Shown piece after piece: positions 1-64,000 of a stretch of DNA of 64,000 nt (its first letter is position 1; each line of letters opens with the position of its first letter). Source of the DNA: Candidatus Woesearchaeota archaeon (GTDB lineage: Archaea; Nanobdellota; Nanobdellia; Woesearchaeales; ARS49); the NCBI GenBank assembly GCA_016203445.1, contig JACQMS010000011.1, forward strand, positions 2,517 through 66,516, written 5' to 3'. A program made the position numbers and the translations under genes. Under the pieces are notes generated by a model, which was given only the letters and a program-made list of their open reading frames with translations, made no database searches and was not told where the DNA came from.

Positions 1-135
1 GACGATTTGGAAAAAAAAGGGTTTGTGGTTCAAGACTTAGACTGCGGAGAAATAGACGTGCCGGTAGTAAAAGACGGAAAAGAATTCTTTGTAACATGGA
101 TTTTTGGGGACGATTCAGAAAGAGAGGCAATATGA
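1..135 (+). CDS. C-terminal fragment of an upstream gene truncated by the window edge (unknown product)
   Basis: Frame 1 is open from base 1 to TGA at 133-135 (…GFVVQDLDCGEIDVPVVKDGKEFFVTWIFGDDSEREAI*). The stop overlaps the ATG at 132 (ATGA). Confidence 0.4.
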   Translation, partial: DDLEKKGFVVQDLDCGEIDVPVVKDGKEFFVTWIFGDDSEREAI

Positions 136-965
136 TTTTCACAGATCTAAGGTTCGGAACTCCTGGAATACCATCAAGGGTTCAAGGAACCATAGAAGGA
201 TTGATAGAAGTTTCAAAATTAGGATTGAAAGCTATGGAGCTAGAATTCGTGCACAACGTTAGTATAACAGAAGAAAAAGCAAAAGTTGTGAGCGCTACAA
301 GAGAAAAAGAAGATGTAAGATTAACGTGCCACGCCCCATATTACATAAACCTAAACGCTGTTGAGAAACCAAAATTAGAAGCGAGCAAAAAAAGATTGAT
401 AAATGCCTCGCTAATTGCCGACTTGTGCGGAGCATTCTCAATAACATTTCACCCGGCATTCTATTTAGGAATGCAAAAAGAAAAAGTTTTCGAAAACGTA
501 ACAAAAGCTCTAAAAGATGTTCAGAAAATTTTAGACGACAACGGAGCAACAATAAGGCTGTCACCAGAAACAACAGGAAAAACATCACAATTTGGAGACT
601 ACGAAGAATTACTAAAAATATCAAAAGAATTCGAAAACATGCAGCCATGCATAGACTACTCACACATGCACGCCAGAAATAACGGCGGTTGGAACACAAA
701 AGAAGAATTCCTAAAAATTCACGAAATGCTGGAGAAAAGTTTAGGAAAACAATCACTAAAATCATTACACTGCCACATATCAGGAATAGAATACGGAGAA
801 AAGGGAGAAAAAAAACACCAGCCATTAAAAGAGTCAGATATGAATTACCAAGAATTAATAGATGTATGGAAAGAGTTCAATGTTGCAGGAGTTATAATAA
901 CTGAAAGCTCAAACATAGAAGAAGACACAATTCTTCTTAATAATTTATGGAGGAAAAAAAGATGA
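132..965 (+). CDS. nfo: Endonuclease IV (AP endonuclease family 2, TIM-barrel). An alternative upstream start at 96 lies in the same frame.
   Basis: The HAPYYINLN…ITFHPAF segment and overall layout resemble Nfo/xylose-isomerase-like AP endonucleases. ATG at 132 overlaps the upstream stop (ATGA), suggesting translational coupling. Confidence 0.65.
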   Translation: MIFTDLRFGTPGIPSRVQGTIEGLIEVSKLGLKAMELEFVHNVSITEEKAKVVSATREKEDVRLTCHAPYYINLNAVEKPKLEASKKRLINASLIADLCGAFSITFHPAFYLGMQKEKVFENVTKALKDVQKILDDNGATIRLSPETTGKTSQFGDYEELLKISKEFENMQPCIDYSHMHARNNGGWNTKEEFLKIHEMLEKSLGKQSLKSLHCHISGIEYGEKGEKKHQPLKESDMNYQELIDVWKEFNVAGVIITESSNIEEDTILLNNLWRKKR

Positions 966-2305
966 TAGAATTCAAAATAAGCAAGGAGACAACAGATATA
1001 AATGTTGATTTCACAAACAAAACAGAAAAGCACAAAGGATTTGAAGGCAAAGAAGGGGAAACATTATGGAAAGACGAGAAAACAATACTCGCGGGAATAG
1101 GAGAGAAACCAACAGGAGAAACTTACAGAAGAACAGCAGGGATAATACTGAATATTATAAGAAAAAAAGAACCAAAAAGCGCAACATTCAATAATGCTGG
1201 AGAGAACGCGAAAGAAATAGCTGAGGGAATATTATTAGCGTCGTACTCATTTGATAAGTACAAAGAGAAAAAAAATCATTCGCTCACAACAGTTCACATA
1301 CCAGAAGCCAAAAACACAAATTTTGAAGAATTAACAAAACTATTTGAAGCAGTAAATTATTCCAGGGAAATAGCAAACGAAAACAGCAACATAATCACTC
1401 CAACATTTTTGGTTAAGGAAGCAAAAAGAATATCAAAAGAGACAGGACTAAAATGCACAATACTGGGAAAAAAAGAATTGGAAGAAGAGAAATTAGGACT
1501 GATACTGGGAGTTGGAAGTGGCGGAGAACACGAGCCAGCACTAATAATATTGGAACACGGGAGCGACAAAGACGGAACACCAATAGCGCTAATAGGCAAA
1601 GGAGTGTGCTTTGATACAGGAGGACTAAACATCAAGATTCAACAAATGCAAGACATGAGATTTGACATGTGCGGAGCGGCAACAGTACTCGCACTAATGA
1701 AACTATCAGACGAAAAAAAAATACGCCGACACATTATTGGAGTCATACCAGCTGTAGAAAATTTTGTTGACGCAAAAAGTTACAGGCCGGGAGATATATA
1801 TACAGCGTGCAACGGCGCAACAGTAGAAATTTCCAACACAGATGCTGAAGGAAGACTAATACTAGGAGACGCAATAGCTTACACGGTAAAAAAATACAAA
1901 CCAGAAAAAATAATAACTATAGCAACACTAACAGGAGCAGTACTAGTAGCACTAGGAGACTACATCGCAGGACTTGTAAGTACTGACGACAAAACGGCAA
2001 AAGAAATTATTGCTGCGGGAGAAACAACAGGAGAGTACGTATGGCAACTGCCGATAAACAAAGATTACATTGAAGAAATGAAAGGCGACAGAAGCACATG
2101 CAAAAATTTAGGGTACGCTGACGGAAAATATGCAGGAACTATAACAGGAGCAGCATTCCTAACGTATTTCACAGACAAAACACCACTAACACATCTAGAC
2201 ACGGCAGGACTATCATGGATGACAAAACAAAGATGGTATTACGAGAAGGGAGCAACGGGATTTGGAGTGCGATTACTATGGGAGTGGCTGAGGAAGAAGA
2301 AATGA
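947..2305 (+). CDS. pepA: Leucyl aminopeptidase (peptidase M17)
   Basis: The M17 signature NTDAEGRL is present, with a 452-aa length and a conserved C-terminal catalytic domain. Confidence 0.85.
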   Translation: MEEKKMIEFKISKETTDINVDFTNKTEKHKGFEGKEGETLWKDEKTILAGIGEKPTGETYRRTAGIILNIIRKKEPKSATFNNAGENAKEIAEGILLASYSFDKYKEKKNHSLTTVHIPEAKNTNFEELTKLFEAVNYSREIANENSNIITPTFLVKEAKRISKETGLKCTILGKKELEEEKLGLILGVGSGGEHEPALIILEHGSDKDGTPIALIGKGVCFDTGGLNIKIQQMQDMRFDMCGAATVLALMKLSDEKKIRRHIIGVIPAVENFVDAKSYRPGDIYTACNGATVEISNTDAEGRLILGDAIAYTVKKYKPEKIITIATLTGAVLVALGDYIAGLVSTDDKTAKEIIAAGETTGEYVWQLPINKDYIEEMKGDRSTCKNLGYADGKYAGTITGAAFLTYFTDKTPLTHLDTAGLSWMTKQRWYYEKGATGFGVRLLWEWLRKKK

Positions 2306-2309
2306 GAAA

Positions 2310-2984
2310 ATGATTCAAAACTGCAAAACGTTAGAAGACTTATGGACAGAAGTTCACTCCATCAACAATCAACACTTCCCAGAGAATGATTTGATGCCCA
2401 TCTTAGGTAATGGAAAAACAAACAATCCCAAGATCATGTTTGTCTTCATCAACCCAACACATGCGAATAGCAGTTCGAGGAAAGATTGGAAAGGGCCGCG
2501 ATTCCCATTTATTGGAACGAAAGCAGTATGGAGAATTTTCCACAGAGCAGGATTGTTCGACTACGATTTGATGAAAGAAATAGAAATATCAAAAACGTGG
2601 TCGATAGATTTCACGAACAAAGTTCTAGATTTTTTGAAGTCAAAATCGCTCTATATCACAAACATCGTGAAATGGACTGGAGAAGATGCAACACTGCCAA
2701 ACAAAGAAAAGATAAAGTTATTCCTTCCCATACTCAAAAAAGAGATAGAAATAGTACAACCAGAATATATTATCACATTCGGACTTATACCGTTCGAGAA
2801 TTTAACTGGGCAAAAGATCAAACTAGGAGACTATTACAATAAAGTTATTGTAGACAAGAAAATTAAATGGTACGAGAAAACATTTAAAAATACATCCACA
2901 AAAATAATTCCCTGTTATTTTCCCGTCGGAAGGGGAAACCCTAAGAGGGCGACAGAGATGTTGAGACTGATAAATAAACTGTGA
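2310..2984 (+). CDS. Mug/TDG-family (family 2) mismatch-specific uracil-DNA glycosylase
   Basis: FVFINPTHANSSS…GPRFPFIGTKAVWRIFHRAGL aligns with the E. coli Mug segment LVGINPGLSSA…FPFAHPANRFWKVIYQAGF. Confidence 0.55.
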   Translation: MIQNCKTLEDLWTEVHSINNQHFPENDLMPILGNGKTNNPKIMFVFINPTHANSSSRKDWKGPRFPFIGTKAVWRIFHRAGLFDYDLMKEIEISKTWSIDFTNKVLDFLKSKSLYITNIVKWTGEDATLPNKEKIKLFLPILKKEIEIVQPEYIITFGLIPFENLTGQKIKLGDYYNKVIVDKKIKWYEKTFKNTSTKIIPCYFPVGRGNPKRATEMLRLINKL

Positions 2985-3000
2985 AAAAGATGCATACCCA

Positions 3001-3393
3001 TTATTTGGAGTGTGTCATTGTTTTGGTATCGCTTGGAAGATAAGGAAAATCTAGTGTTTTTGTTTCAGAAGGCAACGGTGAAGTAAGTAATATTCCACCT
3101 TTTTCAAGAGATACTTGAAGAATTGTGCTGTCTGATAAGTTCAAAACAGTACTAATCTCTTTAGGTATTCTTAAAATGAGATTGCTTCGCACTCTATTTA
3201 GTTTGAGATTATATTTTTTCTTTTTTATTTTGTTCAACAAAAGTATGAATTCTGCTTTTCCAGGATTAAAATATTCTTCTCCGCAGTGTTTACACTTCCA
3301 TCCATCAATAGAGTATCCATTAAAACGAAGATTTTCCTCGTAATATGCTTTCTTTCCGCAGACACAGCTCATCCAACTTATTTTTTTATCCAT
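3001..3393 (-). CDS. Small protein with an N-terminal Zn-ribbon (CxC…CxxC) and a C-terminal AbrB/SpoVT-like segment; putative regulator
   Basis: CVCGKK…CKHCGEE cysteine pairs, followed by a RIPKEI… swapped-hairpin-like motif. Confidence 0.4.
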   Translation of the reverse strand: MDKKISWMSCVCGKKAYYEENLRFNGYSIDGWKCKHCGEEYFNPGKAEFILLLNKIKKKKYNLKLNRVRSNLILRIPKEISTVLNLSDSTILQVSLEKGGILLTSPLPSETKTLDFPYLPSDTKTMTHSK

Positions 3394-3461
3394 GATTTCC
3401 TCCCAAAAACACCAACATGAGTTACTATAAATACTTCTTCATTATAAAGAGCATTAAAACC

Positions 3462-3695
3462 TCATGCAATAACAATATTATACGTTTTTTCACCAGCATC
3501 AAACCATTTTTCTTCCATTGACGCAGACCTTTCCCTCGGAGCAGAATACCCATACTCAAGCCATTTTTTACAATCAGAGAGTTCTATTCCAATATCAATA
3601 AGTTCTCTACCAGCACTCTTTGAGAGGAGCAGACGGAGACCTTTATACCGCATAACAAACAAATCATATAATGGTATGTCATCAACATATGTCAT
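3462..3695 (-). CDS. Hypothetical protein (77 aa)
   Basis: ORF with ordinary amino-acid composition in a run of co-oriented small genes. No recognisable motif. Confidence 0.3.
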   Translation of the reverse strand: MTYVDDIPLYDLFVMRYKGLRLLLSKSAGRELIDIGIELSDCKKWLEYGYSAPRERSASMEEKWFDAGEKTYNIVIA

Positions 3696-3741
3696 ATATA
3701 AACTCTCCTTTTATTAACAATAAAAATTATATAAACAAAAA

Positions 3742-3773
3742 GCTCTCCCGGCATTGGGGGTGACCGGAAGAGC
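3742..3773 (-). terminator. Stem-loop (10 bp with 1 mismatch) followed on the minus strand by a T-rich tract
   Basis: gctctcccgg…ccggaagagc inverted repeat lies just downstream of the stop of the 3781..4080 minus-strand gene. rc shows TTTTTGTTTAT after the stem. Confidence 0.4.
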
Positions 3774-3780
3774 GCATTAG

Positions 3781-4080
3781 TTACTCGAAATCCGCCTCTG
3801 GAAGAATGTTCGCGAAAAACTTATCACTGTGGTCAATAATCCGTTCAAGAACGCTAGGAGTGCTCTCAATCTTTCTAAGCTTCCTATGCTTATAATCAAC
3901 GACGAAAATCTCACCGTTCCTCTCAACAACAGGAACAGCCTTAACATCCTGACCCTGAGCATTCTGAACAGAAGAAAACTCCATAGCGGCATTCCACCCG
4001 CGCTCGTAAACGGGGTGGAGAGCAGCCATGTAAAGACCAATAGCTCCAATCAATTTAAGATAAGTTTTCATTTTTTCCAC
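3781..4080 (-). CDS. Hypothetical protein (99 aa)
   Basis: ORF overlaps the upstream gene end by 13 nt, suggesting coupling. No motif recognised. Confidence 0.4.
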   Translation of the reverse strand: MEKMKTYLKLIGAIGLYMAALHPVYERGWNAAMEFSSVQNAQGQDVKAVPVVERNGEIFVVDYKHRKLRKIESTPSVLERIIDHSDKFFANILPEADFE

Positions 4081-4874
4081 CCTTGAATCCTTTTTTCATC
4101 AAGAATACGAACTTCTTGTGATGATTCCACATTCTCTACGATTGAATTTGTAGAATTTTTTAATTCATTAAGTATCGCGGTCATTCTTCTGAATTTTATT
4201 CCAAGATCTTTAATTGAATCATACGTAGGAACTATTAATCCCGCATACGTACGCATATCATCAACACGCCTACGAGAAATTACTGCATAATCAAGTGTTG
4301 ATTTTACAACGGCTATACGTTCGTTATAAGTAGTTAGCTCGGCACGTTCCTCTAATTCACAGTCAAAATTCAAATCAAGTCTAGACTGAACAACACAAAG
4401 ATCTCGGGTTCCTTCAAGCTTCGCAATATCTAAAGTAGTAAAATCTATAGTTCCAACAACTTCTTTCGGAAAAACTTTCAGCCCTTCTTTGCAATTAGAT
4501 ACTAGAGTTTCAAGTGAACAAATGTTCTTTCTGTCTTTGGCAGTTGATTTAACAAGTTCTAAATGCCTTGACTTTTTAAAATCATAATCTCTCTCTAATG
4601 ATACCAAATCTCTCTCTAAACTCTTAGCTCCACTACCAAATGACTTTGAAGCATTTTCAAGATATGAACAAAATCTTGCATGTTTGACACTAACAGTTGG
4701 CTGCCCAAATACTAAATCACGCAAACCATAAGAAACTCTTTGAACTACCGAGCCAGATATATCAATGACCCTTCCTGCCTTTCCTATATACTCGTCGGCC
4801 GCCTGCACATAAGTGTATCCAGATCCAACATTAGATACGGATCTGGCCATTAATTGTACTTCTCCAAAGCTCAT
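4068..4874 (-). CDS. Hypothetical protein (268 aa)
   Basis: Long ORF with balanced composition. No motif recognised. Confidence 0.5.
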   Translation of the reverse strand: MSFGEVQLMARSVSNVGSGYTYVQAADEYIGKAGRVIDISGSVVQRVSYGLRDLVFGQPTVSVKHARFCSYLENASKSFGSGAKSLERDLVSLERDYDFKKSRHLELVKSTAKDRKNICSLETLVSNCKEGLKVFPKEVVGTIDFTTLDIAKLEGTRDLCVVQSRLDLNFDCELEERAELTTYNERIAVVKSTLDYAVISRRRVDDMRTYAGLIVPTYDSIKDLGIKFRRMTAILNELKNSTNSIVENVESSQEVRILDEKRIQGWKK

Positions 4875-4898
4875 ATTTTCACCTCTACGTTTGTTTGT

Positions 4899-5279
4899 TT
4901 ATTTGTCAAAATCATTAGTTAATGTATTATTATCCTCTGGAATTCCAGTTTTGAACCACAACTTTCTTTCTAGATCAGAATGCTTTTCCCAATGATTTAT
5001 AACGTACTGCGCCAAATCTAAATTACCCCTATCATAAAGAGTTGTTACAGCATCCACAGGCGAGAGCGTTCCATTCGCAAATGCCAAATAAATATTAAAA
5101 TCAAGAGTTCCAGGTTTTGGCCCCCGAGGTTTCTGAACCAGCGCGTCAAAAACCCAGTAAAAAACACGAGACAAAATGGGCCGTCTACATTGAACAAATT
5201 CGAGCGTTGCTCTAGAAAAACATTCCTGTCCATAAGAAAATGATCTTGGCAGAGAATTTTCATCATTAGCTATAATCAC
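4899..5279 (-). CDS. Hypothetical protein (126 aa)
   Basis: ORF with a 4-nt overlap (ATGA-type) with the upstream gene 5276..5578. Confidence 0.45.
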   Translation of the reverse strand: MIIANDENSLPRSFSYGQECFSRATLEFVQCRRPILSRVFYWVFDALVQKPRGPKPGTLDFNIYLAFANGTLSPVDAVTTLYDRGNLDLAQYVINHWEKHSDLERKLWFKTGIPEDNNTLTNDFDK

Positions 5280-5578
5280 TTTACCACCCCGTAATGTTCT
5301 ATAATATCATTAGAAATAGGCAAAGAAAGACCGCTAGGCTTGTGAAAAATGCAAGGAACAAGATTGCCACGCTCATTCATCCTAACAACAAGCTCCAAAC
5401 CCTCAGGATCCTGAAAATATCCCTGCTCAACACTCAAATTCTTGTACAAAATATTCCTTTCCAACCTAGAAAACGCGTTATGATAAGTAGCACCCAAGTA
5501 GAAAACGCTCACGAACATTCCACAACGCATAGTAGTTTTTAAAACGTCAAAAACGAGTTTTGATCCAAGATCTTCCAT
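5276..5578 (-). CDS. Hypothetical protein (100 aa)
   Basis: ORF preceded by an A/T-rich TATA-like TTTTAAAAT box about 16-29 nt upstream. Confidence 0.45.
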   Translation of the reverse strand: MEDLGSKLVFDVLKTTMRCGMFVSVFYLGATYHNAFSRLERNILYKNLSVEQGYFQDPEGLELVVRMNERGNLVPCIFHKPSGLSLPISNDIIEHYGVVK

Positions 5579-5620
5579 GACAAAATACTAAACTCTAATT
5601 TTAAAATGTTTTTCTGAGAA

Positions 5621-5727
5621 AAAATCGGAAAAACAAACAACAAAACCGCAAAGTTTACGAAAAAACCGGAAAAAACACGCAAAAAAACGACAACAACCGG
5701 AAAACTTCCGAAAAAACCGGAAAAGAA
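5621..5727. repeat. Degenerate array of about 6 AAAACCGGAAAA-like units
   Basis: Units seen directly: aatcggaaaa, aaccgcaaag, aaccggaaaaaa, caaccggaaaac, aaaccggaaaag, within a 107-nt intergenic stretch. Confidence 0.5.
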
Positions 5728-5932
5728 TAAGACGAGAAAGAGTTTTTGTTTATAAAAGAAAAAGCCCGTTAAATCATATCCATTATTTTTTGAAGTCTGT
5801 TAAATTCTTTTGTTGAGATCTCATTTGGAAATAACCCCTCAACATTGTTCAATATTTTATTTCGCAGAGTATAAACGCTAAATTAGTATAAACTATTTTG
5901 GTCGCTTATTATAACTCATCATTAATACTCAA

Positions 5933-6784
5933 TCAAAATCTTAACTCTCTCAACCTTTTAATCCTATCCTCGGTTCTAGGGTGAGTGCTCAAAAGAGACA
6001 AAAAAGTGCTAGCCCTAAAAGGGTTAACGATAAACAGAGAACTAGTAGCTTCAGAACCGCCACGCATAGGCTCATGATGAACACCAACCTCCAACTTGTG
6101 CAAAGCATTAGCCAAACCATTCTTATCCTTCAAAAGACGAGCGGCCTTCTCATCAGCAAGAAACTCCCTAGAACGACTAATAGCCAACTGCAAAAGAGTG
6201 GCCATTATAGGAACAAGAATTGCTAGAGCTATAAGACCAAACAAGTTCTGACCATTTCTATCATCACGACCATAACCGCCAAACATCGCACCCCAACGAA
6301 CAGCAAAAGAAACATAACCAATAACGCTGGCAATAGTTGCGGCGATAGTAGTAATAAGCATGTCGCGATGCTGAATATGAGCCATCTCGTGAGCGGCAAC
6401 ACCCCTCAACTCATCATAATTCAACAAGCCAAGAATACCAGTAGTAAAAGCGATAACCGCTTTACTAGGAGTCGGACCAGTAGCAAAAGCATTAGGAGTA
6501 GGAGAGCTCATTATGTACACATTAGGCACAGGAACTTTAGCCTTATGAGCAATATCAGAAACCATAGAATACAACTGGGAATAAGTATTTTTGTCAGCAG
6601 GCTTCGCGCCATACATGAAAAGAACAAGCTTATGAGAGAAAAAATAACTACCAACATTCATAAAAATCGCAAGAATAAACGCAAAAGTTAACCCTTGAAA
6701 ACCACCAACAAGCCTACCAACAAACAACAAAAGACCAGTAAGAGCTCCAAGAAGAAAAACAGTCTTAACACGATTATCAATCAT
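5933..6784 (-). CDS. htpX: HtpX-like M48 zinc metalloprotease (membrane)
   Basis: HEMAHIQHRD zinc motif, N-terminal TM helices, 283 aa. Confidence 0.85.
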   Translation of the reverse strand: MIDNRVKTVFLLGALTGLLLFVGRLVGGFQGLTFAFILAIFMNVGSYFFSHKLVLFMYGAKPADKNTYSQLYSMVSDIAHKAKVPVPNVYIMSSPTPNAFATGPTPSKAVIAFTTGILGLLNYDELRGVAAHEMAHIQHRDMLITTIAATIASVIGYVSFAVRWGAMFGGYGRDDRNGQNLFGLIALAILVPIMATLLQLAISRSREFLADEKAARLLKDKNGLANALHKLEVGVHHEPMRGGSEATSSLFIVNPFRASTFLSLLSTHPRTEDRIKRLRELRF

Positions 6785-6815
6785 AGAATCGCATTTATTC
6801 CTCGCTATAAAAAAC

Positions 6816-7193
6816 TTACGGAGAATGACTGTCCAAAAAATTTATCAACCCCTCAATCTGCCTAAGCTCAGTATTCTTAAAAAGAAAGTACCTCAAACGA
6901 TTATCAATAATAACACCTCTCTGAGAAAGAACACTGTTCAATTGAGAATACAACTTTTTACCCTCCGAATCAAGATCTGTAAGAATTGCCACCCTCGACT
7001 TTTTAGGAATCTGCTCAACGACATTAAAAATAGCAGTAGTCTTAGTAGTGAGTATTCTAACCGAAGAGAAATTTTTTATAGCTTTCTTATCATTAACACC
7101 CTCAACAATGACAAAATCTAAATCATCAAGTTTTGAAAGAAGAAGTATCAACTTGTCAATTTCGGACTTATTCATGATAACAATGTGCTGCAA
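6816..7193 (-). CDS. Small Toprim-domain protein
   Basis: Conserved Glu (VIVEGVND) and DxD (ILTDLDSEG) Toprim signature, 125 aa. Confidence 0.6.
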   Translation of the reverse strand: MQHIVIMNKSEIDKLILLLSKLDDLDFVIVEGVNDKKAIKNFSSVRILTTKTTAIFNVVEQIPKKSRVAILTDLDSEGKKLYSQLNSVLSQRGVIIDNRLRYFLFKNTELRQIEGLINFLDSHSP

Positions 7194-7209
7194 ACGTTTT
7201 TAAAGCGAT

Positions 7210-8076
7210 ATGCTAAAATTTGTTGATATGAAAATGTTAGCAGTGGGAGATTTACACGGACAAATACCAGTGATAACATTCAAAGAGTTTGATGCAATAA
7301 TACTACCTGGAGATTTCTGTTCTGACAGAGGAAAAGAATACATATGGAAAGCAATGAAGTGGAACGCGAAAAATCCAAAAAAAGAGAAAAAGTGGTGGAG
7401 TTTCTGCGGAAAGAAAAATGCAGAAAAAATCATATTACAAAACATTAATTCTGGAAGAAAAGTTCTAGAAAAATTATCAAAATACAACAAACCAATATTT
7501 GTAGTACCCGGAAATTGGGATTACACAGGGGAAGCAAAAGGAAGAGCATTAAGAGGGTGGAAAATTCAGGAAACAAACTTTTATGAAAAAATAATAAACG
7601 AGTTCCCACTGGTTATAGACTGCTTCAGAAAAAGCTACAATTATGATAATTACAAAATAGTAGGCAACGGAATAATGTCCGCACCAGAAAGAAGAGGAGC
7701 ACAATACGGCTACGAATATTGGAGAAAACCATTAGAAAAACATTTTAAAAACGCTAAGAAGAAAAGAAAACCGATAATTTATTTGAACCATGACATACCA
7801 TACATGTGCATGGACCAGATAACGAATAAGAACTCGCCAGCCTACGGAAAACATTATGGGTCAAAAGTAGCAAGAGACTTAATTATAGAATACAAACCAG
7901 CAATCTGTATAGGAGGGCACATTCATGAACACTATGGAACAAAAAGAATAGGGAAAACAATAGTACTCAACACAGGATTCGGAGGGGACAAGAACACGCT
8001 AATCACGCTAGAAAAAGGTAAAGTAGCAAACATAGAATACGCGACAAATCCTTGGAGCGGAAAAGTGAAGATTTAA
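7210..8076 (+). CDS. Calcineurin-like metallophosphoesterase
   Basis: LAVGDLHGQ, GNWD and GGHIHEHYG metal-binding motifs. Confidence 0.75.
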   Translation: MLKFVDMKMLAVGDLHGQIPVITFKEFDAIILPGDFCSDRGKEYIWKAMKWNAKNPKKEKKWWSFCGKKNAEKIILQNINSGRKVLEKLSKYNKPIFVVPGNWDYTGEAKGRALRGWKIQETNFYEKIINEFPLVIDCFRKSYNYDNYKIVGNGIMSAPERRGAQYGYEYWRKPLEKHFKNAKKKRKPIIYLNHDIPYMCMDQITNKNSPAYGKHYGSKVARDLIIEYKPAICIGGHIHEHYGTKRIGKTIVLNTGFGGDKNTLITLEKGKVANIEYATNPWSGKVKI

Positions 8077-8104
8077 AAATTGCTTCATTCTTCACACGAG
8101 AACA

Positions 8105-9868
8105 ATGCTAAGAACTCACACGTGCGGAGAATTAAAGAGAAGCGACGAGAAGAAAAAAGTATCATTATGCGGATGGGTGCAGTCGAGAAGAGACCACGGA
8201 AACATAATATTCATAGATTTAAGGGACAGATACGGAATAACACAAATAGTGTTCGACCCATCAAAAGAAAAAAACGCCCACAAAAAAGCAGAAAAGATAG
8301 GAAGAGAATGGGTAATAAAAACAGAAGGAGTTGTAAGATACAGAGGCGAAGGCTTAGAAAACAAAAAAATCCCTACAGGAGAGATAGAAGTAATAGTTAA
8401 CAACGTAGAAATACTTAACGAATCACTAATGCCTCCAATAGAAGTAACCGATGAAACGACAGCTGGAGACGAAGCAAGAATGAAGTACCGGTACGTAGAT
8501 CTTAGAAGGCCAATAATGAAGAAAAGGATAGTTTTCAGAAGCACAATGGCTCAAGAAGTAAGAAAATATATGACAGAACAAAAGTTTATAGAAATAGAAA
8601 CACCATTACTAATAAAAGCAACACCCGAAGGGGCAAGAGATTATGTAGTGCCATCAAGAGTTAATCCAGGAAAATTTTACGCATTACCACAAAGCCCACA
8701 GCTATATAAACAAATATTAATGATAGCTGGAATGGATAGATACTTCCAACTTGCACGATGCCTGCGAGATGAAGATTTAAGAATGGACAGGCAACCAGAA
8801 CACACACAAATAGACGTAGAAATGAGCTTTGTAGAAGTAGAAGACGTTCTGACAACGGTTGAAGGATTAATGAAACAATTATTCAAAACAACACTCAACA
8901 TAAACATACAAACACCGTTCATAAGGATACCCCATGAAACAGCGCTCAACGAGTATGGCTCTGATAAGCCTGATTTGAGGTTTGAACTAAAATTAAACGA
9001 TGTAAGCGACATTGCAAAACACACAGAATTTTCAGTGTTTCACTCAGCGCTGGACAAAGGAGGAGTAGTAAAAATGCTCAACGCCACAAGTTGCGCAACC
9101 TTTACGAGAAAAGACTTAGACGAGCTGATAGACATAGCAAAAAGACACCACGCCCAAGGACTAGCATGGGCAAAAATTACAGGAGGAAAACTAGAAAGCT
9201 CAATAGCGAAATATATTAATGAAGAATCACAAAAAAAAATAATACAAAGAGCTAAAGCAAAAGATGGAGATTTAATATTATTTGTAGCAGACAAGAAAAA
9301 AGTGGCCTGCACAGCGCTAGGACAAGTAAGACTATCAATAGCAGAGAAGACAAAAATAAAAAGAGAAGGATTCAATTTTTGCTGGGTCACAGAATTCCCA
9401 TTGTTCGAGTGGAATGAAGAATCAAACAAGTGGGATCCAGCACACCACCCGTTCTGCATGCCACTAAAAGAACATATGCAACTAATAGAAACAGATCCTG
9501 GAAAAGTACACTGTACACAATACGATCTGGTGTTGAACGGTACAGAAATGGGCTCTGGAAGCATAAGAATTCACAAGCCAGAAATACAAAAACAAGTATT
9601 CAACGCTATAGGATTATCACAAGAAGAAGCAGAAGAAAAATTCGGATTTTTGTTAAACGCGTACAATTACGGAGGACCACCTCACGGAGGGATAGGAATA
9701 GGATTCGACAGGCTAGTGGCAATGATGCTGGGACTAACAGATATCCGAGAAGTAGTAGCATTCCCAAAAAACAAGAAAGCCGAAGGAGTAATGGACGGAA
9801 GCCCATCAACAATATCACAAGAACAATTACGAGAGTTAAGCATAAAAGTTGAAGGGTTAAGGAAGTAA
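8105..9868 (+). CDS. aspS: Aspartyl-tRNA synthetase (class II, archaeal/eukaryal type)
   Basis: MLRTHTCGEL start, OB anticodon-binding domain, and class II motifs (FRDE…, GSIR…, GIGIGFDRLVAMM). Confidence 0.95.
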   Translation: MLRTHTCGELKRSDEKKKVSLCGWVQSRRDHGNIIFIDLRDRYGITQIVFDPSKEKNAHKKAEKIGREWVIKTEGVVRYRGEGLENKKIPTGEIEVIVNNVEILNESLMPPIEVTDETTAGDEARMKYRYVDLRRPIMKKRIVFRSTMAQEVRKYMTEQKFIEIETPLLIKATPEGARDYVVPSRVNPGKFYALPQSPQLYKQILMIAGMDRYFQLARCLRDEDLRMDRQPEHTQIDVEMSFVEVEDVLTTVEGLMKQLFKTTLNINIQTPFIRIPHETALNEYGSDKPDLRFELKLNDVSDIAKHTEFSVFHSALDKGGVVKMLNATSCATFTRKDLDELIDIAKRHHAQGLAWAKITGGKLESSIAKYINEESQKKIIQRAKAKDGDLILFVADKKKVACTALGQVRLSIAEKTKIKREGFNFCWVTEFPLFEWNEESNKWDPAHHPFCMPLKEHMQLIETDPGKVHCTQYDLVLNGTEMGSGSIRIHKPEIQKQVFNAIGLSQEEAEEKFGFLLNAYNYGGPPHGGIGIGFDRLVAMMLGLTDIREVVAFPKNKKAEGVMDGSPSTISQEQLRELSIKVEGLRK

Positions 9869-9932
9869 AGCACACATTTTCATTGCTCTTTAATACAACA
9901 ATCTTTTTATACCACGATTTAATCCCAAGAGC

Positions 9933-10424
9933 ATGGATGAACGAAGAACAGAAGTTTCAAGAGAGCTGGATTCATACTTATCGCAGAGAAAAAGTGGCGG
10001 TGGATGGAAAGGATGGTTCTCAACAAGCAATGAGCAACCTCAAGGAAGATTAAACATAAAAGGTTCACAAATGGTACAACAAGTTCAAGAAGCAGTCGTT
10101 CAACAAACAGAACAAGAACCTCAAGCAGTACAATTATCAGAAACTCAAGAATCCCAAGAATACAAGGAAGCATCACAGAAAAAAACTTTTCTGCATAAAA
10201 TATTCGGAGGGTTAAGAAAAAATCCTTCAAAAGAAGAAGCGGAAAAGGTTGAAGATATGGTGGTAAAACAAGAAACCGACGCCGCCCAAGACATACAAGA
10301 ATTAGCAAGAATAACACTAAGAGTGCTAAAACACCTGCCAGACGAAGAATTGGCAGAGTATAAATCATCAGAAGATTTTGACAGGATGAAAGACTTATTA
10401 AGAAAACACAAAATAATCAAGTAA
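9933..10424 (+). CDS. Hypothetical E/Q-rich low-complexity protein (163 aa)
   Basis: ORF in the correct intergenic position. Composition is biased, so the coding status is uncertain. Confidence 0.35.
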   Translation: MDERRTEVSRELDSYLSQRKSGGGWKGWFSTSNEQPQGRLNIKGSQMVQQVQEAVVQQTEQEPQAVQLSETQESQEYKEASQKKTFLHKIFGGLRKNPSKEEAEKVEDMVVKQETDAAQDIQELARITLRVLKHLPDEELAEYKSSEDFDRMKDLLRKHKIIK

Positions 10425-11346
10425 CAGGAACTGATAATTTTCTAATCCTTAAGTATTCATCAACAAATTTTCTTGCAACAGCATCAGAGCGAATTATTAA
10501 TATATTCTCATCATTGTGTTCATAACCATTCATCGACGGGTTTGCACTACCAGTAATTATTGAAGAGTTATCAATAATAAAAAGTTTGTGATGCAAAAGA
10601 CCAGAACCATTAAACTCGTAAATGTTTCTAAACCTGAGATTTTTTCTTTCCTCACCCAAAAATTTTTGTTTAGAAAAAACTCCCTCAATATAAACATCAG
10701 ATTTAATAAGCTCCTCTGCAATAATGTCGTCGGTGAAAGAATAAGCAAGAAAGTATATTGAGTGTTTAGACTTTCTTAATTCTTCCAAAACAGAATCCCT
10801 ACAATCATCGCCGGGACAATGAAAAGAAGAAACAAGAACTCCAGACAAGTTGACCGTTTTATCATCAGTAACAGGTTTTTTACCAATACTCAACAAATCA
10901 AAAGCTTCGGAAAATTCTTCAGAAATACTTATAGACTTCAAAACTATTACGACATCAAAATTTTTGTTATTAGTAGGATTATGAGAACCAGTAATAACTA
11001 CGCCGTCATAAACACAATACTTATTATGCATCAAATTCTTGTTAAAACTCTTAATTCCGAAACCATTAAAATTTCTCTTATCTATAACGCTCAGCTTTGG
11101 AGGAACAAAACCACCATAATCATAAAGAGCACACTTGGCATATTTCGGAACTTGCTCGAACAAATTCTGGCACTCTGCAGAAGGACAAAAATAAATTGAG
11201 ACATTGCCCGGCTCGTTGATAAAATCATAATTATTTCCAGCAATGGAAAAACCAATAGTCAAAGAATACTCGGCAAAGAATAATAATAATAATAATAACA
11301 CGGCAATCATTAAGACTATTGCATCGACAAAAAAAGATCTTCTCAC
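10417..11346 (-). CDS. Phospholipase D-family protein with two HKD motifs and an N-terminal TM helix (Nuc-like nuclease or cardiolipin-synthase-like)
   Basis: HNKYCVYD…GSHN and HHKLFIID…GSAN (HxK…D…GSxN, twice). GTG start at 11346. TATA-like TATTTAAAAAA box 20-30 nt upstream. Confidence 0.75.
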   Translation of the reverse strand: MRRSFFVDAIVLMIAVLLLLLLFFAEYSLTIGFSIAGNNYDFINEPGNVSIYFCPSAECQNLFEQVPKYAKCALYDYGGFVPPKLSVIDKRNFNGFGIKSFNKNLMHNKYCVYDGVVITGSHNPTNNKNFDVVIVLKSISISEEFSEAFDLLSIGKKPVTDDKTVNLSGVLVSSFHCPGDDCRDSVLEELRKSKHSIYFLAYSFTDDIIAEELIKSDVYIEGVFSKQKFLGEERKNLRFRNIYEFNGSGLLHHKLFIIDNSSIITGSANPSMNGYEHNDENILIIRSDAVARKFVDEYLRIRKLSVPVT

Positions 11347-11590
11347 ACAAACTCAAACGTAAGAGTTTTTTAAATACTTTTTGCACCAAAAACCGGAAAG
11401 TTTACGGAATTGTTCATGGATTATTCAGTCAAAACAAACAAATCATTGTCGGGATTATTGGTTACAAATTCTTTAAATTCTAATTATAAACCTTATGGTT
11501 GTCACCACTAGAAAATGTTAAAAGTATCGAAAGATTTATATATTAGCTATACTGGAATAGCTATGTTGGGAAAGGTGGATCATATTTTAC

Positions 11591-11679
11591 AATCACCTCT
11601 TTTTCCCGTCCGCTAAGCTTCGGCCTATACGGGCGGGTTTATAATCACCTCTTTTTCCCGTCTCGAAAGGGACGGGTTT
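11591..11679. repeat. Two tandem units of a 20-nt identical leader, each followed by a different stable hairpin
   Basis: aatcacctctttttcccgtc at 11591 and 11643. Unit 1 hairpin cccgtccg…cgggcggg (8 bp, 1 G-U), unit 2 hairpin cccgtc…gacggg (6 bp). Both end in gggttt. Confidence 0.5.
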
Positions 11680-11715
11680 GAAAAACACACAGATGATAGT
11701 CTGAAGTTTTATAAT

Positions 11716-13329
11716 TTATAGACGACTTTTTCCAAACAATAAACCAAGAAAAAAACCTAATAAAATACCAATAACAATTGGAAGAACGATGCCTCGAAAA
11801 TCATACAAAGGAAATCTACTGTCAGAAATAAAAGAATTATTCCTAATATCACCAACAAGAGTTACGTCAAGATTTGAAAGCTCCAAAGCATACTCCGCAA
11901 AAAGAAGAGCAGTTGCGGGATCATCCCTAAGAACTCCAGCGTACTCATAATAACTATACCCCATAGTAGGGAAAAAACCCCTATTTTGCGCCCTCAACAA
12001 AACGTCCCGAGTAACTAATAATTTGGAATCAAGAATTTTTTTAATAGTATCATCAGTAGCACCAAGACTACTCAACAAAGTATTCATATCAGCCTTAGCC
12101 TTAACAGCACGAAATATGCATAACTCAAAATCTTCAACATCCTTATCATTCTTAGCATCATTAATAGAATGCTCAGTCCTGAAAAGAGACCCCGGGTAAA
12201 AACTAGAAATGTAAGAAAAATACTGCTCCGCCTCAGAAAGTTTAGCACTACAAGAATTTTTTATAGAATCTTTAGAAATCTTAATCTTCTGACCATCAAC
12301 ATCCCTAACATTCATCCAAGACCTAGCACTACGCAAACGCTCCTGAACATACGCAAGCTTTTCAGGACTAATCTCAGAATCAAGTTCTTTACGAGCCTCC
12401 GAAACGCGCTCTTCAACAGCCATACGACTCTGAATATCAGCATAAGTTACAGAACTAGAATTATCTAATTCATGAATAATAGATTCAGACTCCAAAAACA
12501 ATGTGTTCCTCAAAAATTCCAATTGTTCCAAAGAAGAATTTTCAAGAATTTCTCTAGTAATCTGAATATTATCACGAAAACAATAAGAAGCCGCGCTATA
12601 ATACTTGCCGTCAGAAATCAACTCCTCAGACTTAGAACTATTAGAACCATAGCACAACTCATCAGAAACCTTTTTCATAGCAGAATTATAAGATTCAGGA
12701 ATAAGCAATGCATCAGTAATTATAACGGGCTTGTAACTGGTAGTATTAACAAGCAATTCCCTCAAAGTGCCAACCTCAAATATTTGAACAGTAAGATCAT
12801 CCTCAATGCCAGAAAGATTTTCTTGGGATATAGCTCCCTGAGGAACAAAAAACTTTTTCAGACCTTGCAATGCCCCGGCACGAATCTTTTCAGAATACCC
12901 GCCAACAGGACCAATAACGCCGCCGCTATTTATAGTACCAGTAACAGCAACAGTTTCAGAAGAAAGATTCACGAGAATTTGAGAAGTAAGAAATGACGCA
13001 GCAGCACCAGCACTAGGACCGCCAACAATTCCCGGAGGAGCTCTTATAGTATAATAAAAATTTAGTGAAGAACAATCAAACTGCAACTCCTCACAAGCCT
13101 GCTCCTTGGCCTGCTGCATTGATAACTGAGTAGATATCTTTGTAAGAGGGTAAGTATTAAGAAAAACATCACCGCTACCATCACCAACAAAAAGTTCCAA
13201 AGATGCAACAATGCCCGAACTGTTAACTCCCTCAGTAACTGCAAGCAAAGGTATTGAACCTGAAGAAGCAGAAACAAAACTAGAAAGTACAAAAATTAAA
13301 AAAAACAGTAATACATACTTAAAAATCAT
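11716..13329 (-). CDS. Lon (S16) protease-domain protein, secreted/membrane-anchored (signal peptide plus C-terminal TM)
   Basis: PPGIVGGPSAGAAASF matches the S16 GPSAG catalytic-Ser motif; TGTINSGGVIGPVGG is also present. N-terminal hydrophobic signal and C-terminal VLPIVIGILLGFFLGLLF helix. Confidence 0.7.
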   Translation of the reverse strand: MIFKYVLLFFLIFVLSSFVSASSGSIPLLAVTEGVNSSGIVASLELFVGDGSGDVFLNTYPLTKISTQLSMQQAKEQACEELQFDCSSLNFYYTIRAPPGIVGGPSAGAAASFLTSQILVNLSSETVAVTGTINSGGVIGPVGGYSEKIRAGALQGLKKFFVPQGAISQENLSGIEDDLTVQIFEVGTLRELLVNTTSYKPVIITDALLIPESYNSAMKKVSDELCYGSNSSKSEELISDGKYYSAASYCFRDNIQITREILENSSLEQLEFLRNTLFLESESIIHELDNSSSVTYADIQSRMAVEERVSEARKELDSEISPEKLAYVQERLRSARSWMNVRDVDGQKIKISKDSIKNSCSAKLSEAEQYFSYISSFYPGSLFRTEHSINDAKNDKDVEDFELCIFRAVKAKADMNTLLSSLGATDDTIKKILDSKLLVTRDVLLRAQNRGFFPTMGYSYYEYAGVLRDDPATALLFAEYALELSNLDVTLVGDIRNNSFISDSRFPLYDFRGIVLPIVIGILLGFFLGLLFGKSRL

Positions 13330-13420
13330 ACTTTTGGAATCGCGGAGAGTTTAATAAATATTGTGGTGCTGCACTTAACAACCCGCCAACTTTATAAACG
13401 CGCAACAAATTCACGAATAT

Positions 13421-15247
13421 ATGACGGAGAAATCTTTCGCACTAATAATCCCTGACTTTTCAGTAATAGTGGACGGGGTTTTAGCGCAAAAAATAGAATC
13501 AGAAGAAATAACTTGCTCAGAAGTGGCAATCCACGAAGCACTAATAGCTTACATAGAATCACAAGCAAGAATAGGAACCGCCCTAGGAAATGTAGGGGTT
13601 GATGAAATAGCAAAAATATCAGAAATATCAAACTCGGGAAAATTTTCATTAAGATTCTCAGGACGAAGACTACAAAAACACGACAATGAAGATTTATTGC
13701 TTGTAGATGCAATAATAAGAGATTTAGCAAGAGAAACCGGCGGGGTACTAATAACGTCAAGGCATTTACAATCAAAAATAGCCAAAGCTCAAGGAATACA
13801 AGTCCACTTAATAGAAAAAAACATCACTGGAAAAAAAATAAGCATAGAAAAATTTTTTGATGAAACAACAATGAGCATACACTTAAGAGAAAAAGTGTGC
13901 CCCGTAAAAAAGTGCGGACGCCCGGGAAATTGGAATTTTGCAACGGCCAGAGAAACACCACTAAGTGCTGAAGAAGTAAAAAATTTTTCCAGAGAAATAA
14001 TAGAGGCCGCGTCAGCAAGCGATGATGGGTTCATAGAAATAGAAAGACCCGGAAGCACAATAGTACAGCTAGGAAATTACAGAATCGTGATAACAAGACC
14101 ACCATTCAGCGATGGTTGGGAAATAACTGCGGTAAGACCAGTAAAAAGATTATCACTGGAAGAATATACACTGTCAGAAAAGTTAAGAACTAGAATATCA
14201 AAGCATGCCGACGGAATATTAATAGCAGGATCACCGGGGCAAGGAAAAACAACATTTACACAAGCGCTAGCAGAATTTTATTCAAATCAAGGAAAAATAG
14301 TGAAAACAGTTGAAGCTCCAAGAGATATGGTGCTTCCTGAAAACATAACGCAACTAGCAATAAGCCACGGCTCATCGGAAGAAATCCATGACATACTTTT
14401 ACTGTCAAGACCTGATTATACAATATTTGACGAGATAAGAAACACCAAGGACTTCGAGTTGTTCGCAGATTTAAGACTGTCAGGAGTTGGAATGGTAGGA
14501 GTACTTCACGCAACAAAAGCAGTTGACGCAATACAAAGATTTCTTGGAAGAGTAGAACTTGGAGTTATACCTCAAGTTGTTGACACAGTACTATTCATTA
14601 AAGACGGAGAAGTAAAAAACGTTTTGAGCATACAAATGTCTGTAAAAGTTCCCACAGGAATGATAGAAGATGATCTTGCAAGACCAGTGGTAGAAGTTAT
14701 GGATTTTGAAACTGGAAAATTAATAGCAGAGATATACAGCTACGGTGAAGAAACAGTTGTAGTGCCAGTAAGCGAGAAAAGTTCCGAAGAAAACAGGGGA
14801 GTAAGAGCACTGGCGGCAAAACAAGTTGAAAGAGTTTTACAAAGATTTGCGGACGCCGTAAAAGTTGAAGTAGTAAGCGACAACAAAGTAATAGTAAAAG
14901 TTCCAGAAAAAGACATCGGAGGAATTATTGGAAAAGAAGGAAAAAATATAAAACAATTAGAAGAAGACTTAGGAGTGTCAATAGACGTGCAACCATTAGA
15001 ATATTCTGCAGGAAAAAAAGGAGAACTACTACCTTTTGATGTGAGACACTCAAAAAAATTCTTCGATCTGGCAGTAGGAGAAAGATACTCTGGAATGCAG
15101 ATAACAATATACGTGAAGAATGATCTTATAGCGACAGTGGCAGTATCAAAAAAAGGAGTTATAAGCATGACAAAAGACAACAAAGTAGGAAAATATTTAT
15201 TGAACGCAATAGATAACAATGAAGAAGTATCGCTACACATGATTTAG
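13421..15247 (+). CDS. COG1855-type archaeal ATPase (N-terminal PIN domain, PilT/VirB11-like P-loop ATPase, C-terminal KH domain)
   Basis: Walker A GSPGQGKTT, an N-terminal PIN-like acidic module, and a C-terminal KH-like IGGIIGKEGKNIK (GxxG). Confidence 0.75.
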   Translation: MTEKSFALIIPDFSVIVDGVLAQKIESEEITCSEVAIHEALIAYIESQARIGTALGNVGVDEIAKISEISNSGKFSLRFSGRRLQKHDNEDLLLVDAIIRDLARETGGVLITSRHLQSKIAKAQGIQVHLIEKNITGKKISIEKFFDETTMSIHLREKVCPVKKCGRPGNWNFATARETPLSAEEVKNFSREIIEAASASDDGFIEIERPGSTIVQLGNYRIVITRPPFSDGWEITAVRPVKRLSLEEYTLSEKLRTRISKHADGILIAGSPGQGKTTFTQALAEFYSNQGKIVKTVEAPRDMVLPENITQLAISHGSSEEIHDILLLSRPDYTIFDEIRNTKDFELFADLRLSGVGMVGVLHATKAVDAIQRFLGRVELGVIPQVVDTVLFIKDGEVKNVLSIQMSVKVPTGMIEDDLARPVVEVMDFETGKLIAEIYSYGEETVVVPVSEKSSEENRGVRALAAKQVERVLQRFADAVKVEVVSDNKVIVKVPEKDIGGIIGKEGKNIKQLEEDLGVSIDVQPLEYSAGKKGELLPFDVRHSKKFFDLAVGERYSGMQITIYVKNDLIATVAVSKKGVISMTKDNKVGKYLLNAIDNNEEVSLHMI

Positions 15248-15300
15248 CTGGAAAATTATTATTAAGAAAGTATTCAAAAATTGTCAACGCGGGGTGCGGG

Positions 15301-17295
15301 GTGGGATTAGATTTTCGTTCGGGAAATTTGTTTAACAAATTCTCATTAGAAGAAACATTAGGCAAAGGAAGCATCGGACAAGTTTGGAAAGCAAAAGACA
15401 CCATAATTGGAAGAACAGCAGCACTAAAAATATTAGATCCTGAAGCAGAAAAAAATGCCAAGAAGAAAGGAAAAAATCTTAAAATTAGAGAAATATTCAT
15501 CCAAGAAGCAAAAAATCTTGGAAGATTACAGCCAAAAACAATAGAAGACCACAAACCAGCAGAAAGAATAGCGCAAGTCTACGAAGCAAACATAGACCAA
15601 AAAACAGGCTTAATGTATATAGCTCAAGAATTCGTTGAAGGAGTAACACTAGCAACGACTCTGAGAGAGAAAAGAAAAATTGATGCCAGAAAAATAATAG
15701 AGCAAATACTTGAAGGGTTACAGTACGCCCACGAAAGAGGAGTTATTCACAGAGATTTAAGCATTCACAACGTGATGATAAGCCAATCTGGAGCGAGAAT
15801 AATAGATTTTGGCATAGGATCACTTGGAATACCAACAAGCATATTATACCTTGCACCAGAATTAATACAAAACCCCGAAAATTCAAGCCCACAAACAGAC
15901 TTGTGGTCTACAGGGATAATAGCTTACAGAATTACGCACGGAAGATTTCCTTTCGGATTAAAAAACAGAAATATTGAGGAACACGACAATGCAAGAACAA
16001 CACTTGACGACGTTGTGAAAACAAAAGAAGAATATGAAGATGTAAGAAGACAAATATTAGAAGAAGAATTAGAAAATGTTCCAATGATAAAAATTGCGAG
16101 AACCCCCCTTGAAAGAACTATAAGAAAACTATTAGAGAAAAAACCTGAGTACAGGCCAAAAAATGCGTACAAAGCATTAAGAATGGTGGCAAGGCCTGAA
16201 GAGATAACAACGCTTGCAAGAGCAATACCAATTTATGGAGGAATAGTTTCAGGAATATTATACTTCATGTTATGTCTTGGAGAACCAAAAAATTATTTGT
16301 TAGCAATTGAAGCAGGCAACAAAAAAGAAATAATGGCTTATTCAAATCCTGAAAGTATGGGAGCCCTGCATTCAGAAGAAACACCCAAATCGCTACCAAG
16401 AATAGTAAGCAAAGATTTGAGGGCGGCAGACTATGACAAAAAGTATGCACTGATAGAAGAGCCAGAAATAATGATACAATCAACAGAAGGAAGATATGTA
16501 TTATATGGAAACGTAAATACATTATACTTACTAGACACCAAAACTGGAGAAAGCAACAATATAAATATCCAACCAGCAAACGAAGAAAGCATACTCTTCG
16601 AAAGAATACTGCGCATAGTTGATAATCAAGGGAGATATTTTGCAATGAATCCAAAAAGTCCAAACATTGCAATTCCCAAAAATATTAAACAAGTAATAAA
16701 TGGAACAATAAGCCCAGAAGAAATAAGACAAATTGCAACTGATGGAAGAAATATTTTTTATGCTACAAGAACTCACATTTACGACGAGGAAAGTGACACG
16801 CCATTAGTTGAGGGCGTTGATATAACTAACCTAAATTACGTACAGTACAAATCAGAGGCAACACTATTCTATATCGATGAAGGAACACAATGCGGAATAC
16901 CATTAAGAGCATACTATGGTTACAGAGAACAAAATAATGAAATGCCAACACTTGACAAAAAAGCATTAACAGCTGCGCCAATGGAACGAGTAGGAATGAA
17001 AATATTAGAAAGAGTAGGAGAAGAATGGTTCTTGATTACGGTTAACGAGCAAAAACATTTGTGGAACTCAAGAATAGACAAAACATACGCGCCGCCATTC
17101 CTAGAAAGCGCAACAACAATTACAAGCACCGGCGAAAAGTTTTTTTACACTGCAAAAGTTAGGGACGAAACAGGCGACGGAATAATTGACGAAAAAGATT
17201 CAAGAACATTCATATGCGATGCTGGCACAGGAAAGCTTTTAGAAGGGCCGAGAGCAATAAGAATAGCTATAGTAAAAACAGATTATGAAGAGTAG
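15301..17295 (+). CDS. Ser/Thr protein kinase with a large C-terminal non-kinase domain
   Basis: GKGSIGQVWKA glycine loop, HRDLSIHNVMI catalytic loop, DFGIG, APE. About 350 further residues follow without a recognised motif. Confidence 0.8.
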   Translation: MGLDFRSGNLFNKFSLEETLGKGSIGQVWKAKDTIIGRTAALKILDPEAEKNAKKKGKNLKIREIFIQEAKNLGRLQPKTIEDHKPAERIAQVYEANIDQKTGLMYIAQEFVEGVTLATTLREKRKIDARKIIEQILEGLQYAHERGVIHRDLSIHNVMISQSGARIIDFGIGSLGIPTSILYLAPELIQNPENSSPQTDLWSTGIIAYRITHGRFPFGLKNRNIEEHDNARTTLDDVVKTKEEYEDVRRQILEEELENVPMIKIARTPLERTIRKLLEKKPEYRPKNAYKALRMVARPEEITTLARAIPIYGGIVSGILYFMLCLGEPKNYLLAIEAGNKKEIMAYSNPESMGALHSEETPKSLPRIVSKDLRAADYDKKYALIEEPEIMIQSTEGRYVLYGNVNTLYLLDTKTGESNNINIQPANEESILFERILRIVDNQGRYFAMNPKSPNIAIPKNIKQVINGTISPEEIRQIATDGRNIFYATRTHIYDEESDTPLVEGVDITNLNYVQYKSEATLFYIDEGTQCGIPLRAYYGYREQNNEMPTLDKKALTAAPMERVGMKILERVGEEWFLITVNEQKHLWNSRIDKTYAPPFLESATTITSTGEKFFYTAKVRDETGDGIIDEKDSRTFICDAGTGKLLEGPRAIRIAIVKTDYEE

Positions 17296-17297
17296 TG

Positions 17298-17323
17298 GTT
17301 TAACTGCAAAGTTTAACTGCAAA
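17298..17323. repeat. Perfect tandem duplication of a 13-mer (gtttaactgcaaa x2) at a convergent gene junction
   Basis: Read directly. Spans the 17-nt gap between the kinase stop (17295) and the pilin-like gene stop (17313). Confidence 0.5.
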
Positions 17324-17792
17324 TTTTCAAGAGTATTTCAACATCAGTGCCAATAATATTCCTCTTCTGAGAACCGCTACGATACTCACCAACACAATTT
17401 TCAAAACCATTATTTATTCTCTGAACTGCACTAGTACCAAAATCCAAACTATACTGCAAAGCCCAATCTTTCAAAGTTGCACCCAAAATTTTCTCGCTAT
17501 CAAGCTTAACAGCATCACATACTTGAACTGTCGGAGAACTGCACTTAGTCGTAGGAGTAGTTACACAATCTCTTAATGCCTGATCAATAGTCCTGCCAAT
17601 ACAAGTAAAACTGCTAGTTTTCAGCAATGCGTCAAGAGTACTCTGAGGCAAGTCCGCCTCGCGAAACTCTTCAGACAAACCAACACTATTCTTACCAAAA
17701 ATGAAAAGCATAGTAAACATTATTCCCATAACTACTAGAACCATGACTATAACCAAGCCAATAATTTCCGTTTGCGCCTTATTTTTAGTCAT
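17313..17792 (-). CDS. Type IV pilin-like protein (class III signal peptide)
   Basis: N-terminus MTKNKA|QTEIIGLVIVMVLVVMGIMF: a KA-Q motif followed by a ~20-aa hydrophobic helix. Confidence 0.6.
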   Translation of the reverse strand: MTKNKAQTEIIGLVIVMVLVVMGIMFTMLFIFGKNSVGLSEEFREADLPQSTLDALLKTSSFTCIGRTIDQALRDCVTTPTTKCSSPTVQVCDAVKLDSEKILGATLKDWALQYSLDFGTSAVQRINNGFENCVGEYRSGSQKRNIIGTDVEILLKICS

Positions 17793-18315
17793 AAGCCCTT
17801 ACCTTTAACAACGCGAAAGAATAATGCCTAGAAGTTGCAGGATCGCACAAATTATCACAAACAACTATAGGCAAAGTGAACAATTGATAACCAGAATCAG
17901 TTTTAGGATTAGAATAAATTTTAATGTCGCTCCACTTGGAATTTTGATGATTATACACTGATATGTTGACATCAGAATAACCGAAAACCGTTTTAAACCT
18001 ATCATTTAATTGCGACGACAATGCGCTAATAGCTCTAGCTTTCTCCTCATCAACACACTTCTGGGTGATATCGCCGGCATAAGAACAATCAAGCTCTGGA
18101 AGAAATTGCGCTTGAACAGCAATCTGCACAGCCCTCATCTGCTCAAACTGGGCAAAATCCCTCTTCATAGAAGATTCCTGAACGTAATAATAAAAATTCA
18201 TGCCGAAAGCAAGCAAGAAGAAAAAAACAATCATTACAGCAATACTCTCAAAAGTCTTAATCTGTCCACGCCTGCTAATACCGCTAATATATTGATGGGC
18301 AACCATTGCGCACAA
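17785..18315 (-). CDS. Type IV pilin-like protein (class III signal peptide)
   Basis: …SRRG|QIKTFESIAVMIVFFFLLAF. Overlaps its neighbours by 8 and 32 nt. Confidence 0.55.
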   Translation of the reverse strand: MCAMVAHQYISGISRRGQIKTFESIAVMIVFFFLLAFGMNFYYYVQESSMKRDFAQFEQMRAVQIAVQAQFLPELDCSYAGDITQKCVDEEKARAISALSSQLNDRFKTVFGYSDVNISVYNHQNSKWSDIKIYSNPKTDSGYQLFTLPIVVCDNLCDPATSRHYSFALLKVRAYD

Positions 18316-19327
18316 GATCCTCGTTTTTATTTTTTAATAATTGGGAATTAGTTTTGATTATTGAAACTGGCGATGAGCTTGATGTTGTTGAAGTTAACAA
18401 GCCGTCACGAAGAGTTTTAGCATTAGTATATATATTTTGCAACGGGGCAGTTATTGTTCCATACAAAGCAGTACAAGAACTTCTGGTCGGAGGAGTAGTA
18501 GTTAGTGCAGAACTTATTTTTGTTATTCTCCCTATCTGAATGCTCGCAACGGCCTCCAACCTCTCAAAAGACTTCATAGAGTTACACTCAAACATATCAA
18601 CATCAGAACTGAACAATGCTCCAAGAATTTGAGGAGTTTCTAGATAATACCTTTTCTCACTACCAATATTAATTTCATTGCTTGAAGGATTAACTACTAC
18701 AAATTTTGTTATGCCTTTAAACTGCATAGGAGTATTTAGATTAGTTCCTGATGTAGGAGTATTAAGAAGAGCAATAGTAACACTCTCATAATTATTATTC
18801 TGAATGGATGAAACATCTGAAAAAGCATCAACATACTGCACATTAAACCTTTCAGGAATCAATTTCTTAATTTCGTTAAATAAGTTCTGATTATTATTTT
18901 TCACGATAATATATTTATGCCTGTCATTAGAAGCAAACAAAAAGTTAGTAATCCTGTTAGGCACATCCCAAGAAAGACTCCACAAATGCAGTTGAGTCCC
19001 AGTAATTTTTTTAGGAGCAAAAATAATTCTCTGATTAAAATCACGAGACATACTACCAGAAGTGTAAGAACACTCGCAAGAAATACCCCTCTTCCTGCAC
19101 TGAAAAGACAAATCAATATTAGGAACTTCCTTAGTGCTAACAGTATTCTTCTCAGTACCAGCAACAGTCACCAAAGTTTCTATCTGGCGAACAATAGTGC
19201 TATCAGTTTTTGCCAATGACAAAGACTGCTGTTTCTGAATCATTGAGAAGAAAAACAAAAGAATAACTGCTCCAGCAATAATTATGAAAATCCAATTGAA
19301 TTGATCGCTCAAAGCCTTATTATTCAT
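18284..19327 (-). CDS. Type IV pilin-like protein, 347 aa (class III signal peptide)
   Basis: MNNKA|LSDQFNWIFIIIAGAVILLFFF. Confidence 0.6.
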   Translation of the reverse strand: MNNKALSDQFNWIFIIIAGAVILLFFFSMIQKQQSLSLAKTDSTIVRQIETLVTVAGTEKNTVSTKEVPNIDLSFQCRKRGISCECSYTSGSMSRDFNQRIIFAPKKITGTQLHLWSLSWDVPNRITNFLFASNDRHKYIIVKNNNQNLFNEIKKLIPERFNVQYVDAFSDVSSIQNNNYESVTIALLNTPTSGTNLNTPMQFKGITKFVVVNPSSNEINIGSEKRYYLETPQILGALFSSDVDMFECNSMKSFERLEAVASIQIGRITKISSALTTTPPTRSSCTALYGTITAPLQNIYTNAKTLRDGLLTSTTSSSSPVSIIKTNSQLLKNKNEDLVRNGCPSIY

Positions 19328-19360
19328 AACACATCATCACCACAAAATTGTTGTTGAAAA

Positions 19361-19894
19361 TTATTTGCAATCTTTAATGCTTAAAGGAACAACACCCCAT
19401 TTTGAAACGCAGACAGTCTTGCCAGAACCCTCAGCCCTAAAATCAATAACGCCATCATTAGAATCGAGGCACAAAATACCATTATGAACAGTCAAATTCT
19501 TAAGCTTAATACTAACATCCGAGGGAGGAATAGTAAAAACGTTCTGATCAACGGTTTTAGACTTTTGTATAACAATATCAGGAGTTCCTGTCGGAGCTCG
19601 ATAATTTAATGGATTCACTTTAAATCTCTCAGTAAAACAAACTTTAGAAAACCCTCCAGGCAAAGAAACCTCAACATGCTTAACAGTACCCCTTTGATAA
19701 GCGATATTTTCAACATTACTCCTCAAATCATTAGCAAAATTGACAAGCTTTGCATCATCAGTGCGCTCAGTGAAAGACTTGATAGCTCTGGAACCCCACA
19801 AAATAATAATTATTAAAACGAAAGCAGCAACTATGATGACGAACATCTCGCTGACAGTCTGAGACTTTTTTGATGCAACAACGAAAGAACTCAT
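19361..19894 (-). CDS. Type IV pilin-like protein (class III signal peptide, Glu at +5)
   Basis: …ASKKS|QTVSEMFVIIVAAFVLIIIILW. 4-nt overlap with the giant gene upstream. Confidence 0.55.
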   Translation of the reverse strand: MSSFVVASKKSQTVSEMFVIIVAAFVLIIIILWGSRAIKSFTERTDDAKLVNFANDLRSNVENIAYQRGTVKHVEVSLPGGFSKVCFTERFKVNPLNYRAPTGTPDIVIQKSKTVDQNVFTIPPSDVSIKLKNLTVHNGILCLDSNDGVIDFRAEGSGKTVCVSKWGVVPLSIKDCK

Positions 19895-22800
19895 TTTTTT
19901 GCAACCTCCCTCAAAGCAGAAAGACCAGAACTTTTAGACTTTTTCTTAGACTGACCAAGCTCAACATAATCATCCTTAACAAATTTTGATTCATCGTTCT
20001 TTGAAAAAGTTTTAAGAGACCTCAACTTTTCAAGAGCACTCAACTGTTTAGACTCCTGCTTCTGAGACTCTAACTTTTTAACAATCTGCTGATTTTGAGT
20101 ATTTACTTGAGAAATTTTTGCTTGCTGAACTTTCTGAGGCGCCACTTGCCGTTGAACAAACGAAGAACGCTGAGAAGTTAAAGGACTGCCGGAAGTAGTT
20201 GGACGATTAACTGGCTGTTGTTTACCCAAAGGCATTCTAATCTTAGGAATAAATGAAGGTCTAGAAAATAATTGCGGAGATTTCTTAACATGCTTGCCTG
20301 AAAAGTTGGTATACAAATACCAACCACCAGCCACAAGAACTAAAAGAATGATAATCCACAAAAGTATAGATTTACCCTTACCACCAACGATGCTACTACC
20401 ACTAACGCCAGAATCACCATCATCACCGTCAACACTCCAATCATCATCATCAAAACCGCCAGTATCATCAATAGGTCTATCAGTAGTAGAACAAGAACCA
20501 CTAGTACACTCCAAACCATCAGAACAATCCTCTTTTTGGAAGCAAGACTGGAACAAATCGCACTTTTTAGAACACATAGTACCACAATCAACATCAGGCT
20601 CTCCAGGATCACGCTCATTATTCTCGCAAGGTCCGGGAATCTCACAAGTACCAGTATTCAAGCAAACAAGATTAGTATTACAATCAGTAGTGCTAATACA
20701 CCCGCCACCCAAATCGCATTGATTACTGCAAGAACCGCCACAATCAACACCAGACTCCAAACCATCCTTCTTACCATTAGTACAACTAGCACCAGAACAA
20801 GTATTATTAGTGCAGGACAAACCACCAGAACAATCCCTCTGCTGAATACAAGACTGGTTTATAGAACACGCACCACACTGCCCGCCGCAATCAACACCAG
20901 ACTCTCCAACATCCTGCAAACCATTCCTGCACAATTGAGGAATTGAAGCAATATCAATCTTTATAGGAGAAGAAGTAAGGGGAGAGCTTTGAAGACCAGT
21001 CTTATCCTGAAGCCACGCGGTTACTTTGTAACTATCACCATTAGTTAGATTAATGTTTTTACCATTATGATCAGTGTTGAAAACCCACTCCTTATTAAAT
21101 TCCTGAGAGTGAACACACCTGCCGCTCGCAAACTTTTCAGGAGAACAATCAACGACTATGTTGGAAGAATCATCTTCCAATTTGTAAAACATCCTAGAAA
21201 TACCAGAACCATTATCAAAACCAGAAACCCTAACAATCAATCTAGACTTATCAAAATAAGTGCCTGTTTTGTTAGGGGAAGAAGAAATATTAACACTGTT
21301 GATTAATGGAGAAGTTGTATCTATAGTAAACTTTCTAGAATTTCTAGCAATCTGGGAAAAACCGGGCTTTCTGCACTCAACAATAACAGTATGATTGCCA
21401 TCAACAATATCACTAAATTCGTCCCAGTGATCATAAGAAGTTTCTCCGGGGCCCAAAGAGTCATCAGACGAAAACATAACTAGAGGAGAGTTGTCCAAAG
21501 AATGATAACAAAGAGCGCCCTTATTCGTAATAACGCTAACTCTGGGACTTGCTATATTAATAAAAGAATTCTGAACGGGCGCAACAAAAGAAAAATTCAG
21601 ATCAATATTAGTTTCAACCTTGAAAGCAATATTTTTCAAATCACTCTTAGAAGTTTGACTTGGATTAGTGCACTGAATATTAACATTATAACTCTGATGA
21701 TCCCTATCAACAATGTATTCCTCAGTATGAGAAATACGAGGCTCCAAAAGCCAGCCAAAAAATTCTCCGTCCATAGATTCATAAACACTAACTGAAGAAT
21801 CATACTTGCAAAAGGTTTCGTCAGTAGTTTGAACATTTAATGACGTGTTATAAACCGGAACCCTGTTAATAATTGTAGGTTCGGTTATAGGGCTAGGATG
21901 CGCGAACACTTTAACAATTTTTGGAGGACCATCAAAAAATCTAAGCTTGAAACGCTGAGTTGTTACTATATTCTTAGCAATATTCCTGCAAGCAATAGCA
22001 ATATCCTTAGTCTCACCCTTAAACAATTTTTTGCCGGTAATCTTTTGAAAGTCCAAAATAGTTTCAAACAAAGAATCACTCTTCCTAGTCAATCCGGGAA
22101 TATTATCATAACCTGCAAGAGTTGCATCCTCATCAACACTATCAGTATAATAAACACACGATTCTACAGGCTGCAAAGTTTGGACTTGCAATGTAAAAAT
22201 TTGTTTATCTGTAACACAATAAGGAGGAGCTATAACAGCCATAATAGGCCCGACTTTCTCAATAGTAAAATTTAATTTGAAAAAAGCAGAATTATTTGCT
22301 TTGTCTGTTATTGAAACATTCAACCACCTAATACCATCAATAGAACTACCATCATCAACAACTGAAGACCAAGAAGTATTCGCGGGGTCGTCAGTTGACA
22401 AGAACATTGGATTTGTGGAGCTTGAAATATTAACGACATCAAAAGCAATACCACACTTAGCAACAAGACCCGTATGGCCCTTCCAGGACAAAGAAACATT
22501 TTTTAAATATACAAACTCGTCAAAAATTAGTGAAGCACTACCACCATCAGAGTAAATAGAATCACTGTTAGTAAGATTTGGAGGAGTGGTGTCGAGGATG
22601 AATTTTAGTTCGGCATCTTTTTGTATAGGTTTGCCATACAAAGAATCCTGACCTTTGAAAGATAATATGTATTCACCATCAGGAAGGTTGGCATCAAGAA
22701 GGTTAAAAGAGTGAGTATACCTGCTCTCACCACTAACAGAATATTTATACAACTCTTTAAGCGAAGGATCTGAAGCGTTTAATATATTCGCCTCGAATAG

Positions 22801-24870
22801 TACTATTGAAGGAACAATCTTATTGGGAAGCTCCAAAAATCGTAGTGATAAAACAGCATTTTTCTTGTTAGTATACCACAAACCATACTCCGGCAAAACG
22901 TCAACATTTTCAACACGAATCGCTGGACTAACTACAAAATTTTTAAGTGAAGCATTCTCACAACCTTTACAACCAACAACAAACGTTTCCTGAACTACAC
23001 CTTTGTTTTTAGCCCAGTCAGTAGAAAAAAACTTTAATGTGTTAACTCCGGTTTCCAACTGCAAAGTAGAGTTATCCTCGAATATAATTTTGTCATCATA
23101 TATGTATACATAATTACAACGAGTGTTCTTATAATTGCAAGAATTATCAACAGGATTTAAAACACAAATACTGGTAGTAGATTCTTTAAAGGTTTCAGGA
23201 CACCCGGGGTATAAAGGATCATCAACATCATAAGAATCAATTTCTACGGGCTCCTCATCAAACAATTTTAATTTTTTATCATACAATTCTATAAGCAGTT
23301 TATCCCTAGAAGGAGACCTTGTTATAGAAACATTCGGAGAAAAATAATCTTTCTCGCAATCAGAATTTTTTTGAACATTTTCAGTACCATCATCATTAAA
23401 AAAGTTGCAATCACGAGCACCATCACCATCAGCATCCTTGAAGCAAGATTTTGATTTTACAGAACCAGAATCATACCTGCAAACAGGAATGCCGCAAGCA
23501 TTATCAGAACGCCCAACAATATTATTAGAAATATCAAGTGAAGGAACTGAAGGGTTCGCGCCGCCTATACATTTCTGCTTTATATCAGTAGGACTGCTGC
23601 CAAGCTGAGTAAAATTAGTGCAGCTCCAATCATTACAAGAAGCTGTACCACCATCAGTATACAAACATTGAACTCCAGACAAGCTTAAAGCATTGCTTAA
23701 AGGCTCCGTACAAACATCAAAAATATCGTTGAACGCCTCCTCATTAGGAGCATCAAGAGCAGTTCTTTTAGTACCACAAAAGAGACAATTATCAGCATCT
23801 TTCTCAACACAAACACCGATACCTAAAAAGCCCAATCCTGCAACATCATTCCAAGAACACCTAGGAGGCCTGCCACCAACCTGGCATGAATCAGTAGAAC
23901 ACGCATCGCGAGTTTTATAATCATAACACTTCATAGTTGAAGAACAAGAATAACACTTGTTAAGCAAAGTTTCAGACTTATCATAAAAACAAGATTTAGG
24001 AACTCCCTGAGAATTTTTCAAACAAGAATTTTTAGTAGTGAAAAGACCAAAAAAGTCTTCCTGTTCACACTCACCATCAATAGAACAAACAGGACTTCTA
24101 GAATCATCAATAACGCACAATTGCTGAGGAGTACATGAAGGATTTATAGGAATATTTTTAAGATTATTATCATCACCAGGGCATTGAAAAGCTTTTCTAA
24201 CACGATCAGAAAAACTCGCAGGCGTTTCGCTCTGTAAAGATGACTGTGTATAAAATGATGGATTAATACAAAAAGTTTCAGTGCCTCTGCCCAAACACTC
24301 AATATTTCCTAGAGAAACAACCTTTTTCTCAGTAGTCGATGAAACCTCGTTGTTTTGAGTGCCAGCATAAATTGCGGTAACCCTAAACTCATACTTAGTA
24401 TCGCCAACTTTTTGAAAAGTCAGACCAGTATCAGTATAAGCAGTAACACCTCTAGGAACAGTAACAGTTTTTGAAGGCTGAGATTCAGGAACTCCATTAC
24501 TATCAATTTTGAAACGTTTCAACTCGAATTTTAACGGCTGACAAGTAGAAGTCCAAGACAACTGAATATTTCTAGAACCCTTGACAACCCTGCCATCAAG
24601 ATTTTTTACAGGATCCCTATTACTCTGACAATTAACAATATTAGTAGTAGGAGTTGTGGCAACGACTCTACACAATTCCTCAGGAGTTTTAAACGCATCA
24701 GAAGCACTATTTATTTCCTGATACTTCCCAGCAGGGCAAACTTCTCCAGCAGAATAAGTGTGAGGAGTTGGAGCGCAACAAACAGCGAGAGTTTCGGCAG
24801 AAACATTTTCAGTGTTAACAAATATTGCGATAAACAATATTAGAGCAATGATTATTATTCTTTTACTCAT
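19891..24870 (-). CDS. Giant (1659 aa) Cys-rich, Ser/Thr/Asn-rich surface protein: Sec signal peptide, C-terminal TM anchor, ~150-aa K/Q-rich cytoplasmic tail
   Basis: N-terminus MSKRIIIIALILFIAIFVNTENVSA|E. Three tandem Cys-rich modules (…GESGVDCGGQCGAC…, …LESGVDCGGSCSNQC…, …GEPDVDCGTMCSKKC…). Acidic DDDDWSVDGDDGD linker, then the ILLWIIILLVLVAGGWYLY TM helix. Confidence 0.8.
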   Translation of the reverse strand: MSKRIIIIALILFIAIFVNTENVSAETLAVCCAPTPHTYSAGEVCPAGKYQEINSASDAFKTPEELCRVVATTPTTNIVNCQSNRDPVKNLDGRVVKGSRNIQLSWTSTCQPLKFELKRFKIDSNGVPESQPSKTVTVPRGVTAYTDTGLTFQKVGDTKYEFRVTAIYAGTQNNEVSSTTEKKVVSLGNIECLGRGTETFCINPSFYTQSSLQSETPASFSDRVRKAFQCPGDDNNLKNIPINPSCTPQQLCVIDDSRSPVCSIDGECEQEDFFGLFTTKNSCLKNSQGVPKSCFYDKSETLLNKCYSCSSTMKCYDYKTRDACSTDSCQVGGRPPRCSWNDVAGLGFLGIGVCVEKDADNCLFCGTKRTALDAPNEEAFNDIFDVCTEPLSNALSLSGVQCLYTDGGTASCNDWSCTNFTQLGSSPTDIKQKCIGGANPSVPSLDISNNIVGRSDNACGIPVCRYDSGSVKSKSCFKDADGDGARDCNFFNDDGTENVQKNSDCEKDYFSPNVSITRSPSRDKLLIELYDKKLKLFDEEPVEIDSYDVDDPLYPGCPETFKESTTSICVLNPVDNSCNYKNTRCNYVYIYDDKIIFEDNSTLQLETGVNTLKFFSTDWAKNKGVVQETFVVGCKGCENASLKNFVVSPAIRVENVDVLPEYGLWYTNKKNAVLSLRFLELPNKIVPSIVLFEANILNASDPSLKELYKYSVSGESRYTHSFNLLDANLPDGEYILSFKGQDSLYGKPIQKDAELKFILDTTPPNLTNSDSIYSDGGSASLIFDEFVYLKNVSLSWKGHTGLVAKCGIAFDVVNISSSTNPMFLSTDDPANTSWSSVVDDGSSIDGIRWLNVSITDKANNSAFFKLNFTIEKVGPIMAVIAPPYCVTDKQIFTLQVQTLQPVESCVYYTDSVDEDATLAGYDNIPGLTRKSDSLFETILDFQKITGKKLFKGETKDIAIACRNIAKNIVTTQRFKLRFFDGPPKIVKVFAHPSPITEPTIINRVPVYNTSLNVQTTDETFCKYDSSVSVYESMDGEFFGWLLEPRISHTEEYIVDRDHQSYNVNIQCTNPSQTSKSDLKNIAFKVETNIDLNFSFVAPVQNSFINIASPRVSVITNKGALCYHSLDNSPLVMFSSDDSLGPGETSYDHWDEFSDIVDGNHTVIVECRKPGFSQIARNSRKFTIDTTSPLINSVNISSSPNKTGTYFDKSRLIVRVSGFDNGSGISRMFYKLEDDSSNIVVDCSPEKFASGRCVHSQEFNKEWVFNTDHNGKNINLTNGDSYKVTAWLQDKTGLQSSPLTSSPIKIDIASIPQLCRNGLQDVGESGVDCGGQCGACSINQSCIQQRDCSGGLSCTNNTCSGASCTNGKKDGLESGVDCGGSCSNQCDLGGGCISTTDCNTNLVCLNTGTCEIPGPCENNERDPGEPDVDCGTMCSKKCDLFQSCFQKEDCSDGLECTSGSCSTTDRPIDDTGGFDDDDWSVDGDDGDSGVSGSSIVGGKGKSILLWIIILLVLVAGGWYLYTNFSGKHVKKSPQLFSRPSFIPKIRMPLGKQQPVNRPTTSGSPLTSQRSSFVQRQVAPQKVQQAKISQVNTQNQQIVKKLESQKQESKQLSALEKLRSLKTFSKNDESKFVKDDYVELGQSKKKSKSSGLSALREVAKK

Positions 24871-26120
24871 TGAACAGTCACCGTCCTCTCCTGATAATCA
24901 TACAAATCACCATCAGATGCAACAACGGAAAATTTGGTAGTGCTAGTAATCAATGTCAAAGTGTTCTGAATCGCAGGAGTTGAAGGAGTGTTAGAAACAA
25001 TACCAAAATTAACAACATCCTCATCAGGGTCGTGATAATACAAAGTTATAGGATTTAAAGGGGTTGTAACAGTTTGAGTAGATACCCCGCTACCAACATA
25101 ATACTTTCCGGTAGCGGTAATCTGCGCATTTTGAACAAATATTTTATAACCATTCTCAAATCTTTTGCCATCAAAAAAAGACAAGTCCGTCTTGACTAAA
25201 GCAGGATGCCTGTTCTGCCTAGCAAACCTAAACTTTACGATATCACCACGATAAGGCCTCTCAGAATCCCTAATCTCAACAATATCATCGCCACGATTTG
25301 CTGATACGGGATTTCTTATAACGCTTGAAGAAAACTTTTGAGTAATACCACCAATAACAACAGAAGTTTCCTTGCCATCAGGACTAAAAGTAATAATTTC
25401 CGCGTCATCAGAAGCTATCTGAAACGCGGCCTGCAACAAACCAGCAAGTCTTACAGGAACAGACAAAGTAAAAGAATCAGATTTTTTGACGTCGCCCAAT
25501 TTTGATGCTTCAACAATAATATCAACAACCAACTGAACATCCGAAGGATTCAAAAATATGCTAAACGATGGAACAGTTGCTGTAACAGATATACCTTCTG
25601 AAGAAAACTTGTCAAAATTTAAACAATTAGTAGACTTTCCAGACACATAATTTTTTAAATCGTTAATAACAGAATCATTAGAAGGTAGAACAACCTCACC
25701 AATCTTATATTTTTTTGTCAAATCCACAAGATTTGAAGTTCCAGGAGTGTTAGGAAAATCAATCCAAGGAAATTCAGGAGGAGATTTGTAAAAAACTTTA
25801 AAACCTCCAGCGGTGTAATCATCAGACAATCTCCTAATACCATAACCAATATTTCTAGACTCAAAAGACAAATAATTCTGAGGATTAATACTGCCTCCCT
25901 GAGCCAAAGATAATTCTACAGCACTCTCCAACAAACCCTGAAAGCAAGCACTAACGTAAGACTCCACAGAGTCCAAACCCTGAACATTTTTATTTTCAAC
26001 ACTCTTAATAGTTCCAGTAATGTAAATGCCAACAGAAATAGTTGCTACAAGAACAAGACCGATAAGTATGAAAACAGAAATTTGCGCCTTGACAAAATTG
26101 CGATAGGGGAAAAAAATCAT
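24867..26120 (-). CDS. Type IV pilin-like protein, 417 aa (class III signal peptide)
   Basis: MIFFPYRNFVKA|QISVFILIGLVLVATISVGIYI. 4-nt overlap with the downstream giant gene. Confidence 0.6.
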   Translation of the reverse strand: MIFFPYRNFVKAQISVFILIGLVLVATISVGIYITGTIKSVENKNVQGLDSVESYVSACFQGLLESAVELSLAQGGSINPQNYLSFESRNIGYGIRRLSDDYTAGGFKVFYKSPPEFPWIDFPNTPGTSNLVDLTKKYKIGEVVLPSNDSVINDLKNYVSGKSTNCLNFDKFSSEGISVTATVPSFSIFLNPSDVQLVVDIIVEASKLGDVKKSDSFTLSVPVRLAGLLQAAFQIASDDAEIITFSPDGKETSVVIGGITQKFSSSVIRNPVSANRGDDIVEIRDSERPYRGDIVKFRFARQNRHPALVKTDLSFFDGKRFENGYKIFVQNAQITATGKYYVGSGVSTQTVTTPLNPITLYYHDPDEDVVNFGIVSNTPSTPAIQNTLTLITSTTKFSVVASDGDLYDYQERTVTVQ

Positions 26121-26123
26121 AAA

Positions 26124-29100
26124 CTAAGAACCTCCAATAAGTCTAAGCTTTGTAGTCAAATCCTTCCAAGAAGTGTCAGCAGTAGAAAATTTGTTGACTT
26201 CAGAAGCTACAACATAATAATTACTGCCAGAATTATAAACGCCAAGAACAGACTTATATCTATCAAGATTTTCCTTAATTTGAGGATGCGCATTTTCGTA
26301 AACTGCAAAAAAAGAACTTCGAGGAGTTCCACCAGAAGGCACTCCTATATACACATCTTCAAAAAGTATTGCGTAAACAATACTAGCTCCAGAAGTTGTA
26401 GAACTCTTAGCCAAGAAAACTTTAGAATAATCAGCCCTAGAATAAAGAGGTTTTGATGAAGAATCCTTAGTTGTTGAAGGAACTGACAAACCATTAATAT
26501 CCTGATAAACAGTTGTGGAATAAAGAGCGTTCTCTGCGGGGCTACCAACGGCAGAATTAAAAATGTTGGTGTTTGACTGACTCAAAAACAAATCATTAAT
26601 GCTCTTTGATGAAGAAGGTTTAGTAATCGAACTATCAACAGAAAATATTGCAAGCTGTTTAACAGGATTATAATACAAAGTTTTAGTACCAACATTAGAG
26701 CATTTCATAAATTCATCACGAGATTGAGATATGATGGACAAGCACTCATTATTATTAGTACTGCCCAAAGATTTCAAAAAAGTGGCACTATTATCAGTAG
26801 TGCTCTTATTAATGGGAACGTTGAGAACCGCACCGATAATAACGGGAAGGTTAGGACGCTTCAAAACGCACATAGTAGATATACAATTATCGGGTCTAGA
26901 AGAATCACCATCAACAGGCTTACAAGAATTATCAACACCCATAGATCCAATGGCCGCGCTAACACCACTAACAGACTTAACATCCTTAACGCTACCACAA
27001 AACAATTCATAATCATTAGAACTTTTCACAAAATCATACAAAGCTGACGATAAATACGTAGCCCTAGAAGTCCACGCACCATTATCGCAAAACGCATCCC
27101 TTCTAGGAGGATTCGAAGAGGTAGAACTATGAAAACTTATGAAAGTTCCAGAATTCGCGCACCAAAACTTATTCCAAGAATCAGAACTCTCATACCAAGA
27201 AGTTCTATTACCAACAACAGAACCACCAGAAGGAGTCTTAGCAAAACAATGCTCTGCCTTAGGACAAAAACCAGTACTGCCAAAATCAGGAGAAGTTTTA
27301 GGAGTTATCTCAGTCCAAACACCATCACCATTGGCAGCAGTCTCGCAACGATACTTTTCTTTAGTAAGACTCAATGAAGCATCATTTTTCTGGTCGGAAA
27401 CACAAGAGTTACCATTCCAACAATAACCCTTAACACAACAACCAGTAGCAGAATAATAATTTTTATTAACGCTCTCAAAATAACTAAGATTAAACAATTC
27501 TTCACCAATAACAGAATCTTTAGAAAATTTTCCAGTAGACGGAGAATTACTCAATTCTTTAACAGAATTATCACTCAACAATTTAACCATTACGGGAACC
27601 AAGCCAACAATTTGAGGATTAGAACCATCAAAACCACGAACAGGATTAGAAACATCTAAAGGGTCTTGAGGAATATTGAAAATGTTCCATTTGCCATTAC
27701 CACTGCCACCAGGCTGGCACAAGGCATACTGCTTCAAAGGATTAGAAGACACAGAAGTATGCAAAGAAGCATTAAGCATGGAGCACGCAGGATAACCAGC
27801 AACCAAATTCTCAGAAGTTCGCATATTCGCGTTACCAGCTGTTAATGATAGAATGCCAGAATCCTTAATATCACAACCAACAAATTGTCCATTAATGTTT
27901 GCAACAGCGCCGCCCAAAAGCGAAGGTCTAGTATTATCATCAATAGAAATTTTCCCCCACAATTGAGAAGTTCCAGAAGCAACAAAAGTAGAATTCCAAC
28001 AACCACCGGAATCTTCATCAACTTTTCCTTGATAAAAGGCATTAACGTCGGGCTTGTTAGAAGACAAAGGCAATCTATCATTATAAAACTCTGGCATTTG
28101 ACCCCACTCACCGCAACATTTAGAACCAGTCCAGACAAACTTTCTATCATTACCACTATCAACAGTACCAATATCCAAATCTCTAGAAGTCAAAAATTGT
28201 GAAGACTTCTTAATCTCTGCGCACGCAAACTTGTTATTAAGAGACAAAGAGTCAAGCTCTGAAGACCACCTGCCAAAAGGTGAACAGTACAACTCCTCAG
28301 AATTTCTTGAAGAGTAGAAATCAATGTAGTAATCAAAAGAATATTTGTAATTATCATCAATAGAAGTACTACTAAGAATTCCTCCAATAGAAAATTTTTG
28401 TCCGGGAACCGCGAACTGGAAAAGTTGCAGAGGCCCCAGCTTTGAGGCAAAAGATTTCTCAACAACAACACCATTCAACAAGCACTCGGCATTAAGCGCT
28501 CCCCAAGAAAAACCTACAGTAAAAGAATTCTCAATATTCCAAGGCTGAGAAACTTCTACGGGAGAACTTTTAGTTCCATCATTCAAAGAGCACTTAATAA
28601 CACCGCCACCAGTAGCCGAAGGCTTCTCAAACCATATTTTTGCTGAAGACGCGCCATTGTTGTAAGATAAAAATGTTAAAGTTCCAACAAAATCAGACCA
28701 ATCAGTGGCAGTCAAGGAACCGCCACGACCACCACCAATTTTTTCCAAACCGTTAAGAACAACCCTCAAAGAAATCAAACCATCACCCTGCAAGAAAGGA
28801 GCATTAAAACCATCCTTGACAACAAGATCACAATTAGGACTACAAGAACTATGGAAAGTACCAACATTAGAAAATGTAAGCGAAGGAATCTCGTAAAGCT
28901 TTTCAGAAGAAGACTTACCAACAAGAGAACCATCAATATTTTTAGTCAAAGATTTAGGTGATAGTGACGCGAAACCAGAACTGCCACCACCATCAACCAT
29001 AGCACACTCCCTAATCCATAAACCTGTCAAAGAATTATCATTAACGCTTTTAGAAGTACAAACAAAATCGTGAGACTTGCCAGAATTAAAAACGGTAACT

Positions 29101-32100
29101 TTTTTGAAAGTTTCAGGAATTTTCAAAATTTTATCACTGCCACTAAGAGCTGAAGTAACAGCGTCCTGCTTTGTTTGAACAAACAATTTATCGAAAGAAA
29201 TGGGGTCAGAAATAAAAATGTCAGAACCAATATTAGAACTAGACAAACCCGTAAGAACATCGCCAGAAGTAACAGTAACTCTCAAACTGGAAGGAACTGG
29301 AGGAGTTACAGACTTCTCAAATGAAGATACCGCTCCGGGAAATTCCAACAAATTATCAACAGAACGAGTCACGGCGCCTTGAGATGCACCATCAACAAAA
29401 AATTCTGATTTTGTGGTTAGAGTTACAGGAATTTCAGGAATGCAGACAACAGATGAAGACGAAGCATAATCTGAATACCCAAAAACAGTCTCGTCTCCAG
29501 AAGTGCCAGTACTTGAGGTGTGATGATTCTCAACAAAAAACTTTTGAGTGTTAGAACTCTTTTCTGAAGGAATATCAATGGAAACTATTTGCCCATCATA
29601 AAGGCCCAAATATCCTGCATCAGAAATTTTAAGAAAATCTGAATAGTCATAATTACTGTAATCCCATCCTTGAATAGGGACGGAAAGATGTTCCACGCGC
29701 GCAATTACTGCACCCGCATCGTTCTTTATGACAGTAAAAGCTATAGGAACTTTCTCACTAAATGTATAATCATCGCCTTGACTATCTTTTTGGGTTACAG
29801 ATATCGTTGGCCAATCAAGCTTAACATTAAGAGCCGAACACCTGACTGGAGAGGCAACAGTCGCTTCAGAACCAGAGACGGTCATACCAATACCATTACC
29901 ATTAACGGTTGCAATGATTGGAGGAATAATACCACCAGAATAATCAAAAGATGAACCCTTGCCCTTAAACTCCAAACTAGTAATCGTTGAAGGACTAACA
30001 GGAAGTGAAGACGTTAAAGAATAAGTAATCTTGAGCTCAACATTTTTATCAATATGTTTTGGAGAAACTCCATCAATAGCCCTAGCAATATCACTAATAT
30101 CCGCGAGAACCAAATTATTTAGTTCAGGAGCTGTAATCTTTGCAGTGAAAGGAGTAATTCTTGAAAGCTCTGCGCGCTTAATATTCTCCGCTTCTGAAGG
30201 TGAAGGAACATAAAGATAAACGGGCGAGGACACTCCACCGGAAAGTTGTGAAGAAGTAATAATATTACCAGGAATATAATCAACACTTCCATAGGCATTT
30301 TTAGTTATAGGATTTGTTGACAATAAAACATTTTTTGATAAAGGAATTAAAACATAACTCTCAGCACCAGGAATAGTAGTCGAAGAAATCACTAACTGAT
30401 TACTATCAACAACGCCGGGTTTCAGATCTGCGGTTTTGATAACTCTCTTCACGGGAACGGCTCTGGCGTTAAAACACTCAATACCTGTCCAGGAAGCACC
30501 AGAACTAAGAGTTAAAGAAACAGAATTTACAAAATTGCCTGCAGGAATACTTGATGAATCAACAACATATTCAGCAGTACCATCACCATCATCATCAGGA
30601 CGCATAACCGCGGGTAAATTTTTTGAACCCGAAGAATCACCAACAAAACTAACGGCGGCGCTATAAAACAGAGGGGAAGAATGCGAACCAACAGCGTCAA
30701 TGTTCAAAATCAGAGAAGTGCAAGATTTAGGAGTTGGAAAAGTATAAGTTTTAGTTTCGGTAGAGGTTCCAGAAAAAGTAATAGAAGGATTAACAGAACC
30801 AGCAGTAACGCTTAAAGACTTAACGCCGAAAACAGCGATATCAAATTTTGATAACAACTCCTTGCTCACATCAGGAACGCCGCACATCAACCTATCAGAA
30901 CCATTAAGAAGTATTTGGTTATCGAAAAAGCAAGAACTCTTATAAACAGTACCGTTAACGGACTCAACCCACTCCCACTTTTTAGAACCATCGAGCTGAA
31001 CAACGTTATCACAAAACAACCTTTTATTATTCACAACCTCATTAGTATTACAATCAAGAGAGCCATCATCACCACAACAACCACTACCAAAAGTTACTAA
31101 ATCGTTAAAAACAAAACCAGTCTTAGTAATTGAAGCTCCAGGAGCAGTTTGAGCGTTCTCACAAGAATTCTTCCAAAAATCCCTATCATCCAAAAAATCG
31201 CAAACCCTATTCAAATCACTATCAAGACAAGAATAAACATAAACCTTGTCATCAAGCAAAGCATTACCACTAGAATCAACAAGCTTACCACCAGCCTTAA
31301 GATCAGAACCCCTATCAGTAATAATACTAGAAGGCTCAAAAGTATAAAACCAATCAACAGAAGGATAAGAAACAGGAGTTTTAGAAGAAAACCAGACCAT
31401 AACCTTAGGGTTAGAAGAGTTAAGCCATTGAATATTATGATCTTTAGAGTTTATAGCACTAATGGCTCCGGGAGAACCGGTACTGCCAGAGTTTTGACAG
31501 ATAGTTCCACCAGTGTAATAATCAGTTCTTGGAATCATTAAGTCCCTAACTGTTCCTAGAAATAGTGCATTATCATTGATAGATATCTTTGCCTTTTTAG
31601 GATTTAATGAGCTTGGAGAAATGGTTTTTCTTAATCGAAATGATACATCATTCAAGCTCATAGATGTCGCATCACCTAGTTCTGACATGAACCGGGCATT
31701 TGTAGCACTGATACTACTCAAAGGCAAGTCTAATGAATGCCACCCATAATATGAACCTCTACCCCAATCTTCTGTGAATACTTCGCCCCCATTATTGGGA
31801 AAATAAATGTGGATATTGGCATATCTTGATTTTTCTTTACACGGATCATCAGTATATGCTTTTACTCTCAAATTGATAACTTCTATGGGCGCATCAGAAA
31901 AAGTTACATCTAAAGATCCATACCTATTATCGCCCGTGCAGGCATTTCTTCCAACAGTAAAAAATCCTGACTTTCCCCAACAACTTCCCCCAACACTATA
32001 CTCTGATATATAATCTGCGTATATACTAAAAGATTCTTCAGCGGAACCCGCCAAGGAGAAAAAACATAAAAGTATGATTATACTAAATATCAAGACTGCT

Positions 32101-32120
32101 CTCTTAATGAACTTGCCCAT
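26124..32120 (-). CDS. Giant (1998 aa) secreted Cys-, Ser-, Gly-, Asn-rich protein; no obvious TM anchor
   Basis: Sec signal MGKFIKRAVLIFSIIILLCFFSLAGSA|EE. Uninterrupted 6-kb ORF, beta-rich composition, many N-x-S/T sequons. Confidence 0.8.
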   Translation of the reverse strand: MGKFIKRAVLIFSIIILLCFFSLAGSAEESFSIYADYISEYSVGGSCWGKSGFFTVGRNACTGDNRYGSLDVTFSDAPIEVINLRVKAYTDDPCKEKSRYANIHIYFPNNGGEVFTEDWGRGSYYGWHSLDLPLSSISATNARFMSELGDATSMSLNDVSFRLRKTISPSSLNPKKAKISINDNALFLGTVRDLMIPRTDYYTGGTICQNSGSTGSPGAISAINSKDHNIQWLNSSNPKVMVWFSSKTPVSYPSVDWFYTFEPSSIITDRGSDLKAGGKLVDSSGNALLDDKVYVYSCLDSDLNRVCDFLDDRDFWKNSCENAQTAPGASITKTGFVFNDLVTFGSGCCGDDGSLDCNTNEVVNNKRLFCDNVVQLDGSKKWEWVESVNGTVYKSSCFFDNQILLNGSDRLMCGVPDVSKELLSKFDIAVFGVKSLSVTAGSVNPSITFSGTSTETKTYTFPTPKSCTSLILNIDAVGSHSSPLFYSAAVSFVGDSSGSKNLPAVMRPDDDGDGTAEYVVDSSSIPAGNFVNSVSLTLSSGASWTGIECFNARAVPVKRVIKTADLKPGVVDSNQLVISSTTIPGAESYVLIPLSKNVLLSTNPITKNAYGSVDYIPGNIITSSQLSGGVSSPVYLYVPSPSEAENIKRAELSRITPFTAKITAPELNNLVLADISDIARAIDGVSPKHIDKNVELKITYSLTSSLPVSPSTITSLEFKGKGSSFDYSGGIIPPIIATVNGNGIGMTVSGSEATVASPVRCSALNVKLDWPTISVTQKDSQGDDYTFSEKVPIAFTVIKNDAGAVIARVEHLSVPIQGWDYSNYDYSDFLKISDAGYLGLYDGQIVSIDIPSEKSSNTQKFFVENHHTSSTGTSGDETVFGYSDYASSSSVVCIPEIPVTLTTKSEFFVDGASQGAVTRSVDNLLEFPGAVSSFEKSVTPPVPSSLRVTVTSGDVLTGLSSSNIGSDIFISDPISFDKLFVQTKQDAVTSALSGSDKILKIPETFKKVTVFNSGKSHDFVCTSKSVNDNSLTGLWIRECAMVDGGGSSGFASLSPKSLTKNIDGSLVGKSSSEKLYEIPSLTFSNVGTFHSSCSPNCDLVVKDGFNAPFLQGDGLISLRVVLNGLEKIGGGRGGSLTATDWSDFVGTLTFLSYNNGASSAKIWFEKPSATGGGVIKCSLNDGTKSSPVEVSQPWNIENSFTVGFSWGALNAECLLNGVVVEKSFASKLGPLQLFQFAVPGQKFSIGGILSSTSIDDNYKYSFDYYIDFYSSRNSEELYCSPFGRWSSELDSLSLNNKFACAEIKKSSQFLTSRDLDIGTVDSGNDRKFVWTGSKCCGEWGQMPEFYNDRLPLSSNKPDVNAFYQGKVDEDSGGCWNSTFVASGTSQLWGKISIDDNTRPSLLGGAVANINGQFVGCDIKDSGILSLTAGNANMRTSENLVAGYPACSMLNASLHTSVSSNPLKQYALCQPGGSGNGKWNIFNIPQDPLDVSNPVRGFDGSNPQIVGLVPVMVKLLSDNSVKELSNSPSTGKFSKDSVIGEELFNLSYFESVNKNYYSATGCCVKGYCWNGNSCVSDQKNDASLSLTKEKYRCETAANGDGVWTEITPKTSPDFGSTGFCPKAEHCFAKTPSGGSVVGNRTSWYESSDSWNKFWCANSGTFISFHSSTSSNPPRRDAFCDNGAWTSRATYLSSALYDFVKSSNDYELFCGSVKDVKSVSGVSAAIGSMGVDNSCKPVDGDSSRPDNCISTMCVLKRPNLPVIIGAVLNVPINKSTTDNSATFLKSLGSTNNNECLSIISQSRDEFMKCSNVGTKTLYYNPVKQLAIFSVDSSITKPSSSKSINDLFLSQSNTNIFNSAVGSPAENALYSTTVYQDINGLSVPSTTKDSSSKPLYSRADYSKVFLAKSSTTSGASIVYAILFEDVYIGVPSGGTPRSSFFAVYENAHPQIKENLDRYKSVLGVYNSGSNYYVVASEVNKFSTADTSWKDLTTKLRLIGGS

Positions 32121-32238
32121 ATCACAACCTCTTTTTTAATAATATTCATTCATAAGTGATTAGTTTATTTTTAAATGTTTGCCTAGAAAGGTTTAAAAAC
32201 TTGATTATGTATAGTCCTAGGAAAAAAGAGACAAAAAA

Positions 32239-32799
32239 ATGAAAAAAGTTATAGAATTTGTTGGAGTGCTGATTCTCATATTTGGAATTATTCTAGTTGC
32301 GGGAATATTCAAAAATTCAAACACCCCCATTACAGATTTTGAAATAAAATATAATGAATGTTTAAACATGCAACGAGCAGAATCTCACGTTGAAGCAATA
32401 CAGAAGAATAATCCAAAATTGTGCGATAATAGTTTTGACCCGGAAATGTGCAAAGCCAAAATTCTTGGAAATTCCAGTTTTTGTGAAGGATACGAAGGAG
32501 TGAAAAAAGATTATTGCAAAGGCACAATAACAGGAAATATAAATTTTTGTGGTACGAGTGGCACTTGTAAAGCGGAAGTTCTAAAAAATCCAGCATTGTG
32601 CTTAAGGAATAAAAGTGTTGAAGATGACTCTTTTAGCGACAGAGATTGTAAAATTCTTGCAGGAGAAAAAAGTGACTCTGAAGAATTCTGTTATGATACG
32701 ACGTGGAGTGACCTGGCATTTATGAAGTATGATTCATCACTATGTTCAAACATTCTGAACGATGATAGCAGAAAAAGTTGTGAAACAAAAGCACAATAA
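32239..32799 (+). CDS. Small N-terminally anchored protein with regularly spaced cysteines (about 10 Cys-containing repeats)
   Basis: MKKVIEFVGVLILIFGIILVAGIF TM helix, then C…C spacing of about 10-14 aa throughout. Divergently transcribed from the giant operon. Confidence 0.5.
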   Translation: MKKVIEFVGVLILIFGIILVAGIFKNSNTPITDFEIKYNECLNMQRAESHVEAIQKNNPKLCDNSFDPEMCKAKILGNSSFCEGYEGVKKDYCKGTITGNINFCGTSGTCKAEVLKNPALCLRNKSVEDDSFSDRDCKILAGEKSDSEEFCYDTTWSDLAFMKYDSSLCSNILNDDSRKSCETKAQ

Positions 32800-32829
32800 C
32801 TACCAATTCCATAATTTTTTAACTTCTAT

Positions 32830-32872
32830 ATCTCTCATTCCTAAAACTTTCAGCAATGCCTCAACATCATGC
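32830..32872. repeat. Direct repeat copy A (43 bp perfect core; similarity extends to about 100 bp with indels)
   Basis: atctctcattcctaaaactttcagcaatgcctcaacatcatgc is identical to 34322..34364. Overlaps the stop of the AAA+ ATPase gene. Confidence 0.75.
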
Positions 32873-34177
32873 CAAAAGCGCGAACAATGCAACAGGAATA
32901 ATTTTCACTTTTCCTTCAAGATTTACATCATTTTTTGATAATATAAATTTTTGTAGAAGATCTATTTTTGGAAAGTCTTTTGTTGAAACGCTTTCCTGCC
33001 ATTTAACTTCTATGCCCACGCCCTCACTAACAAAGTCCAGCTCTTTAGAACTTCTTAAGAATTTAACGCCAAGATTTTTTCTTCTCAAGCATTCTCCAAC
33101 AATACCCTCAACAATCTTAGGAACGTTTTCCTGTTTTTTTTCGGCGAGTCCCAAAGTTTTTAGTGATGCAATATGAAAAATAAATGGGTCTATAAAGTAA
33201 ACTTTTCTTTCTTTTCTAAAAAAAGGGGTTTTATCATACTCCTTCCAATAACTTCTTAAAACGTACAAACTTTCAAGAACTTCCAAATAATCACGAACAG
33301 TTATGTGCGAGGGGATTTCAACTTCTTTGGCAAGAGCACTTAAAGAAAATGATGAAGAGTACATTTTAACAACACCTTTCAGAACCGCACTTAAGGTGCG
33401 CTCACTAAGACCAATGCTTGAAATATCCCCAGCAATCCATTCCCAATATATTTGAAAAGTTTCATCCCGTATTTTTCCTTCTTCAATTAATTCATAAGCT
33501 GCACGCAAAAATCCGCCGCAATGAATGTAAAAATCGAATAGCTTGCTGATTTCTGTAATGTTGGGAAGAAGTTTTGGGGCACTCCTAACCATATTTTTAA
33601 TATTACTATGAAAAGAAATTGTTTTCTTCAAAGAACTGCTTCCGAAAACAACACAAAAATTCTTGAAATCAAGAGGTAAAAACTCTTTTATTTTTATCGG
33701 TCTGCCAGGAAATCTCTCTTTTTGAAGCTCCAAAGTTGTAGAACCAGTAAAATAAAAATTCATTCCTTCATTAAGATATTTAATTTCCAAAATTTGTTTC
33801 ACAGATCTTTCCCAATTATTAACAAAACTTATCTCGTCGAGAAAAATATATTTTCCTCCGGATTTTTTGAACAAAGAAACTATATCAATAATATCCTGAT
33901 AATTCATAACAAGATTACAAACAAAGTATAAACAATGCGTTGCAGGAACTTTTTTATCTAAGAGTTCTTTAATGCAAAGCTTCAAATAAGTGGTTTTTCC
34001 AGTTTGTCTGGGACCAAGAATTAAGTGATTGCCTTCTACAAATTTTGGAATGAATAAATGTTTTTTATTGACAGCATAACTAACTTGAGCATCCTTCTCA
34101 ATTTCAAGGATGTCACTCCACCAGGGGTTTTGGCTAACAACGGAATTCCAATCCATGAATTGATAACGAGATATCAC
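32867..34177 (-). CDS. AAA+ superfamily ATPase (COG1373 / DUF4143-type)
   Basis: Walker A LILGPRQTGKTTYLK, Walker B IFLDEISFV, 436 aa with the C-terminal DUF4143-like region typical of this archaeal family. Confidence 0.8.
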   Translation of the reverse strand: MISRYQFMDWNSVVSQNPWWSDILEIEKDAQVSYAVNKKHLFIPKFVEGNHLILGPRQTGKTTYLKLCIKELLDKKVPATHCLYFVCNLVMNYQDIIDIVSLFKKSGGKYIFLDEISFVNNWERSVKQILEIKYLNEGMNFYFTGSTTLELQKERFPGRPIKIKEFLPLDFKNFCVVFGSSSLKKTISFHSNIKNMVRSAPKLLPNITEISKLFDFYIHCGGFLRAAYELIEEGKIRDETFQIYWEWIAGDISSIGLSERTLSAVLKGVVKMYSSSFSLSALAKEVEIPSHITVRDYLEVLESLYVLRSYWKEYDKTPFFRKERKVYFIDPFIFHIASLKTLGLAEKKQENVPKIVEGIVGECLRRKNLGVKFLRSSKELDFVSEGVGIEVKWQESVSTKDFPKIDLLQKFILSKNDVNLEGKVKIIPVALFALLA

Positions 34178-34291
34178 AACTATATAAATGTTTCGATATC
34201 ACAATATCAAAACTTGAGTAAGTTATGATATTTTGATGTCAAAACGCTTTTGACATTTTTAACACTGAATTACACAAGACAAGCACGGCAC

Positions 34292-34774
34292 TCACCACTT
34301 CCACAAATTCTTGACTTCAACATCTCTCATTCCTAAAACTTTCAGCAATGCCTCAACATCATGCAAAGAGCGCAAATGCTCTGAAGATTCAGCAAAACTA
34401 CCTGCACGCATTTGAACTTTGTATTTTCTACACAAAGAGATATTCTGTCTGACACGACCAATAAGCACGGCCCTCTGCCTGCCAGAAGTTTCTATAATGG
34501 CCCTAATGTTAATAACCCAAAAAATATTTTTTTTGCTCATAATAACACAAATAACATGATTAAGACCAGACCTTCTATAATGCAAAGAGTCACGAGGCTC
34601 GATGTATTCAAAATCGTAAATGCCTTTAACGCCCCTCCTCTCCACGAGCGCGCGAACATCCTCACCAGCTTGAAAAACGCCCATTTTTGAAGACTCCTCA
34701 ACAAGAAAGCCAAGTCTTTCAGCCATCGAAACAATAACAGAATTTTTCTTCAAAATAATATCTTTATGAGTCAT
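34292..34774 (-). CDS. Hypothetical protein (160 aa). Its C-terminal ~25 codons lie inside the direct repeat.
   Basis: ORF with ordinary composition. A near-copy of its C-terminus (HDVEALLKVLGMRDIEVKKLWNW*) is readable out of frame just downstream of the ATPase gene. Confidence 0.45.
   Translation of the reverse strand: MTHKDIILKKNSVIVSMAERLGFLVEESSKMGVFQAGEDVRALVERRGVKGIYDFEYIEPRDSLHYRRSGLNHVICVIMSKKNIFWVINIRAIIETSGRQRAVLIGRVRQNISLCRKYKVQMRAGSFAESSEHLRSLHDVEALLKVLGMRDVEVKNLWKW
34322..34364. repeat. Direct repeat copy B (43 bp perfect core)
   Basis: Identical to 32830..32872. Encodes …HDVEALLKVLGMRD… near the C-terminus of ORF 34292..34774. Confidence 0.75.
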
Positions 34775-34789
34775 AGATTCATCACCGAT

Positions 34790-35317
34790 TCATTTATGAA
34801 CTATTTCTTTAGTAATATCGATAATATTTTTGCACAGGTTTTTCAATCTATTCATTTTTGGCCCATCTTTCAAAGAGGTTTGTGTGCCGTAAGTATATTC
34901 TTCTCTGAGGGTTATAACATGAAGCGTTTCGTCTTCAACATCAGAATATTCTAACAATTCTATAAATTTTTCATCAATATCAATTTTATTTTGCTCCTTA
35001 AGAAATCTTATTAAAGAAATTGTGCACGTCTGATTAGAAGATTCATAACCAAACTTTGCGGCGATGGCTAAGAAACAATGATAAACACAATAAAATCCTG
35101 CGGACGCAGACCAGTCAGAAAAACCTATTTCACTAAACTTATCAATACCTTCAAGATTGTGCTCTGCTTTGACTAAATGTTTTTTTGCATCAACAATTCT
35201 TAATCCCACCTTCAAAAGCCCCCTATGTTTCAGTCTCTTGTCCAGATTTTTACAGTCTTCAATTTCTTTCTGCGCTTTATTTAAGCACCATTCAACATGT
35301 TCAGAAGCTTGCGACAT
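34790..35317 (-). CDS. HEPN-domain protein (putative toxin of a HEPN–MNT pair)
   Basis: RIVDAKKH fits the Rx4-6H HEPN motif. Lies immediately downstream of, and overlaps by 17 nt, a nucleotidyltransferase gene (the canonical mntA–hepT order). Confidence 0.5.
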   Translation of the reverse strand: MSQASEHVEWCLNKAQKEIEDCKNLDKRLKHRGLLKVGLRIVDAKKHLVKAEHNLEGIDKFSEIGFSDWSASAGFYCVYHCFLAIAAKFGYESSNQTCTISLIRFLKEQNKIDIDEKFIELLEYSDVEDETLHVITLREEYTYGTQTSLKDGPKMNRLKNLCKNIIDITKEIVHK

Positions 35318-35891
35318 TTTTTAAAACCTCAACGTATTTGTTCTGCCCGCATAAAACAACTGCATTTTTTATAATATTAATAATTGCCTCATTCTTATTT
35401 TTTACATTTTCCAACAAATCTTTACAGGTCAATTTAATAACGTGAATTTTTTTGGGAAGAATATGCCCTTTCTTTTCTATTATGCTGTTTACTTCTTTGA
35501 TGTTTTTATTGTCCATTACAATAAGCACATCAATATCACGAGCACTAGAATAATCTTTAACCGCAGAGCCAAACAATGCCACAATGCGATTGCCCACAAA
35601 AAGTTCTTTAAACTCTTCTTTCCAACGCTTGAAATTATTCGCTTCATCTGCAAGGAGAAAAATTAAAAGTTGAATTGTGTACGTGTCATCAAAGTTTATT
35701 TTATAGATTATTGATTTTCCAATAGTCCTTTTTATAACTATGTTTGATTCGAAAAGCCTTTTGAGTAATTTTTGTGCTCCTACATGACTAATTTTAAGAA
35801 TTTTGCTTATAGAATTTGCATTATAAAATGCAGAATAATCTTTGAACAAAATAAGCAACGCTTCTCGTTCTTTGGAAGTCAGGTTTATCAT
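35301..35891 (-). CDS. Minimal nucleotidyltransferase (MNT) fused to an N-terminal winged-helix domain (putative antitoxin)
   Basis: ALFGSAVKDYSSARDIDVLIVMD (GS…D.D polymerase-beta NTase motif). N-terminal wHTH-like ~70 aa. Confidence 0.75.
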   Translation of the reverse strand: MINLTSKEREALLILFKDYSAFYNANSISKILKISHVGAQKLLKRLFESNIVIKRTIGKSIIYKINFDDTYTIQLLIFLLADEANNFKRWKEEFKELFVGNRIVALFGSAVKDYSSARDIDVLIVMDNKNIKEVNSIIEKKGHILPKKIHVIKLTCKDLLENVKNKNEAIINIIKNAVVLCGQNKYVEVLKNVASF

Positions 35892-35998
35892 AGTACTCTC
35901 CAGTTATCATATAATAACTGGAAGTTACTATTTAAACATTTCTATTATTAGAAATACAAGAAGAAAGATTATTATAGTTCCATAAACACAAAAAATTC

Positions 35999-36670
35999 AT
36001 GAATGACTATCAACTAACAAGAATAAACCAATATTTAGCATTGTGCGGAGTAGCATCCAGAAGAAAAAGCGAAGATTTGATAAGAAGCGGCAGGGTAACC
36101 ATAAATGGCAGGGAAGCAAAACTCGGACAAAAGGTTGGAGAGAAGGATGAAGTATTATTAGATGGGGAGAAAATAAGTAAAGAGCACTCGGTATACATAG
36201 CGTTCTACAAGCCCAAAGGAGTAATATCATCAATAGTGAGAGAAAGAGGGCTGCCATGCGCACTAGACTACATAGATGTAGAGGAAAGAATATTCATAGC
36301 GGGAAGACTTGATTTAGACGCCGAAGGACTACTAGTGTTAACAAATGACGGGTTGTGGGCGACAAAAATCGCCCATCCGAAACATGAAACTTCAAAAACT
36401 TACGTCGTAAAACTAAAAAACAGGCTTGACAGAGCCCCACAAAAAATGTTTATAGATGGAAGACCAGTTGAGATAAAAGCGAAAAAAAGAACACACTATA
36501 TATGGGAGATAACTATTCATGAAGGAAGAAAACACATAGTTAAAAGAATATTTGAGGAATTAAACAACAAAGTATTAATGCTACTGCGAGTAAGAATAGG
36601 CAATATAACTCTAAAAAATTTGAAAAGAGGAGAGTGGAGATACCTGTCAAGTAGAGAGGTGGAAATTTGA
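35999..36670 (+). CDS. RsuA/RluB-family pseudouridine synthase with an N-terminal S4 domain
   Basis: S4 domain (NQYLALCGVASRRKSEDLIRSGRVTING) plus catalytic Asp motif RLDLDAEGLLVLTNDG. Confidence 0.8.
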   Translation: MNDYQLTRINQYLALCGVASRRKSEDLIRSGRVTINGREAKLGQKVGEKDEVLLDGEKISKEHSVYIAFYKPKGVISSIVRERGLPCALDYIDVEERIFIAGRLDLDAEGLLVLTNDGLWATKIAHPKHETSKTYVVKLKNRLDRAPQKMFIDGRPVEIKAKKRTHYIWEITIHEGRKHIVKRIFEELNNKVLMLLRVRIGNITLKNLKRGEWRYLSSREVEI

Positions 36671-37386
36671 GAAAGCCTCAAAAAGAAATATGGAAAACTC
36701 TCAACGACGTGTTCGACATTTTCACAGAAAGAACAATACACTCGCTAATAACTAAAGGTGTTATAGACGGTTTAGAAAGCCCGTTAAGTATAGGAAAAGA
36801 ATCTAACGTTTTCACAGCAAAAAAGGGCAACGAGAAAGTTGCAGTAAAAATATACAGGTTACAAACAGCAGACTTCAACAAAATGTATTCATACATAAAA
36901 TCAGACCCGAGATTTTTAGAATTAAGACACCAAAGAAGAAAAATAATATTTGAGTGGTGCAAAAGAGAATACAAAAATTTGTTGATAGCAATAAGAGGAG
37001 AAGTAAGAGTACCACACCCCAAAGCGTTCGCAAACAACACTCTAGCAATGTCACTAATAGGAGGAGAAGCTCCAGCACCAAAATTAAGCGTTCAAAAACC
37101 GAAAAATCCTGAAGAATTCTACAAAAAAGTTTTAAGAGAAATGAAAAAATTATACGACGCAGGGCTTGTTCACGCAGACCTATCACAATTCAACATACTA
37201 AACTATGACGAGAATCCGGTGCTAATAGATTTATCACACGCCACAACGTTCAAAGACCCAAATGCTGAAGAATGGCTGAGAAGAGACTGCAAAAATGTTG
37301 CGAACTATTTCAAAAAAATAGGATTGAACATAACAGAAGAAGAAGTGCACAAAGAAATAGTTGGAAATTCCAAAAAAAATGATTAA
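36667..37386 (+). CDS. RIO-type atypical Ser/Thr kinase (Rio1-like)
   Basis: ESNVFTAKKG…VAVKIYR, LVHADLSQFNIL, and 239-aa length. 4-nt overlap with the upstream gene. Confidence 0.8.
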   Translation: MRKPQKEIWKTLNDVFDIFTERTIHSLITKGVIDGLESPLSIGKESNVFTAKKGNEKVAVKIYRLQTADFNKMYSYIKSDPRFLELRHQRRKIIFEWCKREYKNLLIAIRGEVRVPHPKAFANNTLAMSLIGGEAPAPKLSVQKPKNPEEFYKKVLREMKKLYDAGLVHADLSQFNILNYDENPVLIDLSHATTFKDPNAEEWLRRDCKNVANYFKKIGLNITEEEVHKEIVGNSKKND

Positions 37387-38507
37387 GGCAACCAGCTCTT
37401 AGGATTCTCCAATTTCTGAGGCAGATAATCACTCATAACATAATTCAAACCATGAGCCGCCAAAGCCTGCTGTTCCGCCCTCTTCTTCAATTTAATAATG
37501 TCGTGAAGCGCTTGCTGCCACTCCTTGTAATGTTTTACAAAAGGATCATTCTTTAACCCATCTTCAACCCTTTTTATATCTATATCTTTTAGTGGGTGTG
37601 TTGGTAGTTTGTATTCAGTGATATCTTTTGCGGTGATTCCTATAAAGTGTGCTTGTGGAACGCAAAAATATTTGTTCAAATGTGCAGCATTGCCCGATCC
37701 AACTTTTAGAGTTCTATAAATGTTTAGCCAACCATAAGGATCTCCATCATCAAAAACTAGCACTGGAATTTTTTTATCATCAGCAAGCCGTCTAATAAAA
37801 CGTCTTGTTGCTCTCGTAGGAACTCCTCCCATGCTTACAAGAATACAATTCTTCTTCTTCCAATAAGCGTGCTTTACAAGCCTAGAATACATACCCTGAG
37901 TTTCAATAGCCAAAATAAATTCCGCCCTGGTTTCAAACTTCAACTGCTCAACACTCGAAGGAACGCTATAAGAACCGCTACCAAACTTGGTACAATCAAT
38001 CTTAATCTCCTTACCAGTCTCAATATCTTCATCAATAACAGTTAATGCTCCAGCAACATCACCACCACGCTCATCAGGATAAAAACCCAACTGCTCCCTA
38101 TTAAAACCAAACAACGCCTCAATATCATCCATAACAGCATCACTCTCGGGCTGTTCAGAAAACCTGGCCTCCCCCCAATTTTTACTCTGATAATAAGCAT
38201 CCCTCTTAGTAGCCATATCATCAGTCTCAACAAGCAATTTTGAAAGCTCCATCATCCTCAAAGTTTGAGCAAAAGTTTTTATCGTATTAGCAGTCAAAGT
38301 CCTAGACTTTTTACCGCCAGCAAGCTCGAAATAACCATGCTTCTCGTCATAAGTAACATTAGACAAAGAACGCAAAGGAGTAGTAAGAGTTGGAAGCCTG
38401 CCACTCTTAACTGACTTGTATATATTCTCGGCCTCGTCACGAATCTTCTTAATAACCAAAGAACCATTATCAGTCTTCATTACCTTCACCATCCGCGCCA
38501 ATTTCAT
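37383..38507 (-). CDS. top6A: DNA topoisomerase VI subunit A (Spo11-like)
   Basis: CAP/winged-helix plus Toprim architecture and length. Overlaps top6B. Confidence 0.85.
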
Positions 38508-40158
38508 CCTTACCTACACTTGCCAATTCTTCATCATACTCAGGATTATCAACATCAAACTTTTCTAAAACACCCCTCTTCTTCTCAAGAATTTCTTTAA
38601 GCTTCGAAGAAACAACAGACTCCTCTTTCTGGCTTATTCCCAACAAATTTTTCAAAGCGTTAGCAACATGAGGAAGATAAGTCTCAATATAACTCCTCTT
38701 CTTACCCTCGGCGCCAACACGCTCCTTCTTCCTAACATATTGAGCAAGCCTTCGAGCAACCTCTTGAATAGCGAGTTTCATCTCCTTAATAATTTCAGGA
38801 TAGTGGGCAATAGCCTCCTTAGCCTCAGAAGTGAAAGGAGGCCAAACGGAAGCTAGATGAACAACAATAGTTAAAGGAGCCTGAGGCAAAGAACCCTTAG
38901 TCTGAGGAATACCATACTGCTTCCAATTAGTCTGAGCAACAGCCTTAAAACTAGCACAACTACCCTGCTGGTACAACAAAGGAACCCTATTAGCATACCT
39001 CAACAATCTAGAAGATTCGTCCTTGGGCTGCTCGCCACCAAAAGCAACAGCACACTCCACGACGAAAGGAATGCCCCTATAAACTTCAGGAGCTCTAGTA
39101 ATAGAAGTATAAAATTCGGCATTAACCTCCTTCCTCAAACCCTTCTCCAACAATTCAGCGCCTATAGGAACAATACAATCAGTAGGAGGAGCCATAATTT
39201 TAGTATCACGAATAGCGGACATCATCTTCTCAACCTGAGGATGAGTAATATCTGAAGGCTTAGAATTATTAGGAATCGAAGACTTCACCAAAATCTCTTT
39301 AGCAACAAAAGGGCTAACCCTAGAAAATTCAGTAGTCAAAAATTGCTGCATAGTCCTAGACTGAGTATTCCTCAACAATTTCTGCATGATACCATGCTCG
39401 ACACCATAAGGGTGAGGCTTAATCTCCCTAGCCTCCGGAGGAAGAGTACTAGTAGCTCTCTGAAAAATAAATTGTTCAGCCCTAGGAGTAGTATAAGTTA
39501 TAGTAGCATGAGGATTAGTAATAGCAGTTTCACGAAGATACGCGTCAACACTCTGATCGCCCTTCTGATAAATAGCCTCAAAATCAAGCTCTATTTTAAC
39601 ACCACTAACCTTGCCAGACCATTCAACAACATCATCTTTAATTATTTGTGGCACATTTTTTTGAGTATCAATATGAAGCTCATAATAATGAGCAGGCTCA
39701 TCCTTGCCAGTCTTAGAAGTAATTCTAGCAGGACGACCAGTAGTAAGCTGAGCGTACAACACTGCCGCGCTAATACCTATACCCTGCTGGCCTCTCTGTT
39801 GGAGCATCCTGTGAAATTTAGAACCATACAACAATTTAGCAAAAACATTAGGAATATTTTTTTTCACAATACCCGGGCCATTATCCTCAACAATGGTTTT
39901 AAAACGATCATTGCCCATATCAATAATCTCAACAGAAATATCAGGCAAAATTTTGGCCTCCTCACAAGCATCAATAGAATTATCAACAGCCTCTTTCACG
40001 ACTGTTAACAAAGCTTTTCTTTTATTATCAAAGCCAAGAAGGTGGCGATTCCTCTCAAAAAATTCTGCAACGCTAATATCCCTCTGCTTCTGAGCCAATT
40101 GTTCAGCAACAGTACTCATATTACAAACGCCTCTCTTTTCACAACATAAAACAACCAT
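38470..40158 (-). CDS. top6B: DNA topoisomerase VI subunit B (GHKL ATPase)
   Basis: Bergerat-fold motifs ([31 protein letters not shown]), 562 aa. Confidence 0.85.
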
Positions 40159-40166
40159 AATTTACA

Positions 40167-40712
40167 TTAAAAAGTTACCGGCCGTTTCATAAACCTGTTG
40201 CGCCTTTCAATCTTTTTATAAACGTTTCCATGCCTACTGCCCGCAAGCAATGATTCAACAGCTCTCCTAGCAACACTAATATCCTCAACATATCCTATAA
40301 TACTGATGGTTTTACCATAAACACACAAACTAGTCTTAGTAAGCTCCTCAATAGTCCTGCGAGCCTTGCCATCCTGACCAATAATCCTGCCCTTCAACCT
40401 CTCTAAATCATTAGGATTCCTAGAATAATCCTGAAGGTTCAAAACTTCCAAACTATAATCCTGTTTTATTAACTGCTGAGCAATATCAGGATTAAAACCT
40501 CTAGCGATAGCTCGAACAATCTCCCTAGTCTGATAAAGAAGCAAAGTATCAGAACCAGTAATAACAATCTCCCCAGAATCAGAATCAACATTAATCCTAG
40601 TCGTAGTCAAAGATTCCAATGCCCTCTTTGTAGAACCATCCTTACCAATAATAACTGCGACACGCTCCCTAGGAATTTTAAGATCATACCTGAATTCTTG
40701 AATGTCCTGCAT
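40167..40712 (-). CDS. Tandem KH-domain RNA-binding protein (aDim2/Pno1-like)
   Basis: Two KH-like segments, IIGKDGSTKRAL and IIGQDGKARRTIE (GxxG). Confidence 0.7.
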   Translation of the reverse strand: MQDIQEFRYDLKIPRERVAVIIGKDGSTKRALESLTTTRINVDSDSGEIVITGSDTLLLYQTREIVRAIARGFNPDIAQQLIKQDYSLEVLNLQDYSRNPNDLERLKGRIIGQDGKARRTIEELTKTSLCVYGKTISIIGYVEDISVARRAVESLLAGSRHGNVYKKIERRNRFMKRPVTF

Positions 40713-40752
40713 AAAACAGTGGTTAAAGCATCTTTTTTAAATGTAGTGCTAT

Positions 40753-41124
40753 GTGTTTCACAGAAACATAATCCCTACAAAACATACACAAATAATAGTA
40801 GTAATGTTTATAAACGACCTGCTCGCCCTTCGCAATATGAGGGGCAGATACAAGAACAGAACGTTCAAGAGGAAAAGAATAACACTACCTGGAGGAAGAA
40901 GAACAATACATTACGGCAGAGGAAAAACGGGCAAAGCAGAATGCGCAGACTGCGGAACAACACTTAAAGGAACAGTCAGAGGTTTTCCATCACAAATACA
41001 AAAAATGTCGAAAACGGAAAGAAGACCAGAAAGACCTTACGGCGGAGTACTGTGCTCAAAATGCACAAGAACAAGAATGATTGAGAAAGCTCAAGAAATA
41101 GCTAAACAAATAACAGGTGAATAA
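40753..41124 (+). CDS. rpl34e: Ribosomal protein L34e
   Basis: …RRTIHYGRGKTGKAECADCGTTLKG… zinc-ribbon-like pattern typical of eL34. Confidence 0.7.
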   Translation: MFHRNIIPTKHTQIIVVMFINDLLALRNMRGRYKNRTFKRKRITLPGGRRTIHYGRGKTGKAECADCGTTLKGTVRGFPSQIQKMSKTERRPERPYGGVLCSKCTRTRMIEKAQEIAKQITGE

Positions 41125-41440
41125 AATGTTCGAGATAGGATCATTATGCTTAAAGATAGCTGGCAGAGACTCCGGAGGAAAGTGTGTAGTAATAAAACAC
41201 GTAGACGAACACCATGTGATGATAGACGGGGAAACAAGAAGGAGAAAGTGCAACAAGCAACACTTAGAACCACTGGGAAAAACAATTGACATAAAAGAAA
41301 ACGCGCTCCATGAGGATGTAATTCAAGCATTCAAAATAATGAATATCACAATAAAAACAACTAAGAGTAAAGAGAAAACTACAAAGCCTAAAAATATTAA
41401 GAGAAAAAAGAGCACAGAAAAGGCGAAGAAAAATGAGTGA
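41117..41440 (+). CDS. rpl14e: Ribosomal protein L14e (KOW domain)
   Basis: MFEIGSLCLKIAGRDSGGKCVVIK… KOW motif followed by a K-rich tail. Confidence 0.7.
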   Translation: MNKMFEIGSLCLKIAGRDSGGKCVVIKHVDEHHVMIDGETRRRKCNKQHLEPLGKTIDIKENALHEDVIQAFKIMNITIKTTKSKEKTTKPKNIKRKKSTEKAKKNE

Positions 41441-41515
41441 TGAAATAAAAACTTAACAAAAAAGAAATCGTTCTCGCAAAGTTGTTAAATTCTAATAAAT
41501 ACTGATTTCTACACT

Positions 41516-43168
41516 TTATTTATTCATAGCTTCAGACAGCAAAGTAATATTAAGCTCTGCAGCAACAACAGACAGTTCCAAACCAAAAGAACTCAAAACT
41601 TGAGGGTGAATCTCTCCAATAAAAGCTATTTTCGTGCCATTAACACTAATGCTAGCAACTCTGCCCTGAATAAAACTCTTATGCTCACACTCCTCATAAA
41701 CAGGAACGACACCAATACCACGAAAAATAAAGTCGAAAACCTGCTTCAGCTCGGTAAAGTCAACATTAGTATGACTAGAAGCGAAAGCAATCCTCTCATA
41801 CTCTTTAACATCATCATCATTCCTGACAACAACAACACCTTCCTCAAACAATTTTTGAGGATAAACATTATGCTTATTCTTAGAAAGAATTTCCAACAAT
41901 TGAGGAATAATCCAAGTCCTCAACATAGAATAATTGGCACTCGAATAATTCTTAACTTTTACAGAGCCAAAATCGGGGCATCCCATTCTATCACTCATAA
42001 TCTCCTCTCCAGTAAGAAGCTGAGAAAAAGTTTCCTGAAAGCCTGCACCAACAGAAAGAAACCTCAAAGAATTAATCAAAGGCATCAAAGGAGTCATTCC
42101 GCCAACAGTGTAAGTAGTCATAGGCAAAGGTTTAATATTATCATAACCAGCAGATATCGCCAAGTCCTCAACAAGATCAACAGGATGTATTACATCAGCG
42201 CGATAAGAAGGCAACAAAACCTTTCCGGCAGAATAATCCAGCCTCATTTTTCTAAACGCATCCTTTTTTTCCTTTTCGGAAAAACTCCTGCCTAGAGTTC
42301 TCTCAATAACGTCCTCAGGAAGCTTAAAAGAAACGGGCGCAATTTTAGGAGCAATAACCTTTTTGCCCTCAAAAAATATTTTTCCGGGAATTATAACCCC
42401 GCCCCTCATAGAAAAAGAGTGAGCAAAAATAGACGAGACAACATTAACCAATTGATGATCAGTACCAGTAACTTCAAAAAATAATTCATCAACACCAGGC
42501 TCAACGGCTCCAAGATCTGAAGAATTAATAATAGGAGGAAAACTTAAAACATTCCTAGAAGAATCAACAAGCAAAGGATACTTCTTGAATCCAGAAATAA
42601 TTTTACCATACTCCAAACCTTTTGGGTGATTGTCCAAAATTTCCTGCAAGTTCAAATCTTCAAACATTCCCAAAGGAGTGAACCTAACACTTTTAGGCTG
42701 AACAGCCTTAAAAGTTACAGGAAAAGAAATTTTTCTCGAAGGATAAATCCCAACAGCAATTTTTTCGCGTTTCCTGCCGTAAACATCACAAATTTTTTCC
42801 TGCGACTGAATCAATTGAGCCAAAAATTCTTCGGTAACAACAATATTTTCAACCTTGAACGCAGAAATATACTGCCTAATACCACGAACACTCTTCTCAA
42901 CCCGGACCTCACAATACTTACCAGAAGTTTTAACAACAGGAATTCCTTCCTCAACTCCAAGAATTCCCTGAAGAAAAATAGCCAACCCCTCAACAGTCCA
43001 AAGATGAGGCTGATTAGTATCATTAAACTTAACAAGAATTTCATCACCAGAAAACCTTTCAAGCTCCGCCTTAGCAAATTTTAGAGACTCCTCAAACTGT
43101 TCCCTAGAAATTTTCTTCTTAATAAGAGAAGACAAATCTTTAAAAGAGTACATAAGAGTTGGCATCAT
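41516..43168 (-). CDS. pheT: Phenylalanyl-tRNA synthetase beta subunit (archaeal type)
   Basis: Length 550 aa, B3/4 and B5 domain layout. Immediately downstream of pheS with a 4-nt overlap. Confidence 0.85.
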   Translation of the reverse strand: MMPTLMYSFKDLSSLIKKKISREQFEESLKFAKAELERFSGDEILVKFNDTNQPHLWTVEGLAIFLQGILGVEEGIPVVKTSGKYCEVRVEKSVRGIRQYISAFKVENIVVTEEFLAQLIQSQEKICDVYGRKREKIAVGIYPSRKISFPVTFKAVQPKSVRFTPLGMFEDLNLQEILDNHPKGLEYGKIISGFKKYPLLVDSSRNVLSFPPIINSSDLGAVEPGVDELFFEVTGTDHQLVNVVSSIFAHSFSMRGGVIIPGKIFFEGKKVIAPKIAPVSFKLPEDVIERTLGRSFSEKEKKDAFRKMRLDYSAGKVLLPSYRADVIHPVDLVEDLAISAGYDNIKPLPMTTYTVGGMTPLMPLINSLRFLSVGAGFQETFSQLLTGEEIMSDRMGCPDFGSVKVKNYSSANYSMLRTWIIPQLLEILSKNKHNVYPQKLFEEGVVVVRNDDDVKEYERIAFASSHTNVDFTELKQVFDFIFRGIGVVPVYEECEHKSFIQGRVASISVNGTKIAFIGEIHPQVLSSFGLELSVVAAELNITLLSEAMNK

Positions 43169-44844
43169 AACACCTTTGAATTTCTCAAATAATCCAGATC
43201 CTGACTGAAAAGACTTCTTATATCAGTAATACCCAGCTTGAACATTCCAAGACGATCAATACCTAAACCCCAAGCCAGAACACTAACATTTCTTCCAAGC
43301 AAAGGACTAACAACCTCAGGCCTAAAAATACCCGCGCCACCAAGCTCAACCCATCCAAGAGTTGGATGCTTCGCGAACAATTCAGCACTAGGCTCGGTAA
43401 AAGGAAAATATCCAGGAACAATACGAACCTCCTCGACACCTGCAAACTCTCTAGCAAACATTTTCAAAAGACCAACAAGATGCCTCATATTCAAACCCTC
43501 CTCAATAACAATACCCTCTGTCTGATTAAAATCTGCAAGATGAGTAGCATCAATAACATCCTTCCTAAAAACTCTAGTAATACCAAAATATTTCCCGGGA
43601 ATTTTGAGATTGGAAGACGCCAAAATTCTGGAAGAACAAGAAGTTCCCTGACTCCTAAGAATAGTACTACAAGTCTTATCAACATTAAAAGAGTAATGCC
43701 AACCAGCAGATCCATCAACACCAGACTCATGAGCCTGCTTAACCCTCTTAACAATAGACTGATCCAAATTAATTTTTGACGGAAATTCAACGTAATAAAC
43801 ATCATGAATATCCCTGGCAGAATGAAATTGAGGCATGAACAACGCGTCCATGTTCCAAAATTCCGACTCAACAATAGGACCCGACATTTCCTGAAAGCCC
43901 AAACTAACAAATTTCTGCCTAACATCATCGAGAAAAGCCCTATACATTTGAACCTTACCAAAATTATTTTGAGGAACGCCAGCAGAAACATCATAACGCC
44001 TAAAAGTTTTACCACTCCATCCCCTGCTCTTCAAAAGAGAAGTAGTAACTCTATCAAGAATAGAATCATCCTTAACGCCCGCAGACAAAATATCCCTGCC
44101 CAAAGATTCCAAAAAAACGTGCTGAATCTTCAAAACATCAGACCTAAAATAATCCTTCCTCTTTCTCAACTGAGAATAAACGCGTTTCTCATCAACAGAA
44201 AGAGATTTAACATTCAAAGGAAAAACTTTATGAAGCAACAATTCCTCAGCAAAACCATTAGAAAGAATTGTTCGACCCCTATCAGTAATAGACAAAACAA
44301 GATTCTTATCCTTTTTCAAAGTAACGGCTGACAAAAATCTCAAAGCACCAAGCGCGGCATTAGCCTCATCCCTAGAAAGACCAGACTTTTTGCCCAACAA
44401 ACTCATAGGAATATCTTGAGAAGACAAAATATTCAACAATCTCCTCTCAGGAAGACCCTTAGAGGCAGCATCCGCGCCAATCTTTCCAAGAGATATTTGC
44501 TCAACAGATTCATGAGTAGTTCTAACAAGGCCCTTCTTCTCAAGCCATTGAACGGCCCTAGAAACCTCTACAGAAGACAAGCCAGTAACTTTTACAACAC
44601 CAGCAATAGAAGTCTGGCCCTCAAGAGCGGGAAGAACTGCGCGCTCCAACCTATGAAGCCCCTCAACAATTTTTTTATTGACGCCCCTAGGCGCTCCCGA
44701 GTTAACACCAGAAATACCAGCCCTCTTATCGGAAGAAAAACCTCGACCCATAATTACTCTACCATCCACAGCCACACCCTGACTCTTACGCCAAGGATTT
44801 TCATTGCCGGCGCGCCTAACAATCATTACATACCTACATTGCAA
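43165..44844 (-). CDS. pheS: Phenylalanyl-tRNA synthetase alpha subunit
   Basis: Class II core motifs (…FRPEVVSPLLG…, GLGIDRLGMF), N-terminal WH-like repeats. Confidence 0.9.
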   Translation of the reverse strand: MQCRYVMIVRRAGNENPWRKSQGVAVDGRVIMGRGFSSDKRAGISGVNSGAPRGVNKKIVEGLHRLERAVLPALEGQTSIAGVVKVTGLSSVEVSRAVQWLEKKGLVRTTHESVEQISLGKIGADAASKGLPERRLLNILSSQDIPMSLLGKKSGLSRDEANAALGALRFLSAVTLKKDKNLVLSITDRGRTILSNGFAEELLLHKVFPLNVKSLSVDEKRVYSQLRKRKDYFRSDVLKIQHVFLESLGRDILSAGVKDDSILDRVTTSLLKSRGWSGKTFRRYDVSAGVPQNNFGKVQMYRAFLDDVRQKFVSLGFQEMSGPIVESEFWNMDALFMPQFHSARDIHDVYYVEFPSKINLDQSIVKRVKQAHESGVDGSAGWHYSFNVDKTCSTILRSQGTSCSSRILASSNLKIPGKYFGITRVFRKDVIDATHLADFNQTEGIVIEEGLNMRHLVGLLKMFAREFAGVEEVRIVPGYFPFTEPSAELFAKHPTLGWVELGGAGIFRPEVVSPLLGRNVSVLAWGLGIDRLGMFKLGITDIRSLFSQDLDYLRNSKVL

Positions 44845-44865
44845 ACGAGAACCCCAAAAAAAAGT

Positions 44866-45675
44866 TCACTTTTGCGGTTTTTTCATTGCTTCCCACGCAA
44901 TGTCAAATAACTGCTCGAGAGACGATGCAAAAAAAGGAGTATTAACCCAAATACCAATATCATAAGTCGGGTGAACACTCTCATCATCCATAACCATAAA
45001 AATTATTTCCTGGCTGTCAACTATAACAAACCTAGACCTCGAGCTAGTATGCCTAACATCTGCAACACCAGCCAAATCTTTCGCAGCCTTCCTAGCCTCA
45101 TCAGTAACAAGAGGCGCGGCAATCCTAACATGAACTCCACGCTTCTTCAACTTTTCAAAAAGAGGCTTCAAGCCATCAACCTTCCTAACAAGACCCGAAG
45201 GAGTAGTCATAATGGTAACACTCTTATTGGCTCCGCGAATAGTCAGCTCCAAGTGAGAATACAAATTATGCCTGCCCCTCAAACTACCAGAAAGATCAGT
45301 AGGATCGACGAGCTCAACACCTTGAGTGTGCAAAGATTCCAACTCTTTAATAACATCAGTATTCCTCAAGGAATCCAATCTTTTAACAAAATCTTCAGCG
45401 TCCTTCTTAGTATTCTTCTTGACGCGCTCAACAACCTCAGTAGGAGGAACAGCGATATACTTTATGGGCTTGCCAAGCTTCATGACGACAAAACCCTTCT
45501 TCTCCAAACTCTCGAGAACATCATAACTTCTACTTCTAGGAACATTAGAGATGTCAGACAATTCACCAGCAGTAGAAACACCCCTTGACAACAAAGCAGT
45601 CCAAATCTTAACCTCATAAAGGTTCAATGAGAAATAGCGTCGAAGTTTGCTTAAGAGCTCCTCTTTGACTATCAT
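44866..45675 (-). CDS. TrmB-family transcriptional regulator
   Basis: N-terminal wHTH (LYEVKIWTALLSRGVSTAGELSDISNVPRSRSYDVLESLEKKGFV) plus a TrmB C-terminal domain. Confidence 0.75.
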   Translation of the reverse strand: MIVKEELLSKLRRYFSLNLYEVKIWTALLSRGVSTAGELSDISNVPRSRSYDVLESLEKKGFVVMKLGKPIKYIAVPPTEVVERVKKNTKKDAEDFVKRLDSLRNTDVIKELESLHTQGVELVDPTDLSGSLRGRHNLYSHLELTIRGANKSVTIMTTPSGLVRKVDGLKPLFEKLKKRGVHVRIAAPLVTDEARKAAKDLAGVADVRHTSSRSRFVIVDSQEIIFMVMDDESVHPTYDIGIWVNTPFFASSLEQLFDIAWEAMKKPQK

Positions 45676-45824
45676 GGTTCTTTCCTCCTCTTTTTACCCC
45701 TAAAAAAAATATTCACCAACTTTCAGTAGGGATAAGCCACCAATATAAAAACCTTCCTTTTTATTCAAGAAAATTCATTACTTTACAGTCAGTAGACAAA
45801 ACACTTAATTATAAGTTGATTCTA

Positions 45825-46904
45825 CTAATCTGACTTCCACCTAAGAAACGCGCCGATGCCACCAAGACCGTCAAGAATACTGCCACCCTCAAGCTCCGAA
45901 GAAACAATCATAATACTCCCATTAAAACTTTCAACAAGCGACAACAAATCCTCGACATCACGCCTCTTTTCCGCGCGGTCCTTAGAAATAATTTTTGTTG
46001 AAACAACAATTTTTTCGACCGCGCCCTGCTGAGCCAAAAATTTAACATTAACAAAACCATAAGAAGCCCTTCCGCCCTTATGAATAAGACTTAAAAAATT
46101 TTCAACAACAGACAACTCCTCACTAGCGCGAACGTCTCTAAGAACAGACTTCAAATCATCCTTCTTAAGAACTTCAAGAAGCCCGCGAACACCATCATCA
46201 GAACAAGTAGCAAAAACTGTTCTACTCTTCAAATCTTTGGGCAAGTGCTTAGAAAACTCGTCCTTCCAAAAACCAGGAGAGCCAACAACAATATTACTAA
46301 CACGGATAGTTTTCAACAAATCCTCCAATTTTTTAACAACCAAAGGAAAAAATTCCTTAAAAGAAACATTCTCATACTTTTTTTGAACATCACCACGAAG
46401 CTTCGCAAGAACAGAATACCCCCCACTATTAGTCAGTGCAAAAAGAGCAGAATCCCTATCAATAATAAGAATTAGAACAGGAACGACTCCGGACTTCAGA
46501 CAATCACTAAGAACAGACTCGTCAACAGGACCCCAATTCTTAATCACCGTCAAAACATCACCGATAGATGCAGTAATGGACTGATGACTGCCCTTAGGAA
46601 CATCATTATTATCATCACAAGTTACACCAGAAATTCTCAAAGAATTATCAGAAATATCAGACTTCAAAACGCTAAGAGTTGCAGTAAAAGTAGTCCTGAC
46701 AATATCAGAACCCTTAAGAACTTTTCTAGAAGCACGACCCACAACAATATCCCCCTCCTGCAAAATCCGGTGAATATACCAAAAATCTTCAGGAACGGTA
46801 AGCAACAATTTAGCAGAATTATGCTTCCTATCCCTAGCAAGAAGTTTCATAGACAAGCAATCAGTATAACATTTAAAAACATTTATATAATGTTTAGCCA
46901 ACAA
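45825..46904 (-). CDS. pelA: Pelota/Dom34 (mRNA surveillance factor)
   Basis: eRF1-like three-domain layout, 359 aa, no GGQ motif. Confidence 0.7.
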   Translation of the reverse strand: MLAKHYINVFKCYTDCLSMKLLARDRKHNSAKLLLTVPEDFWYIHRILQEGDIVVGRASRKVLKGSDIVRTTFTATLSVLKSDISDNSLRISGVTCDDNNDVPKGSHQSITASIGDVLTVIKNWGPVDESVLSDCLKSGVVPVLILIIDRDSALFALTNSGGYSVLAKLRGDVQKKYENVSFKEFFPLVVKKLEDLLKTIRVSNIVVGSPGFWKDEFSKHLPKDLKSRTVFATCSDDGVRGLLEVLKKDDLKSVLRDVRASEELSVVENFLSLIHKGGRASYGFVNVKFLAQQGAVEKIVVSTKIISKDRAEKRRDVEDLLSLVESFNGSIMIVSSELEGGSILDGLGGIGAFLRWKSD

Positions 46905-48028
46905 TGACCAAAATGACGTTCAAAAAGAGGAAGAATTCTCAAGCAACAGGAGCAACAATGCTGATACTTGTGCTCATAGGAATATTTCTGCTATTCGCAA
47001 TGGTGACAAATCCAGAAAAATTTCAAAACACTATGAGGGGAAGCGCACAAACGGCAGGAGTAATGAAAGAGTACACGATAGGAGTTCTACAAGGAGGAAC
47101 AAACGATGACAACACAAAAACAATCCAAGGGTTCACACTACAATCACTCCAAAACACTAAAGTACTGGCAAGATTTCCAGATGTCAGCGCAAGCAATGGA
47201 ATATTTAGAAGAAGCGACAATACAAAAACGTTTATGCTAGAAGACCCAAAAAACACAGACAACATATTCCTAAGTTTTACTGCAACAGAAAAAAAAGGAA
47301 CACTAGCAATAATACTTAACGACAACGCATTATTCAATGGGATTTTAGAAGAGACAAATCCAGCACCAATAAAAATACCTGCGCAATACATAAAAAAAGA
47401 CAACTCGCTAAAATTCTCAACAGAAAGCGGATTCCTGCAGAGCGCGGCGTACACACTAAAAGATGTATCATTAATAGGAACAGTAACAGATATAACGCCA
47501 CTGACGAAAAAATCAACATTCACAATAACTCAAGAAGAATACGAAATCACGACAGGAGCAACACTAAAATATTTCGCGAGATGCGATGAAGAAACAATAA
47601 TGGAAATAATTCTGAACAAAAATACAGTAAAAAATGGAACTATTACATGCGAAGAAGAAACAACAAACAATATACCAAAAAGCTCGCTAAAACAAGGAGC
47701 CAACACAATAACGTTCACGGCACAAAACAAGAACACCACAAAGATGAACAATATAAAAATAGAACTATCATCCACAAACACAAACAAGTTTGTAACAAGC
47801 TTCAACATACAAACAAGGCCAAGATCACTAAAATTAGAGTTAGAACTACCTGAACAAGGAGAAAAAATATTTAACGGAGTATTCAATGCAAAACCATTCC
47901 ATATAAGGACATCAGAATTCATAGGAATAATAGACCTAACTAATAGCACGACAACAGGAACAAACTATCTGGAAATAACCCCCGAAGGAACGGTCAACGT
48001 GCCAAAAGCAAGAATAAGAATCAGCTAA
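46904..48028 (+). CDS. N-terminally anchored extracellular protein (374 aa, Thr/Asn-rich)
   Basis: Basic N-terminus plus a hydrophobic helix (ATMLILVLIGIFLLFAMV). Remainder is hydrophilic and beta-rich. Confidence 0.5.
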   Translation: MTKMTFKKRKNSQATGATMLILVLIGIFLLFAMVTNPEKFQNTMRGSAQTAGVMKEYTIGVLQGGTNDDNTKTIQGFTLQSLQNTKVLARFPDVSASNGIFRRSDNTKTFMLEDPKNTDNIFLSFTATEKKGTLAIILNDNALFNGILEETNPAPIKIPAQYIKKDNSLKFSTESGFLQSAAYTLKDVSLIGTVTDITPLTKKSTFTITQEEYEITTGATLKYFARCDEETIMEIILNKNTVKNGTITCEEETTNNIPKSSLKQGANTITFTAQNKNTTKMNNIKIELSSTNTNKFVTSFNIQTRPRSLKLELELPEQGEKIFNGVFNAKPFHIRTSEFIGIIDLTNSTTTGTNYLEITPEGTVNVPKARIRIS

Positions 48029-48103
48029 ATGTTGACAGTTCGACAAAGCTTTAAAAAAGGCAGGTTCTTAAACAGGCAATAAAGCAAAAAAAGAGGAGTA
48101 CAA

Positions 48104-49984
48104 TTGAGCAATACAACAATTGCAAGCAAGTCAAAAGGAGGAATAGGACTGTTTTTCCTAATAACAATAATAGTTCACGCAGCAGACATTCTAATAAGAT
48201 TAACGGGCGAAGTAAAAATTTTTGATCCACTATTTATTATGCTACACTTCGTACTAATTCCAGGAATGGGGTGGCTATTAATAAAAAGTGTCAGAAACAA
48301 GGAAGGAATAGAAACTCTAGGAATATTCGCGCTGTGGGCGTACATAATACCATTAGTGTTAGTAATACCATTCATAGAAGAATTGGTAAAAAACACTCTA
48401 GGAATATTCGCGTACACTGCAATACTATTAGCAATGCCCGCATGGTTCTTCTTCATAATGACAAGAGATGAAAATGAAAAACCGGAATGGCTAAACAAAT
48501 TTTCTGCAGGGTACATGTTCATATGGTTTATCGTGGTAGCAACCACAATAATATGGCCAGCAATAAGCAACACCGGAGAAGGAATAGCATTCGGCTCCGA
48601 ATTTCACGCGGGCGACGCGATGGTTGAATCAGCAGGAGAATTCGTGACTATAATAGGACAAGTAATAAGCGCGGCGACAGCAGAAGTAGAAAACGTAAAA
48701 CAAGAAATAAAAGGCAACACGACACAAAAAGATGCATCAAGAAAAATAAACCCATCAGAATTTGAAGCAATAATAGATTGGAGCGATGAAGGAATAGTAA
48801 CACTCGGAGGAGCGCCATTCAAAACAACTGACGAGCTATCAGTAATAGGAACACTAAGAACGAAAACGTTCTCTGAAGACAAAGAAATAAATGTACAAAT
48901 ATCCTGCTTCACGCCAGGAGCAACAAACGACAAAATAACACTAACACCAGAAACATACGAAGCAATAGGAAGAAACATACAAAAAGAAAAAGTGACATGC
49001 ACAGTTTCAAAAAACACGCTAAACCCCGGAACGCACAAAGTAACACTAAAAGCAGACTACTCAATGGAAGCAATAGCGAAACTAGAATTCACGACGGGAA
49101 AAGAAGAATTATTCAGCCTAAACAAGTACGGAGAGTATACACCAAAAACGGCGGAGCTATCAAAAGCAATAATTCCATCAACAGTAACAAGCTCTAAAAC
49201 ACCGCTAAAAGTTGATATAGCGCTACCAGAAAAGTATGTAGTACTAAACGATAAAAGAGAAAACATAAAATTCACGCCAGACATAATAATATCAAGAAGC
49301 ACAGTTAAAGGTGAGGGAAAGGTTAAAGGAATAATAATAGTCGCACCCAAAAGCTTCACACTGGAAACAATAAGGCCATACAGTGAAAAAATAGTGAAAT
49401 CAAACTGCGAATATTTAAGAGAAGAATATCCATACACAGAAATGCCATGCGACAATACGTTTGAGACGGTATACTCAATAAATACCGGAGATCTCAGGAT
49501 AACAACCAATGCAAGAATATCAACAACGTTCACACTGCACAAGGATTCATGGGAAAGATTTCTTGGAGGAAGCTCATTCACACAAAAGGCATTTTATGCA
49601 CTAGCAAAATATGATTACACGATAAACGAATCAAAAGATGTAAGAGTTGAAGGAGAGACAATAACTGACGGAGGACGCACTGTAAACTCAAACATACCAG
49701 TGATAATATCGGGGCCGACAATACAATCATCAACAAACAATGCAAGAATAGAAATAGAAACAAACGTTGACACAAGAATAACAATAAAATATTGGAAAGG
49801 TAACGAAGAATCAAAAAGCACCACAAAAATAAGCAATTATGAAAGAAATCATAGAATAGATATTTCAAACCTAGAGCCGGGAACAAAATATTCAGTATTC
49901 ATTGACATAGTTGACAGAAAAAATAAAAGAAATGTACAATCATTAGAATTCACAACGAACACCGCGCCAGGAGCACAACCATGA
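48104..49984 (+). CDS. Polytopic membrane protein (~5 TM) with a large extracellular Thr-rich domain ending in an FN3/Ig-like module
   Basis: Five hydrophobic segments in the first ~170 aa. C-terminal …LEPGTKYSVFIDIVD… resembles FN3. Confidence 0.55.
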   Translation: MSNTTIASKSKGGIGLFFLITIIVHAADILIRLTGEVKIFDPLFIMLHFVLIPGMGWLLIKSVRNKEGIETLGIFALWAYIIPLVLVIPFIEELVKNTLGIFAYTAILLAMPAWFFFIMTRDENEKPEWLNKFSAGYMFIWFIVVATTIIWPAISNTGEGIAFGSEFHAGDAMVESAGEFVTIIGQVISAATAEVENVKQEIKGNTTQKDASRKINPSEFEAIIDWSDEGIVTLGGAPFKTTDELSVIGTLRTKTFSEDKEINVQISCFTPGATNDKITLTPETYEAIGRNIQKEKVTCTVSKNTLNPGTHKVTLKADYSMEAIAKLEFTTGKEELFSLNKYGEYTPKTAELSKAIIPSTVTSSKTPLKVDIALPEKYVVLNDKRENIKFTPDIIISRSTVKGEGKVKGIIIVAPKSFTLETIRPYSEKIVKSNCEYLREEYPYTEMPCDNTFETVYSINTGDLRITTNARISTTFTLHKDSWERFLGGSSFTQKAFYALAKYDYTINESKDVRVEGETITDGGRTVNSNIPVIISGPTIQSSTNNARIEIETNVDTRITIKYWKGNEESKSTTKISNYERNHRIDISNLEPGTKYSVFIDIVDRKNKRNVQSLEFTTNTAPGAQP

Positions 49985-50898
49985 GAAAAAATATCACCCG
50001 AATTTTAACGATAATACTATTAATATTTTTGATATTGCTAACTGCATCATGCGGTCTACAAACGAGAACAACACAAGTAGAAAAAGGAACTGAAGGTTTA
50101 TACACAAAAATATTTGCAGGAAACAACAACATATTGTACGAAGATACAACAGGAACAATAAATGTAGACGTAGAAAATAGAGGTGCCGGAGAAGTCAATC
50201 ATGGAATACTAGTACTAAACGTTCCAGAACAATTCATAGAAATACCCAGAGACCAACAAAAAGAATTATTATTAGCAGGAAGAAGCATAGACCAGCCGGT
50301 AGGAGAACAAATAACATACACGTTCAACGTTAAAATAAGAGAGATAACAAGCGAGAAAAAAGATATACCAACAATAATATCAGCAAGCACGTGCTATCAG
50401 TACAAAACAACAGCGAGCCCGACAGTATGCATACAAATGCCTGACGACTCAAAACCTGAATGCAAAGAAAGAACAGTACTCCTTGGAGGCCAAGGAGGAC
50501 CATTAGCCATAACAAGCGTTGAAACAACAACAATTCCATCAGAAGGAGACATGGTTATGCCAATAATAACGATAAAAATACAAAACAAAGGCAGGGGAAT
50601 AGTATTAGAGCCGAGCACAGTGCTGAACGCGTGCTTAAGCACGAGCGAGAAAGCTCAAGAAAACAAAGCATTAATAGAAGCATTCATAGACCACAAAGGA
50701 AGAATGCTAACGTGCAACAAAGAAAAAACACAAGGAGAAACAAGCATAAAAATAGATGAAGGAACAACAACAATAACATGCAAGTACGATCAAGGAATAC
50801 CTAAAAGCGAAGGAACTCACACATCCCAAATAATTATAAACCTAGCATACGGGTACTATGATATCACGACGCAAAAAATCGTGATAAAAAAGACGTGA
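49981..50898 (+). CDS. Putative lipoprotein (lipobox LTASC), paralog of 50903..51820
   Basis: MRKNITRILTIILLIFLILLTAS|CG. Shares CY(Q/E)Y…C…LG(G/A)QG(G/A)P… and C-terminal …YGY… blocks with the next gene. Confidence 0.55.
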   Translation: MRKNITRILTIILLIFLILLTASCGLQTRTTQVEKGTEGLYTKIFAGNNNILYEDTTGTINVDVENRGAGEVNHGILVLNVPEQFIEIPRDQQKELLLAGRSIDQPVGEQITYTFNVKIREITSEKKDIPTIISASTCYQYKTTASPTVCIQMPDDSKPECKERTVLLGGQGGPLAITSVETTTIPSEGDMVMPIITIKIQNKGRGIVLEPSTVLNACLSTSEKAQENKALIEAFIDHKGRMLTCNKEKTQGETSIKIDEGTTTITCKYDQGIPKSEGTHTSQIIINLAYGYYDITTQKIVIKKT

Positions 50899-50902
50899 TA
50901 AA

Positions 50903-51820
50903 ATGAAAAAAAAATATGTACTAACAATAATCGCGGTTTTAACAGTGCTGGCACTATCAGGGTGCACGACAGGAAATAGAGGCGAAGGAACTGGGGGGGC
51001 GGGCATTGGAGGCAACGGGTTAAGCATAAAATGGACACCAAACGTGCCACCAAACACAATATATGAAGACCAACCATTCGAGATAGCAGTAGAAGTAGAA
51101 AATTTAGGAGCGAACGAAATAGGCGCGAGCACTGACAGAATATACTTTTCAGGATTCTCAAGAGAAAGAATAAGCGGAGATTTTTATAACGGAATACAAA
51201 TACCAAAATTGGACGCGCAAACAAGATACAACAGCGGAGGCAAAGATTTAGTAAGCATAACAGGAACAATAGCAGACCTAGAAACACAAAACGAGTACCA
51301 AATACCACTAACGGCAACAGCATGCTACGAGTACTCAACAGAAGCCGGAGGAACAATATGCATAGACCCAGACCCGTTCACAACAAGCACAAGAAAGAAA
51401 AGCTGCACGCCAGGAAGCGTAACACTAGGAGCCCAAGGAGCGCCAGTAAAAATAACAGGAGTACAAACAGAACCAGCAAGCGGTAAAACAAGACTAACAA
51501 TAACAATATCAAACACTGGAGGAGGAGACGTGTACAAAAGAGAAGCACTAGCATACTGCAATCCTTACAACACACAAAGAGCATCATACAACAGCCTAAA
51601 CATTGTTCAAGTAGAAGAAGTAAGCATAGGAGGAACAACAATACAATGCACAGGACTAGGTAATGACAAAACACTAAGACTAATAGGAGGCAGAGGGCAA
51701 ATGAGGTGCACATACGAAACAACACAAACAACAGAATTCACAGACCAACTCAAAATAAAAATAAGATACGGATACAGAACAAGCATACAAAAAAATGTAG
51801 CAATACTACCAACAGATTGA
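50903..51820 (+). CDS. Putative lipoprotein (lipobox LSGC), paralog of 49981..50898
   Basis: MKKKYVLTIIAVLTVLALSG|CTTG. Same 305-aa length and conserved Cys/aromatic blocks as its neighbour. Confidence 0.6.
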   Translation: MKKKYVLTIIAVLTVLALSGCTTGNRGEGTGGAGIGGNGLSIKWTPNVPPNTIYEDQPFEIAVEVENLGANEIGASTDRIYFSGFSRERISGDFYNGIQIPKLDAQTRYNSGGKDLVSITGTIADLETQNEYQIPLTATACYEYSTEAGGTICIDPDPFTTSTRKKSCTPGSVTLGAQGAPVKITGVQTEPASGKTRLTITISNTGGGDVYKREALAYCNPYNTQRASYNSLNIVQVEEVSIGGTTIQCTGLGNDKTLRLIGGRGQMRCTYETTQTTEFTDQLKIKIRYGYRTSIQKNVAILPTD

Positions 51821-51826
51821 GAATGT

Positions 51827-53077
51827 TCAAGAACTATTATCGCCAGATTCTTCAACACCGCTAAGAAGTTTCTTTGCTTTTTTATCAATAATATCTGCAG
51901 CATCTTTAGGAATGCCTTTAGAAAATATTCCTGCACCAGTTTTTGACTCTGATTGTTTGGCTTTCTGCAAAGCTTCCTGTTTCAAACGCTCCGCAAGAGT
52001 TAAAGGTTTTTCTTTAGGAATGTCGCCAACAGTCTCTCCAGTCAATTCATCTCTTTTTGGAGGTTCAGCAAGCACGGAATCTTTTTTTTCATCAAGATTT
52101 TTTTCTGGCTCAAAATTTGAGGAAGGTTCAGTAATTAGTTGAGCATCTTTTGATTTCTCAACAGAAATTTCTTTAGACTGCCCCGCACCAAAATCTTGAA
52201 CAGCATTTTCTTCAACAACACTTTTTTCTGCTACTCCCGCAGTTGGCTGTTGAACATAAGAAGATTGAACAATCTGCTCCTGCACGCTCGCCGAAGAGGG
52301 GACATTTTGAGAAGAATTTTCCTCCACCAAAGATTTAGGATTCTGACCCAAATTCACGACCTCCAACATTCCAAGCATCTCAGAAGAAATATCAGGATGA
52401 GGCAAAGAAGAAGTTTTCTTCTTCAAAACATCAATCTCTCTAGTTAACGCTTCAATATCCTTAGACAATTGCTCTTTTCTATTATCTTCAGCAAATTTCA
52501 ATTCAACGCTCTTTCTATCAAGATCTGCTTGACGCTGCATGATAAGAGATTCCTTTATTCTAACAGCACCCTCCAATTCTTTAACCTTTTGAAAACGCTC
52601 AGAAATCTTATCTCTAGGAATATCAAAATAATCAAAAAATTTCTCTGCAATATTAATAATTTTAGTCCTGCCATGCTTCTTCCTAGAAATATATCCTGCA
52701 TCTTCAAGAATAGATAGATGATCATAAGCCTTATTAGTCCTAATCCTAACAACTTCAGACTGCAACAATGGAGCTTTGGAAGCAATAATTGCGAGAGTCT
52801 CAAGAACTGTCTTGGTAAGCTCAGTCTTAGTAACAATCCTCCTAATATAAGGAATACACTCCGGGACAACATGAAGCTTCCACAAATCATCCTCATTCTC
52901 AAGAATTATCGCGCCGCCCCTAACAGAATATTCTTCCTTAAGCCTCAAAAGCGCGCCCCTAACATCGTCAAAATTCCTAATCCTAGAAAGAGAAGAAATC
53001 TCATCCAAAGAAAGCCATTTACCAGAAGCAAAAAGAATTGCCTCAACTATCCTCAACAATTCCTCTTTTTTCTCCAC
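51827..53077 (-). CDS. scpB: ScpB (segregation and condensation protein B) with a ~240-aa coiled-coil/acidic C-terminal extension
   Basis: LLRIVEAILFASGKWLSLDEIS… and TLAIIASKAPLLQSEV tandem WH motifs. Long E/K-rich tail. Confidence 0.7.
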   Translation of the reverse strand: MEKKEELLRIVEAILFASGKWLSLDEISSLSRIRNFDDVRGALLRLKEEYSVRGGAIILENEDDLWKLHVVPECIPYIRRIVTKTELTKTVLETLAIIASKAPLLQSEVVRIRTNKAYDHLSILEDAGYISRKKHGRTKIINIAEKFFDYFDIPRDKISERFQKVKELEGAVRIKESLIMQRQADLDRKSVELKFAEDNRKEQLSKDIEALTREIDVLKKKTSSLPHPDISSEMLGMLEVVNLGQNPKSLVEENSSQNVPSSASVQEQIVQSSYVQQPTAGVAEKSVVEENAVQDFGAGQSKEISVEKSKDAQLITEPSSNFEPEKNLDEKKDSVLAEPPKRDELTGETVGDIPKEKPLTLAERLKQEALQKAKQSESKTGAGIFSKGIPKDAADIIDKKAKKLLSGVEESGDNSS

Positions 53078-53729
53078 TTTTATAAACCCCTTTTTCCTTA
53101 AAAATCAATTTTTGTTCAAGCATCCTATCAATATAAGGCTCCAAATCATCATCATTAACACCAACAATATTAGAAATCTCTCCCAAAGTCATAGGCTTAC
53201 TCTTCAAAGCGTGAACCACAAAATTCCTAAAAATCATCATGCTGTTCTTATCAAGAATTGCTGCCTTAGCAGTCAAAAGCTTCAAATCCATATCAACAGT
53301 ATGAAGCTTGGCCTGAAGATCATTAATAAAATTAGAAAGAACATCCCTATCCAAAGAAACGGTTACAGGATCAAGAATTTCAACACTAGAAGGCATAGAC
53401 TCAATACAAAAATTAAGAAGGCGCGCAACATCATCAAAAGAAATCTCCAAATCAGCAAAAGTAGAAAAAAGACTCTCCTTAGGAATAACATCAGCAATTT
53501 TAACAACAACCCGCAAATTCTTTTCACTCTTCAACCTATCAACATAAGCCCTAATAGTTTTGTCCAAATACTCGGCAGGAGAGCCAAGCATTTCCACAAT
53601 ACAACGAGCAGTAATCATGAACGAAGGAAAAACACAAGAGTTTATAACTCTTGTGCCAAGAAAACAATTCAATTTATTGGTTGGATAAATTATTTTCATG
53701 TCTTCTCCAACCAAAAAGCTTTTAAACAA
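53043..53729 (-). CDS. scpA: Putative ScpA (kleisin), assigned mainly by its position upstream of and overlapping scpB
   Basis: 228-aa ORF overlapping scpB by ~35 nt. No diagnostic motif recognised by eye. Confidence 0.45.
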   Translation of the reverse strand: MFKSFLVGEDMKIIYPTNKLNCFLGTRVINSCVFPSFMITARCIVEMLGSPAEYLDKTIRAYVDRLKSEKNLRVVVKIADVIPKESLFSTFADLEISFDDVARLLNFCIESMPSSVEILDPVTVSLDRDVLSNFINDLQAKLHTVDMDLKLLTAKAAILDKNSMMIFRNFVVHALKSKPMTLGEISNIVGVNDDDLEPYIDRMLEQKLIFKEKGVYKSGEKRGIVEDS

Positions 53730-53751
53730 TTAACCCTTAATCATATCATTT

Positions 53752-54351
53752 TTGATAAGATTGGTGTTTAACATGAACGAAGCAATAAAAGGACATTTAC
53801 GACAGTATCCAGTTTTTACTGTGAAAGATTTAGCAGGCACACTCGATAAACCCGCAGAATATGCATCTTTACAGACATACCGATGGAAGAAAAAGAATAT
53901 CATTCACGAAGTCGAAAAAGGAAAATATTCTTTCGAAGAAGACCCATTTGTTATCGCTTCGTGGATCTTGTGGCCGAGCTATATTTCTGGATGGGCGGCA
54001 CTGCAATACTATCATCTTACGGAACAATTGCCTTTCACAATTCAAGTTATGACAACGAGAAAAAGAAACAAAAAAAGTATCAAGTATGGAAACGCAAAGA
54101 TAGAATTTACGACAGTAAAACCGTCATTTTTGAAAGGATTTCAACAAATATTATATCATCAAAAAGAAATCTTCATTGCAGAAAAAGAAAAAGCAATCGT
54201 AGATGCGGTAGCAACGAAAAGAATGTCATTGAACGAATGTACAAGCATCATTCAACACAATAAAAATAATTTAAATCTTAAAAGATTATTTTCTTATGCT
54301 ACCATGATCAAAGGACTCTCAAAAAAAATAAAGGCGGGCATACATGATTAA
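53752..54351 (+). CDS. AbiEi-like antitoxin/transcriptional regulator
   Basis: ~200 aa, sits immediately upstream of and overlaps (8 nt) an AbiEii/DUF1814 NTase gene. N-terminal wHTH-like region. Confidence 0.5.
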   Translation: MIRLVFNMNEAIKGHLRQYPVFTVKDLAGTLDKPAEYASLQTYRWKKKNIIHEVEKGKYSFEEDPFVIASWILWPSYISGWAALQYYHLTEQLPFTIQVMTTRKRNKKSIKYGNAKIEFTTVKPSFLKGFQQILYHQKEIFIAEKEKAIVDAVATKRMSLNECTSIIQHNKNNLNLKRLFSYATMIKGLSKKIKAGIHD

Positions 54352-55102
54352 AAAAGAAGAATTATTACGAATAGCAAACCTCAAAGGACTCCCGTCCCGT
54401 TTTGCGGAACTGGATTATCTTCAAGATATTGCACTTTTAGGAATATGCCGAGAATTTGGAAATGCTCTTATATTCAAAGGAGGAACTTGCTTGTACAAGA
54501 TACACCACCTCAACAGGTTTAGTGAAGACTTGGACTTTACTGCTCAAAAAAAGTTTAAACCAAAAGACTTTTTTGCTCGTTTACCACACATATTTTTACT
54601 TTTTCACATTACATGTACTGTTACAATAGAAAGATTTCAGAACAATATCAATGTATGCTTGAAATTGAATGGCCCTCTTTATGATGGAAGCAAAGAAAGC
54701 AGAAGCAGACTTCTACTAAATATTAGTTCACGAGAAAAAGTTTTTATGCCACTCTTACAAATTTCTTACGCTTCATTATACCAAGAAGTTCGCCCATTTG
54801 ATATATACTCCATGGATGAGAGAGAGATATTAGCCGAAAAAGTACGTGCAGTATACCAAAGAGAAAAAGCCCGAGATGTATATGATATCTGGTATTTAAT
54901 CACCGTGAAAAAGATTTCGCTTGATTTGAAACTGGCACAGAGAAAGTTATCTTCTGTTCACGCACTATTTGGAAAAGATACATTCCTCAAAAATATAAAA
55001 GAGAAAAAGAACAGTTGGAATACTGATTTATCAGCACTAATATCAGGACAACTTATCCCTTTTACAGAAGCAGAAAAAGAAATTCAAAAGTATATAGAAT
55101 AA
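54344..55102 (+). CDS. AbiEii/AbiGii-family nucleotidyltransferase toxin (DUF1814)
   Basis: ALIFKGGTCLYKI…RFSEDLDF matches the family's F-K-G-G-T-[AC]-L … R-x-S-x-D-[LI]-D-[FL] NTase signature. Confidence 0.75.
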   Translation: MIKKEELLRIANLKGLPSRFAELDYLQDIALLGICREFGNALIFKGGTCLYKIHHLNRFSEDLDFTAQKKFKPKDFFARLPHIFLLFHITCTVTIERFQNNINVCLKLNGPLYDGSKESRSRLLLNISSREKVFMPLLQISYASLYQEVRPFDIYSMDEREILAEKVRAVYQREKARDVYDIWYLITVKKISLDLKLAQRKLSSVHALFGKDTFLKNIKEKKNSWNTDLSALISGQLIPFTEAEKEIQKYIE

Positions 55103-55142
55103 AAGATTTGCTTTTTCACAATGATATCCTAAAGATCAAACT

Positions 55143-55487
55143 TTATTTCCTATTAAGTTTTTTTTGCGACGACGCTACCTCGCAAGCACGGCCACTGTCG
55201 TCGAAGTTGCTGCATGCACTGACATAGCTCAAGTTGTCGTCGAAGCCGACGACACCCCAAACACGGAACAACCGAACAACAACATTATCACTCGTGAGAC
55301 CTTGAGATTTCAAATAACGAGGAGTTAATAACCAAATACCCCCAAAAGAATAACCTTCTTTTCTTCCACTCAAAAATAATGCATTACCAAAAGCAACTTC
55401 CCTGCCAACTATGGGAGTGAGAACTCTTGCATAATCACAACCATCATTATCAGGACTTAAAAAGTGAATGTCCCTATGCCGGCGCAT
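55143..55487 (-). CDS. Hypothetical small protein (114 aa). Its 3' third lies in an unusually GC-rich hairpin-rich segment.
   Basis: ATG directly abuts the hjc stop (TAAATG). C-terminal coding region is GC-rich, with GTCGTCG/CGACGAC inverted repeats. Confidence 0.35.
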   Translation of the reverse strand: MRRHRDIHFLSPDNDGCDYARVLTPIVGREVAFGNALFLSGRKEGYSFGGIWLLTPRYLKSQGLTSDNVVVRLFRVWGVVGFDDNLSYVSACSNFDDSGRACEVASSQKKLNRK

Positions 55488-55913
55488 TTAATTTGTCAAT
55501 GCCAAAAGCTCATCAAAACTCAAACCCTTATAAGAAGCCCTGACAAGAGATATAGAAAAACCTCCGGGAGACTCTACAAGATCCTCAACACTAAAAAAAA
55601 ACCATCCCTCACCATGAGAATTATTAGTTAAATCCTTAACAAACCTAGCGCCGATCCAAACCTCTGCACCAAAAAGCCCAGCAAAAATTTTCAAGTCCTC
55701 AAGCTGTTTACGCTCAACACGTATATAATCACCACTAACACTTTTACATTCTATAGCAACAAACCTAGAACCATTACCAGCAATAATATCAGGGCAAGGA
55801 AATCTTGAAACTCCAGAACCAGCAACCCTCAAAGCGGCCCAAGAATTAGAATCCCAAAATTTTTTTATAAGCTCTCTCTCAGCATTAGAACCTTTAGTCT
55901 TCCTGTCAATCAT
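55488..55913 (-). CDS. hjc: Holliday junction resolvase Hjc
   Basis: …GSNAERELIKKF…ALRVAGSG…DIIAGNG…FVAIECKS matches the archaeal Hjc motif pattern. Confidence 0.8.
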   Translation of the reverse strand: MIDRKTKGSNAERELIKKFWDSNSWAALRVAGSGVSRFPCPDIIAGNGSRFVAIECKSVSGDYIRVERKQLEDLKIFAGLFGAEVWIGARFVKDLTNNSHGEGWFFFSVEDLVESPGGFSISLVRASYKGLSFDELLALTN

Positions 55914-55914
55914 A

Positions 55915-56805
55915 CTACAACTTCAACCTCATAAAATCCTGCGCGATATGAGAATCATGATGAATAACCCTTGCCTCTTCAAGAACAACTGAAGTATCAG
56001 CATGCCTGCCACTAATATGAAACAAGAATAATTTTTTAGCGCCGCTCTTACTAGCAATAAGCCCTGCCTGTTGAGCAGTAAGATGCTTATACTCCTCGGC
56101 CTTATCCTTCTCAGCCTCAGTAAAAGAACTCTCGCATATAAGAACATCCGCGCCTTCAGAAATATCATAACAAGAAGAACACAGCCTTGTATCAGTAAGA
56201 TAAACAATTTTTTTCCCCTTCTTCAAAGAAGAAACATCATCAGGAGTAATAACAGAACCATTAATATTAACAGACCCGCCCATCTGAAGCTTCCCAATAA
56301 GAGGACCTACAGGAATTTTCAAAGATTTGACCCTATCCATATCGATAGCCCTCTTATCTTTAACCATAAAAGAGTAAGCATAACAAGGAGTTCCATGATC
56401 AAGAAGCGCGGCCTCAACAACAAAATCAGAATTTTCGAAAACAACACCATTACCAACCTCTTTAACAACAAAATCAACCCTAAAACCAAAAGGAATAGCT
56501 TTGAAAAAATGATACAAGTGCTCCTCAGTGCCCGGAGGGCCGTACAACTCTAAAGTTCCAGAATACTCAGACGCTCCCAAAGTTTGCAACAAGCCACCAA
56601 TACCCAAAGCGTGATCACCATGCCAATGAGTAAGAAAAATTTTCGAAATTTTTGTCAAGCGAATATTAGCAATCTTAAACTGCCTCTGAGTACCCTCACC
56701 ACAATCAAACAACAAACCATGCTCGTTAAACTCCAAAAAAACAGCCGGGTGATTGCGCTCCTTTGAAGGAGTCATAGACGAAGTTCCGAGAAAAGTAAGC
56801 TCCAT
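55915..56805 (-). CDS. rnz: Ribonuclease Z (tRNA 3' endonuclease, metallo-beta-lactamase fold)
   Basis: LTHWHGDH motif, 296 aa, a C-terminal His and the expected acidic residues. Confidence 0.85.
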   Translation of the reverse strand: MELTFLGTSSMTPSKERNHPAVFLEFNEHGLLFDCGEGTQRQFKIANIRLTKISKIFLTHWHGDHALGIGGLLQTLGASEYSGTLELYGPPGTEEHLYHFFKAIPFGFRVDFVVKEVGNGVVFENSDFVVEAALLDHGTPCYAYSFMVKDKRAIDMDRVKSLKIPVGPLIGKLQMGGSVNINGSVITPDDVSSLKKGKKIVYLTDTRLCSSCYDISEGADVLICESSFTEAEKDKAEEYKHLTAQQAGLIASKSGAKKLFLFHISGRHADTSVVLEEARVIHHDSHIAQDFMRLKL

Positions 56806-56855
56806 AAAATACCAATATCACAAACGTTTTTAAACCTTCCCGCCAAGAACGGTTC

Positions 56856-57383
56856 ATGGAAAGGATTAAGTCATGGATTGAAGGAAAATATGTAATAACA
56901 GAAAACTCTGCACAAGCAAAAGAGCTAAACAAAGAATTGGGCTACGGAATGATACTGCCGGACGGAAGAGTACAAATAGCACTTCACGAAGCGGCGCACC
57001 TGCTGGAAAGAGAAAAAATAATAGTTCTAGACAGAAAAGACAATAAAATAACGGAAGAGAAAATATTAGGGATCGCAGGAAAGAAAGAACATAAATTTAA
57101 CGAGAGATACTTAGTGTACAAAGATTTGAGAACAAGAGGATTTATTGTTCAAACAGCACTAAAATTCGGAGCAGACTTCAGAGTTTACAACAAAGGAAAA
57201 AAGCCGGGACAAGAACACTCAAAATGGATAGTGTATATAGCAAGAGAAGGAGAAAAACTAACTTGGAGAGAATACTCCGCGAAAAATAGAGTAGCACACT
57301 CAGTAAAGAAAAAATTACTTCTGGCAATAATAGACGACCAAGGAGAAGTAAGCTATTGGGAAAGCGAGTGGGTAAGATTGTGA
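56856..57383 (+). CDS. endA: tRNA-splicing endonuclease
   Basis: Length 175 aa and a conserved catalytic region (…RVYNKGKK…HSKWIVY…). Confidence 0.75.
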   Translation: MERIKSWIEGKYVITENSAQAKELNKELGYGMILPDGRVQIALHEAAHLLEREKIIVLDRKDNKITEEKILGIAGKKEHKFNERYLVYKDLRTRGFIVQTALKFGADFRVYNKGKKPGQEHSKWIVYIAREGEKLTWREYSAKNRVAHSVKKKLLLAIIDDQGEVSYWESEWVRL

Positions 57384-57435
57384 ATACTTTTCCATTACAC
57401 AAATATATATAAGTCTGAACCCAAAAACAAACACT

Positions 57436-58431
57436 ATGGCAGTAATAGAATACAGAGACAAAATATTATCACTACTAAAACTAAAAATTGCTCTGCTGCC
57501 CGCGCAAGTGGCCACAGAACTGAGAATAGATTCTATGATAGCATCAGCAATGCTCTCAGAAATGTCAGAAAGAGGGCTGGTAAAAGTTTCACGCATAAAA
57601 ATAGGGTCGTCACCATTATACTATGACCCTTCAAGACCCGAAGTATTAGAACAGTACATACACACGCTAAAACAAGTAGAAAGAGAAGCATTGCAATTCC
57701 TAAAAAATTCCAGAATAGTAAGAGACGGGTCACTATCACCGGTGGCAAGAGTAGCATTCCAAGGACTAAAAGATTACGCAGTACCATTAGACGTTACAAT
57801 AGGAAATACTAAAGAAGTATTCTGGAAATGGTACCTCATACCGGACGATTCCGCAGAAAAAATAATAGTTGAGATAGTTCAAGGAAAAAAAGAAACAGAA
57901 GAACAAACAATAAAACGCCCAGAAGAGCCAATAAAAGAACAAAGACAAGAAGCAATAATTCCCGCAAAGAAAAAGCCGGGAAGAAAACCTAAAATAAAAA
58001 ATCCAGAAACACAACAAAAAATTGTTGAAGAGAAAATACTCCAAACAAAAAATGCGGAAGACTTGCCAAAAACACCGAAAAAAACAGAAACCCCGCAACA
58101 AACAAGCCAGCACACGGACAATTCACAATTCTCAACAACACTAAAAAAATATTTCGCAAAAGAAAACATAAAAATAATAGAAAGCAACACGATAAAAGAA
58201 GGAAAAGAGTATGATTTAACAATACAGATACAAACACCAATAGGAATAATGAGATTTTACTGCAAAGCAAAAGAAAAAAAGAAGATAAATGATGCAGACT
58301 TAAGCGTTGCATACGTAGAAGGACAATCAAGAAAAATGCCAGTGCTATACGCAACAACAGGAACATTAGACAAAGGATTAGAAGAACAATTAGAAAAGAA
58401 ATTTAAAGGACTACTGTTTAAAACATTGTGA
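57436..58431 (+). CDS. Hypothetical winged-helix protein with a K/E-rich central linker
   Basis: N-terminal wHTH-like segment and a highly charged middle region. No specific family recognised. Confidence 0.4.
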   Translation: MAVIEYRDKILSLLKLKIALLPAQVATELRIDSMIASAMLSEMSERGLVKVSRIKIGSSPLYYDPSRPEVLEQYIHTLKQVEREALQFLKNSRIVRDGSLSPVARVAFQGLKDYAVPLDVTIGNTKEVFWKWYLIPDDSAEKIIVEIVQGKKETEEQTIKRPEEPIKEQRQEAIIPAKKKPGRKPKIKNPETQQKIVEEKILQTKNAEDLPKTPKKTETPQQTSQHTDNSQFSTTLKKYFAKENIKIIESNTIKEGKEYDLTIQIQTPIGIMRFYCKAKEKKKINDADLSVAYVEGQSRKMPVLYATTGTLDKGLEEQLEKKFKGLLFKTL

Positions 58432-58438
58432 AGAAATC

Positions 58439-59467
58439 ATGGGAGTAAAAATATTTGATATATTACGGCCGAAGAGCATAACGTGGAAAGAATTAGAAGG
58501 AAAAACTCTGGCAGTTGACGCCTCATTATACCTGCACCAATTCTTAGCATCAATAAGACAGAGAGATGGAACGCCATTAACAGACTCCAAAGGAAGAACA
58601 ACATCACATCTCGTAGGACTATTCTCAAGAACAGCACAATGGCTGGAAAGAGGGATAAAGCCAATATACGTATTCGACGGGAAGCCTCCGGAACTAAAAG
58701 AAAAAGTCAGAGAAGAAAGAAGAGTAATAAAGGAAGAAGCAAAAGAAAAATACCGGCAAGCAGTAGTTAAAGGAAATATTGAAGAGATGAAAAAGTATGC
58801 GTCAAGAACTTCAATACTTACAAAAGAAATAGTTAGTGAAGCAAAAGAATTACTGCAGGCAATGGGAGTCCCAACAGTTCAAGCACCATCAGAAGCCGAA
58901 GCGCAAGCAGCATACATGACTATTAAAGGAGACGCGTGGGCAGTAGCATCACAAGACTCGGACGCAATATTATTTGGGGCGGAGAGACTCGTAAGAAATT
59001 TAGCGATAAGCGGAAAAAAGAAAAAAGCAGGAAAATTATCATACGAAAATATAACTCCCGAAATATACCACGCAAAAGACGTACTCAACAATTTAGGAAT
59101 AGACAGAGAACAATTAATAGCACTATCAATACTAGTAGGGACAGATTACGAACCCGCAGGAATTAAGGGAATAGGATCAAAAACTGCGCTGAAACTAGTA
59201 AAAGAAAACGGGAAAAATTTCGAAGAATTATTCAAGAAGGCAGAGTGGGAAAAACACTCGAAAACTCCTTGGAAAGAAATAATGAACACGTTCAAAAATA
59301 TACCAGTAACTACAGATTATACGACACAACCGAAAAGTGCGAACGCAAAAAAAATAATGGAGATACTAGTACAAGAACACGAGTTTTCAAAAGAAAGAGT
59401 TGAAGAAACAATAACAAAAATAGGAAAAACTACGAGCCAGCAAGGACTCGCACAATTCTTCAGATAG
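58439..59467 (+). CDS. fen: Flap endonuclease FEN-1
   Basis: MGVKIFDIL…LAVDASLYLHQFL N-domain, I-domain acidic residues, C-terminal PIP-like QGLAQFF motif. Confidence 0.9.
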   Translation: MGVKIFDILRPKSITWKELEGKTLAVDASLYLHQFLASIRQRDGTPLTDSKGRTTSHLVGLFSRTAQWLERGIKPIYVFDGKPPELKEKVREERRVIKEEAKEKYRQAVVKGNIEEMKKYASRTSILTKEIVSEAKELLQAMGVPTVQAPSEAEAQAAYMTIKGDAWAVASQDSDAILFGAERLVRNLAISGKKKKAGKLSYENITPEIYHAKDVLNNLGIDREQLIALSILVGTDYEPAGIKGIGSKTALKLVKENGKNFEELFKKAEWEKHSKTPWKEIMNTFKNIPVTTDYTTQPKSANAKKIMEILVQEHEFSKERVEETITKIGKTTSQQGLAQFFR

Positions 59468-59495
59468 ACACATTTAAAAAAAGATATATCACAAT

Positions 59496-60332
59496 GTGCT
59501 TATGAGACCGTTACACAAAATACTTAAAGAAATAATAACTAAAAAAGAAATAAAAAAAATGCCTGCAAGCTTCGACGTGATAGGAGAAATAGCAATAATA
59601 GAAGTTCCAAAAGAACTAAAAAAGAAAGAGAAAAAAATTGCACAAAAAATAATAGAGACGTTCAAACAAGTAAAAACAGTTGCGAAAAAAGCAGGAATAC
59701 ACAAAGGAGAGTTCAGGACAAGAAAAACGAAAATAATAGGCGGGGAAAAAACTAAAGAAACAATACAAAAAGAGTCAGGAACAATAATAAAACTAAACAT
59801 AGACAAGTGCTACTACTCGCCAAGATACGGAACCGAAAGGTTAAGAATTGCAAAACAAGTAAAAGAAGGAGAAAAAATATTAGTAATGTTCTCGGGAGTC
59901 GGCCCATTCCCGTTGGTAATAGCAAAAAATTCCAAACCGGAAAAAATAGTTGGAGTAGAAAAGAATCCTGAATGCCACAAGTATGCACTAGAAAACAAAA
60001 AACTAAATAAGAAAACGGGAGAAAAAATAGAGTTTATAGAAGGCGACGTGAAAAATATAGTTCCAAAAATAAAAAACCAATTTGACAGAGTGGCAATGCC
60101 ACTGCCGAAAGGAGGAGAAAACTTTTTGAGCACTGCAATAAGGGCGGTGAAACCGGGAGGAATACTACATTTCTACGATTTTGCGACGCCAGAAAAATTC
60201 GAAGAATCAGCAAACAAAATTATTGAGGAGTGCAAAAAAGAAAAAAGGAAGTGCAAAGTTCTAAGAATAACAAAGTGTGGAGAAGTAAAACCAAGAACTT
60301 ACAGAATATGCATAGACGCCACAATAACGTAG
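59496..60332 (+). CDS. trm5: Trm5/Taw2-family tRNA methyltransferase (class I SAM-dependent)
   Basis: FDVIGEIAIIEV…, SAM motif ILVMFSGVGPFPLVIA, NLP-like …VAMPLPKG…. Confidence 0.7.
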   Translation: MLMRPLHKILKEIITKKEIKKMPASFDVIGEIAIIEVPKELKKKEKKIAQKIIETFKQVKTVAKKAGIHKGEFRTRKTKIIGGEKTKETIQKESGTIIKLNIDKCYYSPRYGTERLRIAKQVKEGEKILVMFSGVGPFPLVIAKNSKPEKIVGVEKNPECHKYALENKKLNKKTGEKIEFIEGDVKNIVPKIKNQFDRVAMPLPKGGENFLSTAIRAVKPGGILHFYDFATPEKFEESANKIIEECKKEKRKCKVLRITKCGEVKPRTYRICIDATIT

Positions 60333-60347
60333 AATGCAACCAAAAAA

Positions 60348-61049
60348 TCAGCTCCTACTCTCAACTTGAACAACGCCCTCAAAATTTTGAAAATCAAACT
60401 CGACACCAATATCACTATACAAAGCAGGAGGAATACCAATATAGCCGGCATACAAAACACCAGCAAAACTCTCATCCAAACCCTCCTTAACAAGGCCAAG
60501 ACACAAAGTAGCACTAGAAGAAATATGAGGAGTTCTCAACAAACCAGTCCTAAGCTCATAACCAGTAGGAACATCAATACTCAACAAAAAACGATCCTTC
60601 TTATTAACAATCTCTATAACAGTATGAATAATACCCCTAGGATTACCCTGCAAGTTATAACCAACAAGACCATCAATAACTATATCACAAGAATCCAAAG
60701 CAGGCTCCAAACCGGTAAAAGAGTGAAAAACAATGCCCGCATTTTCTAACAAATTTTTATACTCCAAGCCAACAAGTGAAGGAAAATCACAAGCAAGAAA
60801 AACACTCACAGAATAGCCCGCAGTATGCAAATTCCAGCCAGCGCACAAAGCGTCAGCACCATTATTGCCGGGACCGGCAAGAATTAAAACATTTTTCCTG
60901 CCATCAAGCATTTTTTTAGCGAGCTGAGAAACAGCAAGACCAGCATAAACAACAAGCTGAGACTCAGAAAGCTTAAATTTCTCCCTCAACAAAGAATCAA
61001 TCATCACGGCATCATTATAACCAATAACAGGAACAAACAAAGAATTCAT
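60348..61049 (-). CDS. NAD(P)H-hydrate epimerase (YjeF N-terminal domain)
   Basis: VLILAGPGNNGADALCAGWNL matches the YjeF-N GPGNNGGDG motif. Confidence 0.8.
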   Translation of the reverse strand: MNSLFVPVIGYNDAVMIDSLLREKFKLSESQLVVYAGLAVSQLAKKMLDGRKNVLILAGPGNNGADALCAGWNLHTAGYSVSVFLACDFPSLVGLEYKNLLENAGIVFHSFTGLEPALDSCDIVIDGLVGYNLQGNPRGIIHTVIEIVNKKDRFLLSIDVPTGYELRTGLLRTPHISSSATLCLGLVKEGLDESFAGVLYAGYIGIPPALYSDIGVEFDFQNFEGVVQVESRS

Positions 61050-61783
61050 ACATCATCAACCCTTGGAGCAAGAATAAATTCCAAAGAAACCTTATCAATA
61101 GACCTATATTCGAGCTTCAAAGGGTAATTAGTATCAATACGAACAGTAACAGAATCAGAAATTTTAGAACCCTGAACCATCTTTTTCAAATACTCAATAG
61201 CATACTTAGCCCTAGTCTTGCTATCAGAAAGAATAACAATACCATCGCCCTCGCGAGTCTGAATACTAGCCTTGCTAAGATCACCCTCAGCACTCAAAGT
61301 AAAAAAACCAGGCTCAACAGTAAACAAAACGCTCTCGGCAACAATACCCGCATCCTCAATAGCATTAGACAAAACGCTACTAGGAAGAGTAATACTAGAA
61401 GGAAAAGAAAGCGAAGGAACCTTCTGCTCACGATCATCAACAGCGATAATAGGAAGACTAAAAGTTCTCTTAGAAGCTCCATCCAAAGTAATATGAAGCT
61501 TACCATCAAAAACCTCCAAAGACAAAGAATCACCAAGACTAGCACGCCTCAAAACCTGCTTCAAATTAGAAAGGTTCAAACCAACAACCTGAGGATCATC
61601 AACATTATACTCAGAAAAACAAGAAGGAAGAAGTCTAAAAATAATCATCGCAACATTAGCAGGATCCATAGCAACAAGCTCAACACCATTCTTAGTAATA
61701 GAAAACCTGCCCTCAGAAACAAGCTCAGAAATAACGCCGATACTATCACGCAAATAACTAACATCCGAAAGAGACAACCTCAT
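61046..61783 (-). CDS. pcna: DNA polymerase sliding clamp PCNA. Start set at the internal Met 61783; the ORF-track extension to 61990 is rejected.
   Basis: MRLSLSDVSYLRDSIGVISELVSEG…VELVAMD… is a typical PCNA N-terminus. 246 aa. The upstream extension overlaps a tRNA-like fragment and is hydrophobic junk. Confidence 0.8.
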   Translation of the reverse strand: MRLSLSDVSYLRDSIGVISELVSEGRFSITKNGVELVAMDPANVAMIIFRLLPSCFSEYNVDDPQVVGLNLSNLKQVLRRASLGDSLSLEVFDGKLHITLDGASKRTFSLPIIAVDDREQKVPSLSFPSSITLPSSVLSNAIEDAGIVAESVLFTVEPGFFTLSAEGDLSKASIQTREGDGIVILSDSKTRAKYAIEYLKKMVQGSKISDSVTVRIDTNYPLKLEYRSIDKVSLEFILAPRVDDV

Positions 61784-61904
61784 AACAAAAACCCCTGAAA
61801 AAAGGATACTACAACAGTTTTTATACTTTATTGTTCCAGAGTATCGAGTTGAGAAAGAAAAATTCAGTGCAGGAAGCAAAAAGAAATAAACAAGAGGAAA
61901 TAAA

Positions 61905-61926
61905 TGCAGGGGGCAGGATTTAAACC
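61905..61926 (-). other. tRNA 3'-end-like fragment (degenerate copy of the T-arm/acceptor 3' strand of the neighbouring tRNA-Leu)
   Basis: rc GGTTTAAATCCTGCCCCCTGCA versus the tRNA-Leu GGTTCGAATCCTGCTCCCTGCA (19/22 identical). No matching 5' acceptor strand nearby. Confidence 0.4.
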
Positions 61927-62083
61927 AAACGCTTGCTACGCAACCGTTTGCATCATAAACTCTTACATCGTCGGGTACATTGCTACGCAAGTACCCATAA
62001 GAACTAAAACTAGAACTATAACAACAACAGTTAATTTTTCACACACTTTTCTAAATACAAAAGCATATAATAAGATTTACCAA

Positions 62084-62167
62084 TGCAGGGAGCAGGATTC
62101 GAACCTGCGAAGGCACTAAGCCAGCAGATCTTGAGTCTGCCCCGTTTGGCCACTCCGGCATCCCTGC
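62084..62167 (-). tRNA. tRNA-Leu (anticodon CAA) with a long variable arm; CCA not encoded
   Basis: Folded by eye: acceptor GCAGGGA/TCCCTGC, anticodon stem GCAGA/TCTGC, loop CUCAAGA, variable arm TGGCTTAGTGCCT, T-arm GCAGG-TTCGAAT-CCTGC, discriminator A. Confidence 0.85.
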
Positions 62168-62417
62168 AAAAAGAATAGACGCTGAAGAGAGGCTAAAAGT
62201 ACAGCTAAAAGCGCACATTTATAAACACTTCTTTCGATAATGGTTCTGTTAACAGAGAAATTATTGTTTACGAACCCAAAAGTTTTGGGTTTAGATATGG
62301 AGTGAAATAAGGTGACTATTAATAGAGGAACAACGCGTTTTCTCGTAAAGATTCACACTGCAAAGTATCACAAAGAAAAACAATATTATAAGAAAAGAAA
62401 GTTAACGGAGTAAAAAA

Positions 62418-63761
62418 ATGGCAATAGAAATATACGCAGTTGGAGGCTACGGAGAAGTAGGAAGAAATATGACTGCCGTAAAAGTTGGTGAAGAAGTATT
62501 CCTCTTAGACATGGGATTACACATGCCAAACTATATAAGATATACTGAAGAAGAAGAAACAGAATTAAAAAAGCACACAACCGAAGAGTTAAGAAAAGCT
62601 AAAGCGGTGCCTGACGACACGCTAGTGGACTCATTGAGAAAGAAAGTTAAAGCTATAATAACAACCCACGCGCACCTGGACCATATAGGAGCAATACCAT
62701 ACATTGCAGAAAGATACGAAGTACCAATATACTGCACACCGTTCACCGGAGAAGTAATAAAAGAGATATTAAGAGACCAAAAAAGAAAAATACCCAACCA
62801 GATAAAAACAATGCATCCTAATAGCAGTATGAAAATTTCTGAAAATGTAACACTAGAATTTTTAGGAATAACTCACTCAACACCGCAAAGCGTGATAGCA
62901 GTACTGCACACACCCGAAGGAATAATAGCGTACACGAACGATTTCAAGCTTGACAACAATCCAATACTAGGACAAAAACCAAATTATGAAGGAATGAAAA
63001 AATTATCAGAAAAAGGGGTAAAAGTAGCAATAATAGATACATTATACGCGGATGACGAAAGAAAAACTGCTTCAGAAATGATAGCCAGAGAAATGCTAAG
63101 AGATGTATTACTAAACGTTAACAACAAGAACAAAGCAGTACTAGTAACAACATTCTCATCGCACATAGCGAGAATAAAGAGCGCGGTAGAGTTCGCACAA
63201 AAAATAGGAAGAAAACCGGTACTAATAGGAAGATCGCTAGCGAAATACGTTCAAGCAGCAGAAAACGCTGGAGTAACACACTTTGGAAAAGACATATATA
63301 TAGTTAGATACTCGAGCCAGGCAAGAAAAGAGTTAAGCAAAATAGTAAAGAAAGGAATACACAAGTACCTACTAATAACAACAGGACACCAAGGAGAACC
63401 TAGAGCGGTACTATCAAAAATGGCCGACGGGATATTACCATTCCCATTCCAGCACGAAGACCACATAATATTCTCTTGCAATATTATACCGACAGAAGTA
63501 AACATCGCGCTGAGAGAAAAATTAGAAGAAAAATTAAGGACTAAAGGGTTAAGAATATTCAAAGGAATACACGTATCAGGCCACGGAGGCAGAGAAGACA
63601 TGAGAGACCTCATACACATGCTAAAACCAAAAAATGTAATACCCGCCCACAGCGACAAAAAAGTAATAGAAGCATTTGTACAACTGGCGGAAAAAATGGG
63701 CTATGAAAAAGGAAAAACATTACACCCAATAATAGAAGGACAGAAAGTAAGCGTTGAGTAA
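62418..63761 (+). CDS. Beta-CASP metallo-beta-lactamase ribonuclease (archaeal RNase J-like)
   Basis: ITTHAHLDHIGAIPY (HxHxDH), beta-CASP region, C-terminal His motifs (HVSGHGG), 447 aa. Confidence 0.8.
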   Translation: MAIEIYAVGGYGEVGRNMTAVKVGEEVFLLDMGLHMPNYIRYTEEEETELKKHTTEELRKAKAVPDDTLVDSLRKKVKAIITTHAHLDHIGAIPYIAERYEVPIYCTPFTGEVIKEILRDQKRKIPNQIKTMHPNSSMKISENVTLEFLGITHSTPQSVIAVLHTPEGIIAYTNDFKLDNNPILGQKPNYEGMKKLSEKGVKVAIIDTLYADDERKTASEMIAREMLRDVLLNVNNKNKAVLVTTFSSHIARIKSAVEFAQKIGRKPVLIGRSLAKYVQAAENAGVTHFGKDIYIVRYSSQARKELSKIVKKGIHKYLLITTGHQGEPRAVLSKMADGILPFPFQHEDHIIFSCNIIPTEVNIALREKLEEKLRTKGLRIFKGIHVSGHGGREDMRDLIHMLKPKNVIPAHSDKKVIEAFVQLAEKMGYEKGKTLHPIIEGQKVSVE

Positions 63762-63772
63762 GGACGGAAAAA

Positions 63773-63973
63773 CTATCCTAAAACTTTTATTCTCTCTTCA
63801 ATCTTGCTAATCTCTCTTTCCAAAACATCGAGCTTTTGGCTCGGAGGAGTATCGGAAGGCAAGTGCTCAACTTTATGGGTTACGACACGTTTCCACTCAT
63901 GTTTTGGAAGCTTCGAGCCCAACTTTTTTGCTAGAACAGATAATTCCTGTGAAGATTTTAAGAACTGACGCAA
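63773..63973 (-). CDS. Small hypothetical ORF at the window edge (possibly N-terminally incomplete)
   Basis: 66-aa ORF. Its upstream region runs off the window, so the start cannot be verified. Confidence 0.25.
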   Translation of the reverse strand: MRQFLKSSQELSVLAKKLGSKLPKHEWKRVVTHKVEHLPSDTPPSQKLDVLEREISKIEERIKVLG

Positions 63974-64000
63974 AACTTTTTCTTTCTCATCGCGAATTCT

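Follow-up and report, generated by a model that had tools for sequence, protein, structure and literature searches.

An AbiE toxin-antitoxin operon with a putative palindromic operator in a DPANN archaeon, probably acquired with a 1.8-kb block

The window (the whole 64,000-nucleotide stretch of DNA analysed, from a small DPANN archaeon labelled Woesearchaeota) contains an ordinary, intact two-gene AbiE toxin-antitoxin module, a member of a well-known family. With considerable confidence, this operon is taken to have been brought by a 1.8-kb block into the gap that separates hjc from the MJ0538-like gene and scpB, and to act by the mechanism proposed below. Both open reading frames described in the first-pass annotation are present, the 252-aa product containing ...LIFKGGTCLYKI...RFSEDLDF..., and the features of the locus are as follows.

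53648..55483, no strand: block of 1,836 bp present by insertion or replacement, carrying the abiE pair and a truncated remnant gene
53712..53727, plus strand: putative abiE promoter, a BRE-like purine-rich stretch and then the TATA box TTTTAAAC
53739..53762, plus strand: putative AbiEi operator, the 24-bp palindrome AATCATATCA-TTTT-TGATAAGATT
53763..53766, plus strand: SD-like GGTG, 6 nt upstream of the start codon of abiEi
53773..54351, plus strand: abiEi, antitoxin of 192 aa and putative autorepressor; a winged HTH at the N-terminus (about residues 3-53), then a C-terminal domain
54344..55102, plus strand: abiEii, 252-aa DUF1814 Pol-beta-type nucleotidyltransferase (NTase) toxin
55143..55487, minus strand: orf114, truncated C-terminal remnant of a parent gene of about 265-329 aa; not an AbiE component

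In its longest form the first reading frame (53752..54351, plus strand) begins with TTG and encodes 199 aa. Translation of abiEi almost certainly begins with the ATG at 53773 (192 aa) and not with the TTG at 53752, because the 192-aa protein is itself on record (P0121), because homologues are mostly 192 aa, and because the TTG falls within the conserved operator palindrome. The abiEi and abiEii reading frames share 8 nt (ATGATTAA), and the GC content of abiE is 0.34.

Assignment of the 252-aa protein to DUF1814/AbiEii, as originally proposed, is borne out by the Pfam and PADLOC profiles, by motifs and by the modelled fold. The protein matches Pfam PF08843 over residues 36-232 much better than expected by chance (E=9.5e-29; 101.4 bits, cutoff 22.5) and the PADLOC AbiEii model PDLC02323 over residues 1-251 (E=2.2e-59, 199 bits), and the exact sequence is already named AbiEii/AbiGii toxin family protein at NCBI. 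Motif I (F44-K45-G46-G47), motif II (R58-F-S60-E-D62-L-D64), motif III (E165-K166...R173) and motif IV (R177-D178-x-x-D181) could each be assigned; the pattern hG[G/S]x15DhD with R-x-[S/T]-x-D-x-D is found, with 14 residues between G47 and D62, and no variation is seen at the motif residues among 48 homologues apart from D64 (conserved at 90% or more). In a profile alignment with 9hlo_B (S. agalactiae "AbiGII"/AbiEii), R-x-T-x-D-x-D and EK...R...D-x-x-D correspond, the K166-to-R173 spacing of 7 is that of K173/R180, and R177-D178-x-x-D181 aligns with KD-F-Y-D192. Mutation of G49, R63, D67, D69, K173, R180 or D192 in the S. agalactiae toxin abolishes toxicity (PMC3985639), and the counterparts of these seven residues here are G46, R58, D62, D64, K166, R173 and D181; retention of all the essential residues supports a catalytically competent AbiEii. 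The phospho-acceptor position is occupied among the homologues by an invariant Ser (S60). An AF2 model of the toxin (pLDDT 92.7) was compared with the PDB using Foldseek, and the top 12 matches were all DUF1814 proteins (JHP933, MenT4 and MenT3) with probability 1.00, TM 0.56-0.67 and E from 1e-9 to 1e-7.

For the overlapping upstream gene, predicted from the outset to be AbiEi and of about 200 aa, corroboration came from PADLOC, from AbiEi_4 matches in the family and from the modelled fold. The window protein gave no match to the Pfam AbiEi models at E<=0.1, and matched NCBIfam TAA_AbiEi at E=1.6e-8 with 34.5 bits, under the cutoff of 150. The PADLOC AbiEi model PDLC02267 was matched at E=9.2e-31, 28 more PADLOC AbiEi models matched as well, and Pfam AbiEi_4 (PF13338) was matched by 36 of 55 close AbiEi family members (best E 3.5e-8). 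Searches of the PDB by sequence returned nothing meaningful with either the single sequence or a 55-sequence profile, so that likeness to known structures comes from fold comparison only. In the AF2 model (pLDDT 92.4), residues 3-53 form an H-S-H-H-S-S winged HTH (helices 3-9, 17-24 and 28-40, a bridge at 15, and strands 45-48 and 51-53), the N-terminal domain that the first-pass annotation had anticipated, followed by an alpha/beta C-terminal domain. The top PDB match of the model is S. agalactiae AbiEi, 6Y8Q (E=3.4e-8, TM 0.58), at full length over 199 aligned columns, and on this modelled fold the previously unannotated "hypothetical protein" is a bona fide AbiEi. Between its two domains lies a loop, L82-T-E-Q-L-P-F88, in which T83, Q85 and P87 are invariant. 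Going by residue numbers, this loop is equivalent in place to D85-E86-I87 of S. agalactiae AbiEi, a loop needed there for toxin binding and for induced autophosphorylation.

The region upstream of abiEi is conserved in the DNA of nine loci (TATA, palindrome and SD), with proteins just 50-75% identical and flanking DNA that is unalignable. The palindrome is present upstream of abiEi in 9/9 independent loci with the consensus AATCWTATCA-N4-TGATAWGATT, the columns of TT(T/A)TAAA are invariant or vary between T and A only in the nine-locus alignment, and the SD position reads GGTG, GGGG or GAGG; promoter, operator and SD of the window match the family consensus exactly. Within the 64-kb window the palindrome occurs once, even when 3 mismatches are allowed (0.00 expected by chance). 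It follows the TATA box and precedes the SD, ending 11 nt upstream of the ATG, and transcription is predicted to start about 25 nt past the TATA centre, near 53749-53752, within the palindrome spacer. AbiEi of S. agalactiae regulates its own promoter negatively by binding to inverted repeats there (PMC3985639), and by analogy the 24-bp palindrome is likely to be the operator of the window AbiEi; the BRE/TATA stretch is a putative promoter. The binding mode may differ from that of S. agalactiae, because a single palindrome with 10-bp half-sites is found here versus two 23-bp inverted repeats. A scan for sigma-70 promoters and terminators gave counts at chance level and is unsuited to an archaeon.

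These results also bear on whether the pair is a horizontally transferred relic that is decaying and no longer functional. Such decay might be suspected from the clearly truncated orf114 alongside, from the block having no mobility genes or terminal repeats left, and from a relative (L064) that has a second, visibly degraded AbiE pair. However, both reading frames are full length against their families (192 and 252 aa; 100% coverage), the catalytic, phospho-acceptor and invariant antitoxin residues are all intact, promoter, operator and SD do not deviate from the family consensus, and both AF2 models are confident, all of which makes a relic very unlikely.

The pair is read divergently, head-to-head, from MJ0538-like and ScpB genes on the minus strand, and the earlier description of it as lying directly after an scpAB operon was wrong in orientation. 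It was right about ScpB, which is confirmed by PF04079 (E=2.1e-28), and not about ScpA: the 191/218-aa neighbour gave no Pfam or NCBIfam ScpA match, SMC_ScpA (PF02616) included, at E<=0.1, carries the precomputed annotation PF27325 "MJ0538", and had no informative match in the PDB.

The position of the pair between these genes and hjc was evaluated against L007, a close relative in which flanking proteins are 85-92% identical and collinear with the window. There, hjc and the MJ0538-like gene are separated by just 55 unrelated bp, and homology between the two genomes ends at 53647 on one side and at 55484 on the other (blastn). By tblastn, AbiEi, AbiEii and orf114 were not found in L007. From this sequence comparison the block appears to have landed in the intergenic spacer that separates hjc from the MJ0538-like/scpB operon, and the small insertion suggested by the first-pass annotation takes the form of 1,836 bp against 55 bp. 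Variable presence of the pair among relatives is likewise seen, the pair being missing at the L007 site and set in unrelated contexts elsewhere. The ends of the block gave no convincing sign of terminal inverted repeats or of a target-site duplication; the 12-bp hairpin that spans the left junction (53631-53657) is probably there by coincidence.

Physical adjacency, with the pair lying between hjc and the scpB operon, is the one observation that would favour an NTase and wHTH partner serving a housekeeping role with ScpB, Hjc and RNase Z in place of a toxin-antitoxin role. That role is extremely improbable, as L007 has hjc adjoining the scpB operon and does not have the pair, as the pair lies near scpB or hjc in 0/8 other loci, and as it occupies the opposite strand under its own putative promoter. 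The supposed link to chromosome-segregation genes is coincidental.

The direction of the event (gain here versus deletion in L007) is judged from one comparator genome and from the truncated remnant gene. A metagenome scan of RNase Z for further filled or empty sites yielded 53 loci, among which the RNaseZ-Hjc pair was kept only in L008, a short contig ending before the site; the remaining loci are about 42% identical and not syntenic. Since no other comparable site was obtained, polarity is taken from L007. Logan contigs from three runs, recovered by exact-protein look-ups, break inside orf114 at 55289 and 55414 and not at the block edges, so that those three runs give no sign of an empty-site allele; orf114 is collinear with its homologues, which supports the assembly at that point.

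Exhaustive phmmer searches gave 4 homologues of orf114, of 265-329 aa, and residues 7-109 of orf114 align to the C-terminal ~100 residues of each (e.g., 209-310 of 315). It has no Pfam match, is not found in the other AbiE loci, and has a GC content of 0.43 (abiE 0.34). Rfam and tRNA scans of the window, aimed at a hidden RNA gene in orf114 or a flanking tRNA integration site, returned only an unrelated tRNA-Leu at 62083-62168.

The pair also occurs on eight other DPANN contigs, with a different neighbourhood in each and always antitoxin-first and overlapping, by 8 nt in most and by 4 or 14 nt in three. AbiE has long been recorded in archaea (PMC3985639), and its enrichment has been reported for DPANN archaea, a group lacking CRISPR and RM (PMC12988326). 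On IMG/VR viral contigs the toxin family has only relatives of <=41% identity (<=31% over alignments longer than ~70 residues), so this AbiE clade is not evidently virus-borne; AbiEi, AbiEii and the orf114 family gave no PHROG matches. A scan of IMG/VR for the operator palindrome returned 8 matches, which are attributed to chance because none adjoins an AbiE gene.

The mechanism proposed for the operon follows that of bacterial homologues, from which toxicity, target RNA, nucleotide preference, phosphorylation and defence are extrapolated at 15-22% identity. Both genes would be co-transcribed from the TATA/BRE promoter, with translation coupled via the 8-nt overlap, and the winged HTH of AbiEi would bind the palindrome over the predicted transcription start, so that the operon represses itself. 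Free AbiEii, through G46/G47, D62, D64, K166, R173 and D181, would add nucleotides to tRNA 3' ends, and this modification would block aminoacylation and translation and cause growth arrest. AbiEi would hold the toxin off, most likely by binding via LTEQLPF (82-88) and inducing autophosphorylation of S60, the presumptive equivalent of T65 in S. agalactiae AbiEii and of S78 in MenT3. If a virus infection, for example, disturbed expression of the operon or the antitoxin, active toxin would build up and the infected cell would be arrested (abortive infection); as an alternative or added outcome, the cassette would be stabilised as an addiction module.

Modification of tRNA (PMC7450476; preprint 10.64898/2026.01.19.700257) and antitoxin-induced autophosphorylation (PMC11375011; same preprint) have both been described for bacterial homologues. 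The labels "GTP-specific" and "type IV" used in the first-pass annotation have been superseded: a 2026 preprint (10.64898/2026.01.19.700257) reports that S. agalactiae AbiEii is a tRNA NTase specific for pyrimidines and that autophosphorylation induced by the antitoxin neutralises it (type VII); the nucleotides added by it and by MenT3 are pyrimidines. Specificity for the tRNA target is not predictable from sequence.

Whether such a pair would protect its host or only itself is a separate matter. S. agalactiae AbiE, challenged in E. coli with 32 coliphages, protected against none of them (preprint 10.64898/2026.01.19.700257), so a defence role of AbiE would not be general. This failure fits a functional but purely selfish addiction cassette, whose loss kills the cell and which brings no antiviral benefit, as do the compact and self-regulated form of the pair, its place among housekeeping genes in several of the other genomes, the stabilisation of plasmids by AbiE (PMC3985639), and the fact that no virus-sensing component is evident at the locus. 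On the other hand, the same preprint cites L. lactis AbiE, RlegTA and SanaTA (DUF1814) as protecting against phages, the enrichment of AbiE is specific to DPANN archaea without CRISPR and RM (PMC12988326), some relatives of the pair lie in TA or defence islands, and addiction and defence can coexist. Pure addiction is thus a possibility to be entertained, though a doubtful one, next to the preferred reading of an intact AbiE operon acting as proposed above.

Among the closest known systems are the AbiE systems of S. agalactiae and L. lactis (COG5340-COG2253; PDB 6Y8Q for AbiEi and 9HLO for the toxin). These also are two-gene, antitoxin-first, overlapping operons, with an antitoxin of about 195 aa made of a wHTH and a C-terminal domain, a DUF1814 toxin in which motifs I-IV are present and the phospho-acceptor position carries a hydroxyl residue, and a palindromic DNA element in the promoter. 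Identity to them is only about 20%, the phospho-acceptor is Ser in the window toxin and Thr in S. agalactiae AbiEii, the toxin has 252 aa versus 287 aa, and a TATA/BRE promoter takes the place of -35/-10 elements because the host is archaeal.

The MenAT systems of M. tuberculosis (MenT3/TglT, Rv1045, and MenT4, Rv2826c, with antitoxins MenA3 and Rv2827c) share the DUF1814 fold (6Y56, 6Y5U, 6J7x and 8XHR match at E from 5e-9 to 5e-7), an R-x-S-x-D-x-D motif with a Ser phospho-acceptor (S78 in MenT3), and a partner from the COG5340 antitoxin family. They differ in their 14-19% identity, in the length of MenT proteins (about 290 aa), and in that MenA1 uses another, asymmetric binding mode. Among solved structures, the best match in both sequence and fold is H. 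pylori JHP933 (PDB 4O8S, 4OK0), of similar size at 232 aa. It differs in being a plasticity-zone orphan NTase. To our knowledge, no AbiEi-type partner has been reported for it. The HEPN/MNT (HepT-MntA) systems, abundant in archaea and sharing islands with relatives of the window pair, likewise combine a nucleotidyltransferase with a partner protein; there, however, the roles are reversed, with the minimal NTase acting as the antitoxin that modifies a HEPN RNase toxin, and neither a DUF1814 domain nor a wHTH antitoxin is found.

It is also conceivable, but unlikely, that the pair belongs to an AbiE subclade specific to DPANN and fitted to archaeal transcription by one compact palindromic operator lying across the start site of a TATA/BRE promoter. 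Its toxin would then act on archaeal tRNAs, or perhaps on tRNAs of the cell that the episymbiont inhabits, and AbiE would serve CRISPR-poor DPANN archaea as a principal antiviral or host-interaction weapon, under a regulatory or neutralisation logic that is not the bacterial one.

In summary, AbiE pairs are among the commonest toxin-antitoxin and defence cassettes, and the locus by itself carries little weight. What it adds is a clean comparison of filled and empty sites, pointing to recent gain of a cassette in a reduced genome (with polarity from L007 alone), together with a conserved archaeal promoter and putative operator (TATA, palindrome and SD). The putative operator offers a directly testable site for an AbiEi repressor acting with archaeal transcription machinery, and the locus, being compact, could be used to test in an archaeon the type VII (autophosphorylation) mechanism that has lately been proposed.

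Both open reading frames that the first-pass annotation had proposed as an AbiEi/AbiEii module were found, and the profiles and folds of both proteins support that reading:

53752-54351, plus strand: abiEi, the antitoxin gene, as first read (199 aa from TTG)
54344-55102, plus strand: abiEii, the toxin gene (252 aa; contains LIFKGGTCLYKIHHLNRFSEDLDF)

The two genes are coupled as an operon by an 8-nt overlap of sequence ATGATTAA. Assignment of the 252-aa protein to DUF1814/AbiEii was borne out by Pfam PF08843 (E=9.5e-29, 101 bits, cutoff 22.5) and by the PADLOC AbiEii model PDLC02323, which covers it end to end (E=2.2e-59); the NCBI entry for an identical protein reads 'nucleotidyl transferase AbiEii/AbiGii toxin family protein [Candidatus Woesearchaeota archaeon]'. 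Alignment of 48 toxin homologues (51-74% identity) revealed invariant K45, G46, G47, T48, R58, F59, S60, E61 and D62, as well as E165, K166, R168, R173, K175, A176, R177, D178 and D181, with D64 conserved in at least 90%. The profile from this alignment matched PDB 9hlo_B, named 'Abortive infection protein AbiGII' and apparently the S. agalactiae AbiEii, with numbering and motifs agreeing with Dy et al.; R-x-S60-x-D62-x-D64 aligned with R-x-T-x-D-x-D, and EK166...R173...D178-x-x-D181 with EK...R...KD-F-Y-D. Toxicity of S. agalactiae AbiEii requires each of G49, R63, D67, D69, K173, R180 and D192 (Dy et al., PMC3985639), and its phospho-acceptor is T65 (2026 preprint 10.64898/2026.01.19.700257). 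All seven toxicity residues have counterparts in the window toxin and that of T65 is the invariant S60, leaving the catalytic and phospho-acceptor residues intact. The AF2 model (pLDDT 92.7) gave twelve significant PDB fold matches, all DUF1814 proteins (JHP933, MenT4, MenT3/TglT; E 1.6e-9 to 5.5e-7, TM 0.56-0.67).

The antitoxin assignment was the weaker half of the first-pass case. Pfam searched with the window protein itself did not return the AbiEi models, NCBIfam TAA_AbiEi scored a sub-threshold 34.5 bits (cutoff 150), and PDB sequence searches with single sequence and profile gave no match. The window protein did, however, match 29 PADLOC AbiEi models (best E=9.2e-31), and 36 of 55 close family members (40-72% identity) matched Pfam AbiEi_4 (best 3.5e-8); homologues bear the JGI name 'predicted transcriptional regulator of viral defense system'. 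The AF2 model (pLDDT 92.4, pTM 0.87) has helices at 3-9, 17-24 and 28-40, with a strand bridge at 15 and a 45-48/51-53 hairpin. Together they make up a winged HTH of the H1-S1-H2-t-H3-S2-W1-S3 type, as reported for AbiEi and Rv2827c (PMC3985639); an alpha/beta C-terminal domain comes after it. The best full-length PDB fold match was 6Y8Q, the S. agalactiae AbiEi crystal structure (E=3.4e-8, probability 1.00, TM 0.58, 22% identity), with lower-ranked matches weaker by more than 10^5-fold; the partner thus has the AbiEi-type wHTH. An invariant loop, L82-T-E-Q-L-P-F88, may correspond, going by residue numbers, to D85-E86-I87, a loop essential in S. agalactiae AbiEi.

Nine independent loci, compared by reading the sequences upstream of abiEi, share one common layout (9/9) within otherwise unalignable DNA. 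With window coordinates, it consists of:

5' of the TATA box: purine-rich, BRE-like stretch
53720-53727: TATA box, TT(T/A)TAAA, then about 11-13 variable nt
53739-53762: palindrome, AATC(A/T)TATCA-N4-(T/C)GATA(A/T)GATT
53763-53766: GGTG, then 4-6 nt and ATG

Translation of abiEi most likely starts at ATG 53773 and yields 192 aa, since an identical 192-aa protein is already recorded (P0121), most homologues have this length, and the alternative TTG falls within the conserved non-coding palindrome. In three loci the gene-caller ATG lies within the right half-site, hence the 196-197-aa predictions there. Even when three mismatches are tolerated, the 64-kb window contains a single copy of the palindrome, and 0/100 shuffles contain one. 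Archaeal transcription typically begins about 25 nt past the TATA centre; by this spacing the start is predicted within the 4-nt spacer of the palindrome, so that a bound AbiEi wHTH dimer would block initiation and the operon would be autorepressed. The palindrome is a candidate AbiEi operator. Such control would be the archaeal equivalent of the autorepression through promoter inverted repeats known for AbiEi (PMC3985639) and likewise for Rv2827c (PMC7319586), with one compact site of 10-bp half-sites in place of the two 23-bp repeats of S. agalactiae AbiE. One relative, L067, has about 90 bp of MITE-like DNA (near 5103-5205), with internal inverted repeats and GTGTAT at each end, inserted between operator and abiEi start codon; this shifts the operator from -34 to -127.

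A scan of the genome collection with the neighbouring 218-aa protein found a sole close relative, L007, collinear with the window by tblastn of twelve window proteins. FEN1, p331, EndA, RNase Z, Hjc, the MJ0538-like protein, ScpB, p305b and p305a occur in the same order at 85-92% identity, except ScpB (69%). AbiEi, AbiEii and orf114, a neighbouring ORF, were sought in L007 by tblastn and none was found; there hjc adjoins the MJ0538-like and scpB genes in the same direction. Homology ends (blastn) at window 55484 and 53647. The pair is variably present.

53648-55483: inserted block, 1,836 bp, opposite 55 unrelated bp in L007 (9962-10016); contains the abiE operon and orf114, convergent
55143-55487, minus strand: orf114, GC 0.43 (abiE 0.34), higher than its surroundings
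53043-53729, minus strand: MJ0538-like gene (PF27325 'MJ0538')
51827-53077: scpB, confirmed, overlapping the MJ0538-like gene by 35 nt

Exhaustive phmmer among 1.84 billion representatives recovered no more than four orf114 homologues (P0242-P0245, 265-329 aa), and searches of Pfam and PHROG with the family gave no match. Since orf114 aligns only with their C-terminal ~100 residues, it is the truncated end of a longer gene, from a rare and uncharacterised family, that was cut off at the junction on the hjc side. Given this truncated foreign gene at the junction, and given that other loci carry the pair in unrelated contexts, the window lineage appears more likely to have gained the block than L007, the single comparator, to have lost it. 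Target-site duplication, terminal repeats, an integrase and a tRNA gene were sought at the block edges, and none flanks it. The orf114 start coincides exactly with the hjc stop (TAAATG). Logan assemblies of SRR12113383/4/5 all break inside orf114 at 55289 and 55414, leaving this 125-bp stretch bridged by the NCBI MAG contig only; the breaks may reflect a repeat or strain variation, and the collinearity of orf114 with its homologues speaks for a correct join. A hairpin (53631-53657, minus strand) with a perfect 12-bp stem, GGCACAAGAGTT-ATA-AACTCTTGTGTT, spans the left junction and overlaps the sequence that is probably the MJ0538-like/scpB operon's TATA box; in L007 only the right arm is present. 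L007 (CAYJTR010000001.1) is titled 'uncultured Methanosarcinales archaeon' against the Candidatus Woesearchaeota label on the window proteins, probably a MAG taxonomic mislabel given the 85-92% protein identity and collinearity.

The first pass had placed the pair directly after an scpAB operon and beside segregation genes. The pair does not come after that operon but lies divergent to it, and the scpA call was not borne out: the gene at that position lacks an SMC_ScpA match and is MJ0538-like, its true start being probably the M at 53618 (MITAR..., conserved in L007), not TTG 53729 or ATG 53699. L007 shares the two tandem 305-aa paralogues (49981-50898 and 50903-51820, plus strand, 27% identical), each with a signal or lipobox-like sequence at its N terminus; for one of them, precomputed annotation gives a faint CARDB match. 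Homologous pairs (toxins 51-74% identical) lie on eight further contigs. Each has a gene of 191-197 aa overlapping an AbiEii gene of 251-263 aa, usually by 8 nt but in three loci by 4 or 14 nt, and no two neighbourhoods are alike:

Locus 1: TA/defence island with Pol-beta NTases, YhcG, UPF0175
Locus 2 (L064, Nanoarchaeota): adjoins a KaiC-like ATPase and another, degraded AbiE pair
Locus 3: flanked by RsmB methyltransferase and HAD hydrolase
Locus 4: flanked by SpoIIM and acetyltransferase
Locus 5 (L071): within a LysW/LysX...ArgC cluster, with reverse transcriptase
Locus 6: adjoins a HepT/MNT pair
Locus 7: surrounded by four VapBC/PIN pairs
Locus 8: flanked by Alba and AdoHcy hydrolase

Neither scpB nor hjc is near any of them. 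L007, which lacks the pair, and these eight loci, which carry it elsewhere, speak against a functional tie to the segregation genes; the scpB neighbourhood is coincidental. The degraded pair of L064 (5141-6554), 1.5 kb upstream of the intact one, has a 239-aa gene in antitoxin position and an AbiEii gene broken into 144-aa and 62-aa pieces. In L071 (6415-10119), the lysine-biosynthesis cluster is interrupted by the AbiE pair together with an RVT_1 reverse transcriptase and an ORF of 290 aa, and a PemK toxin pair follows a little further on.

By analogy with characterised homologues, the toxin would add nucleotides to tRNA 3' ends and block translation, as is known for MenT3 and MenT1 (PMC7450476, PMC10435456). 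The antitoxin would bind the toxin and cause autophosphorylation of the motif II Ser/Thr, which in homologues abolishes nucleotide binding (PMC11375011; preprint 10.64898/2026.01.19.700257). The same preprint reports S. agalactiae AbiEii as pyrimidine-specific, preferring UTP and acting on tRNA-sized RNAs, and reclassifies AbiE as type VII; the first-pass terms 'GTP-specific NTase' and 'type IV' go back to Dy et al. 2014 and have since become outdated. An intact AbiE-family TA module working in this manner is very probable. The module may act in abortive infection or as an addiction element. Virus defence is a possible role, at slightly less than even chances: protection against phage is known for L. 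lactis AbiE and for some DUF1814 systems, but with S. agalactiae AbiE none was seen in E. coli against 32 phages (preprint 10.64898/2026.01.19.700257, section 12). Toxin relatives on IMG/VR viral contigs reach at most 41% identity, and at most 31% where the alignment exceeds about 70 residues.

Named matches among the toxin's best 120 are all DPANN (Woesearchaeota, Nanoarchaeota, Micrarchaeota, Diapherotrites), and the window pair is part of a DPANN subclade whose toxins are routinely annotated and whose antitoxins mostly go without annotation. A 2014 paper reported AbiE (COG5340-DUF1814) pairs to be widespread across bacteria and archaea (PMC3985639), and a survey from 2026 that covered 7,747 archaeal genomes found DPANN depleted in CRISPR-Cas and RM and enriched in AbiE (PMC12988326); the locus therefore adds an unstudied AbiE example to a known kind.
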